A stretch of DNA of 63,063 nucleotides, the filler included, from Globobulimina sp. (Eukaryota), in NCBI GenBank assembly GCA_003354225.1. It is 35 parts of 35 records of this genome, joined end to end, with 100 filler letters (N's around TTAATTAATTAA, not from the genome) between each part and the next. Parts side by side here need not be neighbours in the genome. Positions count along the whole stretch, not along the records: positions 12,640 to 14,344 come from PIVH01012898.1; 34 more parts are not named here. One strand, written 5' to 3'. Positions 1-63,063 of the stretch are shown here, one piece after another (the first letter of the stretch is position 1; every line of letters starts with the position of its first letter). Both the position numbers and the translations under genes were made by a program. The notes below the pieces were generated by a model. That model had not been told where the DNA came from. It was given only the letters and a program-made list of their open reading frames with translations, and did no database searches.

Positions 1-1398
1 ATGATCATACCCGATATGCGGGTTCAAAGCAGTCACTAACATCAAAGATTCGTGCAATAACTGATTGATCCGTTTCTCATTCGGAGTAATCCCAACGATG
101 CAATTCCTTGTCAACGAATTGCACGCATCCGCCAACAGCCTGATTGACTGCAACACATTCGCCACAATCACCGGTTTGAACACATTCAACTCAAAGTGCC
201 CATTGCTGCCAGCAATCGTAGTCGCCACATTGTTGCCCATAACCTGCGCGCAGACCATAGTCATCGCCTCGCATTGCGTCGGATTCACCTTTCCGGGCAT
301 GATGCTGCTCCCCGGCTCATTCTCCGGCAAATAGATCTCGCCCAAACCGCACCTCGGCCCACTGGACAACATTCGAATGTCGTGCGCTATCTTCATCAAA
401 CTCACAGACAACGTGTTGAGCGCACCAGAGACCTCCACCATGGCGTCGTGCGCTGCGAGCGCCTCAAACTTGTTTGGAGCAGTGATGAAGGGCAAGCCGG
501 TGAAACTGGCCACTTCCGCAGCCACCAAGGCGTCAAACCCAATCCTTGTATTCAAGCCGGTACCCACCGCAGTGCCGCCTTGTGCTAATTGGTAGACATT
601 CGGCAAGGTATTCTCGATGCGGCCAATGCCATGCAACATTTGCTGCGCATAACCACTGAATTCCTGCCCCAAAGTGATTGGCGTGGCGTCCATCAAATTG
701 GTACGGCCGATCTTGATAATATCGGCAAATTGTTGCGCTTTCGAGTCTAAATTGCCGTGAATGTATTTCAAGGCTGGCAATAAGGAGTGATTCAATTCCA
801 TGCCAACGGCGATGTGCATCACAGAGGGGAAGGTGTCGTTGGATGATTGGGATTTGTTGCAATGGTCATTGGGATGGACGGGCGCTTTGGAGCCCACTGC
901 GCCGCCCAAGAGTTGGATGGCTCTGTTGCTTAAGACTTCGTTTGCATTCATGTTGGACTGCGTACCCGAGCCAGTCTGATAGATTGTTAATGGGAATTGC
1001 GAGTCTAATTTTCCAGTTGCGATCTCTTCGGCTGCCGCGATCACCGCATTGCCAATGGCCATATCCAATGTGTTTTGCTGCATATTGGCAATGGCGCACG
1101 CTCGCTTTAAGATGCCAAAGGAACGGATGATGGGTTTCGGCATTGTACATTCCGGTTGGCCGATATCAAAATTTTCCAATGATCTCTGGGTTTGTGCACC
1201 CCACAATTTATCCGCGGGCACGCGCACTTCGCCCATCGTGTCGGATTCCACGCGGAATCCATTCGAAAAGGAATATTTCGACTGTGCTCCCCCATACACA
1301 CTGTTTCGTAAACGTTGACTCATTTTAGTGGCTGAGGCGGGATTTACTCGCAAATGGACAAAACCTAATCGGCGAAGTGAAGTCAAAAACATTGACAT
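1..1398 (-). CDS. fumC: Class II fumarate hydratase with probable mitochondrial presequence; intronless, 3' end cut by window edge
   Basis: Hand translation from ATG at 1398: [12 protein letters not shown]... [41 protein letters not shown], signature [29 protein letters not shown]. Absent from ORF track because there is no stop in the window. Confidence 0.97.
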
Positions 1399-1505
1399 GA
1401 AAGAGAGTGTAAATTGTTTCTTCACGGCTTTACCGCAAAAACCCGAAGCATATGACGTGTTAGAATATATCGCATTTTGGAAATTGTTGATTTATCATGT
1501 TTAAA

Positions 1506-1634
1506 GAGCATCCGGTTTTTATTGTTTCTGAGAAACGAAGGCAAACCTATATTATTTTTACCTATATCAGTCACCAGAAACTGTTTGCTTACACCTTACC
1601 CCAATAACTATCTGACGCTGAAGACCGGATGCTC
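1506..1634 (+). other. Inverted-repeat-bounded structured element (unknown ncRNA or MITE-like)
   Basis: GAGCATCCGGTTTT (1506-1519) pairs with AAGACCGGATGCTC (1621-1634); internal stems ttattg/caataa, gtttc/gaaac, aggcaaac/gtttgctt. Confidence 0.4.
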
Positions 1635-1706
1635 CTCGTGCTGTACACAATGTATCGTTATCTAAGTGGTTGTGCGAAATACATTCTAGTTTAACAGTGA
1701 ATGATG

Positions 1707-1806
1707 NNNNNNNNNNNNNNNNNNNNNNNNNNNNNNNNNNNNNNNNNNNNTTAATTAATTAANNNNNNNNNNNNNNNNNNNNNNNNNNNNNNNNNNNNNN
1801 NNNNNN
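1707..1806. other. Artificial contig spacer (first of 34 identical 100-bp N44-TTAATTAATTAA-N44 linkers)
   Basis: Identical linker with stops in all six frames recurs about every 1.8 kb; contig lengths decrease from 1706 to 1703 bp. Confidence 0.99.
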
Positions 1807-1888
1807 ACAAAAGAGCAGACAGAGCCCACCCAACACAAACAAGAGCAGACAGAACACACCCCAGACAAGAGCAGACAGAGCACACCCT
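1807..1888 (+). repeat. Short tandem repeat, three imperfect copies of AAGAGCAGACAGAGCACACCC
   Basis: Seen directly upstream of the transporter gene. Confidence 0.8.
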
Positions 1889-1976
1889 TTGCAAATGCGA
1901 AAGATGGAATTTTTCGCCAATACTGTCCTTAGTTAAAAAATTAAAAACCTCGCAAGGTAACATCCTATACGTTAAT

Positions 1977-3512
1977 ATGGAAAATGAACGACCGCGTAGC
2001 CCTCATTTGCAAGACCTAACGCAGAATAGTATCAACAACCTACTGAATGCAAGGTATAGTACTATTTAATACAGTTCACAAACCAGAAACATATTTGCTT
2101 GAACTTGATACTTAGTGATTTTTCTATTGGAGGAAATCGGAGTTTCTCTAGATCTCTCGCATCATCGGGAGCTGGTGTTTCGCCACGAATAGTAGCATTG
2201 CAAAACGATTTCACACATTTAGCGGGCGCTGCATCGTCAGTATCGTCGAAAAGGAAAACATTGCCTCGTTTATCAGTCTCGACGATAGCTGACGGCGATG
2301 GGACGTCACCTATTTACACTGCAATATTTAATATGTTGGCGGGATGTGGCATTGTTGGCTTACCAGTGACTTATAAAAATAGTGGACTCGTCTTTGGCGT
2401 GTTGTTAATGATATTTGTAGCATTTATATCTGTGTATACTCTACGATTATTAGTCAAAGTTGGGAAAGCTGTCGACGTTGAAGATTATGAACGATTAATG
2501 GAAAAATGTTTTGGTTTGAAAGGTTACTATTTCTTAGCACTCATAATATTGTTATTCGACATTGGAGCTTGCTTGACCTATAGCATTATTTTGGGGGATT
2601 CTGCTCATTCTGTCATGCAGCATTTATTTGGATGGGGCGATCCCACCGACAGAAAATTGGTCATTTTGGGTGCTTACATTTTGTTAATTCTACCCTTTTG
2701 TTTAGGTATCAAATATGAATGAAAATATATTTTGATGCAAATTAAAAACATTGAACATAAAATGAATGAATATCCAGGTAAAAACCATGCGTTTATCGAG
2801 AAAATCTCCGCGTGCGCCATTGGGAGTGTTGTTGTTATGGTTGTTGTGGTGGCTTATTATTATTTTCATCTATATAGAAATGACAATGTTTCGGGAGTTA
2901 AATATTTTAATGACAATTCACAGGAATTGCTGTCAGCACTCGGTACTATCTCATTTGCCTTTGTCCAGCACGACCAAACGTTTTTAGTTTATAAGACGTT
3001 GTATAAAAACACATTGAAAAGATACACTATTTTATCATCATTGGCTCTTGCAATACAATCATTGTTATGTATTAGTATTGGACTATTTGGATATTTATCG
3101 TTTGGTGATCAAACAGAGGATGATGTGTTGCAAAATTACGATATGGATTATGTTTTGGTTGTTGTTATTCGCATAATGTACACTTTAACAATGGTTCTGT
3201 TGCATTAATGTTTATTTTGTTGTTGATATTGATGCAGAATTAAACAAATTCGTTTTTCGTTGCTGGCACAAAATAACGGATGCAATGAAAAACAAACTTT
3301 TTGATTCAGCATCATATCTTTGACAAATATAAAAACATAACAATATATGTATAGGCATTTATATTTCCGACAGCTTTTTATGTGGTTCGCCACATTGCGT
3401 ATTCGTTAATTTATGCTCATTTGGAAGAGACATTCGCCGAAGCAAAAAGTTGCAAAAGATTCATATTTACCATGCTGTGTTGGACATTTTTTTTAGTTTT
3501 AGCCATATTTGT
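1977..3512 (+). CDS. Amino acid transporter (AAAP/SLC38-like), spliced, 3' partial
   Basis: AIFNMLAGCGIVGLP, ALGTISFAFVQH, GLFGYLSFG, FPTAFYVVRH; GT-AG introns 2054-2115, 2706-2777 and 3194-3354 restore one frame. Confidence 0.9.
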
Positions 3513-3695
3513 NNNNNNNNNNNNNNNNNNNNNNNNNNNNNNNNNNNNNNNNNNNNTTAATTAATTAANNNNNNNNNNNNNNNNNNNNNNNNNNNNNNNN
3601 NNNNNNNNNNNNTAATCCAATTTTTTACCTAAACCCATTAGGTGCAGGTGCTTGACCCTACGGCTACGTATACTGACGAATTATGAATATGTATT

Positions 3696-5282
3696 TTGGT
3701 TCAAAACCTTTTGAATATGTTAAGAATGGCTACTAAATCTAAGTATATATCATATTTCGTATCTATCACAATTATTCTTTTAATACTCTACTTTATAGTA
3801 TTTGAATCATTTCCCACTTCATCAGTGAATTTAAATGCTGTGCCAACATTACAAATTGAGCACAAATCTATGCATAAAAACAGACTCATAAAATCAAACA
3901 GTGCATCAGACGAAGCATATTCTACTTACATATGCATTGGCGACATTCACCACAAAGAGGCGACAGATAGAATGATATCATGCCATTTTACAAATTTGTG
4001 TTTTGATGGGCATACATCTCATTGGACATATCGTTGTAGAAAGATAGACGAAAAGCAAACAGTCAAAGATATAATATACGATAACTTTGCTGATTTACTC
4101 GATGATTTCTGGGATGAATTTCTTTTATTTCGCCATAATCCGCCAACATATTGGAGACCACACATCCAATATGAAGCAGCTCCAAATGATGCTAAAACCA
4201 AATGGTTTTTCAATCCGACAGTGTATCATTTTCCGTACGTGGTGGATAATTTTGGTCATTGTTTGGGTGATAATTTTTACACAATCTGGCATATTCTTGA
4301 TATATTTGAACAATATTCATATGATGATATGCTATTATTACTGCATTATAATGGATTACTGAAACATAATTCGAGCATTGCTAACATTTTAAAAATATAT
4401 CCATATATTATGCAACAAATGCCATTGATTCTGTATCCAGGGAATATTGAAAAACATAAACTAATTTCAACAGTGGTAGAAAATGGACAAAATAAACAAT
4501 ACAATACGGAATTATCGCAATATGAAAAGTTTTGTTTTGCGGATATTTATATTGGAACAACTTCCATTCGATTACAAAGAAGTGGCAGCAAACCGTATGA
4601 ATGGAATAGATTTATTTATAATCAATTTTTAAACAATAACAAACATTATAAAATGTACAATAAATACATGAAAATGACAGGAGGAGAGCAAGGAAAACAA
4701 AAAATATTATTTTTGAATAAAACATTGGGAGATCATAGGAGATTTTATGCAAATGACATAACAAATGTTTGTAAGTATATTTCAAACTTATTTGATATCG
4801 AAATCGATATTTTGAGAGATAAAGATTTGATTCGAATGAGTTTAGAGGAACAGATTAATGCTATTTTGCAGTATACAATATTGATAACACCGTGTGGGAG
4901 TTTAGCATTTTTAGGCGTGTTTATGAGAGAAGGAAGTGCTATGATTACCATGGATTGGTATAATCGGATATTTAATGTGAGCGCTCATTTGGAATCTTAT
5001 CTGTGGGAATTTGAAACCAGGAAAAAAACATATTATTATTATGTTACTTTAGATGATGTTGTTAAAAAAATAGAGGATGACGTGGTTAAACGCAAACGAA
5101 TCTCGTTTCACGATGTCGCATTGCATTGGAGCGATTATATTATTCGACCTAAAAGATTAGCAACCTATGTGCATTCTGCTTTAGTTTGGGTTGAAAATTA
5201 TAATGGATGGAAAAATACATTTACTGAACCAAAACATAATTGGTTGCTTGATTCGACCAATCATCTCACTGCCAGTCACTAG
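3696..5282 (+). CDS. Glycosyltransferase family 61-like type II membrane protein
   Basis: N-terminal TM anchor; SCHFTNLC, NFGHCLGD, MSLEEQI...ILITPCGS motifs typical of GT61. Confidence 0.75.
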   Translation: MVQNLLNMLRMATKSKYISYFVSITIILLILYFIVFESFPTSSVNLNAVPTLQIEHKSMHKNRLIKSNSASDEAYSTYICIGDIHHKEATDRMISCHFTNLCFDGHTSHWTYRCRKIDEKQTVKDIIYDNFADLLDDFWDEFLLFRHNPPTYWRPHIQYEAAPNDAKTKWFFNPTVYHFPYVVDNFGHCLGDNFYTIWHILDIFEQYSYDDMLLLLHYNGLLKHNSSIANILKIYPYIMQQMPLILYPGNIEKHKLISTVVENGQNKQYNTELSQYEKFCFADIYIGTTSIRLQRSGSKPYEWNRFIYNQFLNNNKHYKMYNKYMKMTGGEQGKQKILFLNKTLGDHRRFYANDITNVCKYISNLFDIEIDILRDKDLIRMSLEEQINAILQYTILITPCGSLAFLGVFMREGSAMITMDWYNRIFNVSAHLESYLWEFETRKKTYYYYVTLDDVVKKIEDDVVKRKRISFHDVALHWSDYIIRPKRLATYVHSALVWVENYNGWKNTFTEPKHNWLLDSTNHLTASH

Positions 5283-5418
5283 CTCATTGCTCACATGTTA
5301 TTGTTAAAGATTATTAATNNNNNNNNNNNNNNNNNNNNNNNNNNNNNNNNNNNNNNNNNNNNTTAATTAATTAANNNNNNNNNNNNNNNNNNNNNNNNNN
5401 NNNNNNNNNNNNNNNNNN

Positions 5419-6562
5419 GTAATGCGTTTGGTGATTATCATATAATGTACAGATTAAATCCAATTTATCTTCATATTCATTCATATTTATCTTCATTTCA
5501 CCAATCAATGTGCTATTATTTATTTGCTGTTCACATTCATTGATCCAAGCAATGTCTCCAAATGTTCTGTGTACTTTCCATAATTCACTTTGATTGAAAT
5601 GCGATGAAGCATAATCTGTGGCATTTTTGATTAATAAATGAGAACCAACCAAAACAGGATTATTTGGACCAAATATTAAGCATTTTTCTTTCTGTTTAAT
5701 GTTCAACATTTGTTTCATAAATTTCTCCATATTCAATGTCATATCAATTGCGAAATTACAGTTAAATCGTTTGCAATCATAGAGAATGGAATGAGTCATC
5801 ATAAGGTTTGTAATGACAATGTCATATAAATTTGCATTTTTTTCATTATTCATATCATTAAATTTTTTAAAATCTGAAATTAATTCATTTGAACCATGAT
5901 TGCGATCCAAATCCAAACCCCACATATAATATAAACGGATTGTTATGTTATACTTAGCAAAATGAATAAATCCATCTTTTGTTTTTGTTATCATGCGACT
6001 TTTGTGTTTGTGAGAATATATTAATTTTTCCAAATTATTCCGATTTTCAATCATTTTCATAGCACATTCATCCAATATTAATGACATTTGACTCGATGTA
6101 TTTTGTGTGAGATGATCGCAGAATGTCGGACATATAAAAAGTTTTGAATTATTGGTAAAATTATGTTTATTCAAATTATTTTCAATGCATAAATCCAAAA
6201 CATGTAAAATGTATGAACTTAGCCAATATTCCAAAGAATCACCAAATAATAAAATTGTTTTATTTGATAAAGTGTTGCTTGGAAATGGGCGCAAATTTGT
6301 ATTCATCAATAATTATATCATTATGATGGTTGTGATCAAAAGAATCATTTGAGAGCAATTCGGAGAATGTGTCAACATATTTATTGAATACGTTTTGTAA
6401 ACGGACATGACTTTCCTTGATATTTGCTTGGTTTACACTTGATTTGGCAAAGCTATTCACTGTAAAGTTTGATGGTTCATTGACTTCATTCCGCATAAAA
6501 TTGAAAGAAAGCAATATAAAACCAATAATGATCATTGTAATTTTAATTTCTTTCTTTTTCAT
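5419..6562 (-). CDS. SGNH/PC-esterase-like type II membrane protein, frameshifted near 6260-6310, 3' partial
   Basis: TM anchor in ORF 6260..6562; NKTILLFGDS motif in the overlapping frame; no frame-restoring GT-AG intron found. Confidence 0.5.
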
Positions 6563-7376
6563 AATTACTAGAATTTGTTTACAGTAACGGTTTGTTTACA
6601 AAAATATATACAAACGGTTTGTTGGTGATGCAGTTGTTGGAGATATGGTTTGTGCTGTAGTCTGTAGATCGATTGCTGTGTGTTGTGGATATGTGTTTGA
6701 TTGCAATTCTATAATTGGATTGCAAGTATAAATTAATGCAATTATAGAATCACAATTCAGAATTCTCAGTTGTGTTTAGTAAAGCTTCATCATTTCTTGT
6801 ATACCCACTTGTATACCATTATCACTGTTCACGTTTGTAAGAGAAATACACGTTTGTAAGAGAAATCTATCTTAAATTAAATTAAATTAATTAGCACACG
6901 AATCAAAACAATTAAAAACAACACACCAACTTTAATATCACATTCGTCATCAATCTATATCTATCCTCAAATGTTGATTTAATTTAACATCCACAATCTC
7001 ATTAATCCGCTTATTATCAAATTTTATCATTATCTAATTTTTGTGCAAGACCGCATGTGTTTTTACTTTCATTCTCATTCTCGAGCTGATAACCTCTGTC
7101 ATCCAATGCTATCCATACTGAGTGNNNNNNNNNNNNNNNNNNNNNNNNNNNNNNNNNNNNNNNNNNNNTTAATTAATTAANNNNNNNNNNNNNNNNNNNN
7201 NNNNNNNNNNNNNNNNNNNNNNNNGTAAGTTATTGTCGGAATATTTTGTTGTACAAAGTAATGAATGCATCCATAATATATTTAAGTAGCTTTTATATTC
7301 ATTTAATAATGGAATATTTAAATATTATTTCATTTATTCGACAAATCATTTAACGTCGTTTGTTTTTAGTGTATTT

Positions 7377-8929
7377 TTGCAGAATATTATGTGTAAATTA
7401 ATAGGTAATAAGAATAATAAATACATTTCAATGCGTGAAAGAGAATTATTATTTGAATGCTATCCGGCTAAGAAATGGAATGAAACAATAAAGGAATGTT
7501 GCAAATTAACCCCAATAAATCATATAATTTGGAAGGAATTTTTGAAATCATATTGTATGTCAAATAAACATTTGTTATCAGCTGATGATGTAATTAAATA
7601 TCAATTAGATTATTATAATAAAAATAAGATGAATCCATCTGCCAATGAACAAAAAAAATATACAAAATATGTATGCAAACAATGGTATTTGATTGCCGAT
7701 CATTATATAAATAATAAAAATAAATATGAAGCATTAGAAAGTTTTAAATTGGATAAAATGAAGAAAAAATTGGATAAAAAAATGGACAGTATCTATAAAA
7801 TAAAATGTTTTGATCTAACTGCCTTAATAAGTGATGATGAGAATGATATGAAAGAAGAAGAAGACGAACCAGTACCAGCCCCATATTCAGCTCTCAATCG
7901 CACATTTTCATCATTGTCATATCAATCGTCAGAGATTGAAGAATTTAAATGTAAAATATGTAATAAAATATGCACAGATTTAGATGGCATAAAATATGAT
8001 AATCACAATACATTTTATTGCGATTTTTGTATTCGATCAAATCTAACAAAAAGAAAACAAAATGTTTCACCAAATATTAAAAAAGAAAAGAAAGCAAAAT
8101 GTGAGATTGAGAAGAATTATAATTACAATGATAAGATTAATACAGCATATCATGAGAGAGAACATAAGTTATTTGATATTAAAATAAGCAATGATTCGCC
8201 ATTTAATTATGATAGAAATGATATAAAAGTAGCAAAACCATTTCAATTCGAATCTGAAATAACAAATGATTATAAATTTGAATATTGTGATATAAAACAA
8301 GATGAAAGACAGTTTGTATACAATGATTATCTCACAAATGAACAATATTATAATACCGCTGCTGATCATAATGAGAATGAGAATGAGAATATCAATGATA
8401 ACATAATTACAAAAGACAATGCATATAATGAGATAATGCGGAAAGTAAAAATATATTCAATATGTGGTGTATTGTCATTTGTGGTTTGTTTAATTTATAT
8501 GTATTCTCCTATTACAAAATCGCATATTTTATATTTAATATTTGCTGCGTGTATTGCTGTTGCTTTATCTGTAATGTTATTAAGGAACAAAGCAAAAATT
8601 GTAGATATCGATAGTATACAGGTAAATGACGGGATTTGTTACCCAAAATTAGATAAAAATACAAATAAAAATAATATGTCGAATGCATTGTTTTGTTATG
8701 TTACTGACTCGACAAAAACATGGTATCTCTATAATAAGAACGTATTAAACAAATATATTTTTATTGCAGGTGGTGTGTTTTTATTATATTCGTTAATTAT
8801 TTATGATAATATGTTGCCATTTGATAATGCATTGAATATATTTAAAATTATATCGTTTGGTAATATTATAATGTGTTTATGGATGGCATATTTTGTTTGT
8901 ATTGGATGGAAATTAACCCACTATCAAAT
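7377..8929 (+). CDS. Hypothetical protein with CxxC pairs and C-terminal TM helices, partial
   Basis: Long ORF; CKIC...CDFC; four hydrophobic segments. Confidence 0.6.
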
Positions 8930-9029
8930 NNNNNNNNNNNNNNNNNNNNNNNNNNNNNNNNNNNNNNNNNNNNTTAATTAATTAANNNNNNNNNNNNNNN
9001 NNNNNNNNNNNNNNNNNNNNNNNNNNNNN

Positions 9030-10662
9030 TGGTGGATTTGAAGGCGCAGTTGGTTCTGTTGTAGGATTTGTGGTAGGTTGCATAGTTGGTGGCATTGTGC
9101 CATATTCACATTGTAAAGTAACAAAGGCATTGATTGTAGGTCCAGTTCCACATAAATCATCAACCTCTGCTGATTCAACCACGGTAATTTTATATGTCTC
9201 ACCAATTTGAACACCCAAGACACCCAAATCATAATTATTGATGCAAACTGAATCAAATGCACCACATTGATAACCACCTTGGCATCGATTAATGAGCACT
9301 TCATCATTATCAAACACCTTTTTTATGTATTTAGAAATATCATCAAACAGTATATGTATACAAACAAAACAAGACATACATCAATATATTCACTAGTCGC
9401 ATCATAATCGATTAATTCATAGCTAAATGATAAAGTGGGACGTATGCAATCATAACCATTCACAGTAAAATATATATCAAAATAGGTGATGGCACTGTCA
9501 TCATCAGCTTGTATGTGTACTGTGTGAGTTGTGGTTGCATTGAGTGACCCGGATATATTTTGATAATGACAAAATCTGTGTACATTAATGTTTTTATTTG
9601 AATTAAGAGCAACACAATTTCCATCAACAATATACCTGTTATATCCGCAGGAAACAGACCCATCAGGAATTGAAGCATTAACTCGGGCTAAACCAACATC
9701 GAAGAACGCATAATCTAAAACTTCAACCATTGCAGTTACATCAGTTATATTATCGTCATAAATATCAAATAATGCTTGGTGTAATCCATTTATTCCTTCG
9801 TTGAATGTACTATCTGCTGTCCAATAAAATAAATTTGCCCAAGCAAACACTCGGAAGATTTGCTCCATTGTCCAATTATAATTACCGTTGTCATTCAAAT
9901 TATATGCGGCCTTATTATATAAACCTGATACACAAAATTGGGAAAAAAGAAGTTAATGTAAATAAACAATGGAATTTATACAATATATATGATAACATGA
10001 AGCTATAAGAAAGAGTATATTCAGTCAATATATGAGAATGTGTTTTTTTTTAAATGTACAGTAATAATACGCGTTTTTTGAAAATGTTTTTAATTCACGT
10101 ACTACCGTATTCAATATCGGCAAAGAATGTTATATATTTATTTAAGAAATGGTGTACCTGAGGTATAATGAACATTTTGTCCGTAATAATTACTGTAATG
10201 ATCAATGGATACGCCGTCCAAAGGTGGATTATACAAATATCTCAATGCATCACCACTTTTAAAAATATCTCCGCCCGTTTCCCAATCCGTTACACCAAAG
10301 AACCAGTATTCAGCGGCCTCTCCCGCGATATCAGAGAATGCTTAGAATTGTAATTAAAAGTATACAAAAGTGATATTAAATAACACACCAGATATTTGAT
10401 AAGGATATTTAAAATATATACCTTCGTTCATACCCCCACTCTCGCCCGAATAAATTAAATCGCTTCCTTGATCTGTATAACCATGTGCTATTTCTGTATA
10501 TAATATAAGTTATTTAAAATCACTTTCAAAATAACAAATATGTATATTGAATACCATGAGCGGTGATATCTAATACAACAAGTGGATACAGTGTAGAATC
10601 ACCATCACCAAAATTCATTTCTCCAGTACTCGGATCAAAATTAGCATTTGTCCAATCAATAC
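9030..10662 (-). CDS. Thermolysin-family (M4) metalloprotease, LasB/vibriolysin-like, spliced, with C-terminal extension and PT repeats; partial at both ends
   Basis: Exons 10662-10555, 10493-10422, 10340-10158, 9924-9380 and 9317-9030 give [38 protein letters not shown]...GESGGMNEAFSDIAGEAAEY...ALRYLYNPPLDGVSIDH...VHYTSGLYNKAAY...ANLFYWT. Confidence 0.92.
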
Positions 10663-10842
10663 CTGTTCGATACAAAAAAGGGAGCTTTTAATTTGATATA
10701 AACATCTTTGTGTTATTTGATTTTAGTCATTTTANNNNNNNNNNNNNNNNNNNNNNNNNNNNNNNNNNNNNNNNNNNNTTAATTAATTAANNNNNNNNNN
10801 NNNNNNNNNNNNNNNNNNNNNNNNNNNNNNNNNNATATTCCA

Positions 10843-12539
10843 ATGTTATGGATCGATAAGAAAACAAATATCTGGATTTGTGATCAAAAAATAAATAAGA
10901 AAGTGTCGATTGGCGAAGAACATGTAATTTCACTTTGCGTCAATTTGAAAAAACGTCAATTATCAATCGTCTTCCATACGGATGAAATTATCAAACTTAA
11001 TTTAAAAGCATCAACAAATACAAAATTTAAATGGCAAAAGAACTTGAAAGCGAATGGAAGCTGGTCGTTAAAATCCAAATTAATTTTTGGTGGTTCAATT
11101 CATCCAATCTCTCACCATTTGCATCCAAAGAATTTAATTATACAAAGAATTACCATTGAACCAAAATCCTGTAATATTCACGAAGCAATATCGTTGGCAT
11201 TGACTTGTTTTTTTCAAGATGATCCATTGTCGGATTTGATGGGCCATTTAGGGTTCAATGTGGAGCAAATAAAGTATTCGAAACAATGGACCTCAAATAA
11301 TCAGCAAACGGAATGGTTGGATATGTTAATAAAAATGACACAAAATTATTCCAGTTCCAGTTCTAAATCAAAGTTAAATAAACAATCAGCGTTTAAAAAA
11401 TATAATGTTAAGATCCAATTTAGAAAGAAATTCAAAAAAATAAACCCTCAAACTCACAATAACAACAATAATAAATCGACAAAGAATTATCTTCATATTT
11501 GTGCTGCAACGCAATTAGATTTGATATCTCCTGAAGAAATACGATGGAAAATCTATAAAAAATCAATTTTGATGCATAATAATACCGATCGCGAATATAA
11601 AGCGGATGATCGTAATAATGACTGCAATAACTACACCAACAACAACTTTGATAAAATGAAAGCAAATCTTTTGTTATGCAGTCATTGGTTATATTGTCAA
11701 ATGCCGTCTGCGATGCAACAAAACGAGTTATTGGCAAAGCGATTATGCAGTTTTACATTGTGGAATCGAGAGAAAATGAGCAATGTTTTAACCAAAATAC
11801 AATTTGATAGGAAGAATAATTTTGGATGGTACCATTTGGTTGAAATAATGTATGAATATCAAATGGAACAAACTGCGTTGAAATTTAGTGGTAATTATAA
11901 CGCAGAAAAGCATGGTACCGGTAACACAAACGAGAGTCCTTCAGATCTATCCTTTGATGAATTATATGTTCATATGTTTGCAGAATGGAGTGAATTTGAT
12001 AAAAAACAAGAAAAATTAAAAGAAGATGCCTGTGGTAAACAAATATGTGACTCATCAAATAATACAGTTTATGATACTTCGAATCGAATATATCAGGATT
12101 TCATCAATGATCGATGGAAATTTTATTCTCATTCCACATTATATAAATTCAGAGAAATTGGAAATTTTCAAAGAATAAAAAAAAATACATTTAATAAGTT
12201 ATCAGAAATAATTGAATCAAATTTATCATCATTGTATGCCAGAGATTCGGTTTTATCATTTTTAGACGAATATATTTGTTACGATGACAATTTAAAAGGT
12301 TTACTGCCATCAATTAATTTCCATCAGGCTTTTGATAATATTTCAGACAATGAAAATTTAGTAAAATTTTTAGAATTAGTGTTCGAAGAAGAAAAATTTG
12401 CGCGAATCCATGCTTTGGAGAAAGCACTAAAAACCGGCATTGAACAGGAATTACAATCATTTGATGCTAAAATATTGACCGCAACAAAGCATGATCAGCA
12501 ACCACAGAATTTTGAGAATTATGGCTGTAAAATAATCAA
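10843..12539 (+). CDS. Hypothetical protein, internal fragment
   Basis: Open frame across the whole contig; no motif recognised. Confidence 0.6.
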
Positions 12540-12895
12540 NNNNNNNNNNNNNNNNNNNNNNNNNNNNNNNNNNNNNNNNNNNNTTAATTAATTAANNNNN
12601 NNNNNNNNNNNNNNNNNNNNNNNNNNNNNNNNNNNNNNNCCTCTGCTTTGAATTAAGAAAAACCATGTCTGCTGCACGCGCACGGCATTGAACAACCATC
12701 ACAAGCAGGTCGTATGATGATGGGTTATCATAATATGAAACAATTAGCCTGTCAAAAATGATGGTCATCAGAGCTATTTTTTCACAATGTTCTGTACGCC
12801 AAATAATCTTATCAATAAACACAAATCTTTCCCATAAATGTGAAATGTCAAAATTCTTAACGTTCAAATATGATTTTGTTGCAGCAAATAAAAAC

Positions 12896-13216
12896 AAGAA
12901 GATATGCAGTGATATGTAGATTAATAAGAAAGCATTATTGATTGTAAAATGAATGTCTAATCTCTTTAATACTTATTGATGTGTGACCGACACTGATATC
13001 CACTCGAAAGTATGGCTAAAAAGTATTGTATAATATTTATATCGTGCAATACCTTCGGGGTTGATAATAAGAGGGAGTACCGTGTGAGGCCGGAAACGGA
13101 GCAGCAAAAATCCCCTATCACCATTCAGCTTAAGTGCCGATTAAATCGCATTCTCACCAAAACAATCAATATGCGCTTTATTATCAAATCTTCTCTACAC
13201 ATATCTTCTTTTTTTT
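12896..13216 (+). ncRNA. Signal recognition particle RNA (7SL), eukaryotic type
   Basis: Helix-8 SRP54-binding motif AGGCCGGAAACGGAGCAG (13087-13104) followed by CAAAAATCCC; helix 6 at 13023-13052; long helix 5 (attgattgt/acaatcaat, tgtaga/tctaca); ends pair (AAGAAGATATG 12896-12906 with CATATCTTCTT 13200-13210); about 315 nt; T8 run at the 3' end. Confidence 0.85.
13209..13216 (+). terminator. RNA polymerase III oligo-T terminator of the SRP RNA gene
   Basis: Run of 8 T at the end of the terminal helix. Confidence 0.7.
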
Positions 13217-13247
13217 ATGTAAAAGCAGAAACGTTTTTGATGTGAAA

Positions 13248-14003
13248 CTAATTTGAAGGAAGTTGATAGAAACCGTTGCTGAAACGGAAACAAGGTGGCA
13301 CTTCTGGCTTTTCACGTGCTTCAATACTCATCGCCATCAACCGCTTGAGCACTACTGTCCCCTCTTCATTTTCTTTTTCTTTTTGTTGTTTCATCAAAAA
13401 TATTCTGTCTGTTTTGGTTAAATCCGACCAATCAGTGCTAATTTTTTCAAGCAACTTAAATCTTTGGTATTTCTTATGCATATATAACCCTTTTGAAACT
13501 TGATCAGATGAATATAACCATTTCCCGATCGCATTACACTGGTCACGACGGTGATAATTTAACACAAATATATCAGCTTTATAGGTGTTATGGCAGTATA
13601 ATTTCCCCATATTCAGCGAGTTAAGACAATGTTGGTTGATTGCATTTTGTATATCCATCAGAAATTGCTTGTTTGCTGATGTAATTTGGAAACTAATGTG
13701 TCCTTCATTTAACTTAAAGGTCCAACTTCCATCGCCATTAACAATTCCTCTTATTAATGAAGGTAATATTTGGGGAGCCACAAATTCTGGAAAACACAAA
13801 TCAAATGATTTTCTTGATCTATTACATCCAATCAATTGTGCACAAGTCGTTGACAGGTGTTTTGAATACAATATTAACATACAAGTTGGGTATCTCTTCT
13901 GTGCTGTTTTGTGATATAATGCATCAAAAATAATTGGATGATTACTTTGTGCGATTGGTCTTAATTTCTCCAGCATGGAATAACTGTCATATCTTGATGC
14001 CAT
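13248..14003 (-). CDS. LAGLIDADG endonuclease-like protein (prokaryote/phage double-motif type), first motif apparently missing
   Basis: D..MLEKL...QSNHPI...LYSKHL...RKSFDLCFP...SLIRGIVNGDGSW...ISFQITSANKQFL...WLY...KKY pattern; in-frame stops immediately upstream. Confidence 0.75.
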   Translation of the reverse strand: MASRYDSYSMLEKLRPIAQSNHPIIFDALYHKTAQKRYPTCMLILYSKHLSTTCAQLIGCNRSRKSFDLCFPEFVAPQILPSLIRGIVNGDGSWTFKLNEGHISFQITSANKQFLMDIQNAINQHCLNSLNMGKLYCHNTYKADIFVLNYHRRDQCNAIGKWLYSSDQVSKGLYMHKKYQRFKLLEKISTDWSDLTKTDRIFLMKQQKEKENEEGTVVLKRLMAMSIEAREKPEVPPCFRFSNGFYQLPSN

Positions 14004-14639
14004 CTGATATCCCTATTACTAATTGAACACCATCATATGTCTGGTAATGTGACTACAGTAGTGTTCCCGATAAGAGATACGCATATTAGTACTAATATAT
14101 ATATTATACTGCTAATATATTGAATAAATGGTGGACCTGTCAAGGTATAATATATATTTTTTTTTTTTTGTTTTTTTAATATATTAGCTATTTTCACTAA
14201 TATTTCATCAAAATATATTAGCTATATTTTTAAACTTAACTTGGGCATGATTTTGAAGGGAAAACTGACACCTTCACCTTAGGCTAACTTGGAGCACATT
14301 CCTCTTAGGGTTTGGTTCAAATAAACCTCGACCAACTTTGTCACNNNNNNNNNNNNNNNNNNNNNNNNNNNNNNNNNNNNNNNNNNNNTTAATTAATTAA
14401 NNNNNNNNNNNNNNNNNNNNNNNNNNNNNNNNNNNNNNNNNNNNCCCCTGGTCGATAAGTTGTATACATTTTTTCAATTATCTGAGAAACGGTTTGCAAA
14501 TCCATGCAGAAACTGCTTGTCTTGGATTTATTCTGGGTTTGTTATAACTTTGTCTTGGCTTTGCAAATTGAAGCAAATTGTTGTATTTTTTCCATAGGTT
14601 GTTTTCCATAGATTGAGTTTTCTGGCTTCACTTTACGAT

Positions 14640-15454
14640 ATGGCAGCTAAAACATGTGTTGATCATTTGATTTATGTTTGCCACGATTTAAATAAAGCTA
14701 TCAAACAATTTTCAAATGTATGGTGTTTGTTTTATATGCATATGATACATTTTTGCATTATATAAATCAAAAGATATTGGGTGTTACACCAACAATTGGT
14801 GGGCGTCATTTGAAATGGGGAACATACAATGCATTATTCTCATTAAATAATTCTTATTTTGAAATTGTAGCACCTGATCCATTGAGTAATATACGCCCAA
14901 CAAAATTTTTATGTGATACCAAAAATGAAGGATTAATCACTTTTGTTGCTCATATTCCAGGCAAATATTCGTCAATGAAAGAATTTAAAGAATATATGTT
15001 ATCGAATGATGCGCAGTATGATATTGGAGATATTATTGAAGGCGAAAGAATAGTGGAAAATGATGAAACTAAAATATTGCGCTGGACATTGGGTTGGCCA
15101 AATCAGAATAATTTATTGTTTGAACAGGCAAATGGTATATTACCGGTAATGATTGATTGGAGCAAATGTGATAACTCATTGCATCCAACAAATACAACAC
15201 CGGTTGGATGTGAATTATTGGAGTTAAATTGTTATTATTCGAATAAAAACGAGAATGAATATAAAGAGTTACATAATATATTTTATGAGCAATTAAATAT
15301 GGAAAGTAAATTTAATTTAAGATCATCAAATAATGCATTTGAAGTTGGAATGGAATGTAGGGTATCATGCCCAAATGGTAGTGTCCGAATTGAAACAGTT
15401 AGGGATATCAGAAACGATAATGTTGTTGTAAATGACATGACATTCGTGCTTTGA
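14640..15454 (+). CDS. Glyoxalase-like (VOC, Glyoxalase_3-type) protein, one intron
   Basis: MAAKTCVDHLIYVCHDL...LGVTPTIGGRHLKWGTYNAL...YFEIVAPDP...LPVMIDW; intron 14718-14773 (GT..AAG). Confidence 0.88.
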
Positions 15455-15494
15455 GTTTTTTGTAGTAATCACCGGTTGCCTCTCGTCGCGCTCC

Positions 15495-16113
15495 TATGAA
15501 TGCGACAAAAAACGGGTTTCAACTACTTTAGCATATTGAATCCATACAGTAAGAAACTGCTTTGATTGAGTCGTCTGAAATTGTTTCAAGTGTTGACATT
15601 CTAAAAACACACAACAATTGCACTCTAACTTAAAAATCATCGCAAATCTGCAAACAAAATAAAAACAAATCAAAAATGTTCAATCTAATACCATTAATAG
15701 TTATCCTTTTATCATCTCCGAATCCTGTATTGGCTGCAACCTATGGTATTTATTAACAAATTAATTTTATTTACGTCTCTGTCGTCTCAAAACAAATCAA
15801 TTCACACAAACAATCCACTCACAGCCGACGCAGCATGCACCGGTGGCATATGTGCCATTTTACGAGACCAACCTACCATCCAATGTATCGCAGATCCAGT
15901 CGGCGACACTGACCCATCCGACACTGGGCCATACGTAGTGACTCCCGCTGTCTCCTCATTATCCGAACCCGTGTTCGTATCCGTTGCCGTAAATCCAAGC
16001 ATAAACGCACCTAAATAAAGTGATAACGCATCGCCAAGCACCCCCACATCTAGCGTAGGCTGCTTGATACAAACCTTAACATACTGGGTAAAAAAACACA
16101 CCATATCTGTCAC
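15495..16113 (-). CDS. Spliced 3' end of an unidentified gene
   Basis: GC-richer exon followed by gtgagt..tag and gtatt..tag introns leading to a TAG near 15495. Confidence 0.45.
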
Positions 16114-16403
16114 ATAATTCTTATCTTCCCTTCAAAAGGGCCCTGTTTANNNNNNNNNNNNNNNNNNNNNNNNNNNNNNNNNNNNNNNNNNNNTTAATTA
16201 ATTAANNNNNNNNNNNNNNNNNNNNNNNNNNNNNNNNNNNNNNNNNNNNCACAATTAAAGCGTGAATTACCTAAAAAAAGAGGTTTTTGAAGTAGGTTTT
16301 GAAGTAGGTTTTGATTTTTAGTTTTGGTTTGCAGCTACTTTGTGTTTTGGTTTTTCGGTTTTGATACCTGAGTTTGTAAATTTATGTTTTTCAAAATGAA
16401 CAG

Positions 16404-17790
16404 GGGCTAAAATATTTGGTGCAATATGGATTATTGGAGAATAAGCCAGAATCGGTGGTAGAATTTTTACGCCACACACCATCATTGGATAAAACCGCAG
16501 TGGGCGAATATATCGGCGGAGATAAAAAGTTCCAGATCGAAGTGATGCATTTGTATATAGATTCGTGTTCCTTTGCGAGAATGTCCTTTGTCGACGCACT
16601 GCGATATTTGTGCGCTTCCTTTATGCTCCCCGGCGAAGCACAGAAAATTGATCGAATCATCGAACGATTTGCAGCCAGATATTGTCAAGAAAATACGAAT
16701 GAATTCTCCTCTGGCGATGTGGCATATATTTTAGCATATTCTGTGATAATTTTACATTCAAATATATACAACGACAACGTGAAAAAGAAAATGACCCGAT
16801 CTGAATTTATAAAAACGTGTAAATCCGCCACCGATCAAGTATCCGATCCAAAATTATCTGAAATTTACGACAATATCTGTTGGAAAGAGATGAAATTAAA
16901 AAAGACCGCGCATTATTTCAAAAACGATAGCAATGCCTCAGATGTATCCCCCTCTAAAAAAATGATGAAATTACACAAAGAGTCGCGTGAAATGATTCGC
17001 GATATCAAGAAAAAAATCCGCGACGAAGTAAAGCTGCAAAATCAGAATGCGGGACTAAATGCGCGCAAATACGTGGACCCAAACGATGCCGATGGCAATG
17101 ATAAGATATGTAAATTGATATTTAGTGCCTCCTGCTATGCGGTATTGGCCACTTTCAGTGTGGTCATCGAGACGTCCTCCTCCAGAACGCATATCAGCGA
17201 ATGTTATCGTGGCTACCGAGCCTGCATTAAATTAGCCGCTCATTTAAGTATGGAAACGGAATGTGAGGCGTTTGTAAACTCACTGTACAGATTCACGTTA
17301 TTAGGCACGTTAAAACCAATCCGTATGAAGAATATCGAAGCGATGAAATTATTGTTAGAATTGGGCAACAACGAAGGCAATTTATTGCGCTCCTCATGGA
17401 AAGCAGTGATAAAATGTTGCTCGGAAATCGATATTTTGCATTTAATGGCGACGCAGGCTCCCGCAGACGGCGCATTTTGGTTAGATTTACGCGATCGAAA
17501 ATCGATACTGACCAATACAACGGACAACGAACAAAAGGAGCAAGACAATTATATGGCGAGTGTGACTAAGACGGGTACTGCGAATCATGAATCTCGCAAA
17601 TTAGGCGCACGCACTAAGGTCGGCTCTGATGGTATTTTGCGCTTTCAATCCAATCCAAATGCACAGTTAATCTCTGCCCATATTGATCAGAATATGGTGG
17701 CAAAGGTATTCACCGGCACTGAGAAGTTAGGGCCGCAAGCCATATTACAGTTTGTTACTTATCTATGCTCTGCGAGCTCAGACGAGATCT
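16404..17790 (+). CDS. Sec7-domain ARF guanine nucleotide exchange factor (BIG/GBF family), fragment
   Basis: LDKTAVGEYIG, FMLPGEAQKIDRIIERFAARY, YILAYSVIILHS, then an HDS1-like region (KNIEAMKLLL...GNLLRSSWK). Confidence 0.95.
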
Positions 17791-17954
17791 ACAGCCTGCG
17801 GCAACATCAGTGAAGTCGCCCCCGTCAGGAAGGGTTAATTGACCTGAATCATTGTCCCCGCAGCCATAGAGATATCCACTTGGCGGGGTAGGCGTAGGGG
17901 TCGGGCTATACCACGTTCCGGTGGGAGTCATTGTCGATGTGGGTGTGGCCGTCG
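17791..17954 (-). CDS. Fragment of a bacterial-like Thr/Pro-linker plus RCC1-repeat protein (probable chimeric join)
   Basis: Minus frame TATPTSTMTPTGTWYSPTPTPTPPSGYLYGCGDNDSGQLTLPDGGDFTDVAAG; visibly GC-richer than the Sec7 part. Confidence 0.55.
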
Positions 17955-18072
17955 NNNNNNNNNNNNNNNNNNNNNNNNNNNNNNNNNNNNNNNNNNNNTT
18001 AATTAATTAANNNNNNNNNNNNNNNNNNNNNNNNNNNNNNNNNNNNNNNNNNNNTCTACCCCACCAGCTCTA

Positions 18073-19759
18073 TCAACTGTCCAAACCCAAAGAAGAAGAG
18101 GACCCGTCGTAAGACGAGACCTCTTTCAATGCTTGTTCATACAATGATTTTGCATTAAATTTTTCTCGCACTGCTTCATCAATAATCCAAATACACTCTG
18201 TTTCTAAATTCCTGAAAACAGTCGCTAGTGCCATGCAAAACAAATCGTTTTGTAATAACAGCAATGATTTTGTTCGTTTTTTATGTTCTCTCTGTTTATT
18301 ATTATTACCTTGCATATTATTATATGATTTTTCTATTTTAGGTTTAATGACTTTAACCGATTGTTGTTTTAACGCAATATCATTATTAATCTCTTTATGT
18401 TTAACTACAATCATCGACGTCCACGGTGTCACAAATTTATATTTCATAGCCAGCGATAACGGCAATGACTGTTCATTTTTCTTTTCTTCATCATCCATTT
18501 CAATCATATCATTATGAATTAACATATTTTTTGCAAATTGCTGCAATTTTAAATATGCCCAAATCCGTTCAATATTATTATTATTTGCTTCCATATTGAT
18601 ATCAATATTAATTTCTTTTGTTATTTTCACTGCTTTTGTGACTATTTTATGATTTTCTTTTATATTTTTAGCAGCAACGGCACATATTTTCGCATTTAAT
18701 TGTTTTAAATTTCCATTCTTAATTTTACCGCAAACAATTAAATCATTTCCTAAATATAATGCATCCCATTTTGTCGCAGTAACATCTGTGATATGTTTAT
18801 AATTTTCATATTCAATGCATATATTTGATAAAACCGGTTTTGATAAAATTGTAAAATATTCAGTCAATAATAGATCTGCGGATTTCTGTTTAATCCGCCT
18901 ATAAAAACCATTGTTATTCACAGCTAATATTTTCAAAAACGAATGATTTAAATCCTTGATCCACGAAGAATCGTTCCCGTCGTTGCCAACACCAAATGAA
19001 AAGATACCTATTTTCGCCTCATTATTGCTCGCACTTTGCACATTTTTTACGATTTGTTTCGTATCACAAACACCTGCATTTGGCTCACCATCGGTGATTA
19101 AAAGTATTTGATTTAAAAAAAATCTACAATTTGCAAGTGTTTTTGTCAAATTTATATCATTTTTAATCAAATTAATGGCAGTGATTAAAGCCATATTAAT
19201 ATCGGTGCTTCCATGTGGCTGTTCAGTTTGGAGTGCTTCAATTGAATCAGATATATTTTTAATATCTGATAAAATGCAATGCTCTCCGATGTGAGGCAAG
19301 CATTGTACATAAGTGTCAAATAAAAGAATGCGATATCTATCATATCCACATCGTAACTGTCTTAATGCCATACACGTTGAAGATATTGTTTTTTGCCATT
19401 TACTGCCTCGCATACTGCCACTTCTATCGATTACAAATATAACACGGCGCGGAATTAATACATTTGTGCTTATTTCATCATTATGACCTTCGTTACAATC
19501 TGTTTCAGAAACGATTGAATTTGAAATAAAATCCGAAATAATGTGACAAAATGTATTAGTTTTTTCGTCGTATAATATATGAGATTCATTGCGTTCACCT
19601 TTAATTTTATATTTTAATATTAATTCATTTAACGATGATTCTTTAGTGACTTTGCCATTGATGGTACAACGATTTTCATTTATTTTATGCATTATTTTGT
19701 CAGATTTATCAACATTTACAATATCAATGTCATAAATACCGCTTTCATCGTTTATATCG
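18073..19759 (-). CDS. ITIH/VIT-type von Willebrand factor A domain protein, 5' partial
   Basis: VIFVIDRSGSM (MIDAS), GSTDI, LITDGEPN, IERIWAYL, YKFVTPWTSMIVV. Confidence 0.9.
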
Positions 19760-19859
19760 NNNNNNNNNNNNNNNNNNNNNNNNNNNNNNNNNNNNNNNNN
19801 NNNTTAATTAATTAANNNNNNNNNNNNNNNNNNNNNNNNNNNNNNNNNNNNNNNNNNNN

Positions 19860-21384
19860 GAGAGCAAATCCCATATTTATTTGGTAGTTGACACAACCAG
19901 TTCAATTGTTTGAGATATCGAGTCATTAAATATAGTATTGTACGAAATATTTACAATGATTAACATATTATTTGCTGGCAAAACAGCACTTCATTGTATA
20001 CAATACAAAGACTATTCAGATGCAACAGTCATTTCGCAATGCCACGACAATAACAAAATGAAACAATGGGTCAGAGATACCCTCACTGCGTCAGGTGGCG
20101 GTGATTACCCGGAAGCCGCTAAAACTGCATTAAATGTATTATACGAATATATAATCAATGAAAATGGCACAGACAATGCCATGGACAATGCAATTTGTTT
20201 AGTTTACACAGACGCATCACCCCATCATCCAAAAATGGGCTCAAACCAAAATCTCAATCGAGAGAGAGAAGCATTGCAAAACAAGAAACCTGGATTTGAT
20301 TGGCTTGCTATATGCGCTGCGTTTAAAAAAATGAATTTGCCGTTTTATACGTTCGTAGATGTGGATGAAGTGGATAACGATACAAAATCATTTTGGAAAC
20401 TGTTAGGACATGTAATTGAAATGCCCGACGACTCCGTAGATACAATTAATAGAGCCACTATTGGTGTCTTTAACGTATGTTTTCTCGGATTATATTTATA
20501 TTGCACTGAGTCTGTGTATTGTGTACATACAAATGTATAGCCATTGAAAATAAAATAAACAGCAAATTATTGGTGCTAATGAACACGCAAAATTTAAATA
20601 CGCGGACAATTTCAAATTGTTACAATATATGGATAATGCATTGGATATTTTAGCCAACGATTATAATAAATTGAAGGTATTAAACGAATTAAGCTCTAAA
20701 GGCTTAGTTCCAGGCGATATTAAATTAGCTGATTGGGTGAAAGTTGACTTTGCTGATTTGCCAACATTAGTATTTTTAGCAGATAATTTAAAGAATTTGC
20801 CAATGAAATTATTGTATGATAAGGAGTTTTTAGACACTGTGTTTAGTGAATTTACTAATATTATGACCAGAGAAAATGTGGATAGTTTTTCATATAATTC
20901 TGTATTTTCGACCATGTGGCGATATTTATGTCGATTTAAAGACGATCCACGATTAAAAGCACTAAAAGCGAAATTATTTGTGCTGGTCAATACATTGAAT
21001 GGCAGAAATAAGGATGTTATGAATGAATGGATACTGGAATCCGAACGTCAGTTAAAATTAGAAATTGAGCGCACAGAAAGAGAGGTTGCGAAGGCGAAGG
21101 ATATCGGTAAAGCTATGGGTGAGTTAAAGAAAAGTATTAAACGCATTCTTAGGCAATTAACCAACGATAAAAATATGATTGTTAACAATGTGAAAGTGGT
21201 GAATGAAATACATGAAATTGAAGAGGAAGCAAAGAGGGCACTTAATAGAATTAAGGAGATGACTTCTGCCAAAAACCCAACAGTGGACATACCAGATGAA
21301 AAAGATCCAAATATCATTAGAGCTGAGAACAAACCACGTGGGGAAGCCTGGAAAAATAAGAAACTCAAGAAATGGAAAACTGAG
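19860..21384 (+). CDS. vWA-domain protein with coiled coil, spliced; in-frame TGA at 19911 (possible pseudogene)
   Basis: LVVDTTSS, QYKDY, ASGGGDYPEAAKTAL, YTDASPH; intron 20475-20562. Confidence 0.75.
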
Positions 21385-21738
21385 GTATATATACAGTGTG
21401 TAACTAATACAAAAATAGGTTCGCCATTTGCACTTTGCGCCCGCCTAATATACAAAAGTATAATTTGTAGTTTGTACCACTTTTTGCCACATATCAAACT
21501 ATTCCGAGCCACGATATATATTTGCGCTGTTACGCAATGTTTCTGTGCATACAATTATATATATNNNNNNNNNNNNNNNNNNNNNNNNNNNNNNNNNNNN
21601 NNNNNNNNTTAATTAATTAANNNNNNNNNNNNNNNNNNNNNNNNNNNNNNNNNNNNNNNNNNNNATGATTTCAGCATATCTTACAATAATACATTATATG
21701 TTGAAGAAAGTTTAAATAATCCACAAAATCCAAAAGCA

Positions 21739-23369
21739 ATGATAACAAACAATACATCCAAATCTAATGAATATCACATTTCGTTGAATAAATTGAATCA
21801 AACCTTAATTATGATACCATCCAATATAACAATCACTGGAACAAATTTCAATTCCATTACCAATTTATCAGCGATGTGTTATTTACAAGATACAATTAAT
21901 AATTATCCGGCCGTTATTATTATTGCTGACTTAGTCATATTAAACCAACACATGGCATATTGTATCATCACATATGCAAATCTTGGAACATTTGAAATTG
22001 GAGTTATATTGAATCAAAATATTAAATTGGAAACATTCGGCATTATAACCATTGTCCAATCAGTTATTTACTCATTATTTGTAAATCAAAATTTATTATA
22101 TATTTATGGGGAACATTTTGCAGCAACAACACATTGTATGTTTGATGAAATAAATTCAACGTTTTCTCGAATCATTGATTCAATCACAATGGTCTGCCAA
22201 GCTCCAAATACTTCTAATGACACAACATATTATTTGTCGTTGATAGATTCATGTTTAGCAAATAAAATACAAATCGTTTCTGATATGGTTGCACCAACAC
22301 AATCTTTGCAGTATTTATCAATTTCTGATGTATCATTTGCTAATATACTAATAATGACAGGTACTTTTAATATAAATTCAATTGCAACCAATTCATTATT
22401 TTGTAATTGGAAATCGATAGCAACGTTAACAACATCATCAATTATATCCTCATCAACTGCAAGATATGAATCAAACAATAATATAACATGTGATATGGAT
22501 ATACCATCAAAGAATAATTATTATTTTTGGTTAACTTCTAAACATAATGTGTCATTCATTAAAAGTAATGTTGTTGTTTTATCTCCACATGTTTTTAATA
22601 TTTTATCTGTTCAACCGCAACGAATTGAAGCTGGCTTAGATGTAATGTTTACTGTTATGGCCATGGATACCTCTTTCGGATCTTCATTACCTGCCAATTG
22701 TTCGTTTAATGGAACCAAAACATCACTCACATGGATAAACTCAACATTTATGCAATGCGAGACACCATATAATACCAACGGTGATGGCATTATTTCTGTT
22801 GAAGTATGTGATGAAGATAATATCTGCTCAATCTCTGGAATATCATTATATTTATTATCGAAACCTATTATAACATCAATCAACAACAACAATAATATTA
22901 TCTCAAACTCATATCTTATGATTGAAGGAGATAATTTTATTAATAATCATCACTTGTATTGCTCATTTAATTCAAATCAATATGTTATGGCTACATTTTA
23001 TGATTCAAAGCATGTTCAATGCAGATATCCAGGTTTAATGAGTACCACTTACAATGAGCATATTTCTATATCCGTATCAAATATTGATCAACAATTTGAA
23101 TCGTTTTACAATGTCACCAATTTGTTACATCCACAAATAAAAAATATTATGCCAGGACCTAAGAATAATAATATTACAATTTATGGAGACAATTTTGACA
23201 TAAATACTCAATATTTTGCGGTCATCACTTCCGAGTTTGTAGAGTTTGTAGTTGAATGTTTAAACATTAATAATACAGTGATTCATTGCATTGATATTCC
23301 ACATATGATTGCTTCAAAGTACTTAATATCTTTACAACAAACAGATACAATAATTATCGATAATATATT
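21739..23369 (+). CDS. IPT/TIG-repeat large surface protein, fragment
   Basis: Repeated ITITGTNF / IEGDNF...CSF...CxxP units. Confidence 0.8.
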
Positions 23370-23469
23370 NNNNNNNNNNNNNNNNNNNNNNNNNNNNNNN
23401 NNNNNNNNNNNNNTTAATTAATTAANNNNNNNNNNNNNNNNNNNNNNNNNNNNNNNNNNNNNNNNNNNN

Positions 23470-24479
23470 AGAATTTTCGATAATGTCTATATCGTTTTGC
23501 TTGCAGACAGTCACGAGCTTTGCCATCCATTTTTTAAACGAAGATATGTGCAAATTGGTCCCAGCAAACATTAATTCTACAAAGGAGCCGATATCGCATT
23601 GTGGCTTTGATTGCGTTTCATATTTGGCAATGTTTGCGGCGTATTTATCGCGTGCAGCTTGTTGCTGTTGTTTGAACTCAGCGGTATAGAATGAATTGAA
23701 TAGATTCTCGATTAAAACGATATTATTCAAAAACGTATTTATCTCAGAGATATTCATGATTTCTTGCATTAATTCCTTCTCTGTTTCTAATGCTTTATCC
23801 TTAGCAGCACGTAGCAAGTCTGCAGAGCCAGAATTGTCGATAAATTCATCCACATTCGTTTCCTGTGCATTCCTTGTTTATTTTTTTATTTTCAACAGTA
23901 TGATTTCATTGATTTGTGAGGAGCAGTACAGACATACATGAATAGCATGTGATTGTCGATGATTTGTAATAATTCACCCAAGGCACCAAAATTAGAAAAG
24001 CCTTGGCTGTTATTGGTGTTTGAATGCCTTTTTGTTTGCAATTGTTTCTGTTTTGTTGTTTTTTTGATATTGGATGATCTGTTTTGTGTGGCTGAGGAGA
24101 AACATTTTGAACAGAGGTCCCAATTACAAATGCGACAGCCATGTAAGGTGGAACCGCGGTCGAATGTATCCTCACAGATATCACAACCATAGCCATCATC
24201 CGGGGATTTGTATTTTTTTAATTGATGACCCTGTGCGCAATTACCTTCTGCGCGGTTGGTATAACAAACACTGCATAAATCATAGCAACATTTATTGCAA
24301 TGATAGGAACCAGTCTGGTCATAGCTTTCCGTACAGTGATTACATGAAAAGCCTTCTAAATAATCTTGATTACTGTTGATTAAACTATTGGGTGATGTAT
24401 ATTTTAGTTTGTGCCCTTTTGCACACTTTACGATACATTTAATGTCACTCATCGTTGGTTGTAATGAGTTTAATCCCAC
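23470..24479 (-). CDS. Cys-rich zinc-finger (ZZ/DC1-like) repeat protein, spliced, 3' partial
   Basis: Two C..GH.L...GY/FxCxxC...CxxCxYDLCxxC units; second exon in ORF 23422..23853. Confidence 0.7.
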
Positions 24480-25548
24480 ATAAAGAAAGGATGGTATTCT
24501 TTGAGTGCAAGACAGAGTGCAAGGACAAAATCGTTGCTATGCTTTAGTTAACAATTTCATTTCACTTATTTGATGCATAGTGTATTGCATACATTGATAC
24601 ACATAAGTCATCATATTATAAAAAGGTGTAGAACAATAAACAGATTTACCAACGATTATATTTATACTTTTTGTTGTGTGATGCATAGGTTTTGTGCATT
24701 TTCACCACCTTCATTTTTTTATAAGTCTTATAAGTCTGTAGTTTCTGTGCTTTATCACATTCACTCCAATCATCCACGCAATTTATTTCGAATTCTTTAA
24801 AACCAATTTTATCGTTGATCGGACACTGATATCCGTCTTCTTGAATTAAAATTAATGTGTTTGATAATCCGGTAATGGAGAATGTAACAAATAACATTGA
24901 CCTTTGATTCTGAAGATAATATGATGTAAAGATATATATCGAGGACATCCCAATAAAACGGCTGTTTGATTCAGAGACTCCGTCCATAAATATGGCCATT
25001 TGGACCAATGATGTTCATGATAATGAACTGGCAAAGGCATAAAAGATATCGATGTCCAAAAAATATGTATCACCTCAACCTCGATTCCAATCCATAGATA
25101 TTCACGGCCTGCAAACGAATTTGTTGTTATGTTTAATTCTTCAAATGTTGTGATTGATTGACAAGATTGTTTATNNNNNNNNNNNNNNNNNNNNNNNNNN
25201 NNNNNNNNNNNNNNNNNNTTAATTAATTAANNNNNNNNNNNNNNNNNNNNNNNNNNNNNNNNNNNNNNNNNNNNTGTATGGTGATGTCATAATAATATGT
25301 ATAAATAACATTGTTTGCAGGTATGTTGTTTACTTCGAGTAGAAATCCATATTTTGCTGCTCCTTCTTCATACTCTGTATACAATAAAAAATCACGATTT
25401 GTGTAGTTGGTTTATGTTTTTGTTGTATATGTTTGTATACTTTGTAATTTTATATAAAAAAACACATATATATATATTCCACAAAATATCAAACAAAAAA
25501 TTATAACATGGAATTTATGATGCTGTAGTATCACTATTATGGAATTTC

Positions 25549-25590
25549 CTTCAACTAACTTCAACTAACTTCAACTAACATACTAACTTG
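25549..25590 (+). repeat. Tandem TTCAACTAAC decamer, about 3.5 copies
   Basis: tcaactaact tcaactaact tcaactaaca tactaact. Confidence 0.8.
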
Positions 25591-25762
25591 CTGCATATTG
25601 AAAGTTGCAACAGTCTTCGTAGGTTACCAAGTCATTAGACGTGAATTGAATCGATAGCGATTCATCACGGCATAGAGTCTCGATAATTCAACGAGTGGCA
25701 GTGCACCTGTATAGACACAAGTAAATTAATAGAATACACCAAGACAAATCATATTTGGTAGT

Positions 25763-26979
25763 ATGACGTCGTGGAACAATAGAAATAATTCGTACCGGAA
25801 TATAGTTCAAAAAAATAATAAAAATCATAATCATAGCTTTCGACTTAACAACAACAGAAAGAATGCGCCACCATTAACGGAATCAGAGCAGAAACAACGT
25901 GAAGAAGGGCGCAAATTTCAACAACAAAAAAGATTTGAAGAACACAAGAAACTCGATGTGATATTCAATACATTTAATGCGGATATTGCTTTTAGTGAGA
26001 GATTAGAATATAGGCTGTTCGGAGGGCGCCCAGGTTTCACCATTTTCTTCTTTAACAATGGTAAGGATTTAAATAAATACCTGGATGATCCAAAGAAAGG
26101 CGATAGAATATTGGCAAATTTATGCCCAGTTTGGGAAAAGCTGAAAGTTTGGTGCATCAATCAAGGGCAAAAGAGAGACTCTGGCGACAAATACGCGGAA
26201 TTATCGTTTGCGTGGGATAACGACGTATATGCGATTGAAGAATCCGGTATCGATAGTTTTGAGCTCTTAGCATTGGCAAGAAATCAGTTCATGAGTCGAA
26301 TGGAGCAGTTGCGGGAGAGCGGGAATCGCGCATTTTCGGCAGCATTAGGTAAAAAATTTAGGTTTTGGATAGAAAGAAGAAAGTACGATGCCCCCAATTC
26401 ATACAAATATGTGTGTAACAACGCATATATTTCAACGAAGTTTAGGGACTCGAAGGTCATCGAAGATGACGTCGCGTGTCGGGAGGCTTTAAAAGTGATA
26501 TCCGAAGGGTTCAAGGGCTATAAAATCACATGCGATCGATTCGGGAAAGTTACCCGGAATATCAGCAATGGTCTATGCCTAACGTCATCGAGCCCGATTG
26601 ACATAAATTGGTTAAAAAAGAATGTGCGGTCTTTGGCGGGACAACGAGTGATTTGGAGCGTGTTTAAGGACAAGAAAGATATGGAAAAGAGGGAGGTGTG
26701 GACCAATGAGAAGAAACTGAAGATGTTTAAGGAGCGAGTAATCGAAGCCGGCACAGTAAGTGGCATTAAGTGGTCGCTATCGGCGGAAGAATTGGATGAA
26801 GATATAAAGGAGGAATTGCTACGACGTTATGACAACGATGAGAATGGAAACATTTTCATGAAGTCAACGCAAGCGATGGTCGCCAAATTGAATGGCACCA
26901 TTGAACAATTTAAAAATGAAATTATTAATCAAATTCGTGAGATGTTGTACAATGCAAACGATGTCAGCGCAGATGCGCA
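25763..26979 (+). CDS. Intronless basic hypothetical protein with C-terminal coiled coil (possible retroelement ORF1), 3' partial
   Basis: Long ORF with CG-richer codon use than neighbouring host genes; no catalytic motif seen. Confidence 0.55.
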
Positions 26980-27079
26980 NNNNNNNNNNNNNNNNNNNNN
27001 NNNNNNNNNNNNNNNNNNNNNNNTTAATTAATTAANNNNNNNNNNNNNNNNNNNNNNNNNNNNNNNNNNNNNNNNNNNN

Positions 27080-27340
27080 TTTCTATTGTGTGGATTGCTA
27101 ATTTTTATCAGTGTTATTCCAATAACAATATCAATGAATTCAGACAATGATATCTGTGGCAATAACAATTACAGCGAATGGGATGATTATAATGGATATA
27201 TTGACAATGATGACTCTCCACTTTGGACAATTTATTTATTACCGCCCATTGGAATATTACTATGGTTATCTGCCTGTTTTCTGGCGCAAATTCGAGAGAA
27301 AGTTGATTTATCAGACACGTTGTTTGTTGAGAATAGTTAA
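27080..27340 (+). CDS. 3' end of a membrane protein gene
   Basis: Two hydrophobic segments then TAA. Confidence 0.45.
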   Translation, partial: FLLCGLLIFISVIPITISMNSDNDICGNNNYSEWDDYNGYIDNDDSPLWTIYLLPPIGILLWLSACFLAQIREKVDLSDTLFVENS

Positions 27341-27480
27341 TTAGTTATAATTAAGTTATTTGTGTGTGCACTGTTTTTTGATACAATATAATACCCAATT
27401 TTTGTTTGTTTAGTGTTTTCGTAAATAGATAATAGCTCCGAACACTCTGATTTTTAAGATTTTCTTGGAGAGGTCACATA

Positions 27481-28045
27481 ATGGCATGTACTCAATTGAG
27501 TGAAGAGCACATAAAGAAATGGCTGAAAAAAATGGATATCATTTCTAGGGGATGGACCAAATGAGATTATACCACATTTTCTGTGGTTGGGAGATGCTGC
27601 GGACGCACAAAACATACAATTATTGCGAAAATATGGAATAAGTGATATCCACGTTGCCTATCCGCCACATTTCAAGGTACATAAATTTGATGCTGATGAT
27701 GATTGGCAATATAATTTAATTGATGCACATTTGGAGGAATGTATCAGATTTATTGATGAATGGACAAATGACAAAGGCCAAAGAATTTTAGTTCATTGTA
27801 GTACGGGAATGAACAGATCCGCCACAATAAGTGTTGCTTATTTGTTGCATTACTTTACAAATATGAATCTTTTGGAAGCCATTCAATACACAGTTATGAA
27901 GAGGCCATGGATATTATCCAATGTTGGATTTAGACGACAATTAATTAAATTTGCCTTTGCTAACAACAGATTGACTGATTACGTGCCACACATAACAGCA
28001 AAATCAAGATTATGCCATATTTATTATCCTTGCATTGCTGACTAG
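27481..28045 (+). CDS. Dual-specificity protein phosphatase, +1 frameshift near 27525-27551
   Basis: PNEIIPHFLWLGD, VHCSTGMNRSAT (HCx5R), KRPWILSNVGFRRQL; ATG at 27481 is one base out of frame. Confidence 0.88.
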
Positions 28046-28156
28046 CTTACTTCAAAAAATATTGTTGCAAACAAAACAAAGTAATGATCGCATATCTCAT
28101 ATATATTAAATTAAATCAAATTATATACAATTAAAACATGAGTTAAATATCGTATT

Positions 28157-28784
28157 TTATTTAAAGTATGATAGCTTTCTGGCGAACCAATGGATGAGGG
28201 GTCCCGGGACAAAGCGAATTATTAGGTTTAAATACAAATTGAGTGAATAAATACAGGTCTTCCACACAGCAATGTCATCTACACATAAACTGGAAATGTC
28301 ATGATTGTGATCTTGTGTTGATTCCATTTCCATAACACCGCAAAACTCATGATTCACAATCTTATATTTTAAAGATAGATCAATATGTATTCGATTATTA
28401 ACCCATTTATTCATCCAAAAACGTCCAGGTCCGGTGAATTTAATAAATGGCTTCAAATTCATTTTATCTGCGATGCAACACTTGACTGCCAACAATGAGT
28501 TCCACTCATTTTCCATTTGATATTTCAAAGGACCAATGTCAGTCTCTGCTGTTCTTAGCATCAGCTTATTTTGAGGATAATGATCAATTTGAAGAATCTT
28601 TTGCATCGCCAGATTCATTGCAAGATAATTTTGCAGCACCCACGGAATTCCAAGCTCGACGCCCATTTCATTTATGAAATCAGCATAATACCAACAATTT
28701 TTAAAATTCATAATGTTCAAGAATTCATCTTTCCATTTTCTAATGATAATGCTGTCTTTTATTGCACCAAAAAACCAATTTTCA
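28157..28784 (-). CDS. Hypothetical protein, 5' partial
   Basis: Open frame from contig edge to TAA. Confidence 0.5.
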
Positions 28785-28997
28785 NNNNNNNNNNNNNNNN
28801 NNNNNNNNNNNNNNNNNNNNNNNNNNNNTTAATTAATTAANNNNNNNNNNNNNNNNNNNNNNNNNNNNNNNNNNNNNNNNNNNNCTATTGACTCCTTCTT
28901 CTTATTGTTTCCTATTTAAACCTTGAGTTATTATTCACTTAAAAACCTTTACTAAAGTCCTAAACCAGCCTTTACTCCTAAAGTCCGTATAGTAACT

Positions 28998-29726
28998 CTA
29001 TACTAATGAATATGACAATATTTTCTTATCACTCCATCGTTGATTACAATCGCTGACTCCTCCCATTATTAATAATCTTTTTTGCCATTTTAAATGAACC
29101 AAACCACTGTACCATCGATCGGAAAAATGCTCGAAATGTTTAATTGTAAACCATTTTCTTTCAGCAATATCCCAAACAAAATGTTTGTTGTTATTTTGAC
29201 CAAATAATACATGAATTTGCCTTTTTTCCGCAAATAACAATGGAGCATCGTCTGGGTCCTCGAACATAGTGTGCCGTGTAGGTGCAATTGGCAGTGCAAT
29301 CGGTGCTGACATAGTTCCGTTTGCTATGGTAAACAGGTTTTGCTTGTCACAAATACATAATGTTTGTGTATCCTCATTAAATGCTATAGATAATGCCATT
29401 GACTCCATATCTAAATTACTTCCATAATCGAGCCACTCTGTATGTTGGCAATCGACCCACTCTGTATGTTGGCTTGTAACAAGTGAGAATTTGTATAATT
29501 TCTTGTCAGTAGCAATAATATATTCGTCGTTATGTTTCTGAATTATTGCAAGAGTACAATCGTCAGCAGGGAATGGTAGTGATGGTGTCCAATTTATTTG
29601 TGGTGTATTCAATTCTATATCTGAGTCTGTCATTTCTGATTCATCATCATTATCAGCTGTAGCATTCTGTTTATGCCTTTTCAAGTCTCTGCCAGTGTCA
29701 GCGGTGTCTCTTTTTCGCTTTGACAT
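28998..29726 (-). CDS. Kelch/beta-propeller-like protein, seemingly truncated
   Basis: IHVLFG..NNKHFVW and LLIMGG motifs; basic N-terminus. Confidence 0.6.
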   Translation of the reverse strand: MSKRKRDTADTGRDLKRHKQNATADNDDESEMTDSDIELNTPQINWTPSLPFPADDCTLAIIQKHNDEYIIATDKKLYKFSLVTSQHTEWVDCQHTEWLDYGSNLDMESMALSIAFNEDTQTLCICDKQNLFTIANGTMSAPIALPIAPTRHTMFEDPDDAPLLFAEKRQIHVLFGQNNNKHFVWDIAERKWFTIKHFEHFSDRWYSGLVHLKWQKRLLIMGGVSDCNQRWSDKKILSYSLV

Positions 29727-29837
29727 AATTAATTCCGCAAAGGAGCTTCTTGCTTAGGCAATAGTAAAAACTGTTTTTATTATGTTGTTTGTTATCTAAC
29801 AGAAATGCAGCACTTTTCTAGCTAGCCATACATTCCG

Positions 29838-30425
29838 ATGTCCATTGAATTGTTTATTGCTGTTGCCGCAACATATGCGTTGATTGGGTTAGTCACATTA
29901 ATAATGTGTCCCATTATGGCCATCTACACATACATTTATGCTACAAATTTAGATTCTGATCGATACCAGCAACGATATGGTATTATTACTGTGTATGAAT
30001 CAATTTTTACAATTCTAAACATGATACTAACAGTCATATCTATGGGTGTTTATCTATATACGTACGACTATGTTGGTCAATACATCATTCACGTCATACA
30101 CCAAGAATCCATCGTTTTATTGTTTACAATATGGATATTACGCTTTTGGTTGCTGCGTTTCAAAATGATATGGAACATCGCGAATGCTCATAAAAATTGG
30201 ATGCATTATATCGATCCAAACAGACGCATCAAATCTGACTATTCATGGTTCATACAAAACAATCAACAATTTGGCACCTCTGAATCCAAACAGATTTGGA
30301 TCTTATTTGTTGGTTTTAACAAGTTGCATGGCGCCCTGGCGGGCGCCTTAGTGTTATTGCTCGTTTTTACATATATACAGATGTTAGATAATGTGAAGTC
30401 AGATTACACACTAATACTGAAATAA
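29838..30425 (+). CDS. Multi-TM receptor-like protein (N-terminal part of 7TM-RGS-like family), possibly degenerate
   Basis: Hydrophobic helices; RFWLL...W..YIDP...WFI.N...FG pattern; frame breaks after 30420. Confidence 0.5.
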   Translation: MSIELFIAVAATYALIGLVTLIMCPIMAIYTYIYATNLDSDRYQQRYGIITVYESIFTILNMILTVISMGVYLYTYDYVGQYIIHVIHQESIVLLFTIWILRFWLLRFKMIWNIANAHKNWMHYIDPNRRIKSDYSWFIQNNQQFGTSESKQIWILFVGFNKLHGALAGALVLLLVFTYIQMLDNVKSDYTLILK

Positions 30426-30929
30426 TTTTTGTTTCTGTTGATTTATTCAAATACAATGTTTTCCATAGAGAATTAAAGAACACCATTTTCCCATTTTTTT
30501 ACCTTCGTACAACACATTGATGTGTTCTGTATGTCTATAAACCCAATCCTGGTTTTTTTATTGTGTGCTGAGTGTGTTGGGTTTAAATANNNNNNNNNNN
30601 NNNNNNNNNNNNNNNNNNNNNNNNNNNNNNNNNTTAATTAATTAANNNNNNNNNNNNNNNNNNNNNNNNNNNNNNNNNNNNNNNNNNNNTTGGTGTGACT
30701 GGTGATGCTACACCTAATGAGAAGAAAGTATTGGAGCAGGCACAAGCACCACCGGAGCCAAAGGGTGTGAATACAACGGGCAGCATTAGCGCATTGGAAA
30801 AGGAGGAAAAGGAAGAGCAACTACAAAAGATTGATGATTTGGGTGAGCAGTTTGAAGCGGCTGTTGATTTGGCTGTTGAAAATATGCGTGAGAGTTTGAG
30901 ACAGGAGTTGGAGCCGGAGAGGGATTTAC

Positions 30930-32394
30930 CTTGAATTCTCCAATTCTTGGAAAACTTATCATTGGGGCGGTCTCACTGGTTCCGTAGCCTTCATATATTT
31001 CAAACCCAAGCGGCCTCCTACTAAATATACATTGTATCACATATTTAATATATGACAAAGCAATCGATTTAGTAAAGGTAATAGTCATTGGCATCTTACT
31101 TTTTTTCAACATACTCGCGATATTTGTAAATGGCAAATTATCCGCTATCATTCTATTGATTTGATGGATCAACATTCCTTTTTTTAATCCGATTTCAACG
31201 TATTTATTATTTGTAATCACGCTGATTTTCGCATTCTTGCCATTGATATTCAATTCATCGCCGCTTTCAATCTCAAATCCCAACGGCCGCTGTTCGAAAA
31301 ATATCGTAATCGGTTGTCCGGGGTCGAAATCCAAACCAATCAGCCGATGGCTGTTTATTTTCTCATACAATTTGCCTTGCATTTGTCGCTGCGATATTAA
31401 TATTTTTAACATTTCCATTTCAAATTCCTTACTATCAAAATCAAAATCATTCGAATCAATCTTCTGTCGGTTCAATATCCGCCATCCGTACGCTATCTCT
31501 TCCTGCGTATAATCCATATTCTTATCGGCATCGCACATAAATGACACAACTGTTTTATGCGAAAAATCTATCGGTTTATAAATACAAAATGTTAAATCAA
31601 AAGGCGGCGATAATATTAATTTCTGTTTAATCGTATCATACGATTCATTATCCACAATCTCATTATTTATTTTATGGATAAACATTTTTAATCGCAGCCC
31701 TTTATCCAATAACTTAACATCTTTAATCGATGTGATTTGCGCATTGATCCCCTCCATATCTGCCGCTTGCATTGCAAACAGTAACTTTGTGTCATGAATG
31801 CCATAATGGATCGTTATTTCCTCATCCTTCACATCTTTTAACTCTTTCTTTAACAATTCATCATTCGCATCGCCCTCATACACAGAGAACCGGTTGGCTC
31901 GCGATTTTCTGCTCTTTCTGCGCTTCATTTTCTTCCTTTCAATGTCCTCTAACTCCTTAACCATGGCAGCCGGCAATGTCGGCGGCGAGATCCTGAAGGT
32001 TACCACCATCGGACATGCTACATTTCGTAGCAGACTCTCAATGGCAAAAAACTTCAATCGCTCCACATTGCGATCATTTATTTTACGAATATAAAATCCA
32101 ACATACAATCCTTGCTCACGTAACTTCTTACTATGAATCTCCAGCACTTTGCAATTTAATCCAAACCGACCAGCCTCGCGATCGAAGCCTAACGGTTTGC
32201 GTTTAAATTTGATAGCTAATAAGTCACCGTCCTCAGCGGGCGCTTCTACCGCACCAATGATCTCTGCTAAGTTCTTATCGATATTGCCTGCTGTATACGG
32301 CCGGTATGCATTGATTTTCTTGCCTGACACACCCATGACACGCGTACGGGTACCACACGCATTCAAAATCGCCTGTGTACTGCCTAACTTCTCC
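30930..32394 (-). CDS. Multi-PDZ-like repeat protein, fragment
   Basis: Repeated F.RKPLGF / F.QRPLGFEI / FSRRPLGFEI ... G..I..IN...V units. Confidence 0.75.
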
Positions 32395-32494
32395 NNNNNN
32401 NNNNNNNNNNNNNNNNNNNNNNNNNNNNNNNNNNNNNNTTAATTAATTAANNNNNNNNNNNNNNNNNNNNNNNNNNNNNNNNNNNNNNNNNNNN

Positions 32495-34199
32495 AACAAC
32501 AACAACAACAAAAGCAATGACAATGACAGCAACAACAAGAAGAATGGAAATAATTACTACAATTTTACGGATGCGACAGTCAAAGAGCTGTCGAATAGTT
32601 TAGGTTTCGAGGAAGAATACGTCAAAATGGCTTTGGTTCAGTCCCAAGGCGATATCACTTTGGCCGCCGAGATATTGTTCCAAATGAACGAGAAAACCAT
32701 TAAAGCGATGAAAAAACACGAAAAAGAAAAAAGAAAAAAGAAGTGTTCCATTCCCAACTTTAACACGGTACATATTCAATTTTTTACTTTTTGACATATT
32801 TTGATTTGTTTTGATTTGATTTCTAAGAGTTTGGTGGAGGAGATCTTGGGAATGAAACTGAAGCAAATCAAGAAAAAATGGAAGAGAGTGATTTGCGACA
32901 AATCCAAATCCGAATTACGTTCCATTTCGCGCCGAGAATGTGTAAATTATCGAGAATCGTCGTCAGAGAGTTCGAGTTCGTCAGAGAGCGACAGCTCAGA
33001 CTCCAATGCAAATAAAAAGAATCTCTCCTTTTACAACAAGAACAAAAAAGAAATGGAGACACTCTGCCAATGCGCCTCCAATTTACTATTCATTCTTTGC
33101 CTGTTTTCCAAATGGAAGGCGTCCAAAGCTCAAAATGTGTATTTTCATGTGATAATCGATGAATTTTTGCCGCATTATGGCCACATTCAACTAATTAACG
33201 ATTTGCAGCATTTACATATTTATCATTGGGATCATTGCGAACTATTCCAAGAATTCGAGAAAATTATGGGCCAATGTCAGGTCTCGAAATGTGTCTCCTT
33301 TCATCGCCATTTCCGCGACAGATTGCAATATCAAAATGATTCTAAACGCTACAAATTGTATCATATTGGCATTGAAAATGAGCACGGCAAATATCTCAAA
33401 AATGAACTGTTTTTGAAAGAAATTGTCTGCAAACAGTGGATGGATGAAATCCATTGTTATTTATTGCACAGTTTAGCCAGATTCGAAGTGGATTTTGATG
33501 AGGAATCCGAGGAAGAGGAGGACCACGAAAACAGCAAAAACAGTGCGTCGCGCTCCATATCAACGTCGAGGTGCAACTTCCATTGTTTTTCTCTGTGCTT
33601 TTAATTCTCGTATTTTTGCGTGGTTTGAAAAGGGCTTCGCGTAATTCGGCCTATCTCAATATGTCAGACAGCCAATCCCCGTCCACTCGCAACCACTTAT
33701 CGGCAAACTATGGCGGTGGGCACAATCCGAAGTTGGTGGAGAATGAGAGGTTGCTGAGGCAGCGGAGGGAGGAATTAATTAAGTATGGCTACGGACGATC
33801 GTATGGACGAAATCAAGCGGCAAAGAGCAAGAAAAAGAAGGAGGAAAAGAAGGAATTGGCTCTTTTCGAATGGCAGTCGACGCTGAATGTGAAGCATAAA
33901 AATATAAATCCGCGCTATGATAATATGCGCGATGAGATTCTGAATAATCCCTATTACAAACTGACAATGCTGGAATACAATGAGTTGCATTTTAAGAGCC
34001 AACAAATAGCAAAGACGTGGATAAAGAAAAAAATCAAAGCCAAAGACAAATATGTTGGCATCATTGGCTATAAAAACAATGGCGAAAAAGAGGAGAAATT
34101 GCGGATTGAGAAAGGCGGCGTGATTACGGCCGATATGATTGTTGCTATTAAATTGCTGACCGATTATGACAAATTGCAGTATGAATTGAAGAAATGTTT
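32495..34199 (+). CDS. UBA-like domain protein leading into a probable ART-associated helical region, spliced, partial
   Basis: LGFEEEYVKMALVQSQGDITLAAEIL (UBA-like); introns 32768-32827 and 33571-33632; ends IVAIKLLTDYDKLQ. Confidence 0.65.
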
Positions 34200-34299
34200 N
34201 NNNNNNNNNNNNNNNNNNNNNNNNNNNNNNNNNNNNNNNNNNNTTAATTAATTAANNNNNNNNNNNNNNNNNNNNNNNNNNNNNNNNNNNNNNNNNNNN

Positions 34300-34705
34300 A
34301 AGTGGTTGTATCAATAAATGAACCTTTCTTGTTATATTTGGTAGGATATTTGCGATGCAACGCAGTCATGGACTGATTCTTTTTCATCTGATTGCTATTA
34401 ATCATTGGTGGAGATGAATAATTTGAATAATTTGAATGATTCGAATGAATGGATGCAACAGATGACAATGAGGAGGTGGACATTACAGATGGAAGACTGT
34501 GAAACGATGTACTGTTCATAGGATTGCCACTTTCTCTGTTGGTAGTGTTTCGATCATTAAATGGTAATGCATCAGGTGATAAAATGATGGTTTGTTTTGT
34601 TGTATGATAAACTTGCCGCTCATTTCTGAGTTGTTGTGTGTATCTTCGCATGAATATGCTGTGATGATATTGAAAAACTGAACTAACTAAAAAAAACTCT
34701 AGCAA
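34300..34705 (-). CDS. Low-complexity Ser/Asn-rich N-terminus of an unknown protein
   Basis: ORF runs into the contig edge. Confidence 0.45.
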
Positions 34706-34798
34706 ATGAACAAATGTGTGAGCCTGTTTGCATTGTGGCGAACTCTATTTTATAGTAAAACATTACTTTCGAATGAGATACGTATTCAAACGTAGTTA

Positions 34799-35476
34799 CT
34801 ATTCCCACCAAGTCGATGGACCTAAACCTTGACCATCCAATGTTCCATAAACAACCATTGGTCGTTTTAACAATCGTTCCTCTAATAATTCCACCTTTTC
34901 TTCCTCCTCATCATTATCCTCTTTCTTTTCTACTTTGCGTCCCTTATTCATTGCTTTAAAGTGAGTCTTAATGACCTTCAGATGAATGATATCATTTTTC
35001 TCAAACTTTAAGTCAGCATTTTCCGTGGAATAAATCCATGTTTTGGAGACTTCATCAAATTGCGATGGTTGTGGCAAATTCTGTTTTGCAATGAAAACTT
35101 GTTCGAAAAAGCCTAAAGAAATTCGTATGCCCGATCCATCAGAATTTGCTATCGATCCTTCAATAACTTCACAATTATAAGGTTTGAATAAAATTAAGCG
35201 ATATTCAACTTCAACATAAGTTGAACCATCTTCTGGATATATCCTCGCATCGCCAATTTCATCAATTGCTGAGACAGTTACACATAATCCATGCGTTGGT
35301 GGTATAACTTTATTGCAGTACTGTACCAACAAATGCTTCATTACTTCTTTTACAAGATTGCCATGTGATGCTTCCCTTATTTGCTGCTTATTTTCATCCG
35401 TTTGTTTGGGAATGCCACCCGTAAACTCATGACAAGGGATTTGAATGCGAGAGGACGCACGTAATTCGTAAAACAT
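34799..35476 (-). CDS. POLR3H: RNA polymerase III subunit RPC8/RPC25
   Basis: YCNKVIP..GLCV, YRLILFKPY.CEVIEG.I, GIRISLGFF, C-terminal GLGPSTWW. Confidence 0.93.
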   Translation of the reverse strand: MFYELRASSRIQIPCHEFTGGIPKQTDENKQQIREASHGNLVKEVMKHLLVQYCNKVIPPTHGLCVTVSAIDEIGDARIYPEDGSTYVEVEYRLILFKPYNCEVIEGSIANSDGSGIRISLGFFEQVFIAKQNLPQPSQFDEVSKTWIYSTENADLKFEKNDIIHLKVIKTHFKAMNKGRKVEKKEDNDEEEEKVELLEERLLKRPMVVYGTLDGQGLGPSTWWE

Positions 35477-35539
35477 TCAAGCTCTCCCAAGTTTAAGTGA
35501 AGTGTTTTCTAGAAATGAAATGAACAGTGCTTTCAGATC

Positions 35540-36004
35540 ATGAACCCGTTGTCGTTTGATTTCTTTGCAGCGCACTTCTCTCATTTGATACAATTATCGC
35601 CAGAGGTGCATGGTTCATGGAGAAAATCGTGGATTATGGGAGTGTCATGTTGGTTTTATTCATTCCCTGGTATATTGTGTTTTGTATTGTTACTAAATCA
35701 ATACTATTATTATTATTCATTTATTGAAGGAATTTTATATATATTAACCGCAGTTAATTCATTTTTATCGGATTATGTGTATATAGGAATTGCTCATTAT
35801 TCACATGCATTGGACAGAATATTTGCAACCGCATCAGCATTATCAATGCTTTTGAAACTATTTATAGTCACGTTTACATTGTGTGAATTTTTGGTATTTA
35901 TTATGTTATGGATCATTGCATTGTCAATGCTATCAAAGTCACGTAAATCTACAGCACAAAATGAATTTGTGTTTCACCACTTTTTATGGCATTTAGGCGG
36001 TTCA
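35540..36004 (+). CDS. Small multi-pass membrane protein with His motifs (CREST-like?), 3' partial
   Basis: SFLSDY...HALDR...HFLWH; divergent from POLR3H. Confidence 0.55.
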
Positions 36005-36244
36005 NNNNNNNNNNNNNNNNNNNNNNNNNNNNNNNNNNNNNNNNNNNNTTAATTAATTAANNNNNNNNNNNNNNNNNNNNNNNNNNNNNNNNNNNNNNNN
36101 NNNNAATCCATTTCATTCATTATTGCCCAATAATTAGATTATGTAGAAGTGTCTTTTTTGTTCATTTTTATCAAAACCGATGGCACAAGATGTTGTGGTT
36201 TCGAGCTATATTTTCAGACCGGTTTCAGATGACAGACTACTTTA

Positions 36245-37809
36245 GAGCTTGTCGAAAATCGCAAATCTGTATATTGTGTTTAACAGGATATCCCGTTGAA
36301 ATCAAAGAAATTTTGTTTAGGAGAATCTGAGTTTCTACTGCCCGGCCGTTTTTACGTTACAGCGTTGTTTTATCCTTAAGCATTGTCTCGGTTGCAGGTA
36401 AAACAACCGGTGTTATAATCAACTTCATTATGCAAATCCATAATTCGCTATTTTACCGATGTTATGTACCATGCAGTACAAGAGCCACTGAATGTTTACC
36501 TTTGTTTTTCCTATTAACGTAAACCGATTCATGCCTTTGCACGATCTGATATTACCAAAAACCGGCTCGACTATACCGATACGCTTATGATAAATTCTTC
36601 GTCCTTCGGTTGTTTCCACTTTATCAACCATCTCTTTGGGGATATTTCTATTTGATTCATCTGAATGGTATGACAGGTATCTGCGTCGGGCATTCTTGTT
36701 ATGAAAACATTTTTCCTGCAGCCTGCAATCTTTGCAATCTTCTGCATTTGATACATATATCCTCTCAATGTTACCCTTGCGAACACCAACTCTTTTATAA
36801 AAAGACAACCTTTTATTTTTCGGGCAAACATACTGATCCTTCTCTTTGTCATATTCGAAATTGTCATATGAGAATTTCGAATATTTCTTACTGGGTTTCC
36901 TGCGGCTTGCGAATCTGGGATCACGGCTGCGGAATTGGTTGTCCGGAATATACGCATCAATATTTTCTTCATTACATTTCTTTATATTTGTCGAGCTGTG
37001 ATAGTTTGAATCCGCAAGTAACGTCTTCCCCTCAAAGTAATTTTCTTCCTTGCCTATCTCTACAAGATTTTTCTTCGCTTCGTCCACAAGGGGAGGAAGA
37101 TGATCATGGTCCTGGCCGCAGCCGATTGCTTCAGCACTCACGATAATCTGCGTCTTTGCATCTACAAGCGCCTGCGCGTTATATCCCTGCATAGTACCTT
37201 TGGATGTATGCATTTTTACAGAATCGTTATCAGTTGCATTACTCTGTACTTCTACTCCTCGTTTTCCTATCTTCGGATCAGCCTCCTCCAGAAATTTCTC
37301 AAGACGTGCCGCCTGCTTTCGTAATCTTTCAAGCGGTTTTTTATTACGGATCTCTATTTTTTCACGAACATCCTCGTCTATTTTAATTTGTTCTTCAATA
37401 AGGCTTTCTATCTTGCGCTCAATCTTTTCTTTTTTGTTTTTTAATGTCTCAAGTTTACCGCTATTTTCAAGTGAAGCATTGGAAGACATTTTGCAGCCGT
37501 CCAGTGCAAATAATGTTCCGCCTAGAAGATTGTGTTTATCACATAAAAGAAGGATGTTCCTGAACAATGGTATTATCTGCTTCCTCATGGAAGTTACAAA
37601 TGCCGCTATTGTGCTGTGATCAGGTCTTTGCCCATCAGCAAGCGCCATGAACTGGGTGTTCTTACAGCACGCGTTTTCAATATCGCGGGAAGAAATTAAA
37701 CCATGCGAATATCCTGCTAATACCACTTTAAGAAGTGTTTTTGGATTATATGCCCGTCGACCGGTCGCATCATTTTTATAATTTTGATCAAAAACAGACA
37801 TATCCAGGA
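36245..37809 (-). mobile_element. IS1182-family insertion sequence (bacterial), 5' truncated
   Basis: Transposase plus candidate right terminal repeat GAGCTTGTCGAAAA at 36245-36258. Confidence 0.85.
36428..37801 (-). CDS. IS1182-family DDE transposase
   Basis: GRRAYNPKTLLK, PDHSTIA, ALDG, GYNAQ, LADSNY, YVCP..C..C...C, VEPVFGNIR. Confidence 0.95.
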   Translation of the reverse strand: MSVFDQNYKNDATGRRAYNPKTLLKVVLAGYSHGLISSRDIENACCKNTQFMALADGQRPDHSTIAAFVTSMRKQIIPLFRNILLLCDKHNLLGGTLFALDGCKMSSNASLENSGKLETLKNKKEKIERKIESLIEEQIKIDEDVREKIEIRNKKPLERLRKQAARLEKFLEEADPKIGKRGVEVQSNATDNDSVKMHTSKGTMQGYNAQALVDAKTQIIVSAEAIGCGQDHDHLPPLVDEAKKNLVEIGKEENYFEGKTLLADSNYHSSTNIKKCNEENIDAYIPDNQFRSRDPRFASRRKPSKKYSKFSYDNFEYDKEKDQYVCPKNKRLSFYKRVGVRKGNIERIYVSNAEDCKDCRLQEKCFHNKNARRRYLSYHSDESNRNIPKEMVDKVETTEGRRIYHKRIGIVEPVFGNIRSCKGMNRFTLIGKTKVNIQWLLYCMVHNIGKIANYGFA

Positions 37810-37931
37810 NNNNNNNNNNNNNNNNNNNNNNNNNNNNNNNNNNNNNNNNNNNNTTAATTAATTAANNNNNNNNNNNNNNNNNNNNNNNNNNNNNNNNNNN
37901 NNNNNNNNNCAAAACAAAACCAAAAACAATA

Positions 37932-38672
37932 TCAGAACGATGCTTCATTGATTGTGTGGTTTTGAGCTACTTTATATTTTGTTCCAAGCACATTGTCCCA
38001 AATCGGTAATAATCCTGAACCATAATTATAATTAAACAAAACATGATGAATATAATGATCAAATGAATTTAATACATCAGGAACTGTTACTTTTAATGTA
38101 GTGCCATGACCAGAATGGCCATTTAATGGTGCTAATATTACACCAAATTTGAATACAATAAATACCCATTTTGGTACATCCAGTAATAATATAATAAATA
38201 TGGATGAATAATAAATACAAGATTCAAGTGGATGGAATGATAAACCGCTAAATGGGTCTACATTTATTGATTCATGATGTACATAATGAACGTAATTGTA
38301 TAACGCGTCGATTGCATGGAATAATCGATGGTAAAAATAAAAATGTGCGTCTGTCCATACTATAATAAATAAAATATTCAACGAAAAACTAGCAATACCG
38401 GCAATTGATGCTTGTGGTGCAACACTGGTCCAATAATCTTTTTTGTTAAATAATATCATACTTTCATAAAAAGAGCAGATTACAATTCCAACTGCACTTA
38501 AGAGTGCTTCTTTGCAAACAAGTGCTTTGTTTGGATACTGAGCATCAAATTTGTATACATTAAAAGTGCTTTTATATCCATAATACAATGAGTAATAAGC
38601 TAAGCCATATGATGCAATCCAAGCACCAAAATTGAAGAACAAACAATTCTTCAATATCATCAAGAAAACCAT
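37932..38672 (-). CDS. Sterol desaturase / fatty acid hydroxylase superfamily (C5-desaturase-like)
   Basis: His boxes HFYFYHRLFH, HYVHH, HYIHH; PFSGLSFHPLE; FNYNYG..WD. Confidence 0.9.
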   Translation of the reverse strand: MVFLMILKNCLFFNFGAWIASYGLAYYSLYYGYKSTFNVYKFDAQYPNKALVCKEALLSAVGIVICSFYESMILFNKKDYWTSVAPQASIAGIASFSLNILFIIVWTDAHFYFYHRLFHAIDALYNYVHYVHHESINVDPFSGLSFHPLESCIYYSSIFIILLLDVPKWVFIVFKFGVILAPLNGHSGHGTTLKVTVPDVLNSFDHYIHHVLFNYNYGSGLLPIWDNVLGTKYKVAQNHTINEASF

Positions 38673-38738
38673 TCGTCAAGAAAACGCCGTACTAAGTAGT
38701 AAAATAATTGATGTAACAAGACAAAAGTATGAAAATAT

Positions 38739-39611
38739 TTATTGTGGTGATTGAATAGTTAGTAAATCATTATAAGTCTGGAGATAGTCAATGAAAGTTG
38801 TTAAAGATGATTGGAAATGTTTCGGAATTGACGATATATTTTGATAAAATAACCAGCTGCGTCTTTTTTCTTTTTTACCCATACGATCTTTCCACTTTGC
38901 AGTAATGACATATTTTACATCATTACTAGTACTTATTTCACTCAATAAATATTTGATTGATATCTGATATGTTTTTTTACCACGTTCATCTGTCGAATAA
39001 ATGACCAATTTCTTCATATTTTCAAACATATTTAATATTTGTGGTCGTGGTATATTTACGTTACTTGAATTATCAACATAAACAATATTATCTCTGTCTC
39101 TTTCGCCTTTTACTGAAACAAATATTAAATCTTTGACTTGTGCCGGAACATATTGATCAATCAATGATAAATTAAAGGTTAGCGTTTGTTTATTATTTAA
39201 GTAATAAGCCAACGTATCCAATATATACTCCTCAAATTTACTTTTTGTGCTTGCAATTGGTGCGGTTATATGAGCAATAAAAGATTTCAATATGGATATT
39301 TGCTTTTTATTCCAGTTAAAATCTAAATCCAATCCAGATATTATGGCATCGAAACAAAACAATGGCTCAAAATATGCAGCAAAATTAGTTGATGTTGCAG
39401 CGTGTTTAATCGATTCTATTTGCAATGGAAAGCATCCGCCCATTGTAATTCGCTCATCTTCTTGAGTATAATTGGAAAGCCAGGAGGAGTTAAAAAATGG
39501 TTGTTCATATCCTCCTGCAGCATACTTATTATTTAATTGAATTATAATGCCTGATTGTTCCGCAAAATTTATAGCAATTTGCGGTTGTTTAGTGGTTGAT
39601 GTGGGACCGTT
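38739..39611 (-). CDS. Mono-ADP-ribosyltransferase-like (R-S-E clade) protein, 5' partial
   Basis: Frame extends upstream of the listed ORF: GPTSTT...IAINFA..SGIIIQL...FFNSSWLSNYTQEDER. Confidence 0.6.
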   Translation of the reverse strand, partial: NGPTSTTKQPQIAINFAEQSGIIIQLNNKYAAGGYEQPFFNSSWLSNYTQEDERITMGGCFPLQIESIKHAATSTNFAAYFEPLFCFDAIISGLDLDFNWNKKQISILKSFIAHITAPIASTKSKFEEYILDTLAYYLNNKQTLTFNLSLIDQYVPAQVKDLIFVSVKGERDRDNIVYVDNSSNVNIPRPQILNMFENMKKLVIYSTDERGKKTYQISIKYLLSEISTSNDVKYVITAKWKDRMGKKEKRRSWLFYQNISSIPKHFQSSLTTFIDYLQTYNDLLTIQSPQ

Positions 39612-39766
39612 AANNNNNNNNNNNNNNNNNNNNNNNNNNNNNNNNNNNNNNNNNNNNTTAATTAATTAANNNNNNNNNNNNNNNNNNNNNNNNNNNNNNN
39701 NNNNNNNNNNNNNTTCTTGGAAAACATTTCTACTGCTTCACTTTTAAATTAATTTAAACAAAATAG

Positions 39767-40388
39767 CCTGCTCAGTGGATGATGACTGTGCAGCGAATGC
39801 ATATTGCCATTTACCACCGGCATGTAATCCATTTGCAAGTGCACTATCTGGTGATCTATCTGCAAAATCCTGTGAGGGATATTGTGCTGATGAAGATAAT
39901 TTTTGTACGGATGAGGATGTGATAGGCGGTTTATCGACGTTTAGAACGGATAGCGATTGTGATTTTTGCTTCTGTAGAGATAGGGGAGCCAGAATCTGTA
40001 ATGATGTCCAGACAATGTATGAAAACATGAAACATGATGCTGATTTTAGAGCAGGTTTTGATCTTTTATGTAAATATGGAGATTATAAAGACCTTGAGGA
40101 TCATGTTAATATTCGTATTTTGTACATGGCGATGTGTGTGTTTCTAACTTGATTTATTACAATATACAGACACTCGGACCGATGGCAGCAACACAATGTC
40201 AATTTAAAGATGTTACGATAAAATGTGCGGCAGAGGTTAGGGAATGTTGGTGTTCCCGTTTCATTTGCAAGACAAATGATGAATATTCAGAACAGTGTGT
40301 TGGAGAGGATGGCGATACTGGAACAGCAATGAAAATGCAAATAATGTTTGGTATCTCATTTGTAATGGCAATGTATTTATGGATGTAA
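39767..40388 (+). CDS. Cys-rich surface protein with GPI-signal-like C-terminus, spliced, 5' partial
   Basis: Many Cys; intron 40105-40169; hydrophobic C-terminal tail. Confidence 0.65.
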
Positions 40389-40653
40389 ACGTGTAAATTA
40401 TAACTGTGTAATTAAATAAATAATATTATTTTTTTTGTATTTCTTCAAGTATTAGTCTGTTACATACATAATTAATATGCTGTTATTTGTTTTTTAAACT
40501 ATGTTAAAATATCCCTTACGTGCCATTTTAGGATTTTTTGAAGGGTATTTTGATTTCTTTCATTTCTTAGTGTTTTGAAGAAATCTTTTTTTTTTTGAAT
40601 TTACTCGATCACTTCCAACAAACTTTCACTTCCAAACCATTGCTCCGTCAGTT

Positions 40654-41391
40654 ATGAACGCACTTACAACGCTTGCAATGTACAGTGATTCTTCAGAGGA
40701 CCAAGATGAGGAAATGAGTGACAATTCACAACATAATGGAAATAGAAACACAAACTTTAACAGTGACACTGATTCAGAATTAATGGATATAACAACAACA
40801 CAAATACGGATACCATCAATGCCATTATCTCCAAACATTAAACCACAATCACATCAACAGGAAAACATTGCTAATTTAATGAAACAATTTAAAAATAATG
40901 AAAAATATTTTGAATCGAGATTTAGAAATTCCAATTTTTTGGATAATCCGAAGTTTACAGCAAATACATTGCAAAAATTAAATTTATTCAACTATGATGA
41001 TGATAAAATAAATAAATTGGACGAATATTCATCCGCATTATCATTAAAAATATTCAATCCAATCAATTATTTGGATGAAGAAGATTCTGTTGATACTTTA
41101 ATGAAATTGTTAGAAGAGAAAATAAGGGAAAATCAAAGGAAAATACAGGAAAAACGGGAAAGGAAAGAAAAACAGAAACAGTTAAGGGAAAAAAATGAGA
41201 AAAGAATAGCAATGCCAAAGCATAATATAAATAGTCAGCATACTCATCAACAAAAATACATACTTATTAATAATAATTGCAATGTATTACATGCAGCAAA
41301 ACAAGCGGTTTTAGCAAAGAAGAATGAATTTATAGCAAACAGCAAACGGAAAAAGGAAGACAATAAAAAGAGCCGATGGGATGAGAAATGA
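40654..41391 (+). CDS. HCNGP / SAP30-binding protein-like
   Basis: N-terminal L..YSDS; F.NP...LDEYSS....IFNP; C-terminal KKSRWD. Confidence 0.7.
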   Translation: MNALTTLAMYSDSSEDQDEEMSDNSQHNGNRNTNFNSDTDSELMDITTTQIRIPSMPLSPNIKPQSHQQENIANLMKQFKNNEKYFESRFRNSNFLDNPKFTANTLQKLNLFNYDDDKINKLDEYSSALSLKIFNPINYLDEEDSVDTLMKLLEEKIRENQRKIQEKRERKEKQKQLREKNEKRIAMPKHNINSQHTHQQKYILINNNCNVLHAAKQAVLAKKNEFIANSKRKKEDNKKSRWDEK

Positions 41392-41857
41392 CCACTGTTG
41401 ATTGCATGTGGTTGATTNNNNNNNNNNNNNNNNNNNNNNNNNNNNNNNNNNNNNNNNNNNNTTAATTAATTAANNNNNNNNNNNNNNNNNNNNNNNNNNN
41501 NNNNNNNNNNNNNNNNNTTGTCTTTTTCCTCTTTTTTTGACTAAAAATACAAAATACCACAGTTTTTCAAGATTTCAATAATTATTCCAATTTCTACAAT
41601 TATTCAGAATCCAAATAGGTAAACCCTTTCGAAAATAGTAATAACACTAGAACATTCCCTTATCAGTAGTAAAAAGATTTTGAGCAAGGCAGTTGAGTAA
41701 TCTTGATTGATATTAATTATAAAAATATTGTATTCCTTTAAATAAAACATGTATATAACATGATTAGAAAAACAGTAAACAACAAAAAAATCAATAATAA
41801 TATAAAACAAAATTGATCAACAGTTATTCAGCATGCATGTTTTTACATATTACACTG

Positions 41858-42900
41858 TTAATCAATATCTTGTATGAACTCAAGAGTGCTTTCATAAACA
41901 AAAAATATGGCAGAATGTAGAGCAGCAGCTCTATAAATGGTAGGCATCAAACCATTCCAAAACACTCGATATCCACCTTGTTTATAGATGGTTTTGGTTG
42001 CATCCCTTAGGTTTTTATACGTATTTGGCGGCGCCGCCTGGATTCTTGTCTTAATCACATCGATGGGATAGGTCACGATCCAACAACCAACACCGGCCGA
42101 TGCGCCGGCAAAGAAAATCTTCCATCCCGCCATTTGCCGTTTGTCCCCATGCGATTCTGGATCGCTTATCAGTTTACACACACTCTCATAAATCGGATAA
42201 TAAACCATAAATTGCGGTATTTCGCGCCACAAAGTTGGCGTCATTCCATACCAGAAACCAGAGAAGAAGCCATAGCGCGAAATAAGATCAACAGTCGACT
42301 TGACAGTGGATGTATGGTGGATTTGCGACCAAGTCTTAACTCTTTCGATTGGCGTTCGAAATATCGCTGAAGCAGCACCCGCGAAAAACCCACCAACTGC
42401 GAGTTGGCCCATTGATAGTTCTGTGGCTCTTAGATTGTATTTATGCAAACGAGCAATATCCTGTTCGTTTCTGCCAATAAAATAATTGCGAACGATGCCA
42501 TTCACTCCGAAGGAGATTGAAAATAAAAAGCCAAAGCCGAAGAATGGATACAAAACACCTCTGTATAATGAATGAATGCCATCTTTCAGAATAAGAGAAC
42601 GCATAAAGGAAAAGGTCGATTGTTTGTGTTCTGCCAGCATTTGAACGTTGGTTTTTGCAGTGTCAAAGGGATGACATAACAATGAGCCACACATTCCCGC
42701 CAATTCTCCTTATTTTGTATTTGTTTTATTTGTGTCATTTTACTCATTTGTTATGGCCGGAGATTACATAATTATATACCGGCAAGAAAGTACTGCCACC
42801 ATTTGGGATTTGATAAGTTGGATTGTTGAGGTTTGTTGTGGTGGTCTTTGGTAAGTGTGATGTTAATGGATGCGTTGGATAAACGTGAATCTTCTTGCAT
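41858..42900 (-). CDS. Mitochondrial carrier (carnitine/acylcarnitine or basic amino acid subfamily), one intron
   Basis: Three Px[DE]xxK motifs (PFDTAK, PIERVK, PIDVIK); intron 42709-42779. Confidence 0.93.
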
Positions 42901-43321
42901 TTTCGGGTTTTAATTGGAATTGAGCGCGAATTGTAGACTTAAATACTTTGTATTGTTCGCGAATTGTTGTGAATAATACAGACACTCGGTATTATGGAGG
43001 CAGACTTACAATGACCATGGTCTGGGTTGCCAGTGGGAAAAAACAGTACTGTAGAAGTTATTTATAGGCTGTTGAATGGTTGTGACTAAGCTTATAATAT
43101 TTTATTGACACTGTCAAAATACTACACTCGTTTCTGTTCAATAATAGTAAGTGATAAAGGGTTGCTTCGACTAATAAATGAAACGCCAATCTTTATGGGT
43201 GGTTTTATTTTGTCGATTCTTNNNNNNNNNNNNNNNNNNNNNNNNNNNNNNNNNNNNNNNNNNNNTTAATTAATTAANNNNNNNNNNNNNNNNNNNNNNN
43301 NNNNNNNNNNNNNNNNNNNNN

Positions 43322-43564
43322 ATGGAAAAAGAAAACAAATGTCTCGCCAAGGTGTCACAATCATTTATAAAGAGGCACCATGAAAAAAGTGGAAAGGTGA
43401 AAAATATGAAAGTTAAAGTATGGAGAACATCGCAAACAGCAGATTTAAAATTAAATGAAAGCGAGGATAGTATGAAAGAAATGGAAAGTAAATACAAAAA
43501 ACAAATTGCCGAAATGACAAATCAATTGAAAGCATTAAAAAAAAAACATGGAATTGATCGATAA
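43322..43564 (+). CDS. 3' end of a coiled-coil protein gene
   Basis: Open from contig edge to TAA. Confidence 0.4.
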   Translation: MEKENKCLAKVSQSFIKRHHEKSGKVKNMKVKVWRTSQTADLKLNESEDSMKEMESKYKKQIAEMTNQLKALKKKHGIDR

Positions 43565-43813
43565 AAAATTAATTACTGACTTAATTGATCGATAAAAATA
43601 ACCAACTTTTGTTTTTAAAATTTGTGAGTAGTATTGTACCACTTTTGAGTTGGTTGCAGCTTTTATTTTCTGTTCCGTTTGAAAAAACTTGAACTGAGAC
43701 ATTTGAATCAGAGCATCCTTCCTAGACTAGACCAACAAAGAAAACACAAGAAACCACTTTAATTAATTAATTATACGCGTACGTATTTACTCAGCTAGTA
43801 TAGTATAGTTATA

Positions 43814-44800
43814 GTGTTACGGATTAATGGATTCGTATTATTTAAGGGGGGGGATATATTTTTTAATTTGCGACAAGGTAAAGAACCTAACGCAATTAAT
43901 TCAAAAAACATTCACATTAAAAGCAGAGAATTGCAGAATATTTTGGGTGATATGAACTGTGACGATGTTATGACAATGGATGAATTGCGAAGGCGATATA
44001 AAATTGATAGCGATATCATAATTGCTACAAAAACTGCACATAATTGCTACAAAAAGTAAAGTGACATCGACTCATTCGACTGACTCAAATCCGTCAATAA
44101 AAACCATGAAAGCAATGAAAACATTCTTTTTTAACCCAAAAAACGCAAAAGAAAAAGAAAAAGCTGATGACTTATTGGTTAAATGGATTGTAATGAAACG
44201 AATTGGTGTTCTTCAAGAATGTGAAATTTTTGAAGGCATCGAAAGCGTTCATTGTATACAAAAATTGTGGCAAACTGATTTAGAACAATGGCAGTTGCAA
44301 AATATTAACAGTGTACAGCCTGTCAATAGTATGGATTTGGTGAAAGCATTAATGAAAGACATCATTCCTACACTCAAAATAATGCATGACACAGATTTGG
44401 TTCACGGTGACATCAAACCGGCCAATTTAGTGATGTCTGATAATAGATTTGGTGTCATAGACTTTGGCTGTTCGCTCGAACATTGTTCACAATTTCTTGC
44501 GTCATTTGGAACATTACCATATAGATCGCCTGAAATGGATAGAACACGCTATCAACGGATTGTAATTACAACCAAATATGACATTTTCTCATTGGCGATA
44601 TCGTTGATTGAAATTGTTCTCTGATACCATCCATACTCTCATTGTTTAGCATCAGTCACTGAGTTATATGGTTTTATTGATGAGGAGTTATGCGAGGATG
44701 TCATGCTATCAATATATGGGATGTCCGTCGAAAAGAGGATACAGATCTCCTATTTGTCGATTTATTGATGAATATGTTACAGTAATGAAGACTCAGCGCC
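43814..44800 (+). pseudogene. Protein kinase pseudogene
   Basis: HGDIKPAN, DFG, GTLPYRSPE, DIFSLA; frameshifting duplication 44017-44055; TGA at 44622 then YHPY; subdomain XI remnant DLLMNMLQ**RLSA in another frame. Confidence 0.8.
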
Positions 44801-45125
44801 GGAGCTATTATTGCTTTGATTCGACTCTGTGTCCAAAGACTGACTGAAACTCTCCTCTGAAGAGAGGGACTCACTGTCATTGCTCGACTTGAGCGACTCA
44901 TTTTCAGTTGGAAGGAAAATAGGTTAATAATAAAATGTTAATGGTTCCCGATGAAACACAACCTTTAAGAATTCAATTTTGACTTTCAATGTTTTTATTT
45001 TGAATAATCTGTAAAAAACTGTAAANNNNNNNNNNNNNNNNNNNNNNNNNNNNNNNNNNNNNNNNNNNNTTAATTAATTAANNNNNNNNNNNNNNNNNNN
45101 NNNNNNNNNNNNNNNNNNNNNNNNN

Positions 45126-46829
45126 TCAAACAGTGCTGATGTGGGTTTTATTTTGCGTCAATTTCAGCAGAATAATATCTTGCAATATCCATATTATTAT
45201 ATGTTTCAAATTACGCACAATTCTCTCAAAGTTCAAGAACTTGGCGATTTAGCTCAAGGTTTTCTGGCTACACAGCCTTTTTTCCCTGCTTTGACGAGCA
45301 AACAACAATATGTTGATTTCAATGTTTCTGGCGATAACTTGACAATTTGGGAGGTTTCAAACAATGTATATTCTGCCATAAAAAGTGAATGGCGGCAATA
45401 TTACAACACTTCTCCATCGATGGTATATTATGCACCGGAACCACATGATTATACAGTATGGGGTTTCGATTCTCTTTATGCCGCAGCTTTGACTTTAGAT
45501 TATTTGATTGCATCTGGATTTAATTTGTTTGATTATAATGCAACAAAACTTGTGGATGCAATGAGATATTATTTGACAAATAAGTTGTCATTTATTGGTG
45601 CCACAGGGCTCGTTGAAATGGATCAGAATGGTGATCGGATGCATGATTATTATCTGTATGGATATATTAATGGTAATGGAGAACTTGACCCGGTTGGTGT
45701 GTTTGGATCGGGCGATTCGGACCAAACCATTAAGATTGATGTTAGTGTAGTTTTTCCGATGTATTTCAATGGGAAATCATCGGAGGTACCGTTGTCAGAG
45801 CCAATTACATATGTTACCAGTGTTACTGTGCTAGAATCTGTATATTGGAGTGTTCTCATATTATGTACGTTCTTTATTATCGCAATATTGAGTTGTATCA
45901 TATTGATATTTAAAGAAAGAACACACCCAATCATTGCAAAATCGTCCTATAAATTAAGTATTACAACAAGTGTTGGATGCATTTTAGGTTTGGTACTTAT
46001 AGCAACACAAAGAATTGGTAGTTTTTCATGTGTTGTGACGTGGTATGGGTATTCAGCTGTATTTACATTGATATTTATGCCGATTTTTGCGCGATTATAT
46101 AGATTACATATTATTATGCATAGAAATAATGTGGAGTTTATCACCTCACTGTCTACACTTATCGAGCGACAAGAACGAAAATTGAATAAAGGAATTTTGG
46201 CAATGTTTCTCTTAGATGTCATACTATTTTTAATTTTAACAGGTATACATTTTATAAATGGTAATATTACAACATTAGGATTCGTAAAAGATGAGGCGAT
46301 TCGATCAAGCACAGATCCTTTGTTAATTACACAAAATGAATATGAATCGTGTCAAATAAATAACATACAAGTTTCGACAGCATTTGATGTATTAATTATT
46401 GTTTATAAATTAATTCAATTTGGTTTTGGAATGTATTATTTTTTGAGTATTTTTAGATTAAAATATCAGACACCGATTAATGATGAAATAAGTGCTGTCT
46501 TACTGTCCATAGTATTATCAATAATAATATTTGTAATTCTTAGTACATTTGGGCTCGCAAATTCAAATTCAGATATTACCACAATATATGCGTTGAATTC
46601 ATTTATGATTATGCTATTAATCATTTTCATTATGCTTTTAAATGTTTGTTTGAGGTTATATTATCGATATAAATTTTCAAACAATGCGCTTCAAATGCAG
46701 CAATATGGCAAGTCGCCAGAAGAAATTATGAGAGATGAATTTGTAACAATATCAGATGGAGGAGTTGATGGACCGGAGCTGGATGAGGATGCAACGGAGC
46801 TATACTCTCATCAAATTGATTCAGCTCAA
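45126..46829 (+). CDS. Class C (GABA-B-like) GPCR with Venus flytrap domain end and 7TM, partial
   Basis: FDSLYA, FIGATGLVEMDQNGDR, HPIIAKSS, ARLYRLH, INDE. Confidence 0.88.
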
Positions 46830-46929
46830 NNNNNNNNNNNNNNNNNNNNNNNNNNNNNNNNNNNNNNNNNNNNTTAATTAATTAANNNNNNNNNNNNNNN
46901 NNNNNNNNNNNNNNNNNNNNNNNNNNNNN

Positions 46930-47423
46930 AGCTGTATGACCTACATTTCAACGAAGCCCCAATGTTCTGGGCTTTTCTCAGTGTTTTTATCTATCTCGTC
47001 GTCTGGATTGGTTACAAACGTCAGAATTTACAAGTCAGTCCAGATAATCAAGGGCAACAACATCAAATAGTGCAACAAAGAAGATTTACCAAAAGTCTGG
47101 CAATGAGCTGTCTGTGCACATTTTGTTTGTTCATTGTGCCATGGCAACTTGGAACCATCGCCTTAAAGTTAGGTTACAGATCGTTTGCTATGATCATGTG
47201 GACCAGTTCTAACTTAAATCCATTTGCCAATATTATCATTTATATGAAACGACATGAAGAAATCAGACAGGCATTGAAAGGTTTGTTTACATGCAAATAT
47301 ATGCCTATTGATGTACAAATGTGGAAAACAAACAATCAAGCTGTTAAAGCGCAAAGAATTTTACCAACTGTTCAACCTTCGCATATCCCACATGCCATTG
47401 AAATACATATGGAAGAACTATAA
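46930..47423 (+). CDS. Nematode-type chemoreceptor (Srsx-like), 5' partial
   Basis: RFTKSL...P, NLNPFANIIIYMKRHEEIRQALKGLF. Confidence 0.65.
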
Positions 47424-47910
47424 CTTGATGTAAATAGTGAAGATAAATAGAGTTGTCAAAATTAACCGGTCATTGTGATGATGCTCTAGTGAATGCTTAG
47501 GTTTCATTTTACACACAATTTTAAAAAATGAATGTTTTGTTTTGTTTTGTGAAATTGCGTGAAGCTGCTATCCCAGTATATAGGTTTAATTAAACATGCG
47601 GTGCAAGCGATGGATCGTGACCACTCACAACTGACCGACAATATCCAAGAATATGGGTCAGAAAATGTTCCTGGTTTTTCTATCGAAATGAAAGAGTAAA
47701 TAAGTGAAGTGGTGCTGTATATATTTTCAAGGACATCCTTACTCGACTAACGCAGCTGCATTATTCTATTCTTGAGGGCAAATGAAGACAGATGGGACAG
47801 TAACTGAAACCATGGTAACTTGCTAGTTATTCATTTACTTTCAAGATATCGAAGACGTACATGAACTCCTTAGAATGACTTAAGATATATTTATACCTTT
47901 ACGTACTAGA

Positions 47911-48450
47911 ATGTCAAACTTGGACCAGCAATTGATAATAATAAAAATATTGAGTTTTATTCGGTCAGTGACATTTGTTTCAACTATTCTCACAATACCG
48001 ATTTATCTAATTTTACTATATGCCTTTGTAAAACATCGGTCATTTCTCGACAGCAACTTCTTTACCATTTGCATATCCGAAGGTATTGCCAATATCTGGT
48101 GGTGTCTGCACAAGTCGCTTTTGATATATGTGCTCAACATATTCTATGGAACCATCTCCATCTCCGGTACCATGGTAGGTTTTAAAATTTTATAGTGTAG
48201 AAATGTCCAGTAACTATCGATTTGCAAAAGACAGCGTCGCAAGTTTGAATACAACAAAAGGAAATCTATCGACACCCAATACACAATAGGCCAATGTTTA
48301 AAATCATTTTTGAACCCTGCTTATTTGCAGTTGTTGGCCACATTCACTCAAATGGGAAATTGGTTCATTTATGGTGTGCAAGTATTGGGTGTGTTACTTA
48401 TGGCCATCAGTCGATTCACAGCCATGATGTGGCCCACTCGATATCAAAGG
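47911..48450 (+). CDS. Nematode-type chemoreceptor (Srv/Srx/Srg-like), spliced, 3' partial
   Basis: SNFFTICISEGIANI; intron 48175-48330; QVLGVLLMAISRFTAMMWPTRY; next donor gtaaga at 48451. Confidence 0.7.
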
Positions 48451-48903
48451 GTAAGAGAACAATATCCTAAATAGGTATAATTCAGTAATATTATCTTAGA
48501 TATATTTCGTATGACAAGGAGAAACAGAGTGCAGAAACAACTTATTCCCAAATGAATGTGAAATGTTTTGTTATTGAGATCAAGAAGAAATAGTGAGAGA
48601 AGAATGAAAATATTTTCTATTACAGTCAGGGGANNNNNNNNNNNNNNNNNNNNNNNNNNNNNNNNNNNNNNNNNNNNTTAATTAATTAANNNNNNNNNNN
48701 NNNNNNNNNNNNNNNNNNNNNNNNNNNNNNNNNTATTAAAATTCTTAATTTGATGTATTTATATTATAAAAACAAGATGAAGCGAATGGGATTGAACTAT
48801 GTAACGTAACGTAGACAAAAATAACATGCGACTCTAACTGCGACCGTTGTAATAATTATAATAATGTTAGATTGCTAGTAATATACAAAAAAAAACTACA
48901 ACA

Positions 48904-50298
48904 TTATAATTGTTTGTCATCTTCATCCACAACGGAAATATTTTTCCAATTCGCTAACATTTTATTTGTAACTTGCGTCTGAACTTTGGCAAATTCCTGA
49001 ATCCGATCTCTCCATTGCGTGGTCTTATTATTCCAAATTAAAATAATCTCATTTTTCAAAATAATCTTCGTTACAATATTCAACAACGTCAACAACGACT
49101 TCCTCGTCGTCAAATCAATCCCTTTCTGTCTATCCTGAGCCGGTTTTAACTCCGCCCCATTTGCCTCCATCTCATCCCATTTCTCGATGGAACGGACCAC
49201 TTTTTGATATTTCTTATATAAATCCTCATGAAACTTAAACAACTCCAACAACGCTTTTATGTCTTCCTGTTCATAGCGCAAACTACGAAAGAAATTGTCG
49301 TAATAAGAGTCGGTCTGTTTCGTCTGATACGCACTCCATAATTTAAACTGTTCCCTAACGTCCAACCGCTCGCTGGTCGCCTTGTACGGATAATTGCTTT
49401 CCGCTAAATATAAACCATCGAAGCTCTCTGTGAATAATAACATTTCCTTACTCACAAAATTCAAGTGTTTGAAGAGCCGAATGGCCGACTTATTCAACAC
49501 ATTCATTTGCATATCGATCTTCGTCAAAAACTCCTTCAACGACGGGATGTCATCGTCGTGGACGTTATCCGCCAACACTGCGTCCTCCAAATCGGGGAAT
49601 AATTTGCTTAAAATGGCCGCGATGTCCTCGTCGCTGCGGTTATGCACATATTGCTCTTCCACTTCTTTCCTGCCCTCAAAAAAGGTGGTTTCTGGCCGCG
49701 ATAAAAACATACCAAAAGCCATGCTCTCTGCGAAGGGTTTTATGGACTCGATGCGGTTTAGAAATCTATGTAAAATATACGAGTTTATATGTATTTATAT
49801 GTACCGAATTTGCGTACCGTACCTTTCTAAATCTTGACGTCGTTCTTCGATGAAGGAGTTTTCAAAGCGACCGATCACGTTTGCGGGAGGTAAGGGAGGC
49901 ACAAATATCCCGGGGAATTGCTGGCATAATACGTTACGGAGCCATTTGAAGTCATTATAGCGGCGAGCAACAGTAACGACCCCAGGCGGCGAGGGATCGC
50001 ATTCGATGATATATACGGTATGTTTCTGAACGCGCCCTTTACGTTCTTCGGTGGAGATTATTTTTAAGGTACGGAGGGAGGAGGTACGTTGGGGACGAAT
50101 TAAATTGATTGATTCGTATTTGTTATTGTTATTGGTTTTAGATTCATCATCATCGGTTTTATTGTCGACTTCAATTACTTCTTGTTTTAATTCTGGTGCA
50201 TTTTCCAGTGGGTTGTCGTCATCGTTGGCATCGTTTAGTGGTTCTTCGTCATTTACGATGACATCTTGGAACTCATCTTTATCTGCATCAGCAGCCAT
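48904..50298 (-). CDS. PX-BAR sorting nexin, one intron
   Basis: VARRYNDFKWLR..L...FPG..VPPLP...FIEERRQDLERFLNR; intron 49766-49822; helical C-terminus. Confidence 0.92.
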
Positions 50299-50537
50299 GA
50301 TTACTTAGACGTTTTTCGGGAAATCAATATACACAACTGATTCCATATTTTGATGTGAAAATTCTCTTTGCATCTCTTTTACTGAAATTATTATTTTTCT
50401 CCATTCCTTCTTTGATTGCAACAATGAAAACATTCACNNNNNNNNNNNNNNNNNNNNNNNNNNNNNNNNNNNNNNNNNNNNTTAATTAATTAANNNNNNN
50501 NNNNNNNNNNNNNNNNNNNNNNNNNNNNNNNNNNNNN

Positions 50538-51867
50538 GACCAGGTGGATCTATATCATTATTATTATGTGTTGCTTTTTGCAACAATGACTTTGCTAAAT
50601 AACTTACTTTTAATTTATCAACATTGAGTTTGGTTGTTTCAAATATTTTCATTAACAAACGATTCCATTTATTAATATTTAAACTTTTTAACGATTCTCC
50701 TCGTAGATAATAACAAAAACCATATAATTTATCCACTAACTCCTGCGGTGCTGTTATGTTATCATTAATATTAATATTCCATGCTGTACATAATAAATAT
50801 TGCAATGACTCCTCATTCAAAAGCAATGATAAAAAAATAATTTCTTTATAAAATAAATGAATTAAAGGTAATGTTTTCAGATTGATATTTTTTTTTGAAC
50901 ATTGTTCAGTACAAATAGTCGCAGCAACGGCACAATAATTTTCATTACATTCGCCATATCCAATATATTTGTAATCGGCACCAGTACAAATAAATACATT
51001 TTTTGTAGCATTTGATGCTAAACTTTCAATATTAATCGATTTATCCACAACAATTGATAACGGCACAAATAATTTATTTTTATCTGTATCATCAATGGCA
51101 ACGCCTATAATTACACCATCACTGCCATCACTAAGTTGCATTAATTTTAATTTATTTTCAAGCTCTGTTAACTTTAACATTTTATTATTTTCATTGTTTT
51201 CCCGCTGAATCATTCCTTTTATAATACAATTTATTCCATCATCTGTTATTTTTGTGGCACTTAAATCTATTCGATGCGGTAAAATAGAACATTTTTCAAA
51301 ATAGTTTTTTATATAAAAAGCAGCCATATCATTTATTAGATTCCGACTTAAACACAAATAGTCCACATAAATAATTGGAGATGATATCATATTTAATAAT
51401 GCAATTAAACCATGGCCTGATGATGAAAAGTTATTGTTGCTTAAAAATAATTGTAACAAAATTTGTATTTTATTATTTAAGAATGATGGTGGTTCTTCCG
51501 CACATTTTTCATTCTTTAATTTCATAAATAAATCAAATAAAATTGTTTGTAATCTTGGCGATAATAAAATTAATTGATTATCATTGATGTTACACGATTC
51601 AAAATGACATAAAACTATAATAGTTACATTATTCGCATGTATTTTATAATGAATATTACCGCAATATCGCTTTGTACATTCAATATTTAAATCTATTTGG
51701 GGTTTTATCATCTTATCCAGTACATTATTTTCATTTGACCACGCTCTAAACAAATGATTTGGTATTGCATTCATCTCAGAATTTGATGACTCTTCCACTG
51801 CTTGTTTCCAATTCCATTCATTACATTCTTTGTTACTTTTTGATTTGTGTGCCATTATTTTGTTCAA
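50538..51867 (-). CDS. Leucine-rich repeat protein, 3' partial
   Basis: LCLSRNLINDMAA, IDLSATKITDDG. Confidence 0.65.
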
Positions 51868-51925
51868 AAACTGTTTTCAAGTGAACTTGGATGGAAACTT
51901 GTTGAATATTGATTGCAAGCTTAAG

Positions 51926-52241
51926 TTATTTACATTGGTTTGCTTTGATTAAGTATTGTTGTGCTTTATCATTTTGTAATAATTTTGCATAATTATCACT
52001 CATTAATTTATATATTTGATGTTTATCTTTATAATTTTGAAAATAATCGCAATTAATTGCTTGCAAACATAATTCCTCACTTTGATTAAATTCATGTGTA
52101 TCATATAATATCTTTGCATAAATATACAAACAATCTGGCAACATTTCAAAATCTTTCATCTCTTCCTTTCTTTCAATGCATTTCTTCAAATAAATAATTG
52201 ATTCATCAAACTTTGATAAATAATACAAAATAATGTCATAA
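51926..52241 (-). CDS. TPR-like protein, 3' end
   Basis: TPR-like helical pattern. Confidence 0.55.
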
Positions 52242-52341
52242 NNNNNNNNNNNNNNNNNNNNNNNNNNNNNNNNNNNNNNNNNNNNTTAATTAATTAANNN
52301 NNNNNNNNNNNNNNNNNNNNNNNNNNNNNNNNNNNNNNNNN

Positions 52342-54045
52342 TATAATAAATACGAAATTATACGGATACGAATCCATAATATAATGAGTTAGTGTTCAAT
52401 CAAATATGATATCCATAAAAGGATGCCAATGCTGCCTCCAATATGGTTGCAAAAATACAACAAAGACTTATTAATTGAACAGTTGTTATTTGGTGGAAAT
52501 GATAATGAATTTAGTTTTGATGGATTACTGTGGAATGACCATATAATTAACAAAGTAAAACTGCTCAATCAATATATGCTTGAAAATTATGTTGCAAAGT
52601 TACAATTTGTTCCCAAGCAGCATGCACAAAATAATGATGCATGGACAAAATATATGAATGACCATAAAATACCAAAACATATTCGATTTAAAATTAATTT
52701 TTATTCCATCAGAGGCCATATACAAACAGATGATGATTGGCTTAATGATTACATCCAATCCAATTATCCCAGATTTGCTCCGCAATTCAAGCAGCATGTA
52801 CTGTTACCAATGTTTTTTGTTGATAACATAACAGATATTTCAGCAACAGTTACGCCAAATGTTTTTTATTTGTTTTTGTTTTATGTACAATTTAATGCCG
52901 CATATCTTGCCATTCTTCAACATATAGATATCATTTTATAGCCAGCCAGATTTTGATTGTGATATTAACATTGCAGATGAAGAGGGAAAAGAATCAAAAT
53001 GGAACGAGTTCATTCTTAGCAACAATGAGTCAACATATTTATGCAGTGATTTAAAACGCAATACAACCTACAAAGTAAGCGCAAAATATAAGAGTCATAC
53101 AACATTGACACAAGTCGTGTCATTTAAAACTAATTTGCCTGAACCGCCTGTGTTTGTGGTTGAACATATTGCCCATTCTTCCATGACAGTTAATGTAGTT
53201 ATATTGCATGATGCCATTCTGTTTATTAATTATATTTTTTTTATCATGCAAACAGTTATGCTTTGTATCAACATCACCATTACAATGTGATGTAGAAATT
53301 ATTGATGAACAACAAATGAATGCAGCTTGGCAACGAGTGGCAACATTTAAAAACCGAACAAATTATTTATGTGACGATTTAAAAGGCAATAACTCATATC
53401 GAATTAGAGCAAGGTATAAAGACGCATTTGTATCTTCAAATTATTCTGAAACAGCATCTTTTCATACTTTACCTGCCAAACCAAAATTTTCCATCCATAA
53501 TATTCTCCCAACATCTGCTGAAGTTGAGTTATTATATTAAAATAATTTCATTTGTCAACAACAAATTTTAACAGTTTATATTATCCAATATGTCATCATT
53601 AATGTGTTGTGTTGAAATGGCTGAGGAGAAGCGATCAGACTGGAAGCAAATAACTGCATTTTCAAAGAAAAGAAATTATGTATGTCAAAATTTAAAAAGT
53701 AACCGCTCTTACAACATTAGAGCAAAACATAAAGGCGAATCGGTAGAGTCTGATTACTCAAAACAAGTCTCGTTTACGACATTGCCAAATGCGCCATTAT
53801 GTTCAATACAAAATGTGACCGATACATCCGCCACAGTTAACTGATTATACATTTTGGTATTCTTCTTTTTCATTCATATATGACGTAATATTCAGTTAAA
53901 GTTACTGGATTCAGTTCGATTGGATTGTCAAGTTCAAATTATAGATAAAAGCAAACGACAGTCTAAGTGGACGAGTTGTGATTATTGGGGATCATTTTCC
54001 AGCGAAACGACATATTTATCCACAAATCTGAAAAATAATAACCCC
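52342..54045 (+). CDS. Fibronectin type III repeat protein, one repeat per exon, partial
   Basis: W...C.DLK.N..Y.I.A.Y...S...SF.TLP units; phase-0 introns 52849-52927, 53189-53255, 53523-53574, 53836-53895. Confidence 0.85.
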
Positions 54046-54243
54046 NNNNNNNNNNNNNNNNNNNNNNNNNNNNNNNNNNNNNNNNNNNNTTAATTAATTA
54101 ANNNNNNNNNNNNNNNNNNNNNNNNNNNNNNNNNNNNNNNNNNNNCATATTTTGTAGCACATTAAGTTTTTAATTGAGTTGAAAACCTTGATATCGTTGC
54201 TGAACGAATGAAATGGCACTGAATTATCGATTTTACTTTCTTT

Positions 54244-55537
54244 TCACTTAAATGCACTAACTCTTATACCATCCGGAATCCATTGCACCAATTGAGATTT
54301 TTCATTGTCTGTCAATAAAATAGAAGGAAATTCAGACGATGTTTCAGCATTCAATGTTTGAGAATATATTTCAAGATTAAAAAAAGTAACTTTAATACGA
54401 AATTCATATTTTGTAAATTCTTCAAACAATTCCATTTTATCAGAATCTAACTCTATTTCTCTTTCGTTTGCTTTCAAACAATGTAAAACTTTCCATTCTT
54501 TTTTAATTGTTTTGTCAGTTTCAACTTTTTTAAATTCAACATCAAATTTTAAATCTTTATTCAAATGAAATAAATCTGTCCTCCAATCTATAAAAACACT
54601 CCATCCATCAAATCGGATATCAGTTAAATTTATATCAACATCAAAAACGTTATTCATTTCCTGCACAAATTCAACAAACAAAAGTGTTTCCTTCGTGTGA
54701 TATTTCATAACCGGTTGGCTTATTAATACCATCTTTTCTTGCAAATAATAATCATATTTTAATAATTGGTGCTGTGATGTATCAATAAGCTGTGTAATTC
54801 CATATTGCTTCTCAACTAAATCTAAATGTGCATTATTTATGATTTGTGATAAGTCCATGTTAGCATTTTGCAAATATTTCAGGGCTTTTGTTGCATTTAA
54901 TTTTTGGTCAGCTGTCCTGTTTAATTTTCGTTGTTTGATTTCATTCAATTTGCTCAATGTTAAAGCTTTTTGTGTTGATAATATTTTATATAATTCTTGA
55001 TAATAATCATTAATTTGAAGGGTAATGTTTTGAGCGGATTCATTAATTTCAATCATATTCTGCTCTAATTTGGCAATATTGTTTTTAACATTTGCTATAT
55101 TTTGATTTAATTGCAATATATTTATTTTGCTCATTATTCAATACCACAATGGATGAAGTTGCAGAATAAGATGGATATTTTTGAACACCCGAACCTTTGA
55201 TATTATGTAATTTACTGATAATTAATCCAATATGCAATAATCCAATACCAATCTCCTTAAATGTGGCTCTGATGTCATCTTCTGATAATTGAAATAATGC
55301 GTTATAATCTATTTCTTCATCTTCTAATGTTTTCTGTACTTGTTCCATATGTGCTGGATGTTTAATGCATAATGATAGGAACTGTGTTAATTCATTATCA
55401 TCAGATTTACAATCATTTGATTCAAGACATAATTTAAGAATATCATTCCCTGTTTGTGGCAAGGTAACACTATCAAACAACAATGCCAACAACAAACAAG
55501 CTGACATTATCAAAAAACATTTACAACAACAATGCAT
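54244..55537 (-). CDS. SAM-like, coiled-coil and FN3-like protein (possibly followed by TLDc), frameshift near 55115
   Basis: EEIDYNALFQLSEDDI...IGI (SAM-like); heptad region; W...YEFRIKV; two overlapping ORFs joined by an indel in an AT run. Confidence 0.6.
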
Positions 55538-55971
55538 TTTTAAAATTTTTAGTACGTAAGATATAGATGAAAACCAGCTTAAATAAATCTTTCCTTCCGG
55601 TACAGGATTAAAGAATCCGAACCTAAAAATAATAAATCCAGCAACGTTGCTCCACCTGTATATGATTGACGAAACACAAAGAACATCATATATTAAGGCG
55701 GCGAGATGAATTATTTGGTTCTTATGATGATGGCTTAAGGCATCGCCATCATCACCACAACAACAAACAACCCAAAATTTGAAAAAATGGGAAAAAAATG
55801 AAGAAAAAGATGGTGGTATTGGATCACCACAAACTAAATGAAAAAAAGGNNNNNNNNNNNNNNNNNNNNNNNNNNNNNNNNNNNNNNNNNNNNTTAATTA
55901 ATTAANNNNNNNNNNNNNNNNNNNNNNNNNNNNNNNNNNNNNNNNNNNNTTACATTTCTTTTAGGTTTGCC

Positions 55972-56655
55972 ATGTCTTCACAAAGTTGGAGGACAAAGCA
56001 AGCTGAAACTGGAACACCATCGGATTTTATCAAACGTTCATGGATTGTTTGTTCCTTTGGATTTGCCGCATATGTCTCATATTGGTATATACACAATAAA
56101 CGAACGGATTTGTCATTGATTCAAAAAAAAGAATTTATTGTTTGGCCTATATTATATGCATTGCGCCAACCATTGCAATTATTTTACATTCAAAAAAAAA
56201 GAAGTGTTCCGATGCAAGAAATAATAATATATCCATTCATGTCATTTATATTTTTAATTCCAATATATTTTGCAAAGCAGAAAACATCAACGAAATTACA
56301 GTGGACTGATTATGTCGGCATTGGTTTGACCATAATTGGCCACTCCTTGGTAGTGATCAGTGAATGGCAACGAAACTTATTTAAATCAAAGGATATAAAC
56401 AAAGGCAAATTATACACCAAAGGGCTGAACTCAATAACCAGACATCCAAACTATTTGGGAGAGACAGTATTATTTACAGCTTTATCCATCTTTTCAGGTC
56501 AAACATCAATGTATTTGCTTTACCCCTTATCAATGTTAATACAATTTTATTTTGGCGCTATACCAGAGATTGAGCAGTATTTAGCTAAACGATATCCACA
56601 GCAATGGCCTCAATATCAGCAAAATGTCAAATCTCTGATTCCATTTTTATATTAA
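55972..56655 (+). CDS. DUF1295 / steroid 5-alpha-reductase-like membrane protein
   Basis: SEWQR..FK...KGKLYTKGL...RHPNYLGE...LIPFLY. Confidence 0.88.
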   Translation: MSSQSWRTKQAETGTPSDFIKRSWIVCSFGFAAYVSYWYIHNKRTDLSLIQKKEFIVWPILYALRQPLQLFYIQKKRSVPMQEIIIYPFMSFIFLIPIYFAKQKTSTKLQWTDYVGIGLTIIGHSLVVISEWQRNLFKSKDINKGKLYTKGLNSITRHPNYLGETVLFTALSIFSGQTSMYLLYPLSMLIQFYFGAIPEIEQYLAKRYPQQWPQYQQNVKSLIPFLY

Positions 56656-56843
56656 TATTAAGCATTTAAGCTCCTTTATGCATTAAAGTACGAAACTAAA
56701 ACAGTTTTAATGTCACTACAAAACCTTTCTGATTCTATGACCGCATCCATGCATGTATTTGATGATCGGAGTTGAACAAACTGTCAATGAACGCTCAATA
56801 TATTAATTCTATATACACAACTGACACAACTCAGTAACTTCGA

Positions 56844-57653
56844 TCAAAACAAGCTTTTGAACACATCCAAATCCACATTGCCTCCGCATAATATAACGCC
56901 CACATTTTTAATATTGTTCATCGCCACAAACTGTTTGAATTCATTGCTTAACAACACTGCCGGACCGACACCGGCTGATGGTTCAATCACTATTTTCATT
57001 CTCTCATAAATGTCCTTCATTCCATTCACAATCTCATCGTCGGTCACACGCATTATTTCCGTCACATAATTATAAACAATGGGAAAAGTATGCGAACCCA
57101 ACGATGTCCGCAATCCATCAGCGATAGTATTTGGTGATAATTGTGGTACAATTTCACCTTTTTGTTTGCTTTGATATGCATCATCGGCGCCCATTGGCTC
57201 ACATCCAATCACAGCAATATTTCTATCAAAATTCATTGTCGATAATGTGACTCCCGATATCATACCACCGCCGCCAACGGGCACTAAAATGCAATCAATT
57301 TGTGGGCAATCCTCAATTAACTCCATTCCTTGCGTTCCTTGGCCATATATTACATTTTCATCGTTATATGGATGGATAAATGCGCCTCCTGTCTCGGTTA
57401 TGATTCTATTCGCTGTCTCCTCTCTGGATTTCAATGTGGGTTCACAAAATGTTATATTCCCACCATAGTCTTTGACCATATTCTGTTTGATTACCGGTGC
57501 ATTATTTGGCATTATAATGTGTGCATCGCGGCCACTTAATACTGCTGCTTTGGTCAATGCAGATGCATGATTTCCAGATGAATGTGTTACTACGGATGTG
57601 ATGGACGGATCTAAAAGACTCACTGCGTTGGACGCTCCACGGAACTTAAAAAC
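56844..57653 (-). CDS. SRR: Serine racemase / threonine dehydratase family PLP enzyme, 5' partial
   Basis: FKFRGA (PLP lysine), HSSGNHA, IHPYN, GQGT, PVGGGG, TIADGL, LCGGNVD. Confidence 0.88.
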   Translation of the reverse strand, partial: VFKFRGASNAVSLLDPSITSVVTHSSGNHASALTKAAVLSGRDAHIIMPNNAPVIKQNMVKDYGGNITFCEPTLKSREETANRIITETGGAFIHPYNDENVIYGQGTQGMELIEDCPQIDCILVPVGGGGMISGVTLSTMNFDRNIAVIGCEPMGADDAYQSKQKGEIVPQLSPNTIADGLRTSLGSHTFPIVYNYVTEIMRVTDDEIVNGMKDIYERMKIVIEPSAGVGPAVLLSNEFKQFVAMNNIKNVGVILCGGNVDLDVFKSLF

Positions 57654-57753
57654 NNNNNNNNNNNNNNNNNNNNNNNNNNNNNNNNNNNNNNNNNNNNTTA
57701 ATTAATTAANNNNNNNNNNNNNNNNNNNNNNNNNNNNNNNNNNNNNNNNNNNN

Positions 57754-57949
57754 ATACAAAATCAAATTCGATACTCATTACTTGTCCTAATCTTATTTGT
57801 CAGTACGATTGCGATTGTTGAGGGCTGAAATCTGATGTGGATCTTCATAGCATCCATCCACAGGGTTCATATGATATATTGTAAGTGTTAGGAGCGCAGT
57901 TATTTGTATGAATGAGGAGAATTAAAAAGATACATGCTTGCAACGACAT
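57754..57949 (-). pseudogene. Inverted, diverged copy of the 5' end of the adjacent PT-repeat gene
   Basis: MSLQACIFLILLIHT...YEP...L*RSTSDFSPQQSQSY*QIRLGQVMSIEFDFV; TGA at 57845-57847 and 57800-57802. Confidence 0.85.
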
Positions 57950-58030
57950 GTCTGTCGTCAGTGCCGTAAAAGTCAGTAAAGAAAAAACTTACAAAACCAG
58001 ATAAATCATGATAATACTTTGTAAGTAGAT

Positions 58031-59457
58031 ATGAATAATTCATTTAAAATGATGACGGCACTTTCAAAAGCATGTTTCTTTTTAATTCTCCTCATTCATA
58101 CAACTAACGCCGCTCCTAACGCTTACACTATATCATACGAACCCAGTGGAGAGACGATATGGAGATCCACATCAGATTTCAGCCCACAACAATCGCAATC
58201 GTACGGACAAATAAGATTAGGACAAGTAATGAGCATCGAATTTGATTTTGTATATGAAGGCAGAACAGCAGGATACCCGAATGAATTTTTTCGCATTGGC
58301 GCTGATGCCAAACTCGGTCAATATTGTACTGGCCAAGAATCAAAATACCCCTCCATGTGGTTAAAATATGCTCCTGGCGCAATACTAGACATTCAATTTT
58401 CGTCCGGTCTCTCGGACTGCGCTACGAAACATTATTTAGACGACTATGGAAACCTTAATATCAATGCAGCTCACCATATTAAAATATCATTGAATAATAC
58501 AAACGTAGAAATTACAATAACTGGAGGTGGCATTGGCAAAATATCACCGTACACACAATCGTGGCCTCGCGACAGAACGCCGCAAAGTGTGCTCGGTAGC
58601 AACGTGTTTGTGTGGTGGATGGGGAATAAATATTATTCTGCAGATGGCGATTTTTATCCAGGATTAGGCACTTTCTCCAATATAGTTATAAAGACAAATA
58701 TCTTCACATTTGCACCAACGATGGCACCCAGCGCACCGTCCATGAATCCAACCAGTTCTCCCTCTATGCGTCCAACCAATAATCCAACCATCACTGGATA
58801 TTTATCTCCGACTAGGCATCCAACAACAATTCCAACACAAACTCCCAGCCATAATCCAACCGTACCGCCTACAGCCAATCCAACTGTCGAGCCAACCACA
58901 AACATACCCACATCAACCACCGCAAATCCCACTATAAATCCCACTCAAATACCAACTGCAAACCCCAGTATAGTCCCTACCATAAATCCCACTATTTTCC
59001 CAACTGCAAACCCGACGGAAATACCAAGCATAAATCCGACTATAAATCCCACTCAAATTCCTACTGCAAATCCAAGCAAAAATCCAACTGCAATATTCAC
59101 CACAAATCCGACTGATATTATAAGTACGCAATCGACGCTGTTTCCGGCAGCAGAGGCCGTGATGTTACACGGCCATTCATTTGAAATGGTGCATATTGTG
59201 ATTATTGTGGCAAGTTTTGTTGTAGTGATGGTATCGTGTTGCATATTTTGGGGCTTTCTCATATTATATCAAGCCAAAAAAGCAGAGGAAGCCGGTCCGA
59301 AATCGCCAGTTTTTGACAGTAACAAAGCAATGTTCCAAACTGAAATGGCCACTGCGAATAATGCATCGTCAGAGGCGCAGATTGTGTACGAAGACCAAGA
59401 AGAAGAGAAAAATAAAAGAGAGACGGAAGTGGAGCACGGTGAGGTTGGCCATGCGTT
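58031..59457 (+). CDS. Type I membrane protein with signal peptide, beta-rich domain, PTxx-repeat stalk and TM
   Basis: Signal peptide; (PT/PS)xx repeats at about 58710-59115; single TM. Confidence 0.85.
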
Positions 59458-59947
59458 NNNNNNNNNNNNNNNNNNNNNNNNNNNNNNNNNNNNNNNNNNN
59501 NTTAATTAATTAANNNNNNNNNNNNNNNNNNNNNNNNNNNNNNNNNNNNNNNNNNNNAATTGGGTACGTAACAAACAAACCCATTGAATTAGCGCAAATG
59601 AAATGAAATAGTGGTGATAGCTCAATGAGAGCATCTTTTTAAAGAAGATTTGGGTGCAAATCCCAATCACTACAATTTTGAATGTATTTAAAATGTCAAA
59701 AACTTTCTCAACGTTTGTCGTACTCGCAACCACGTTAACATTTATCAACAAACCGAAACTGAAAACAGCAACAAAATATTCAATTGTGTATATCAAGGAA
59801 CAACAAGAAATTGATAAAGAAACAACTTGGTATTGAGTATAGATAGTATCACCGGGAAACGATAGGTGTTTGTACAAAAAATTCAACTTTTTGTTTTTAT
59901 TTTTGGTGTAATAAAATTCAACTTTTTGTTTTAAATCCATAAATATT

Positions 59948-61260
59948 ATGAGCAATATTAAAACAATAAATATGAGAACAAACAATGTTTTTTATGTTTT
60001 GTTTTCTCAGAACATATCGATTATGGAACACAAAGAACGCAGAGAACGCAAAGAAAATCCATTACTAACAGAATTAATAAAATATGCAACAAATCCATTA
60101 CAACACATTCCAATTGTGACAATTAAAAGAAAAATATTTGAAGGAAATCCACATTGCCCAATAATACAATTTTTAGGACATCCTCAAATTTATAAAAATC
60201 AAGAAACATTAAATAATATAATTTGGACCAAATATGAATTTAATAATTGCAATGTTGAGATATGTACATTTAGACAAAAACCATCTAAACTTGTTATATT
60301 TGATTGGGTTTATGATTATATTTTAAATACAGAATTGGTTCAGCAATTTGAAAGTGTCAATATTACAGAATTAATCAAAACAATTAAAGAGGATCAATTA
60401 TATTTAATTAGATGGAGAAATAATAATACATTTCCCAAATTAGATAAATATATTTATTTAACAATGTGTTTAACTGATAAAACTGCGAGATATTACAAAT
60501 TAACTAAAAAAACAGGAATAAAAATCAATTGTAATGTATTGATGAGTTATAATAATTGGAATGTGTTGCCATTATATCAACAAATGTTTTGGTATCAATG
60601 GTGTCTTCAATTTGGAAATTTTATTAAAATACATAAATGTTTAGGTGTTCATACGTCTGGTTATTACTATCCAATGATTTTAAATCCAATCTGTAATTTT
60701 AATGTTGAGATTAATAATTTTGAATTAGTCTCAACAGAGGCACCAATATCATATCAGACAATAGCGACGTTAGCAGCACCACAAATACAATATAATTCTG
60801 AGATTAAACCTATAAAATATATGGAATTATTCAAAGAAAAAAAACCGAATGATTTTAAATCAAAATTTTATCCGTTGGTTCATAAAATGTTTTTAAATGT
60901 AATTAATGATCAATTTGCGAGGAAACTAAAAAATGAACATATTAAATTTATTAATTCTGGAAAAGGTTGTCATGACATTTCATCATCACGTATTAAATCA
61001 TATATTTTCTATAAATATTGGTATGCATCTGAAGAATATAAACGAATGAAACAATATTTTAAAAATAAAAACATTCCAATTATATTAGCTACGGAAAACT
61101 TGGCCTGTGGCCTTAGATATATCGGTGATGATTGTCCAGAATATTTGGTGAATTTATTGAATTTGTTGCAAAAAAAATGGATGAGAAATATTGATGTGGA
61201 TCAAATAGGAATTAATTATTATAAATATAATTCAAATAATAATAAGAAGGGATATAGTTT
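59948..61260 (+). CDS. Hypothetical protein, possibly entering an AlkB/2OG-Fe(II) oxygenase domain at the contig end
   Basis: PEYL..LL.LL...DQIGINYY...GYS resembles the strand before the HxD motif; HxD itself is not in the contig. Confidence 0.45.
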
Positions 61261-61360
61261 NNNNNNNNNNNNNNNNNNNNNNNNNNNNNNNNNNNNNNNN
61301 NNNNTTAATTAATTAANNNNNNNNNNNNNNNNNNNNNNNNNNNNNNNNNNNNNNNNNNNN

Positions 61361-62725
61361 TGGTTATTTTTTGGGATTTGCGGCATTGTTTCGATCGTCG
61401 CTGGCGGACCAAATACGCCTGGAAATAAATTATCTAAAATGGCAATTGGTGTGCCTGGCGGTACCATTATTGCTATTGACACGATATTATATTTTAAAAT
61501 GCCATCATTTAATGATATATATTTTATTCATAATGAAACGAAATTATTATTAAAATATAAAATCATTTTCTTAGTAAGTTTTTTAATTATAACATTAGTA
61601 TTAGATGCAAACGTATATACATCGAAATATGTATTGTTAGCAGATTGTGGTATATTGTCTTCATTTGGTTTTGCATTTATTATGTTTTATTATGTATTGA
61701 AGGTATATTAATTGTATACAATGGAAGCAGTTCGTACTTAGAAACGTAAATAACTGTTAATTGTCAAATAAGTCAGATCTGCGTACATTGCATACAAAAA
61801 CAGAGTGATAATAATTAATGTTTTTTGTTTTAAACATGTACAGAAACTTAATCTGCCGGTAAATCCTTATTACGCTCTAGCATATGCATCGAGGCAATAT
61901 ATGGAATTTGAACTCTCTCAAAGCGGGAATAGAATAATAAGGCTCAATAATGATAAAGTTTCGAATTCAAACGATAAAACCATAAAATTAAAGCAAATAT
62001 TAGAAGAAAAACATGGATTTAATATGTTTGCTAGGCATCTTTCAAAAGCATTTTGTTTAGAAAATTTGCTTTTTTTTATTGAAACTCAAGAGTTTATACA
62101 TTCGTTAAAAGAAAATGCAGCGTATAACAAAATAGTTTATAAACATGACTATGATCGAATAGTGTTTCCAGAGAATGCACCAAAATCAATGATTGTTGAA
62201 AAGGCAAAGACCGACAGTATCATTAAAATAATTAGTAAGAATAATAAGGATCAGGATGCAAATAATAAGCCTGAATTGGATGAAGTTGTTGTTTTTGACG
62301 ATAAAGGAAATATTATTCAAACTTCACAAAGAAAATATTCAGAGAAAATAAATACAGATTCATTAACCATTAAATTAGAGACATATACAAATGATATATC
62401 AGATAATACAGATTCAGCAACAATTTGTCAATATTTACAAAGTATCCGTTTGTTTAAAAAGTACATACCTCATAATTCATATTTTTGTATAAATATCGAC
62501 AGTTTGTCAAGGCGGAAATTATTTGATCAGTTTGGTTGTAATCAAAGCGATGAATATGATATGATCAATGTGTTAAAAAATAATGATATGATTAATAAAG
62601 AAACATTATTTCACATTTTTGATGATTCACGAGAGCAAATTTATGTATTTTTAAAAGTTGCATTTTCAAGGTTTAAAAAAACGAGAGATTTTCAAATATT
62701 CACACAAGAGACATCCATACAATAA
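61361..62725 (+). CDS. TM-RGS (7TM-RGS-like) protein, spliced, 5' partial
   Basis: TM helices with KMPSFNDIYFIHNETK; intron 61703-61843; GFNMFARHLSKAFCLENLLFFIE...KKYI...CINI...R...AFSRFK. Confidence 0.88.
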
Positions 62726-63063
62726 CTTTATTTTGTTGTGTTTGTATTTGATTTATTTTTGTGTGTTAATAATTGTTGTACGTATTTTAGTTTTTTGTTG
62801 TATTAATAATTGTTGTTTTTGTTTTTGTTTTTGTTTCTTGTTTGTTGTGAGTATTCTTGTTTTTGTTCATATTTTGTTTTAATCTGTCTATATTTCTCCT
62901 GTACTAGTATCCAATGCTTTAATATTGTGTTTTATTGTTTTACTAAAGCATTGTTATGTACTTTGAGCGGAATATATGGCAGTACGTAGCGTAAAATTTT
63001 CTTAATTCGAATTAGGGAACTACAAGCTTTCAAATTCAACAATGGAGAATGTGAAAAGCAAGG

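What the first reader, a model, noticed from the sequence alone, without database searches (positions are those of the whole stretch)
12896..14003. LAGLIDADG endonuclease ORF tail-to-tail with an SRP RNA gene
Seen: the endonuclease stop (13248) lies about 30 bp from the Pol III terminator of a eukaryotic SRP gene on the same contig, with no flanking intron or intein host. Known: LAGLIDADG enzymes of this KS..L.FP...IRG..DGDGS type are mostly bacterial, phage or organellar; free-standing nuclear copies are rare. Inference: this may be a horizontally acquired homing element sited next to a conserved Pol III gene, or a domesticated DNA-binding protein (the motif reads NGDGS and the first motif is missing).
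Basis: partly seen in the sequence, partly recalled or inferred. Interest (0 to 1): 0.7.

Follow-up and report, generated by a model that had tools for sequence, protein, structure and literature searches.

The report
Truncated foraminifer-type LAGLIDADG gene beside SRP RNA
A 5'-incomplete copy of a nuclear LAGLIDADG nuclease-like gene family found in foraminifera lies next to one copy of a repeated SRP RNA gene on a 1.7 kb contig, and nothing found here links the two functionally.

Summary
A minus-strand ORF (13251-14003, stop 13248-13250) carries a second LAGLIDADG motif. On the plus strand, a 316-nt SRP RNA-like unit (12897-12312 is not meant: 12897-13212) ends in a T8 run 31 nt from the ORF's stop.

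The "contig" is only 1705 bp (12640-14344). The window is a chain of 35 unrelated small contigs.

The ORF gives no Pfam hit itself. It is 36-41% identical to ~300-aa proteins of foraminifera (Bolivina, Nonionella), and Chromera has a more distant one. Some of these relatives pass the LAGLIDADG_3 cutoff, both acidic motif residues are conserved, and the AlphaFold model matches solved LAGLIDADG enzymes. Many relatives have basic, acid-free N-termini that look like organelle presequences, and all share a helical C-terminal extension.

This is an old, paralog-rich eukaryotic family, not a recent horizontal arrival. The ORF's GC3 is near the window's median.

The window copy lacks the first motif. 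Family likeness runs about 9 codons further upstream in another frame, meets a stop, and then repeats begin. It is either decayed or mis-assembled.

The SRP unit occurs as many variants and in head-to-tail junctions in public runs, so its adjacency to the ORF is probably chance. Interest is modest.

The parts
12640..14344 (.). The real contig (1705 bp, GC 0.338) that holds both features. Everything outside it in the window is unrelated contigs behind N/TTAATTAATTAA linkers.
12897..13212 (+). SRP RNA-like unit of 316 nt. Its boundaries are set by loose ends and head-to-tail junction contigs in public runs. Its ends are complementary, and it folds as a rod with a helix-8 branch.
   Evidence: loose ends at 12897 and 13212/13213; joint 13213->12933; MFE -74.2 kcal/mol, z -2.81
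13073..13114 (+). SRP RNA helix 8 (S domain), with a GGAA tetraloop and the conserved internal loops.
   Evidence: RF00017 model positions 177-218, 35.1 bits, E 5e-7 / 1e-7. This is below the family gathering score of 70.
13209..13216 (+). T8 run, consistent with a Pol III terminator. The repeated unit itself ends after the fourth T.
12888..12906 (.). Left arm of a 19-nt inverted repeat (95% complementary). The right arm is 13200-13218. Together they bracket the SRP unit.
   Evidence: I1
13248..13250 (-). Stop codon (TAG) of the LAGLIDADG-family ORF, 31 nt from the end of the T run.
13251..14003 (-). ORF of 251 aa. It holds the second half of LAGLIDADG domain 1, all of domain 2, and the family's C-terminal helical extension. 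It corresponds to residues ~67-302 of the 306-aa homologue P0001.
   Evidence: E 2e-48, 40% over 245 aa; AF2 pLDDT 93.4, pTM 0.88
13722..13757 (-). Second LAGLIDADG motif (L-I-R-G-I-V-N-G-D-G-S-W). G90, D91 and G92 of the ORF fall on the family's invariant or nearly invariant columns.
13994..14035 (-). Upstream remnant in another reading frame, preceded by a stop at 14033-14035. Its last residues fit the family's I-R-W block, which in relatives lies just before the Y-D-S-Y block where the ORF's likeness starts. This implies a 1-nt frame break near 13997-14000.
   Evidence: rank 8 of 1877 scored peptides out of 2567; 4.4 bits, E 4.1 window-wide, so weak on its own
14054..14344 (.). AT-rich stretch with internal direct and inverted repeats. 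Other contigs of the runs match it and then diverge at its edges. No first LAGLIDADG motif is detectable here.
   Evidence: loose ends at 14054, 14105/14107, 14226/14227, 14285; X2 record 16; D2, I2, I3, I5

Best explanation
The ORF is one copy of an old, paralog-rich nuclear gene family of eukaryotes. The family is seen in the foraminifera Bolivina and Nonionella, more distantly in Chromera, and in many unnamed environmental contigs.

The family encodes ~300-aa monomeric, two-motif LAGLIDADG proteins of the LAGLIDADG_3 type. Inferred from the family:
- The two LAGLIDADG helices pack at the centre of a pseudo-dimeric alpha-beta-beta-alpha-beta-beta-alpha fold.
- Each helix ends in a conserved Asp that would hold Mg2+ to cut DNA.
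- A basic, acid-free N-terminal extension suggests import into an organelle, most likely the mitochondrion. There the protein would act as a sequence-specific nuclease, or less likely as an RNA maturase.
- A conserved ~85-aa helical C-terminal extension is peculiar to this family.

The copy in the window is incomplete at its 5' end:
- The first motif is absent.
- Likeness continues about 9 codons upstream in another frame, then hits a stop, and then repeats begin.
- I lean 55:45 towards a decayed or truncated copy rather than an intact gene spoiled by a 1-nt assembly error with its 5' exon off the contig.

The neighbouring 316-nt unit is one copy of a repeated SRP RNA gene family. The tail-to-tail spacing of 31 nt is incidental.
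For: Shown for the family:
- Homologues P0001 and P0002 match at E 1e-41 and 2e-38, with 40% and 36% identity over 97% of the ORF.
- A profile of the three sequences finds 7226 proteins at E<=1e-3 and 43 at E<=1e-30.
- Of the 150 listed, I scanned 48 with Pfam. 34 show LAGLIDADG_3 at E<=0.01, 28 of them at or above the curated cutoff, 1 shows only LAGLIDADG_2, and 13 show nothing.
- P0001 itself scores 25.1 bits against a cutoff of 22.5.
- The AF2 model of P0001 has pLDDT 90.9 and pTM 0.85, with two alpha-beta-beta-alpha-beta-beta-alpha units plus C-terminal helices.
- Foldseek against the PDB gives 136 matches at E<=1e-3. The listed ones are all LAGLIDADG proteins: an intein endonuclease 7qsu (2.5e-7), E-DreI, I-AniI, I-DmoI, I-OnuI, the bI3 maturase and WhiA.
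- The motif Asp-Gly pairs are at least 90% conserved or invariant in 30 sequences.
- 8 of 30 clusters carry names: Bolivina argentea 4, Nonionella stella 3, Chromera velia 1.
- In the tree, all named eukaryotic rows plus the window ORF fall in one 35-row clade (SH-aLRT 98), apart from 20 HTH-bearing relatives. The nearest row is a Bolivina protein at 41% identity.
- Of 30 aligned rows, 17 have 12 or more residues before the first conserved block. 14 of these 17 have no Asp or Glu there, and K+R ranges from 3 to 11.

Shown for the window copy:
- GC3 is 0.315, with 21 of the 40 other long ORFs lower and 19 higher.
- The ORF keeps every invariant or nearly invariant residue it covers.
- An X1 contig carries a variant copy in which 13516-13945 is replaced by 40 other letters.

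Shown for the SRP unit:
- The helix 8 hit.
- Up to 12 distinct variant contigs per site, and head-to-tail junctions, in runs from two studies.
- No listed variant lies between 13053 and 13153, while the flanks vary.
- Variant pairs 12944/13163 and 13023/13052 would each turn a predicted G-C pair into A-U.
Against: - The window ORF has no Pfam hit of its own.
- The sequence-only PDB profile search gave only spurious TetR and kinase matches.
- Organelle targeting rests on composition alone. No predictor or localisation data were available.
- Chromera's protein and several others have short N-termini.
- The frame-break evidence is weak statistically: 4.4 bits, E 4.1 window-wide. It gains weight only from its exact position.
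- The ORF is otherwise intact for 251 codons with all conserved residues kept, which fits a live gene better than an old pseudogene.
- The foraminiferal homologues come from transcriptomes of field-collected cells, so contamination cannot be fully excluded for them.
- Two tree rows (P0001, P0002) were labelled Bolivina on my assumption. Their source is EukProt, but no call named their species.
- Whether paralogs elsewhere also sit by Pol III genes could not be tested.
Confidence: 0.65

Rival explanations
1. The gene is intact and functional. The apparent frame break is a 1-nt homopolymer error in a fragmentary assembly, and the first motif and presequence lie in an upstream exon beyond the repeat-rich stretch or beyond the contig end.
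For: - The ORF is open for 251 codons and keeps all conserved family residues it covers.
- AF2 folds it confidently (pLDDT 93.4).
- The break lies at a short A run.
- The contig ends 340 nt upstream, in sequence shared with other contigs.
- AG dinucleotides that could serve as splice acceptors lie just upstream of the I-R-W block.
Against: - It needs both an assembly error and an intron.
- The only candidate exon on the contig (14278-14344) ranks 1860 of 1877 with the family's N-terminal profile.
- A second copy with an internal replacement exists in run X1, which suggests decaying copies.
Confidence: 0.3
2. One reading: a horizontally acquired, mobile free-standing homing endonuclease gene that inserts beside the conserved SRP RNA (Pol III) gene.
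For: - The stop codon lies 31 nt from the T run.
- More distant relatives are bacterial, archaeal or phage LAGLIDADG_3 proteins.
- The catalytic Asp of motif 2 is kept.
Against: - The closest relatives are eukaryotic paralog families that are deep in the tree.
- The composition is typical of the window.
- The copy lacks motif 1.
- None of the other 34 contigs holds another copy of the ORF or of the SRP unit, and there are no tRNA genes.
- SRP units exist as many variants and in tandem junctions, so being next to one is not special.
Confidence: 0.04
3. The contig is contamination or a chimera, for example phage or bacterial DNA joined to a eukaryotic SRP gene.
For: - The contig is very short and lies in a chained set of leftovers.
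- At least one other contig looks compositionally different (GC 0.48).
Against: - A 242-nt contig of run X1 spans 13187-13428 without differences. It may come from the same sample.
- The ORF's best relatives are eukaryotic.
- GC (0.35) and GC3 match the other contigs, which carry eukaryotic domains such as Sec7, 7tm_3 with ANF_receptor, and TIG.
Confidence: 0.03

Closest known systems
Monomeric two-motif LAGLIDADG endonucleases and maturases with solved structures (I-DmoI, I-AniI, I-OnuI group, bI3 maturase; Pfam LAGLIDADG_3 PF14528)
   Same: - The fold has two alpha-beta-beta-alpha-beta-beta-alpha units in one chain.
- Each LAGLIDADG helix ends in Asp-Gly.
- These proteins are the top Foldseek matches.
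- Family members hit PF14528.
   Different: - Sequence identity to solved structures is only 9-16%.
- The family is encoded as a free-standing nuclear gene rather than in an organellar or archaeal intron or an intein.
- It has a basic N-terminal extension and a conserved ~85-aa helical C-terminal extension.
- The window copy lacks motif 1.
Chromera velia protein UniRef100_A0A0G4F5G1, annotated 'Homing endonuclease LAGLIDADG domain-containing protein' (P0040)
   Same: It is a member of the same eukaryotic clade (E 1e-34 to the family profile), a nuclear gene model, and of the same length class.
   Different: It has a long branch (2.0) and odd composition in the tree, a short N-terminus, and no Pfam hit at E<=0.01 in my scan. 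It is only an automatic annotation; I found no study of it.
Bacterial and phage LAGLIDADG_3 proteins with N-terminal helix-turn-helix domains
   Same: The LAGLIDADG core is homologous (E about 1e-17 to 1e-22 to the family profile; 21-36% identity in viral and metagenome loci).
   Different: They carry HTH domains (HTH_23, HTH_7, HTH_28 and others), lack the C-terminal extension, and fall on the other side of a 98% branch.
Nuclear-encoded LAGLIDADG proteins known from other eukaryotes: plant OTP51 (chloroplast splicing factor) and yeast HO endonuclease. Both are recalled from memory and were not retrieved by any search.
   Same: They show that LAGLIDADG domains can be encoded in the nucleus and put to host use.
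   Different: OTP51 is fused to PPR repeats and HO derives from an intein. No sequence comparison was made here, so this is a lead only.
Eukaryotic SRP RNA (Rfam clan CL00003, best model RF00017)
   Same: It has the helix 8 sequence and structure, a length of about 300 nt, a rod-like fold and a T run at the end.
   Different: - No full-length model match.
- The Alu domain is not recognisable by the models.
- The 5' and 3' ends are complementary over 10-11 nt.
- Units occur head to tail without a spacer in public runs.

Membership tests
LAGLIDADG superfamily (Pfam LAGLIDADG_3, PF14528) | Profile HMM hit at or above the curated cutoff | tested here: not met
   The window ORF gives 0 Pfam families at E<=10. 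Its homologue P0001 scores 25.1 bits against a cutoff of 22.5, and P0002 scores 17.7. 28 of 48 scanned relatives reach the cutoff. Membership is therefore indirect, through homologues.
LAGLIDADG superfamily (Pfam LAGLIDADG_3, PF14528) | alpha-beta-beta-alpha-beta-beta-alpha fold with the LAGLIDADG helix at the domain interface | tested here: met
   AF2 models: P0001 at pLDDT 90.9 and the window ORF at pLDDT 93.4. Foldseek against the PDB gives 136 matches at E<=1e-3, and the listed ones are LAGLIDADG proteins. The window ORF has domain 2 complete, but domain 1 lacks its first helix and hairpin.
LAGLIDADG superfamily (Pfam LAGLIDADG_3, PF14528) | Two LAGLIDADG motifs per monomer (or one per subunit of a homodimer), each ending in an acidic residue | tested here: not met
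   In the family, both Asp-Gly pairs are at least 90% conserved. In the window copy only motif 2 is present (13722-13757), and motif 1 is not found on the contig.
LAGLIDADG superfamily (Pfam LAGLIDADG_3, PF14528) | Mg2+-dependent site-specific DNA cleavage | not testable with these tools
   This needs a biochemical assay.
Mobile homing endonuclease gene | Sits in an intron or intein, or as a free-standing gene beside its own target site, with presence/absence polymorphism | not testable with these tools
   There is no intron or intein host. No genome of this organism or of relatives is held, so empty alleles could not be sought.
Mobile homing endonuclease gene | Repeated association of copies with the same kind of neighbour (here Pol III genes) | tested here: inconclusive
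   Only one copy of the ORF and one of the SRP unit occur in the 35 contigs of the window, and there are no tRNA genes. Loci from viral and metagenome collections are only distant relatives, so I did not scan them for SRP RNA.
Eukaryotic SRP RNA (Rfam CL00003) | Covariance-model hit at gathering score | tested here: not met
   There are no gathering-level hits in the window. The best is 35.1 bits against 70 for RF00017, a local match of 42 nt.
Eukaryotic SRP RNA (Rfam CL00003) | Helix 8 with a GNAR tetraloop and conserved internal loops (the SRP54 binding site) | tested here: met
   13073-13114 aligns to model positions 177-218 at posterior probability 1.00 throughout, with E 1e-7.
Eukaryotic SRP RNA (Rfam CL00003) | Alu domain (helices 2-4 with a U-turn motif) and a long helix 5 | tested here: inconclusive
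   The MFE fold is a long rod with z -2.81. Two variant pairs would be compensatory in predicted helices. No model match covers the 5' domain, and a hand reading of hairpins there conflicts with the MFE pairing of the ends.
Eukaryotic SRP RNA (Rfam CL00003) | Pol III terminator (T run) at the 3' end | tested here: met
   T8 lies at 13209-13216. Repeated units end in TTTT.

The most novel reading that the evidence does not exclude
Foraminifera, and at least one chromerid, carry an expanded nuclear family of catalytically intact two-motif LAGLIDADG nucleases. Bolivina has at least four deep paralog clusters and Nonionella at least three. The proteins have presequence-like N-termini and a private C-terminal helical domain. 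They would be imported into mitochondria and act there as a set of sequence-specific DNA or RNA factors, for instance in recombination or in handling the fragmented rRNA genes reported for foraminiferal mitogenomes. That would make them a nuclear-encoded organellar factor class not so far described in protists.
Probability: 0.25. Interest if true: 0.55.

Novelty: new member of a known kind. Interest (0 to 1): 0.3.

Why it matters
For the locus itself it matters little. It is a 5'-incomplete copy of a LAGLIDADG-family gene that happens to lie by a repeated SRP RNA gene, and there is no sign of targeting.

The family behind it is more interesting. Free-standing nuclear LAGLIDADG genes are uncommon. 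Here a whole paralog family with conserved catalytic residues and presequence-like N-termini appears in foraminifera. My four literature searches found no study of it (listings and abstract starts only, plus passages of one paper).

If these proteins are organellar sequence-specific nucleases, they would bear on how the unusual mitochondrial genomes of foraminifera are maintained, and they would be a natural source of new meganuclease scaffolds.

The spacer-less head-to-tail SRP RNA units are a small curiosity for Pol III gene organisation in Rhizaria.

Tried and rejected
1. Upstream exon at the contig end (minus strand, 14278-14344).
- A pairwise tblastn against a 445-nt database gave E 0.019 with P0002 only, and GT/AG sites could be fitted.
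- The family's N-terminal profile (28 sequences) ranks this peptide 1860 of 1877 at -3.0 bits.
- Other contigs share and then leave this stretch at 14285.
- Rejected.

2. Expression. The look-up of sequencing runs listed no RNA holder, so there is no evidence either way on transcription or splicing.

3. Stretches without cover. 13552-13893 has no cover in any of the four runs laid, and runs X2-X4 cover almost none of the ORF. The tool warns that such holes prove nothing.

4. Whole genome and earlier findings. Neither was available.

5. Close relatives with genomic context.
- The first metagenome request failed because the alignment lacked a conserved stretch.
- I repeated it with a closer alignment.
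- That scan and the viral scan returned only distant relatives at 21-36% identity, so neighbours of close paralogs could not be examined.

6. Sequence-only PDB profile search. It gave only TetR and kinase chance matches.

7. ESM Atlas. The nearest clusters are archaeal, bacterial or viral LAGLIDADG_3 at scores of 0.91-0.93. This is consistent with the family but adds nothing on eukaryotes.

8. A second frame upstream that reads like an I-S-D-G motif overlaps the same DNA as the I-R-W block and got no profile score. Dropped.

9. Copy number from depth. The tool warns that summed depths are not copy numbers, so I use only the number of distinct variant contigs and the junctions.
Full report
**What the window is.** The 63,063-base window is not one stretch of genome. 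It is 35 contigs of 1703-1706 bp, sorted by length and joined by N44-TTAATTAATTAA-N44 linkers. The finding lies wholly in one of them, 12640-14344 (1705 bp, GC 0.338). Long ORFs on other contigs carry eukaryotic domains: Sec7, 7tm_3 with ANF_receptor, IPT/TIG and VWA. The source is therefore a eukaryote with an AT-rich genome.

**The ORF.**
- On the minus strand, an open frame runs 13248-14012 stop to stop, with Met at 14003 and 251 aa.
- Pfam gives nothing for it, even at E<=10.
- A word-indexed search of 5.8 billion proteins found two relatives, P0001 (306 aa, 40% identity, E 1e-41) and P0002 (301 aa, 36%), both from EukProt.
- They extend about 65 residues further at the N-terminus. That part holds a first motif of the type W-G-W-F-L-T-D-G, and the shared second motif reads L-I-R-x-I-V/I-D-G-D-G-S-W.
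- A profile of the three sequences, run against 1.84 billion representatives, found 7226 proteins at E<=1e-3, 1075 at E<=1e-10 and 43 at E<=1e-30.

**Is it LAGLIDADG?** Yes, by three indirect routes.
- Pfam. P0001 reaches the LAGLIDADG_3 cutoff (25.1 against 22.5 bits) and P0002 does not (17.7). Of the 150 listed representatives I scanned 48. 34 show LAGLIDADG_3 at E<=0.01 (28 at or above the cutoff), one shows only LAGLIDADG_2, and 13 show nothing. The more distant ones add N-terminal HTH domains.
- Fold. AlphaFold2 on a 30-sequence alignment gives P0001 a confident model (pLDDT 90.9, pTM 0.85). It has two alpha-beta-beta-alpha-beta-beta-alpha units (residues 42-116 and 135-221), C-terminal helices (224-303) and a disordered first ~23 residues. 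Foldseek against the PDB returns 136 matches at E<=1e-3. The listed ones are LAGLIDADG proteins: the TliVMA intein endonuclease, E-DreI, I-AniI, I-DmoI, the I-OnuI group, the bI3 maturase and WhiA, at 9-16% identity. The window ORF itself folds confidently (pLDDT 93.4). It forms the back half of domain 1, a full domain 2 and the C-terminal helices.
- Conservation. In 30 aligned sequences, the Asp-Gly pair that ends each LAGLIDADG helix is at least 90% conserved or invariant. So are a Cys and a Lys in the inter-domain linker and a W-x-Y in the last core helix. The window ORF keeps every such residue it covers. The N in its N-G-D-G-S replaces a non-catalytic position.

The sequence-only search of PDB chains gave only chance matches.

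**Who has it.**
- Exact look-ups of 30 clusters gave names for 8: Bolivina argentea (4 clusters), Nonionella stella (3) and Chromera velia (1, an automatic UniProt name with 'Homing endonuclease LAGLIDADG domain').
- The other 22 are unnamed ENA or Logan contigs.
- I built a quick maximum-likelihood tree of 58 rows, with 304 of 693 columns kept and rooted by my choice on 20 HTH-bearing relatives. All named eukaryotic rows and the window ORF fall in one clade of 35 rows (SH-aLRT 98).
- Within that clade, several deep subclades each hold Bolivina and Nonionella rows. The window ORF sits beside a Bolivina protein at 41% identity, in a weakly supported group.
- Two rows (P0001, P0002) were labelled Bolivina by my assumption.
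- Viral and JGI metagenome scans found only distant relatives at 21-36% identity. The ESM Atlas's nearest clusters are archaeal, bacterial and viral LAGLIDADG_3.
- The ORF's GC3 (0.315) lies between 21 lower and 19 higher values among the window's other 40 ORFs of 180 aa or more.

Together this describes an old, duplicated eukaryotic gene family, not a recent transfer. By inference, the window's organism is a foraminifer or a relative.

**N-terminus and likely site of action.** Of the 30 aligned rows, 17 have 12-76 residues before the first conserved block. 14 of those 17 have no Asp or Glu there, with 3-11 Lys+Arg. That is the composition of mitochondrial presequences by established knowledge, but no predictor was run. 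I therefore infer organellar import. With both acidic residues conserved, I favour a sequence-specific DNA endonuclease over a pure maturase. The one foraminiferal mitogenome paper I opened reports six protein genes and fragmented rRNA genes in its abstract. It mentions LAGLIDADG and introns only in its reference list (abstract and matched passages seen).

**The 5' end of the window copy.**
- Likeness to the family starts at the Y-D-S-Y block, four codons after the Met.
- My first idea was an upstream exon at the contig end. The family's N-terminal profile rejected it, at rank 1860 of 1877.
- Instead, a peptide in another frame directly upstream (13994-14032, preceded by a stop at 14033-14035) ends in D-I-R-W-H-Q. 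It aligns to the profile's I-R-W block, which in relatives lies three residues before Y-D-S-Y.
- It ranks 8 of 1877 scored peptides (2567 searched) at only 4.4 bits. Its register, however, is exactly what a 1-nt loss in a short A run would give.
- From 14054 to the contig end, the sequence is AT-rich with internal repeats. Other contigs in the runs match it and then diverge at 14054, 14105/7, 14226/7 and 14285.
- One X1 contig represents a second copy in which 13516-13945 is replaced by 40 other letters.

I read the copy as decayed or truncated (55%), or as intact but mis-assembled with its 5' exon off the contig (45%).

**The SRP RNA.**
- There is no Rfam hit at gathering level.
- In E-value mode, 13073-13114 matches helix 8 of Metazoa_SRP perfectly in structure (35.1 bits, E 5e-7 and 1e-7).
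- Contigs from four runs of two studies define a 316-nt unit, 12897-13212. Loose ends and one joint show the unit's end followed directly by its start, so units lie head to tail (or are circular) elsewhere. Up to 12 distinct variant contigs cover single sites.
- No variants are listed between 13053 and 13153, while the flanks vary.
- The unit folds as a rod (z -2.81).
- The variant pairs 12944/13163 and 13023/13052 would each change a predicted G-C pair to A-U. Their co-occurrence on one molecule is not shown.
- A 19-nt inverted repeat brackets the unit.
- I accept it as an SRP RNA gene of a divergent lineage (about 0.8). Its Alu domain is unresolved.

**The adjacency.**
- The 31-nt tail-to-tail spacing is real. 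It is bridged by a 242-nt X1 contig (13187-13428, no differences), which may come from the same sample.
- Nothing links the two genes functionally.
- None of the other 34 contigs holds another copy of either, and the window has no tRNA genes.
- SRP units exist in many variants elsewhere, and the LAGLIDADG family is old and dispersed among paralogs.
- The decisive test is the neighbours of all paralogs in complete genomes. It could not be run.

**Literature.** Four full-text searches returned plant PPR/mTERF splicing papers, fungal mitogenome papers and one unrelated review (listings and abstract starts seen). None was on nuclear LAGLIDADG genes of foraminifera or on their SRP RNA. OTP51 and HO are cited from memory only.

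**Verdict.** The identification as LAGLIDADG is right, and the homing or horizontal-transfer reading is not supported. The locus is an ordinary, probably defective member of a little-studied eukaryotic LAGLIDADG family next to a repeated SRP RNA gene.

Noticed in passing
window 1-63063: The window is a chain of 35 length-sorted contigs (1703-1706 bp) joined by N44-TTAATTAATTAA-N44 linkers. Features in different blocks are not neighbours in the genome.
   Followed up: yes
window 12897-13212: The SRP RNA-like unit occurs in public runs of two studies as many sequence variants. Its 3' end (ending TTTT) is followed directly by its 5' start, so units are spacer-less tandem or circular. The 100-nt core around helix 8 shows no listed variants.
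   Followed up: partly
window 12888-12906 and 13200-13218: A 19-nt inverted repeat (95% complementary) brackets the SRP unit. The RNA's own ends can pair over 10-11 nt, which is unusual for eukaryotic SRP RNA.
   Followed up: no
window 14054-14344: An AT-rich stretch with nested inverted and direct repeats. Many other contigs in run X1 match it and diverge at sharp edges, so it looks like a mosaic of dispersed repeats (MITE-like).
   Followed up: partly
window 13516-13945: One contig of run X1 (362 nt) matches both sides of this stretch but has 40 other letters in place of these 430 nt. That is a second, internally deleted copy or allele of the LAGLIDADG gene.
   Followed up: no
window 1-1706: This contig has GC 0.48, against 0.25-0.42 for the other 34 contigs. 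It carries a full Lyase_1 (fumarase/aspartase-type) ORF and may come from another organism.
   Followed up: no
window 36431-37807: A minus-strand ORF with DDE transposase domains (DDE_Tnp_1_6, DDE_Tnp_1, DUF772), of the IS-like transposase type.
   Followed up: no
window 45126-46829: An ORF with ANF_receptor and 7tm_3 domains, a class C GPCR-like receptor fragment filling the whole contig.
   Followed up: no
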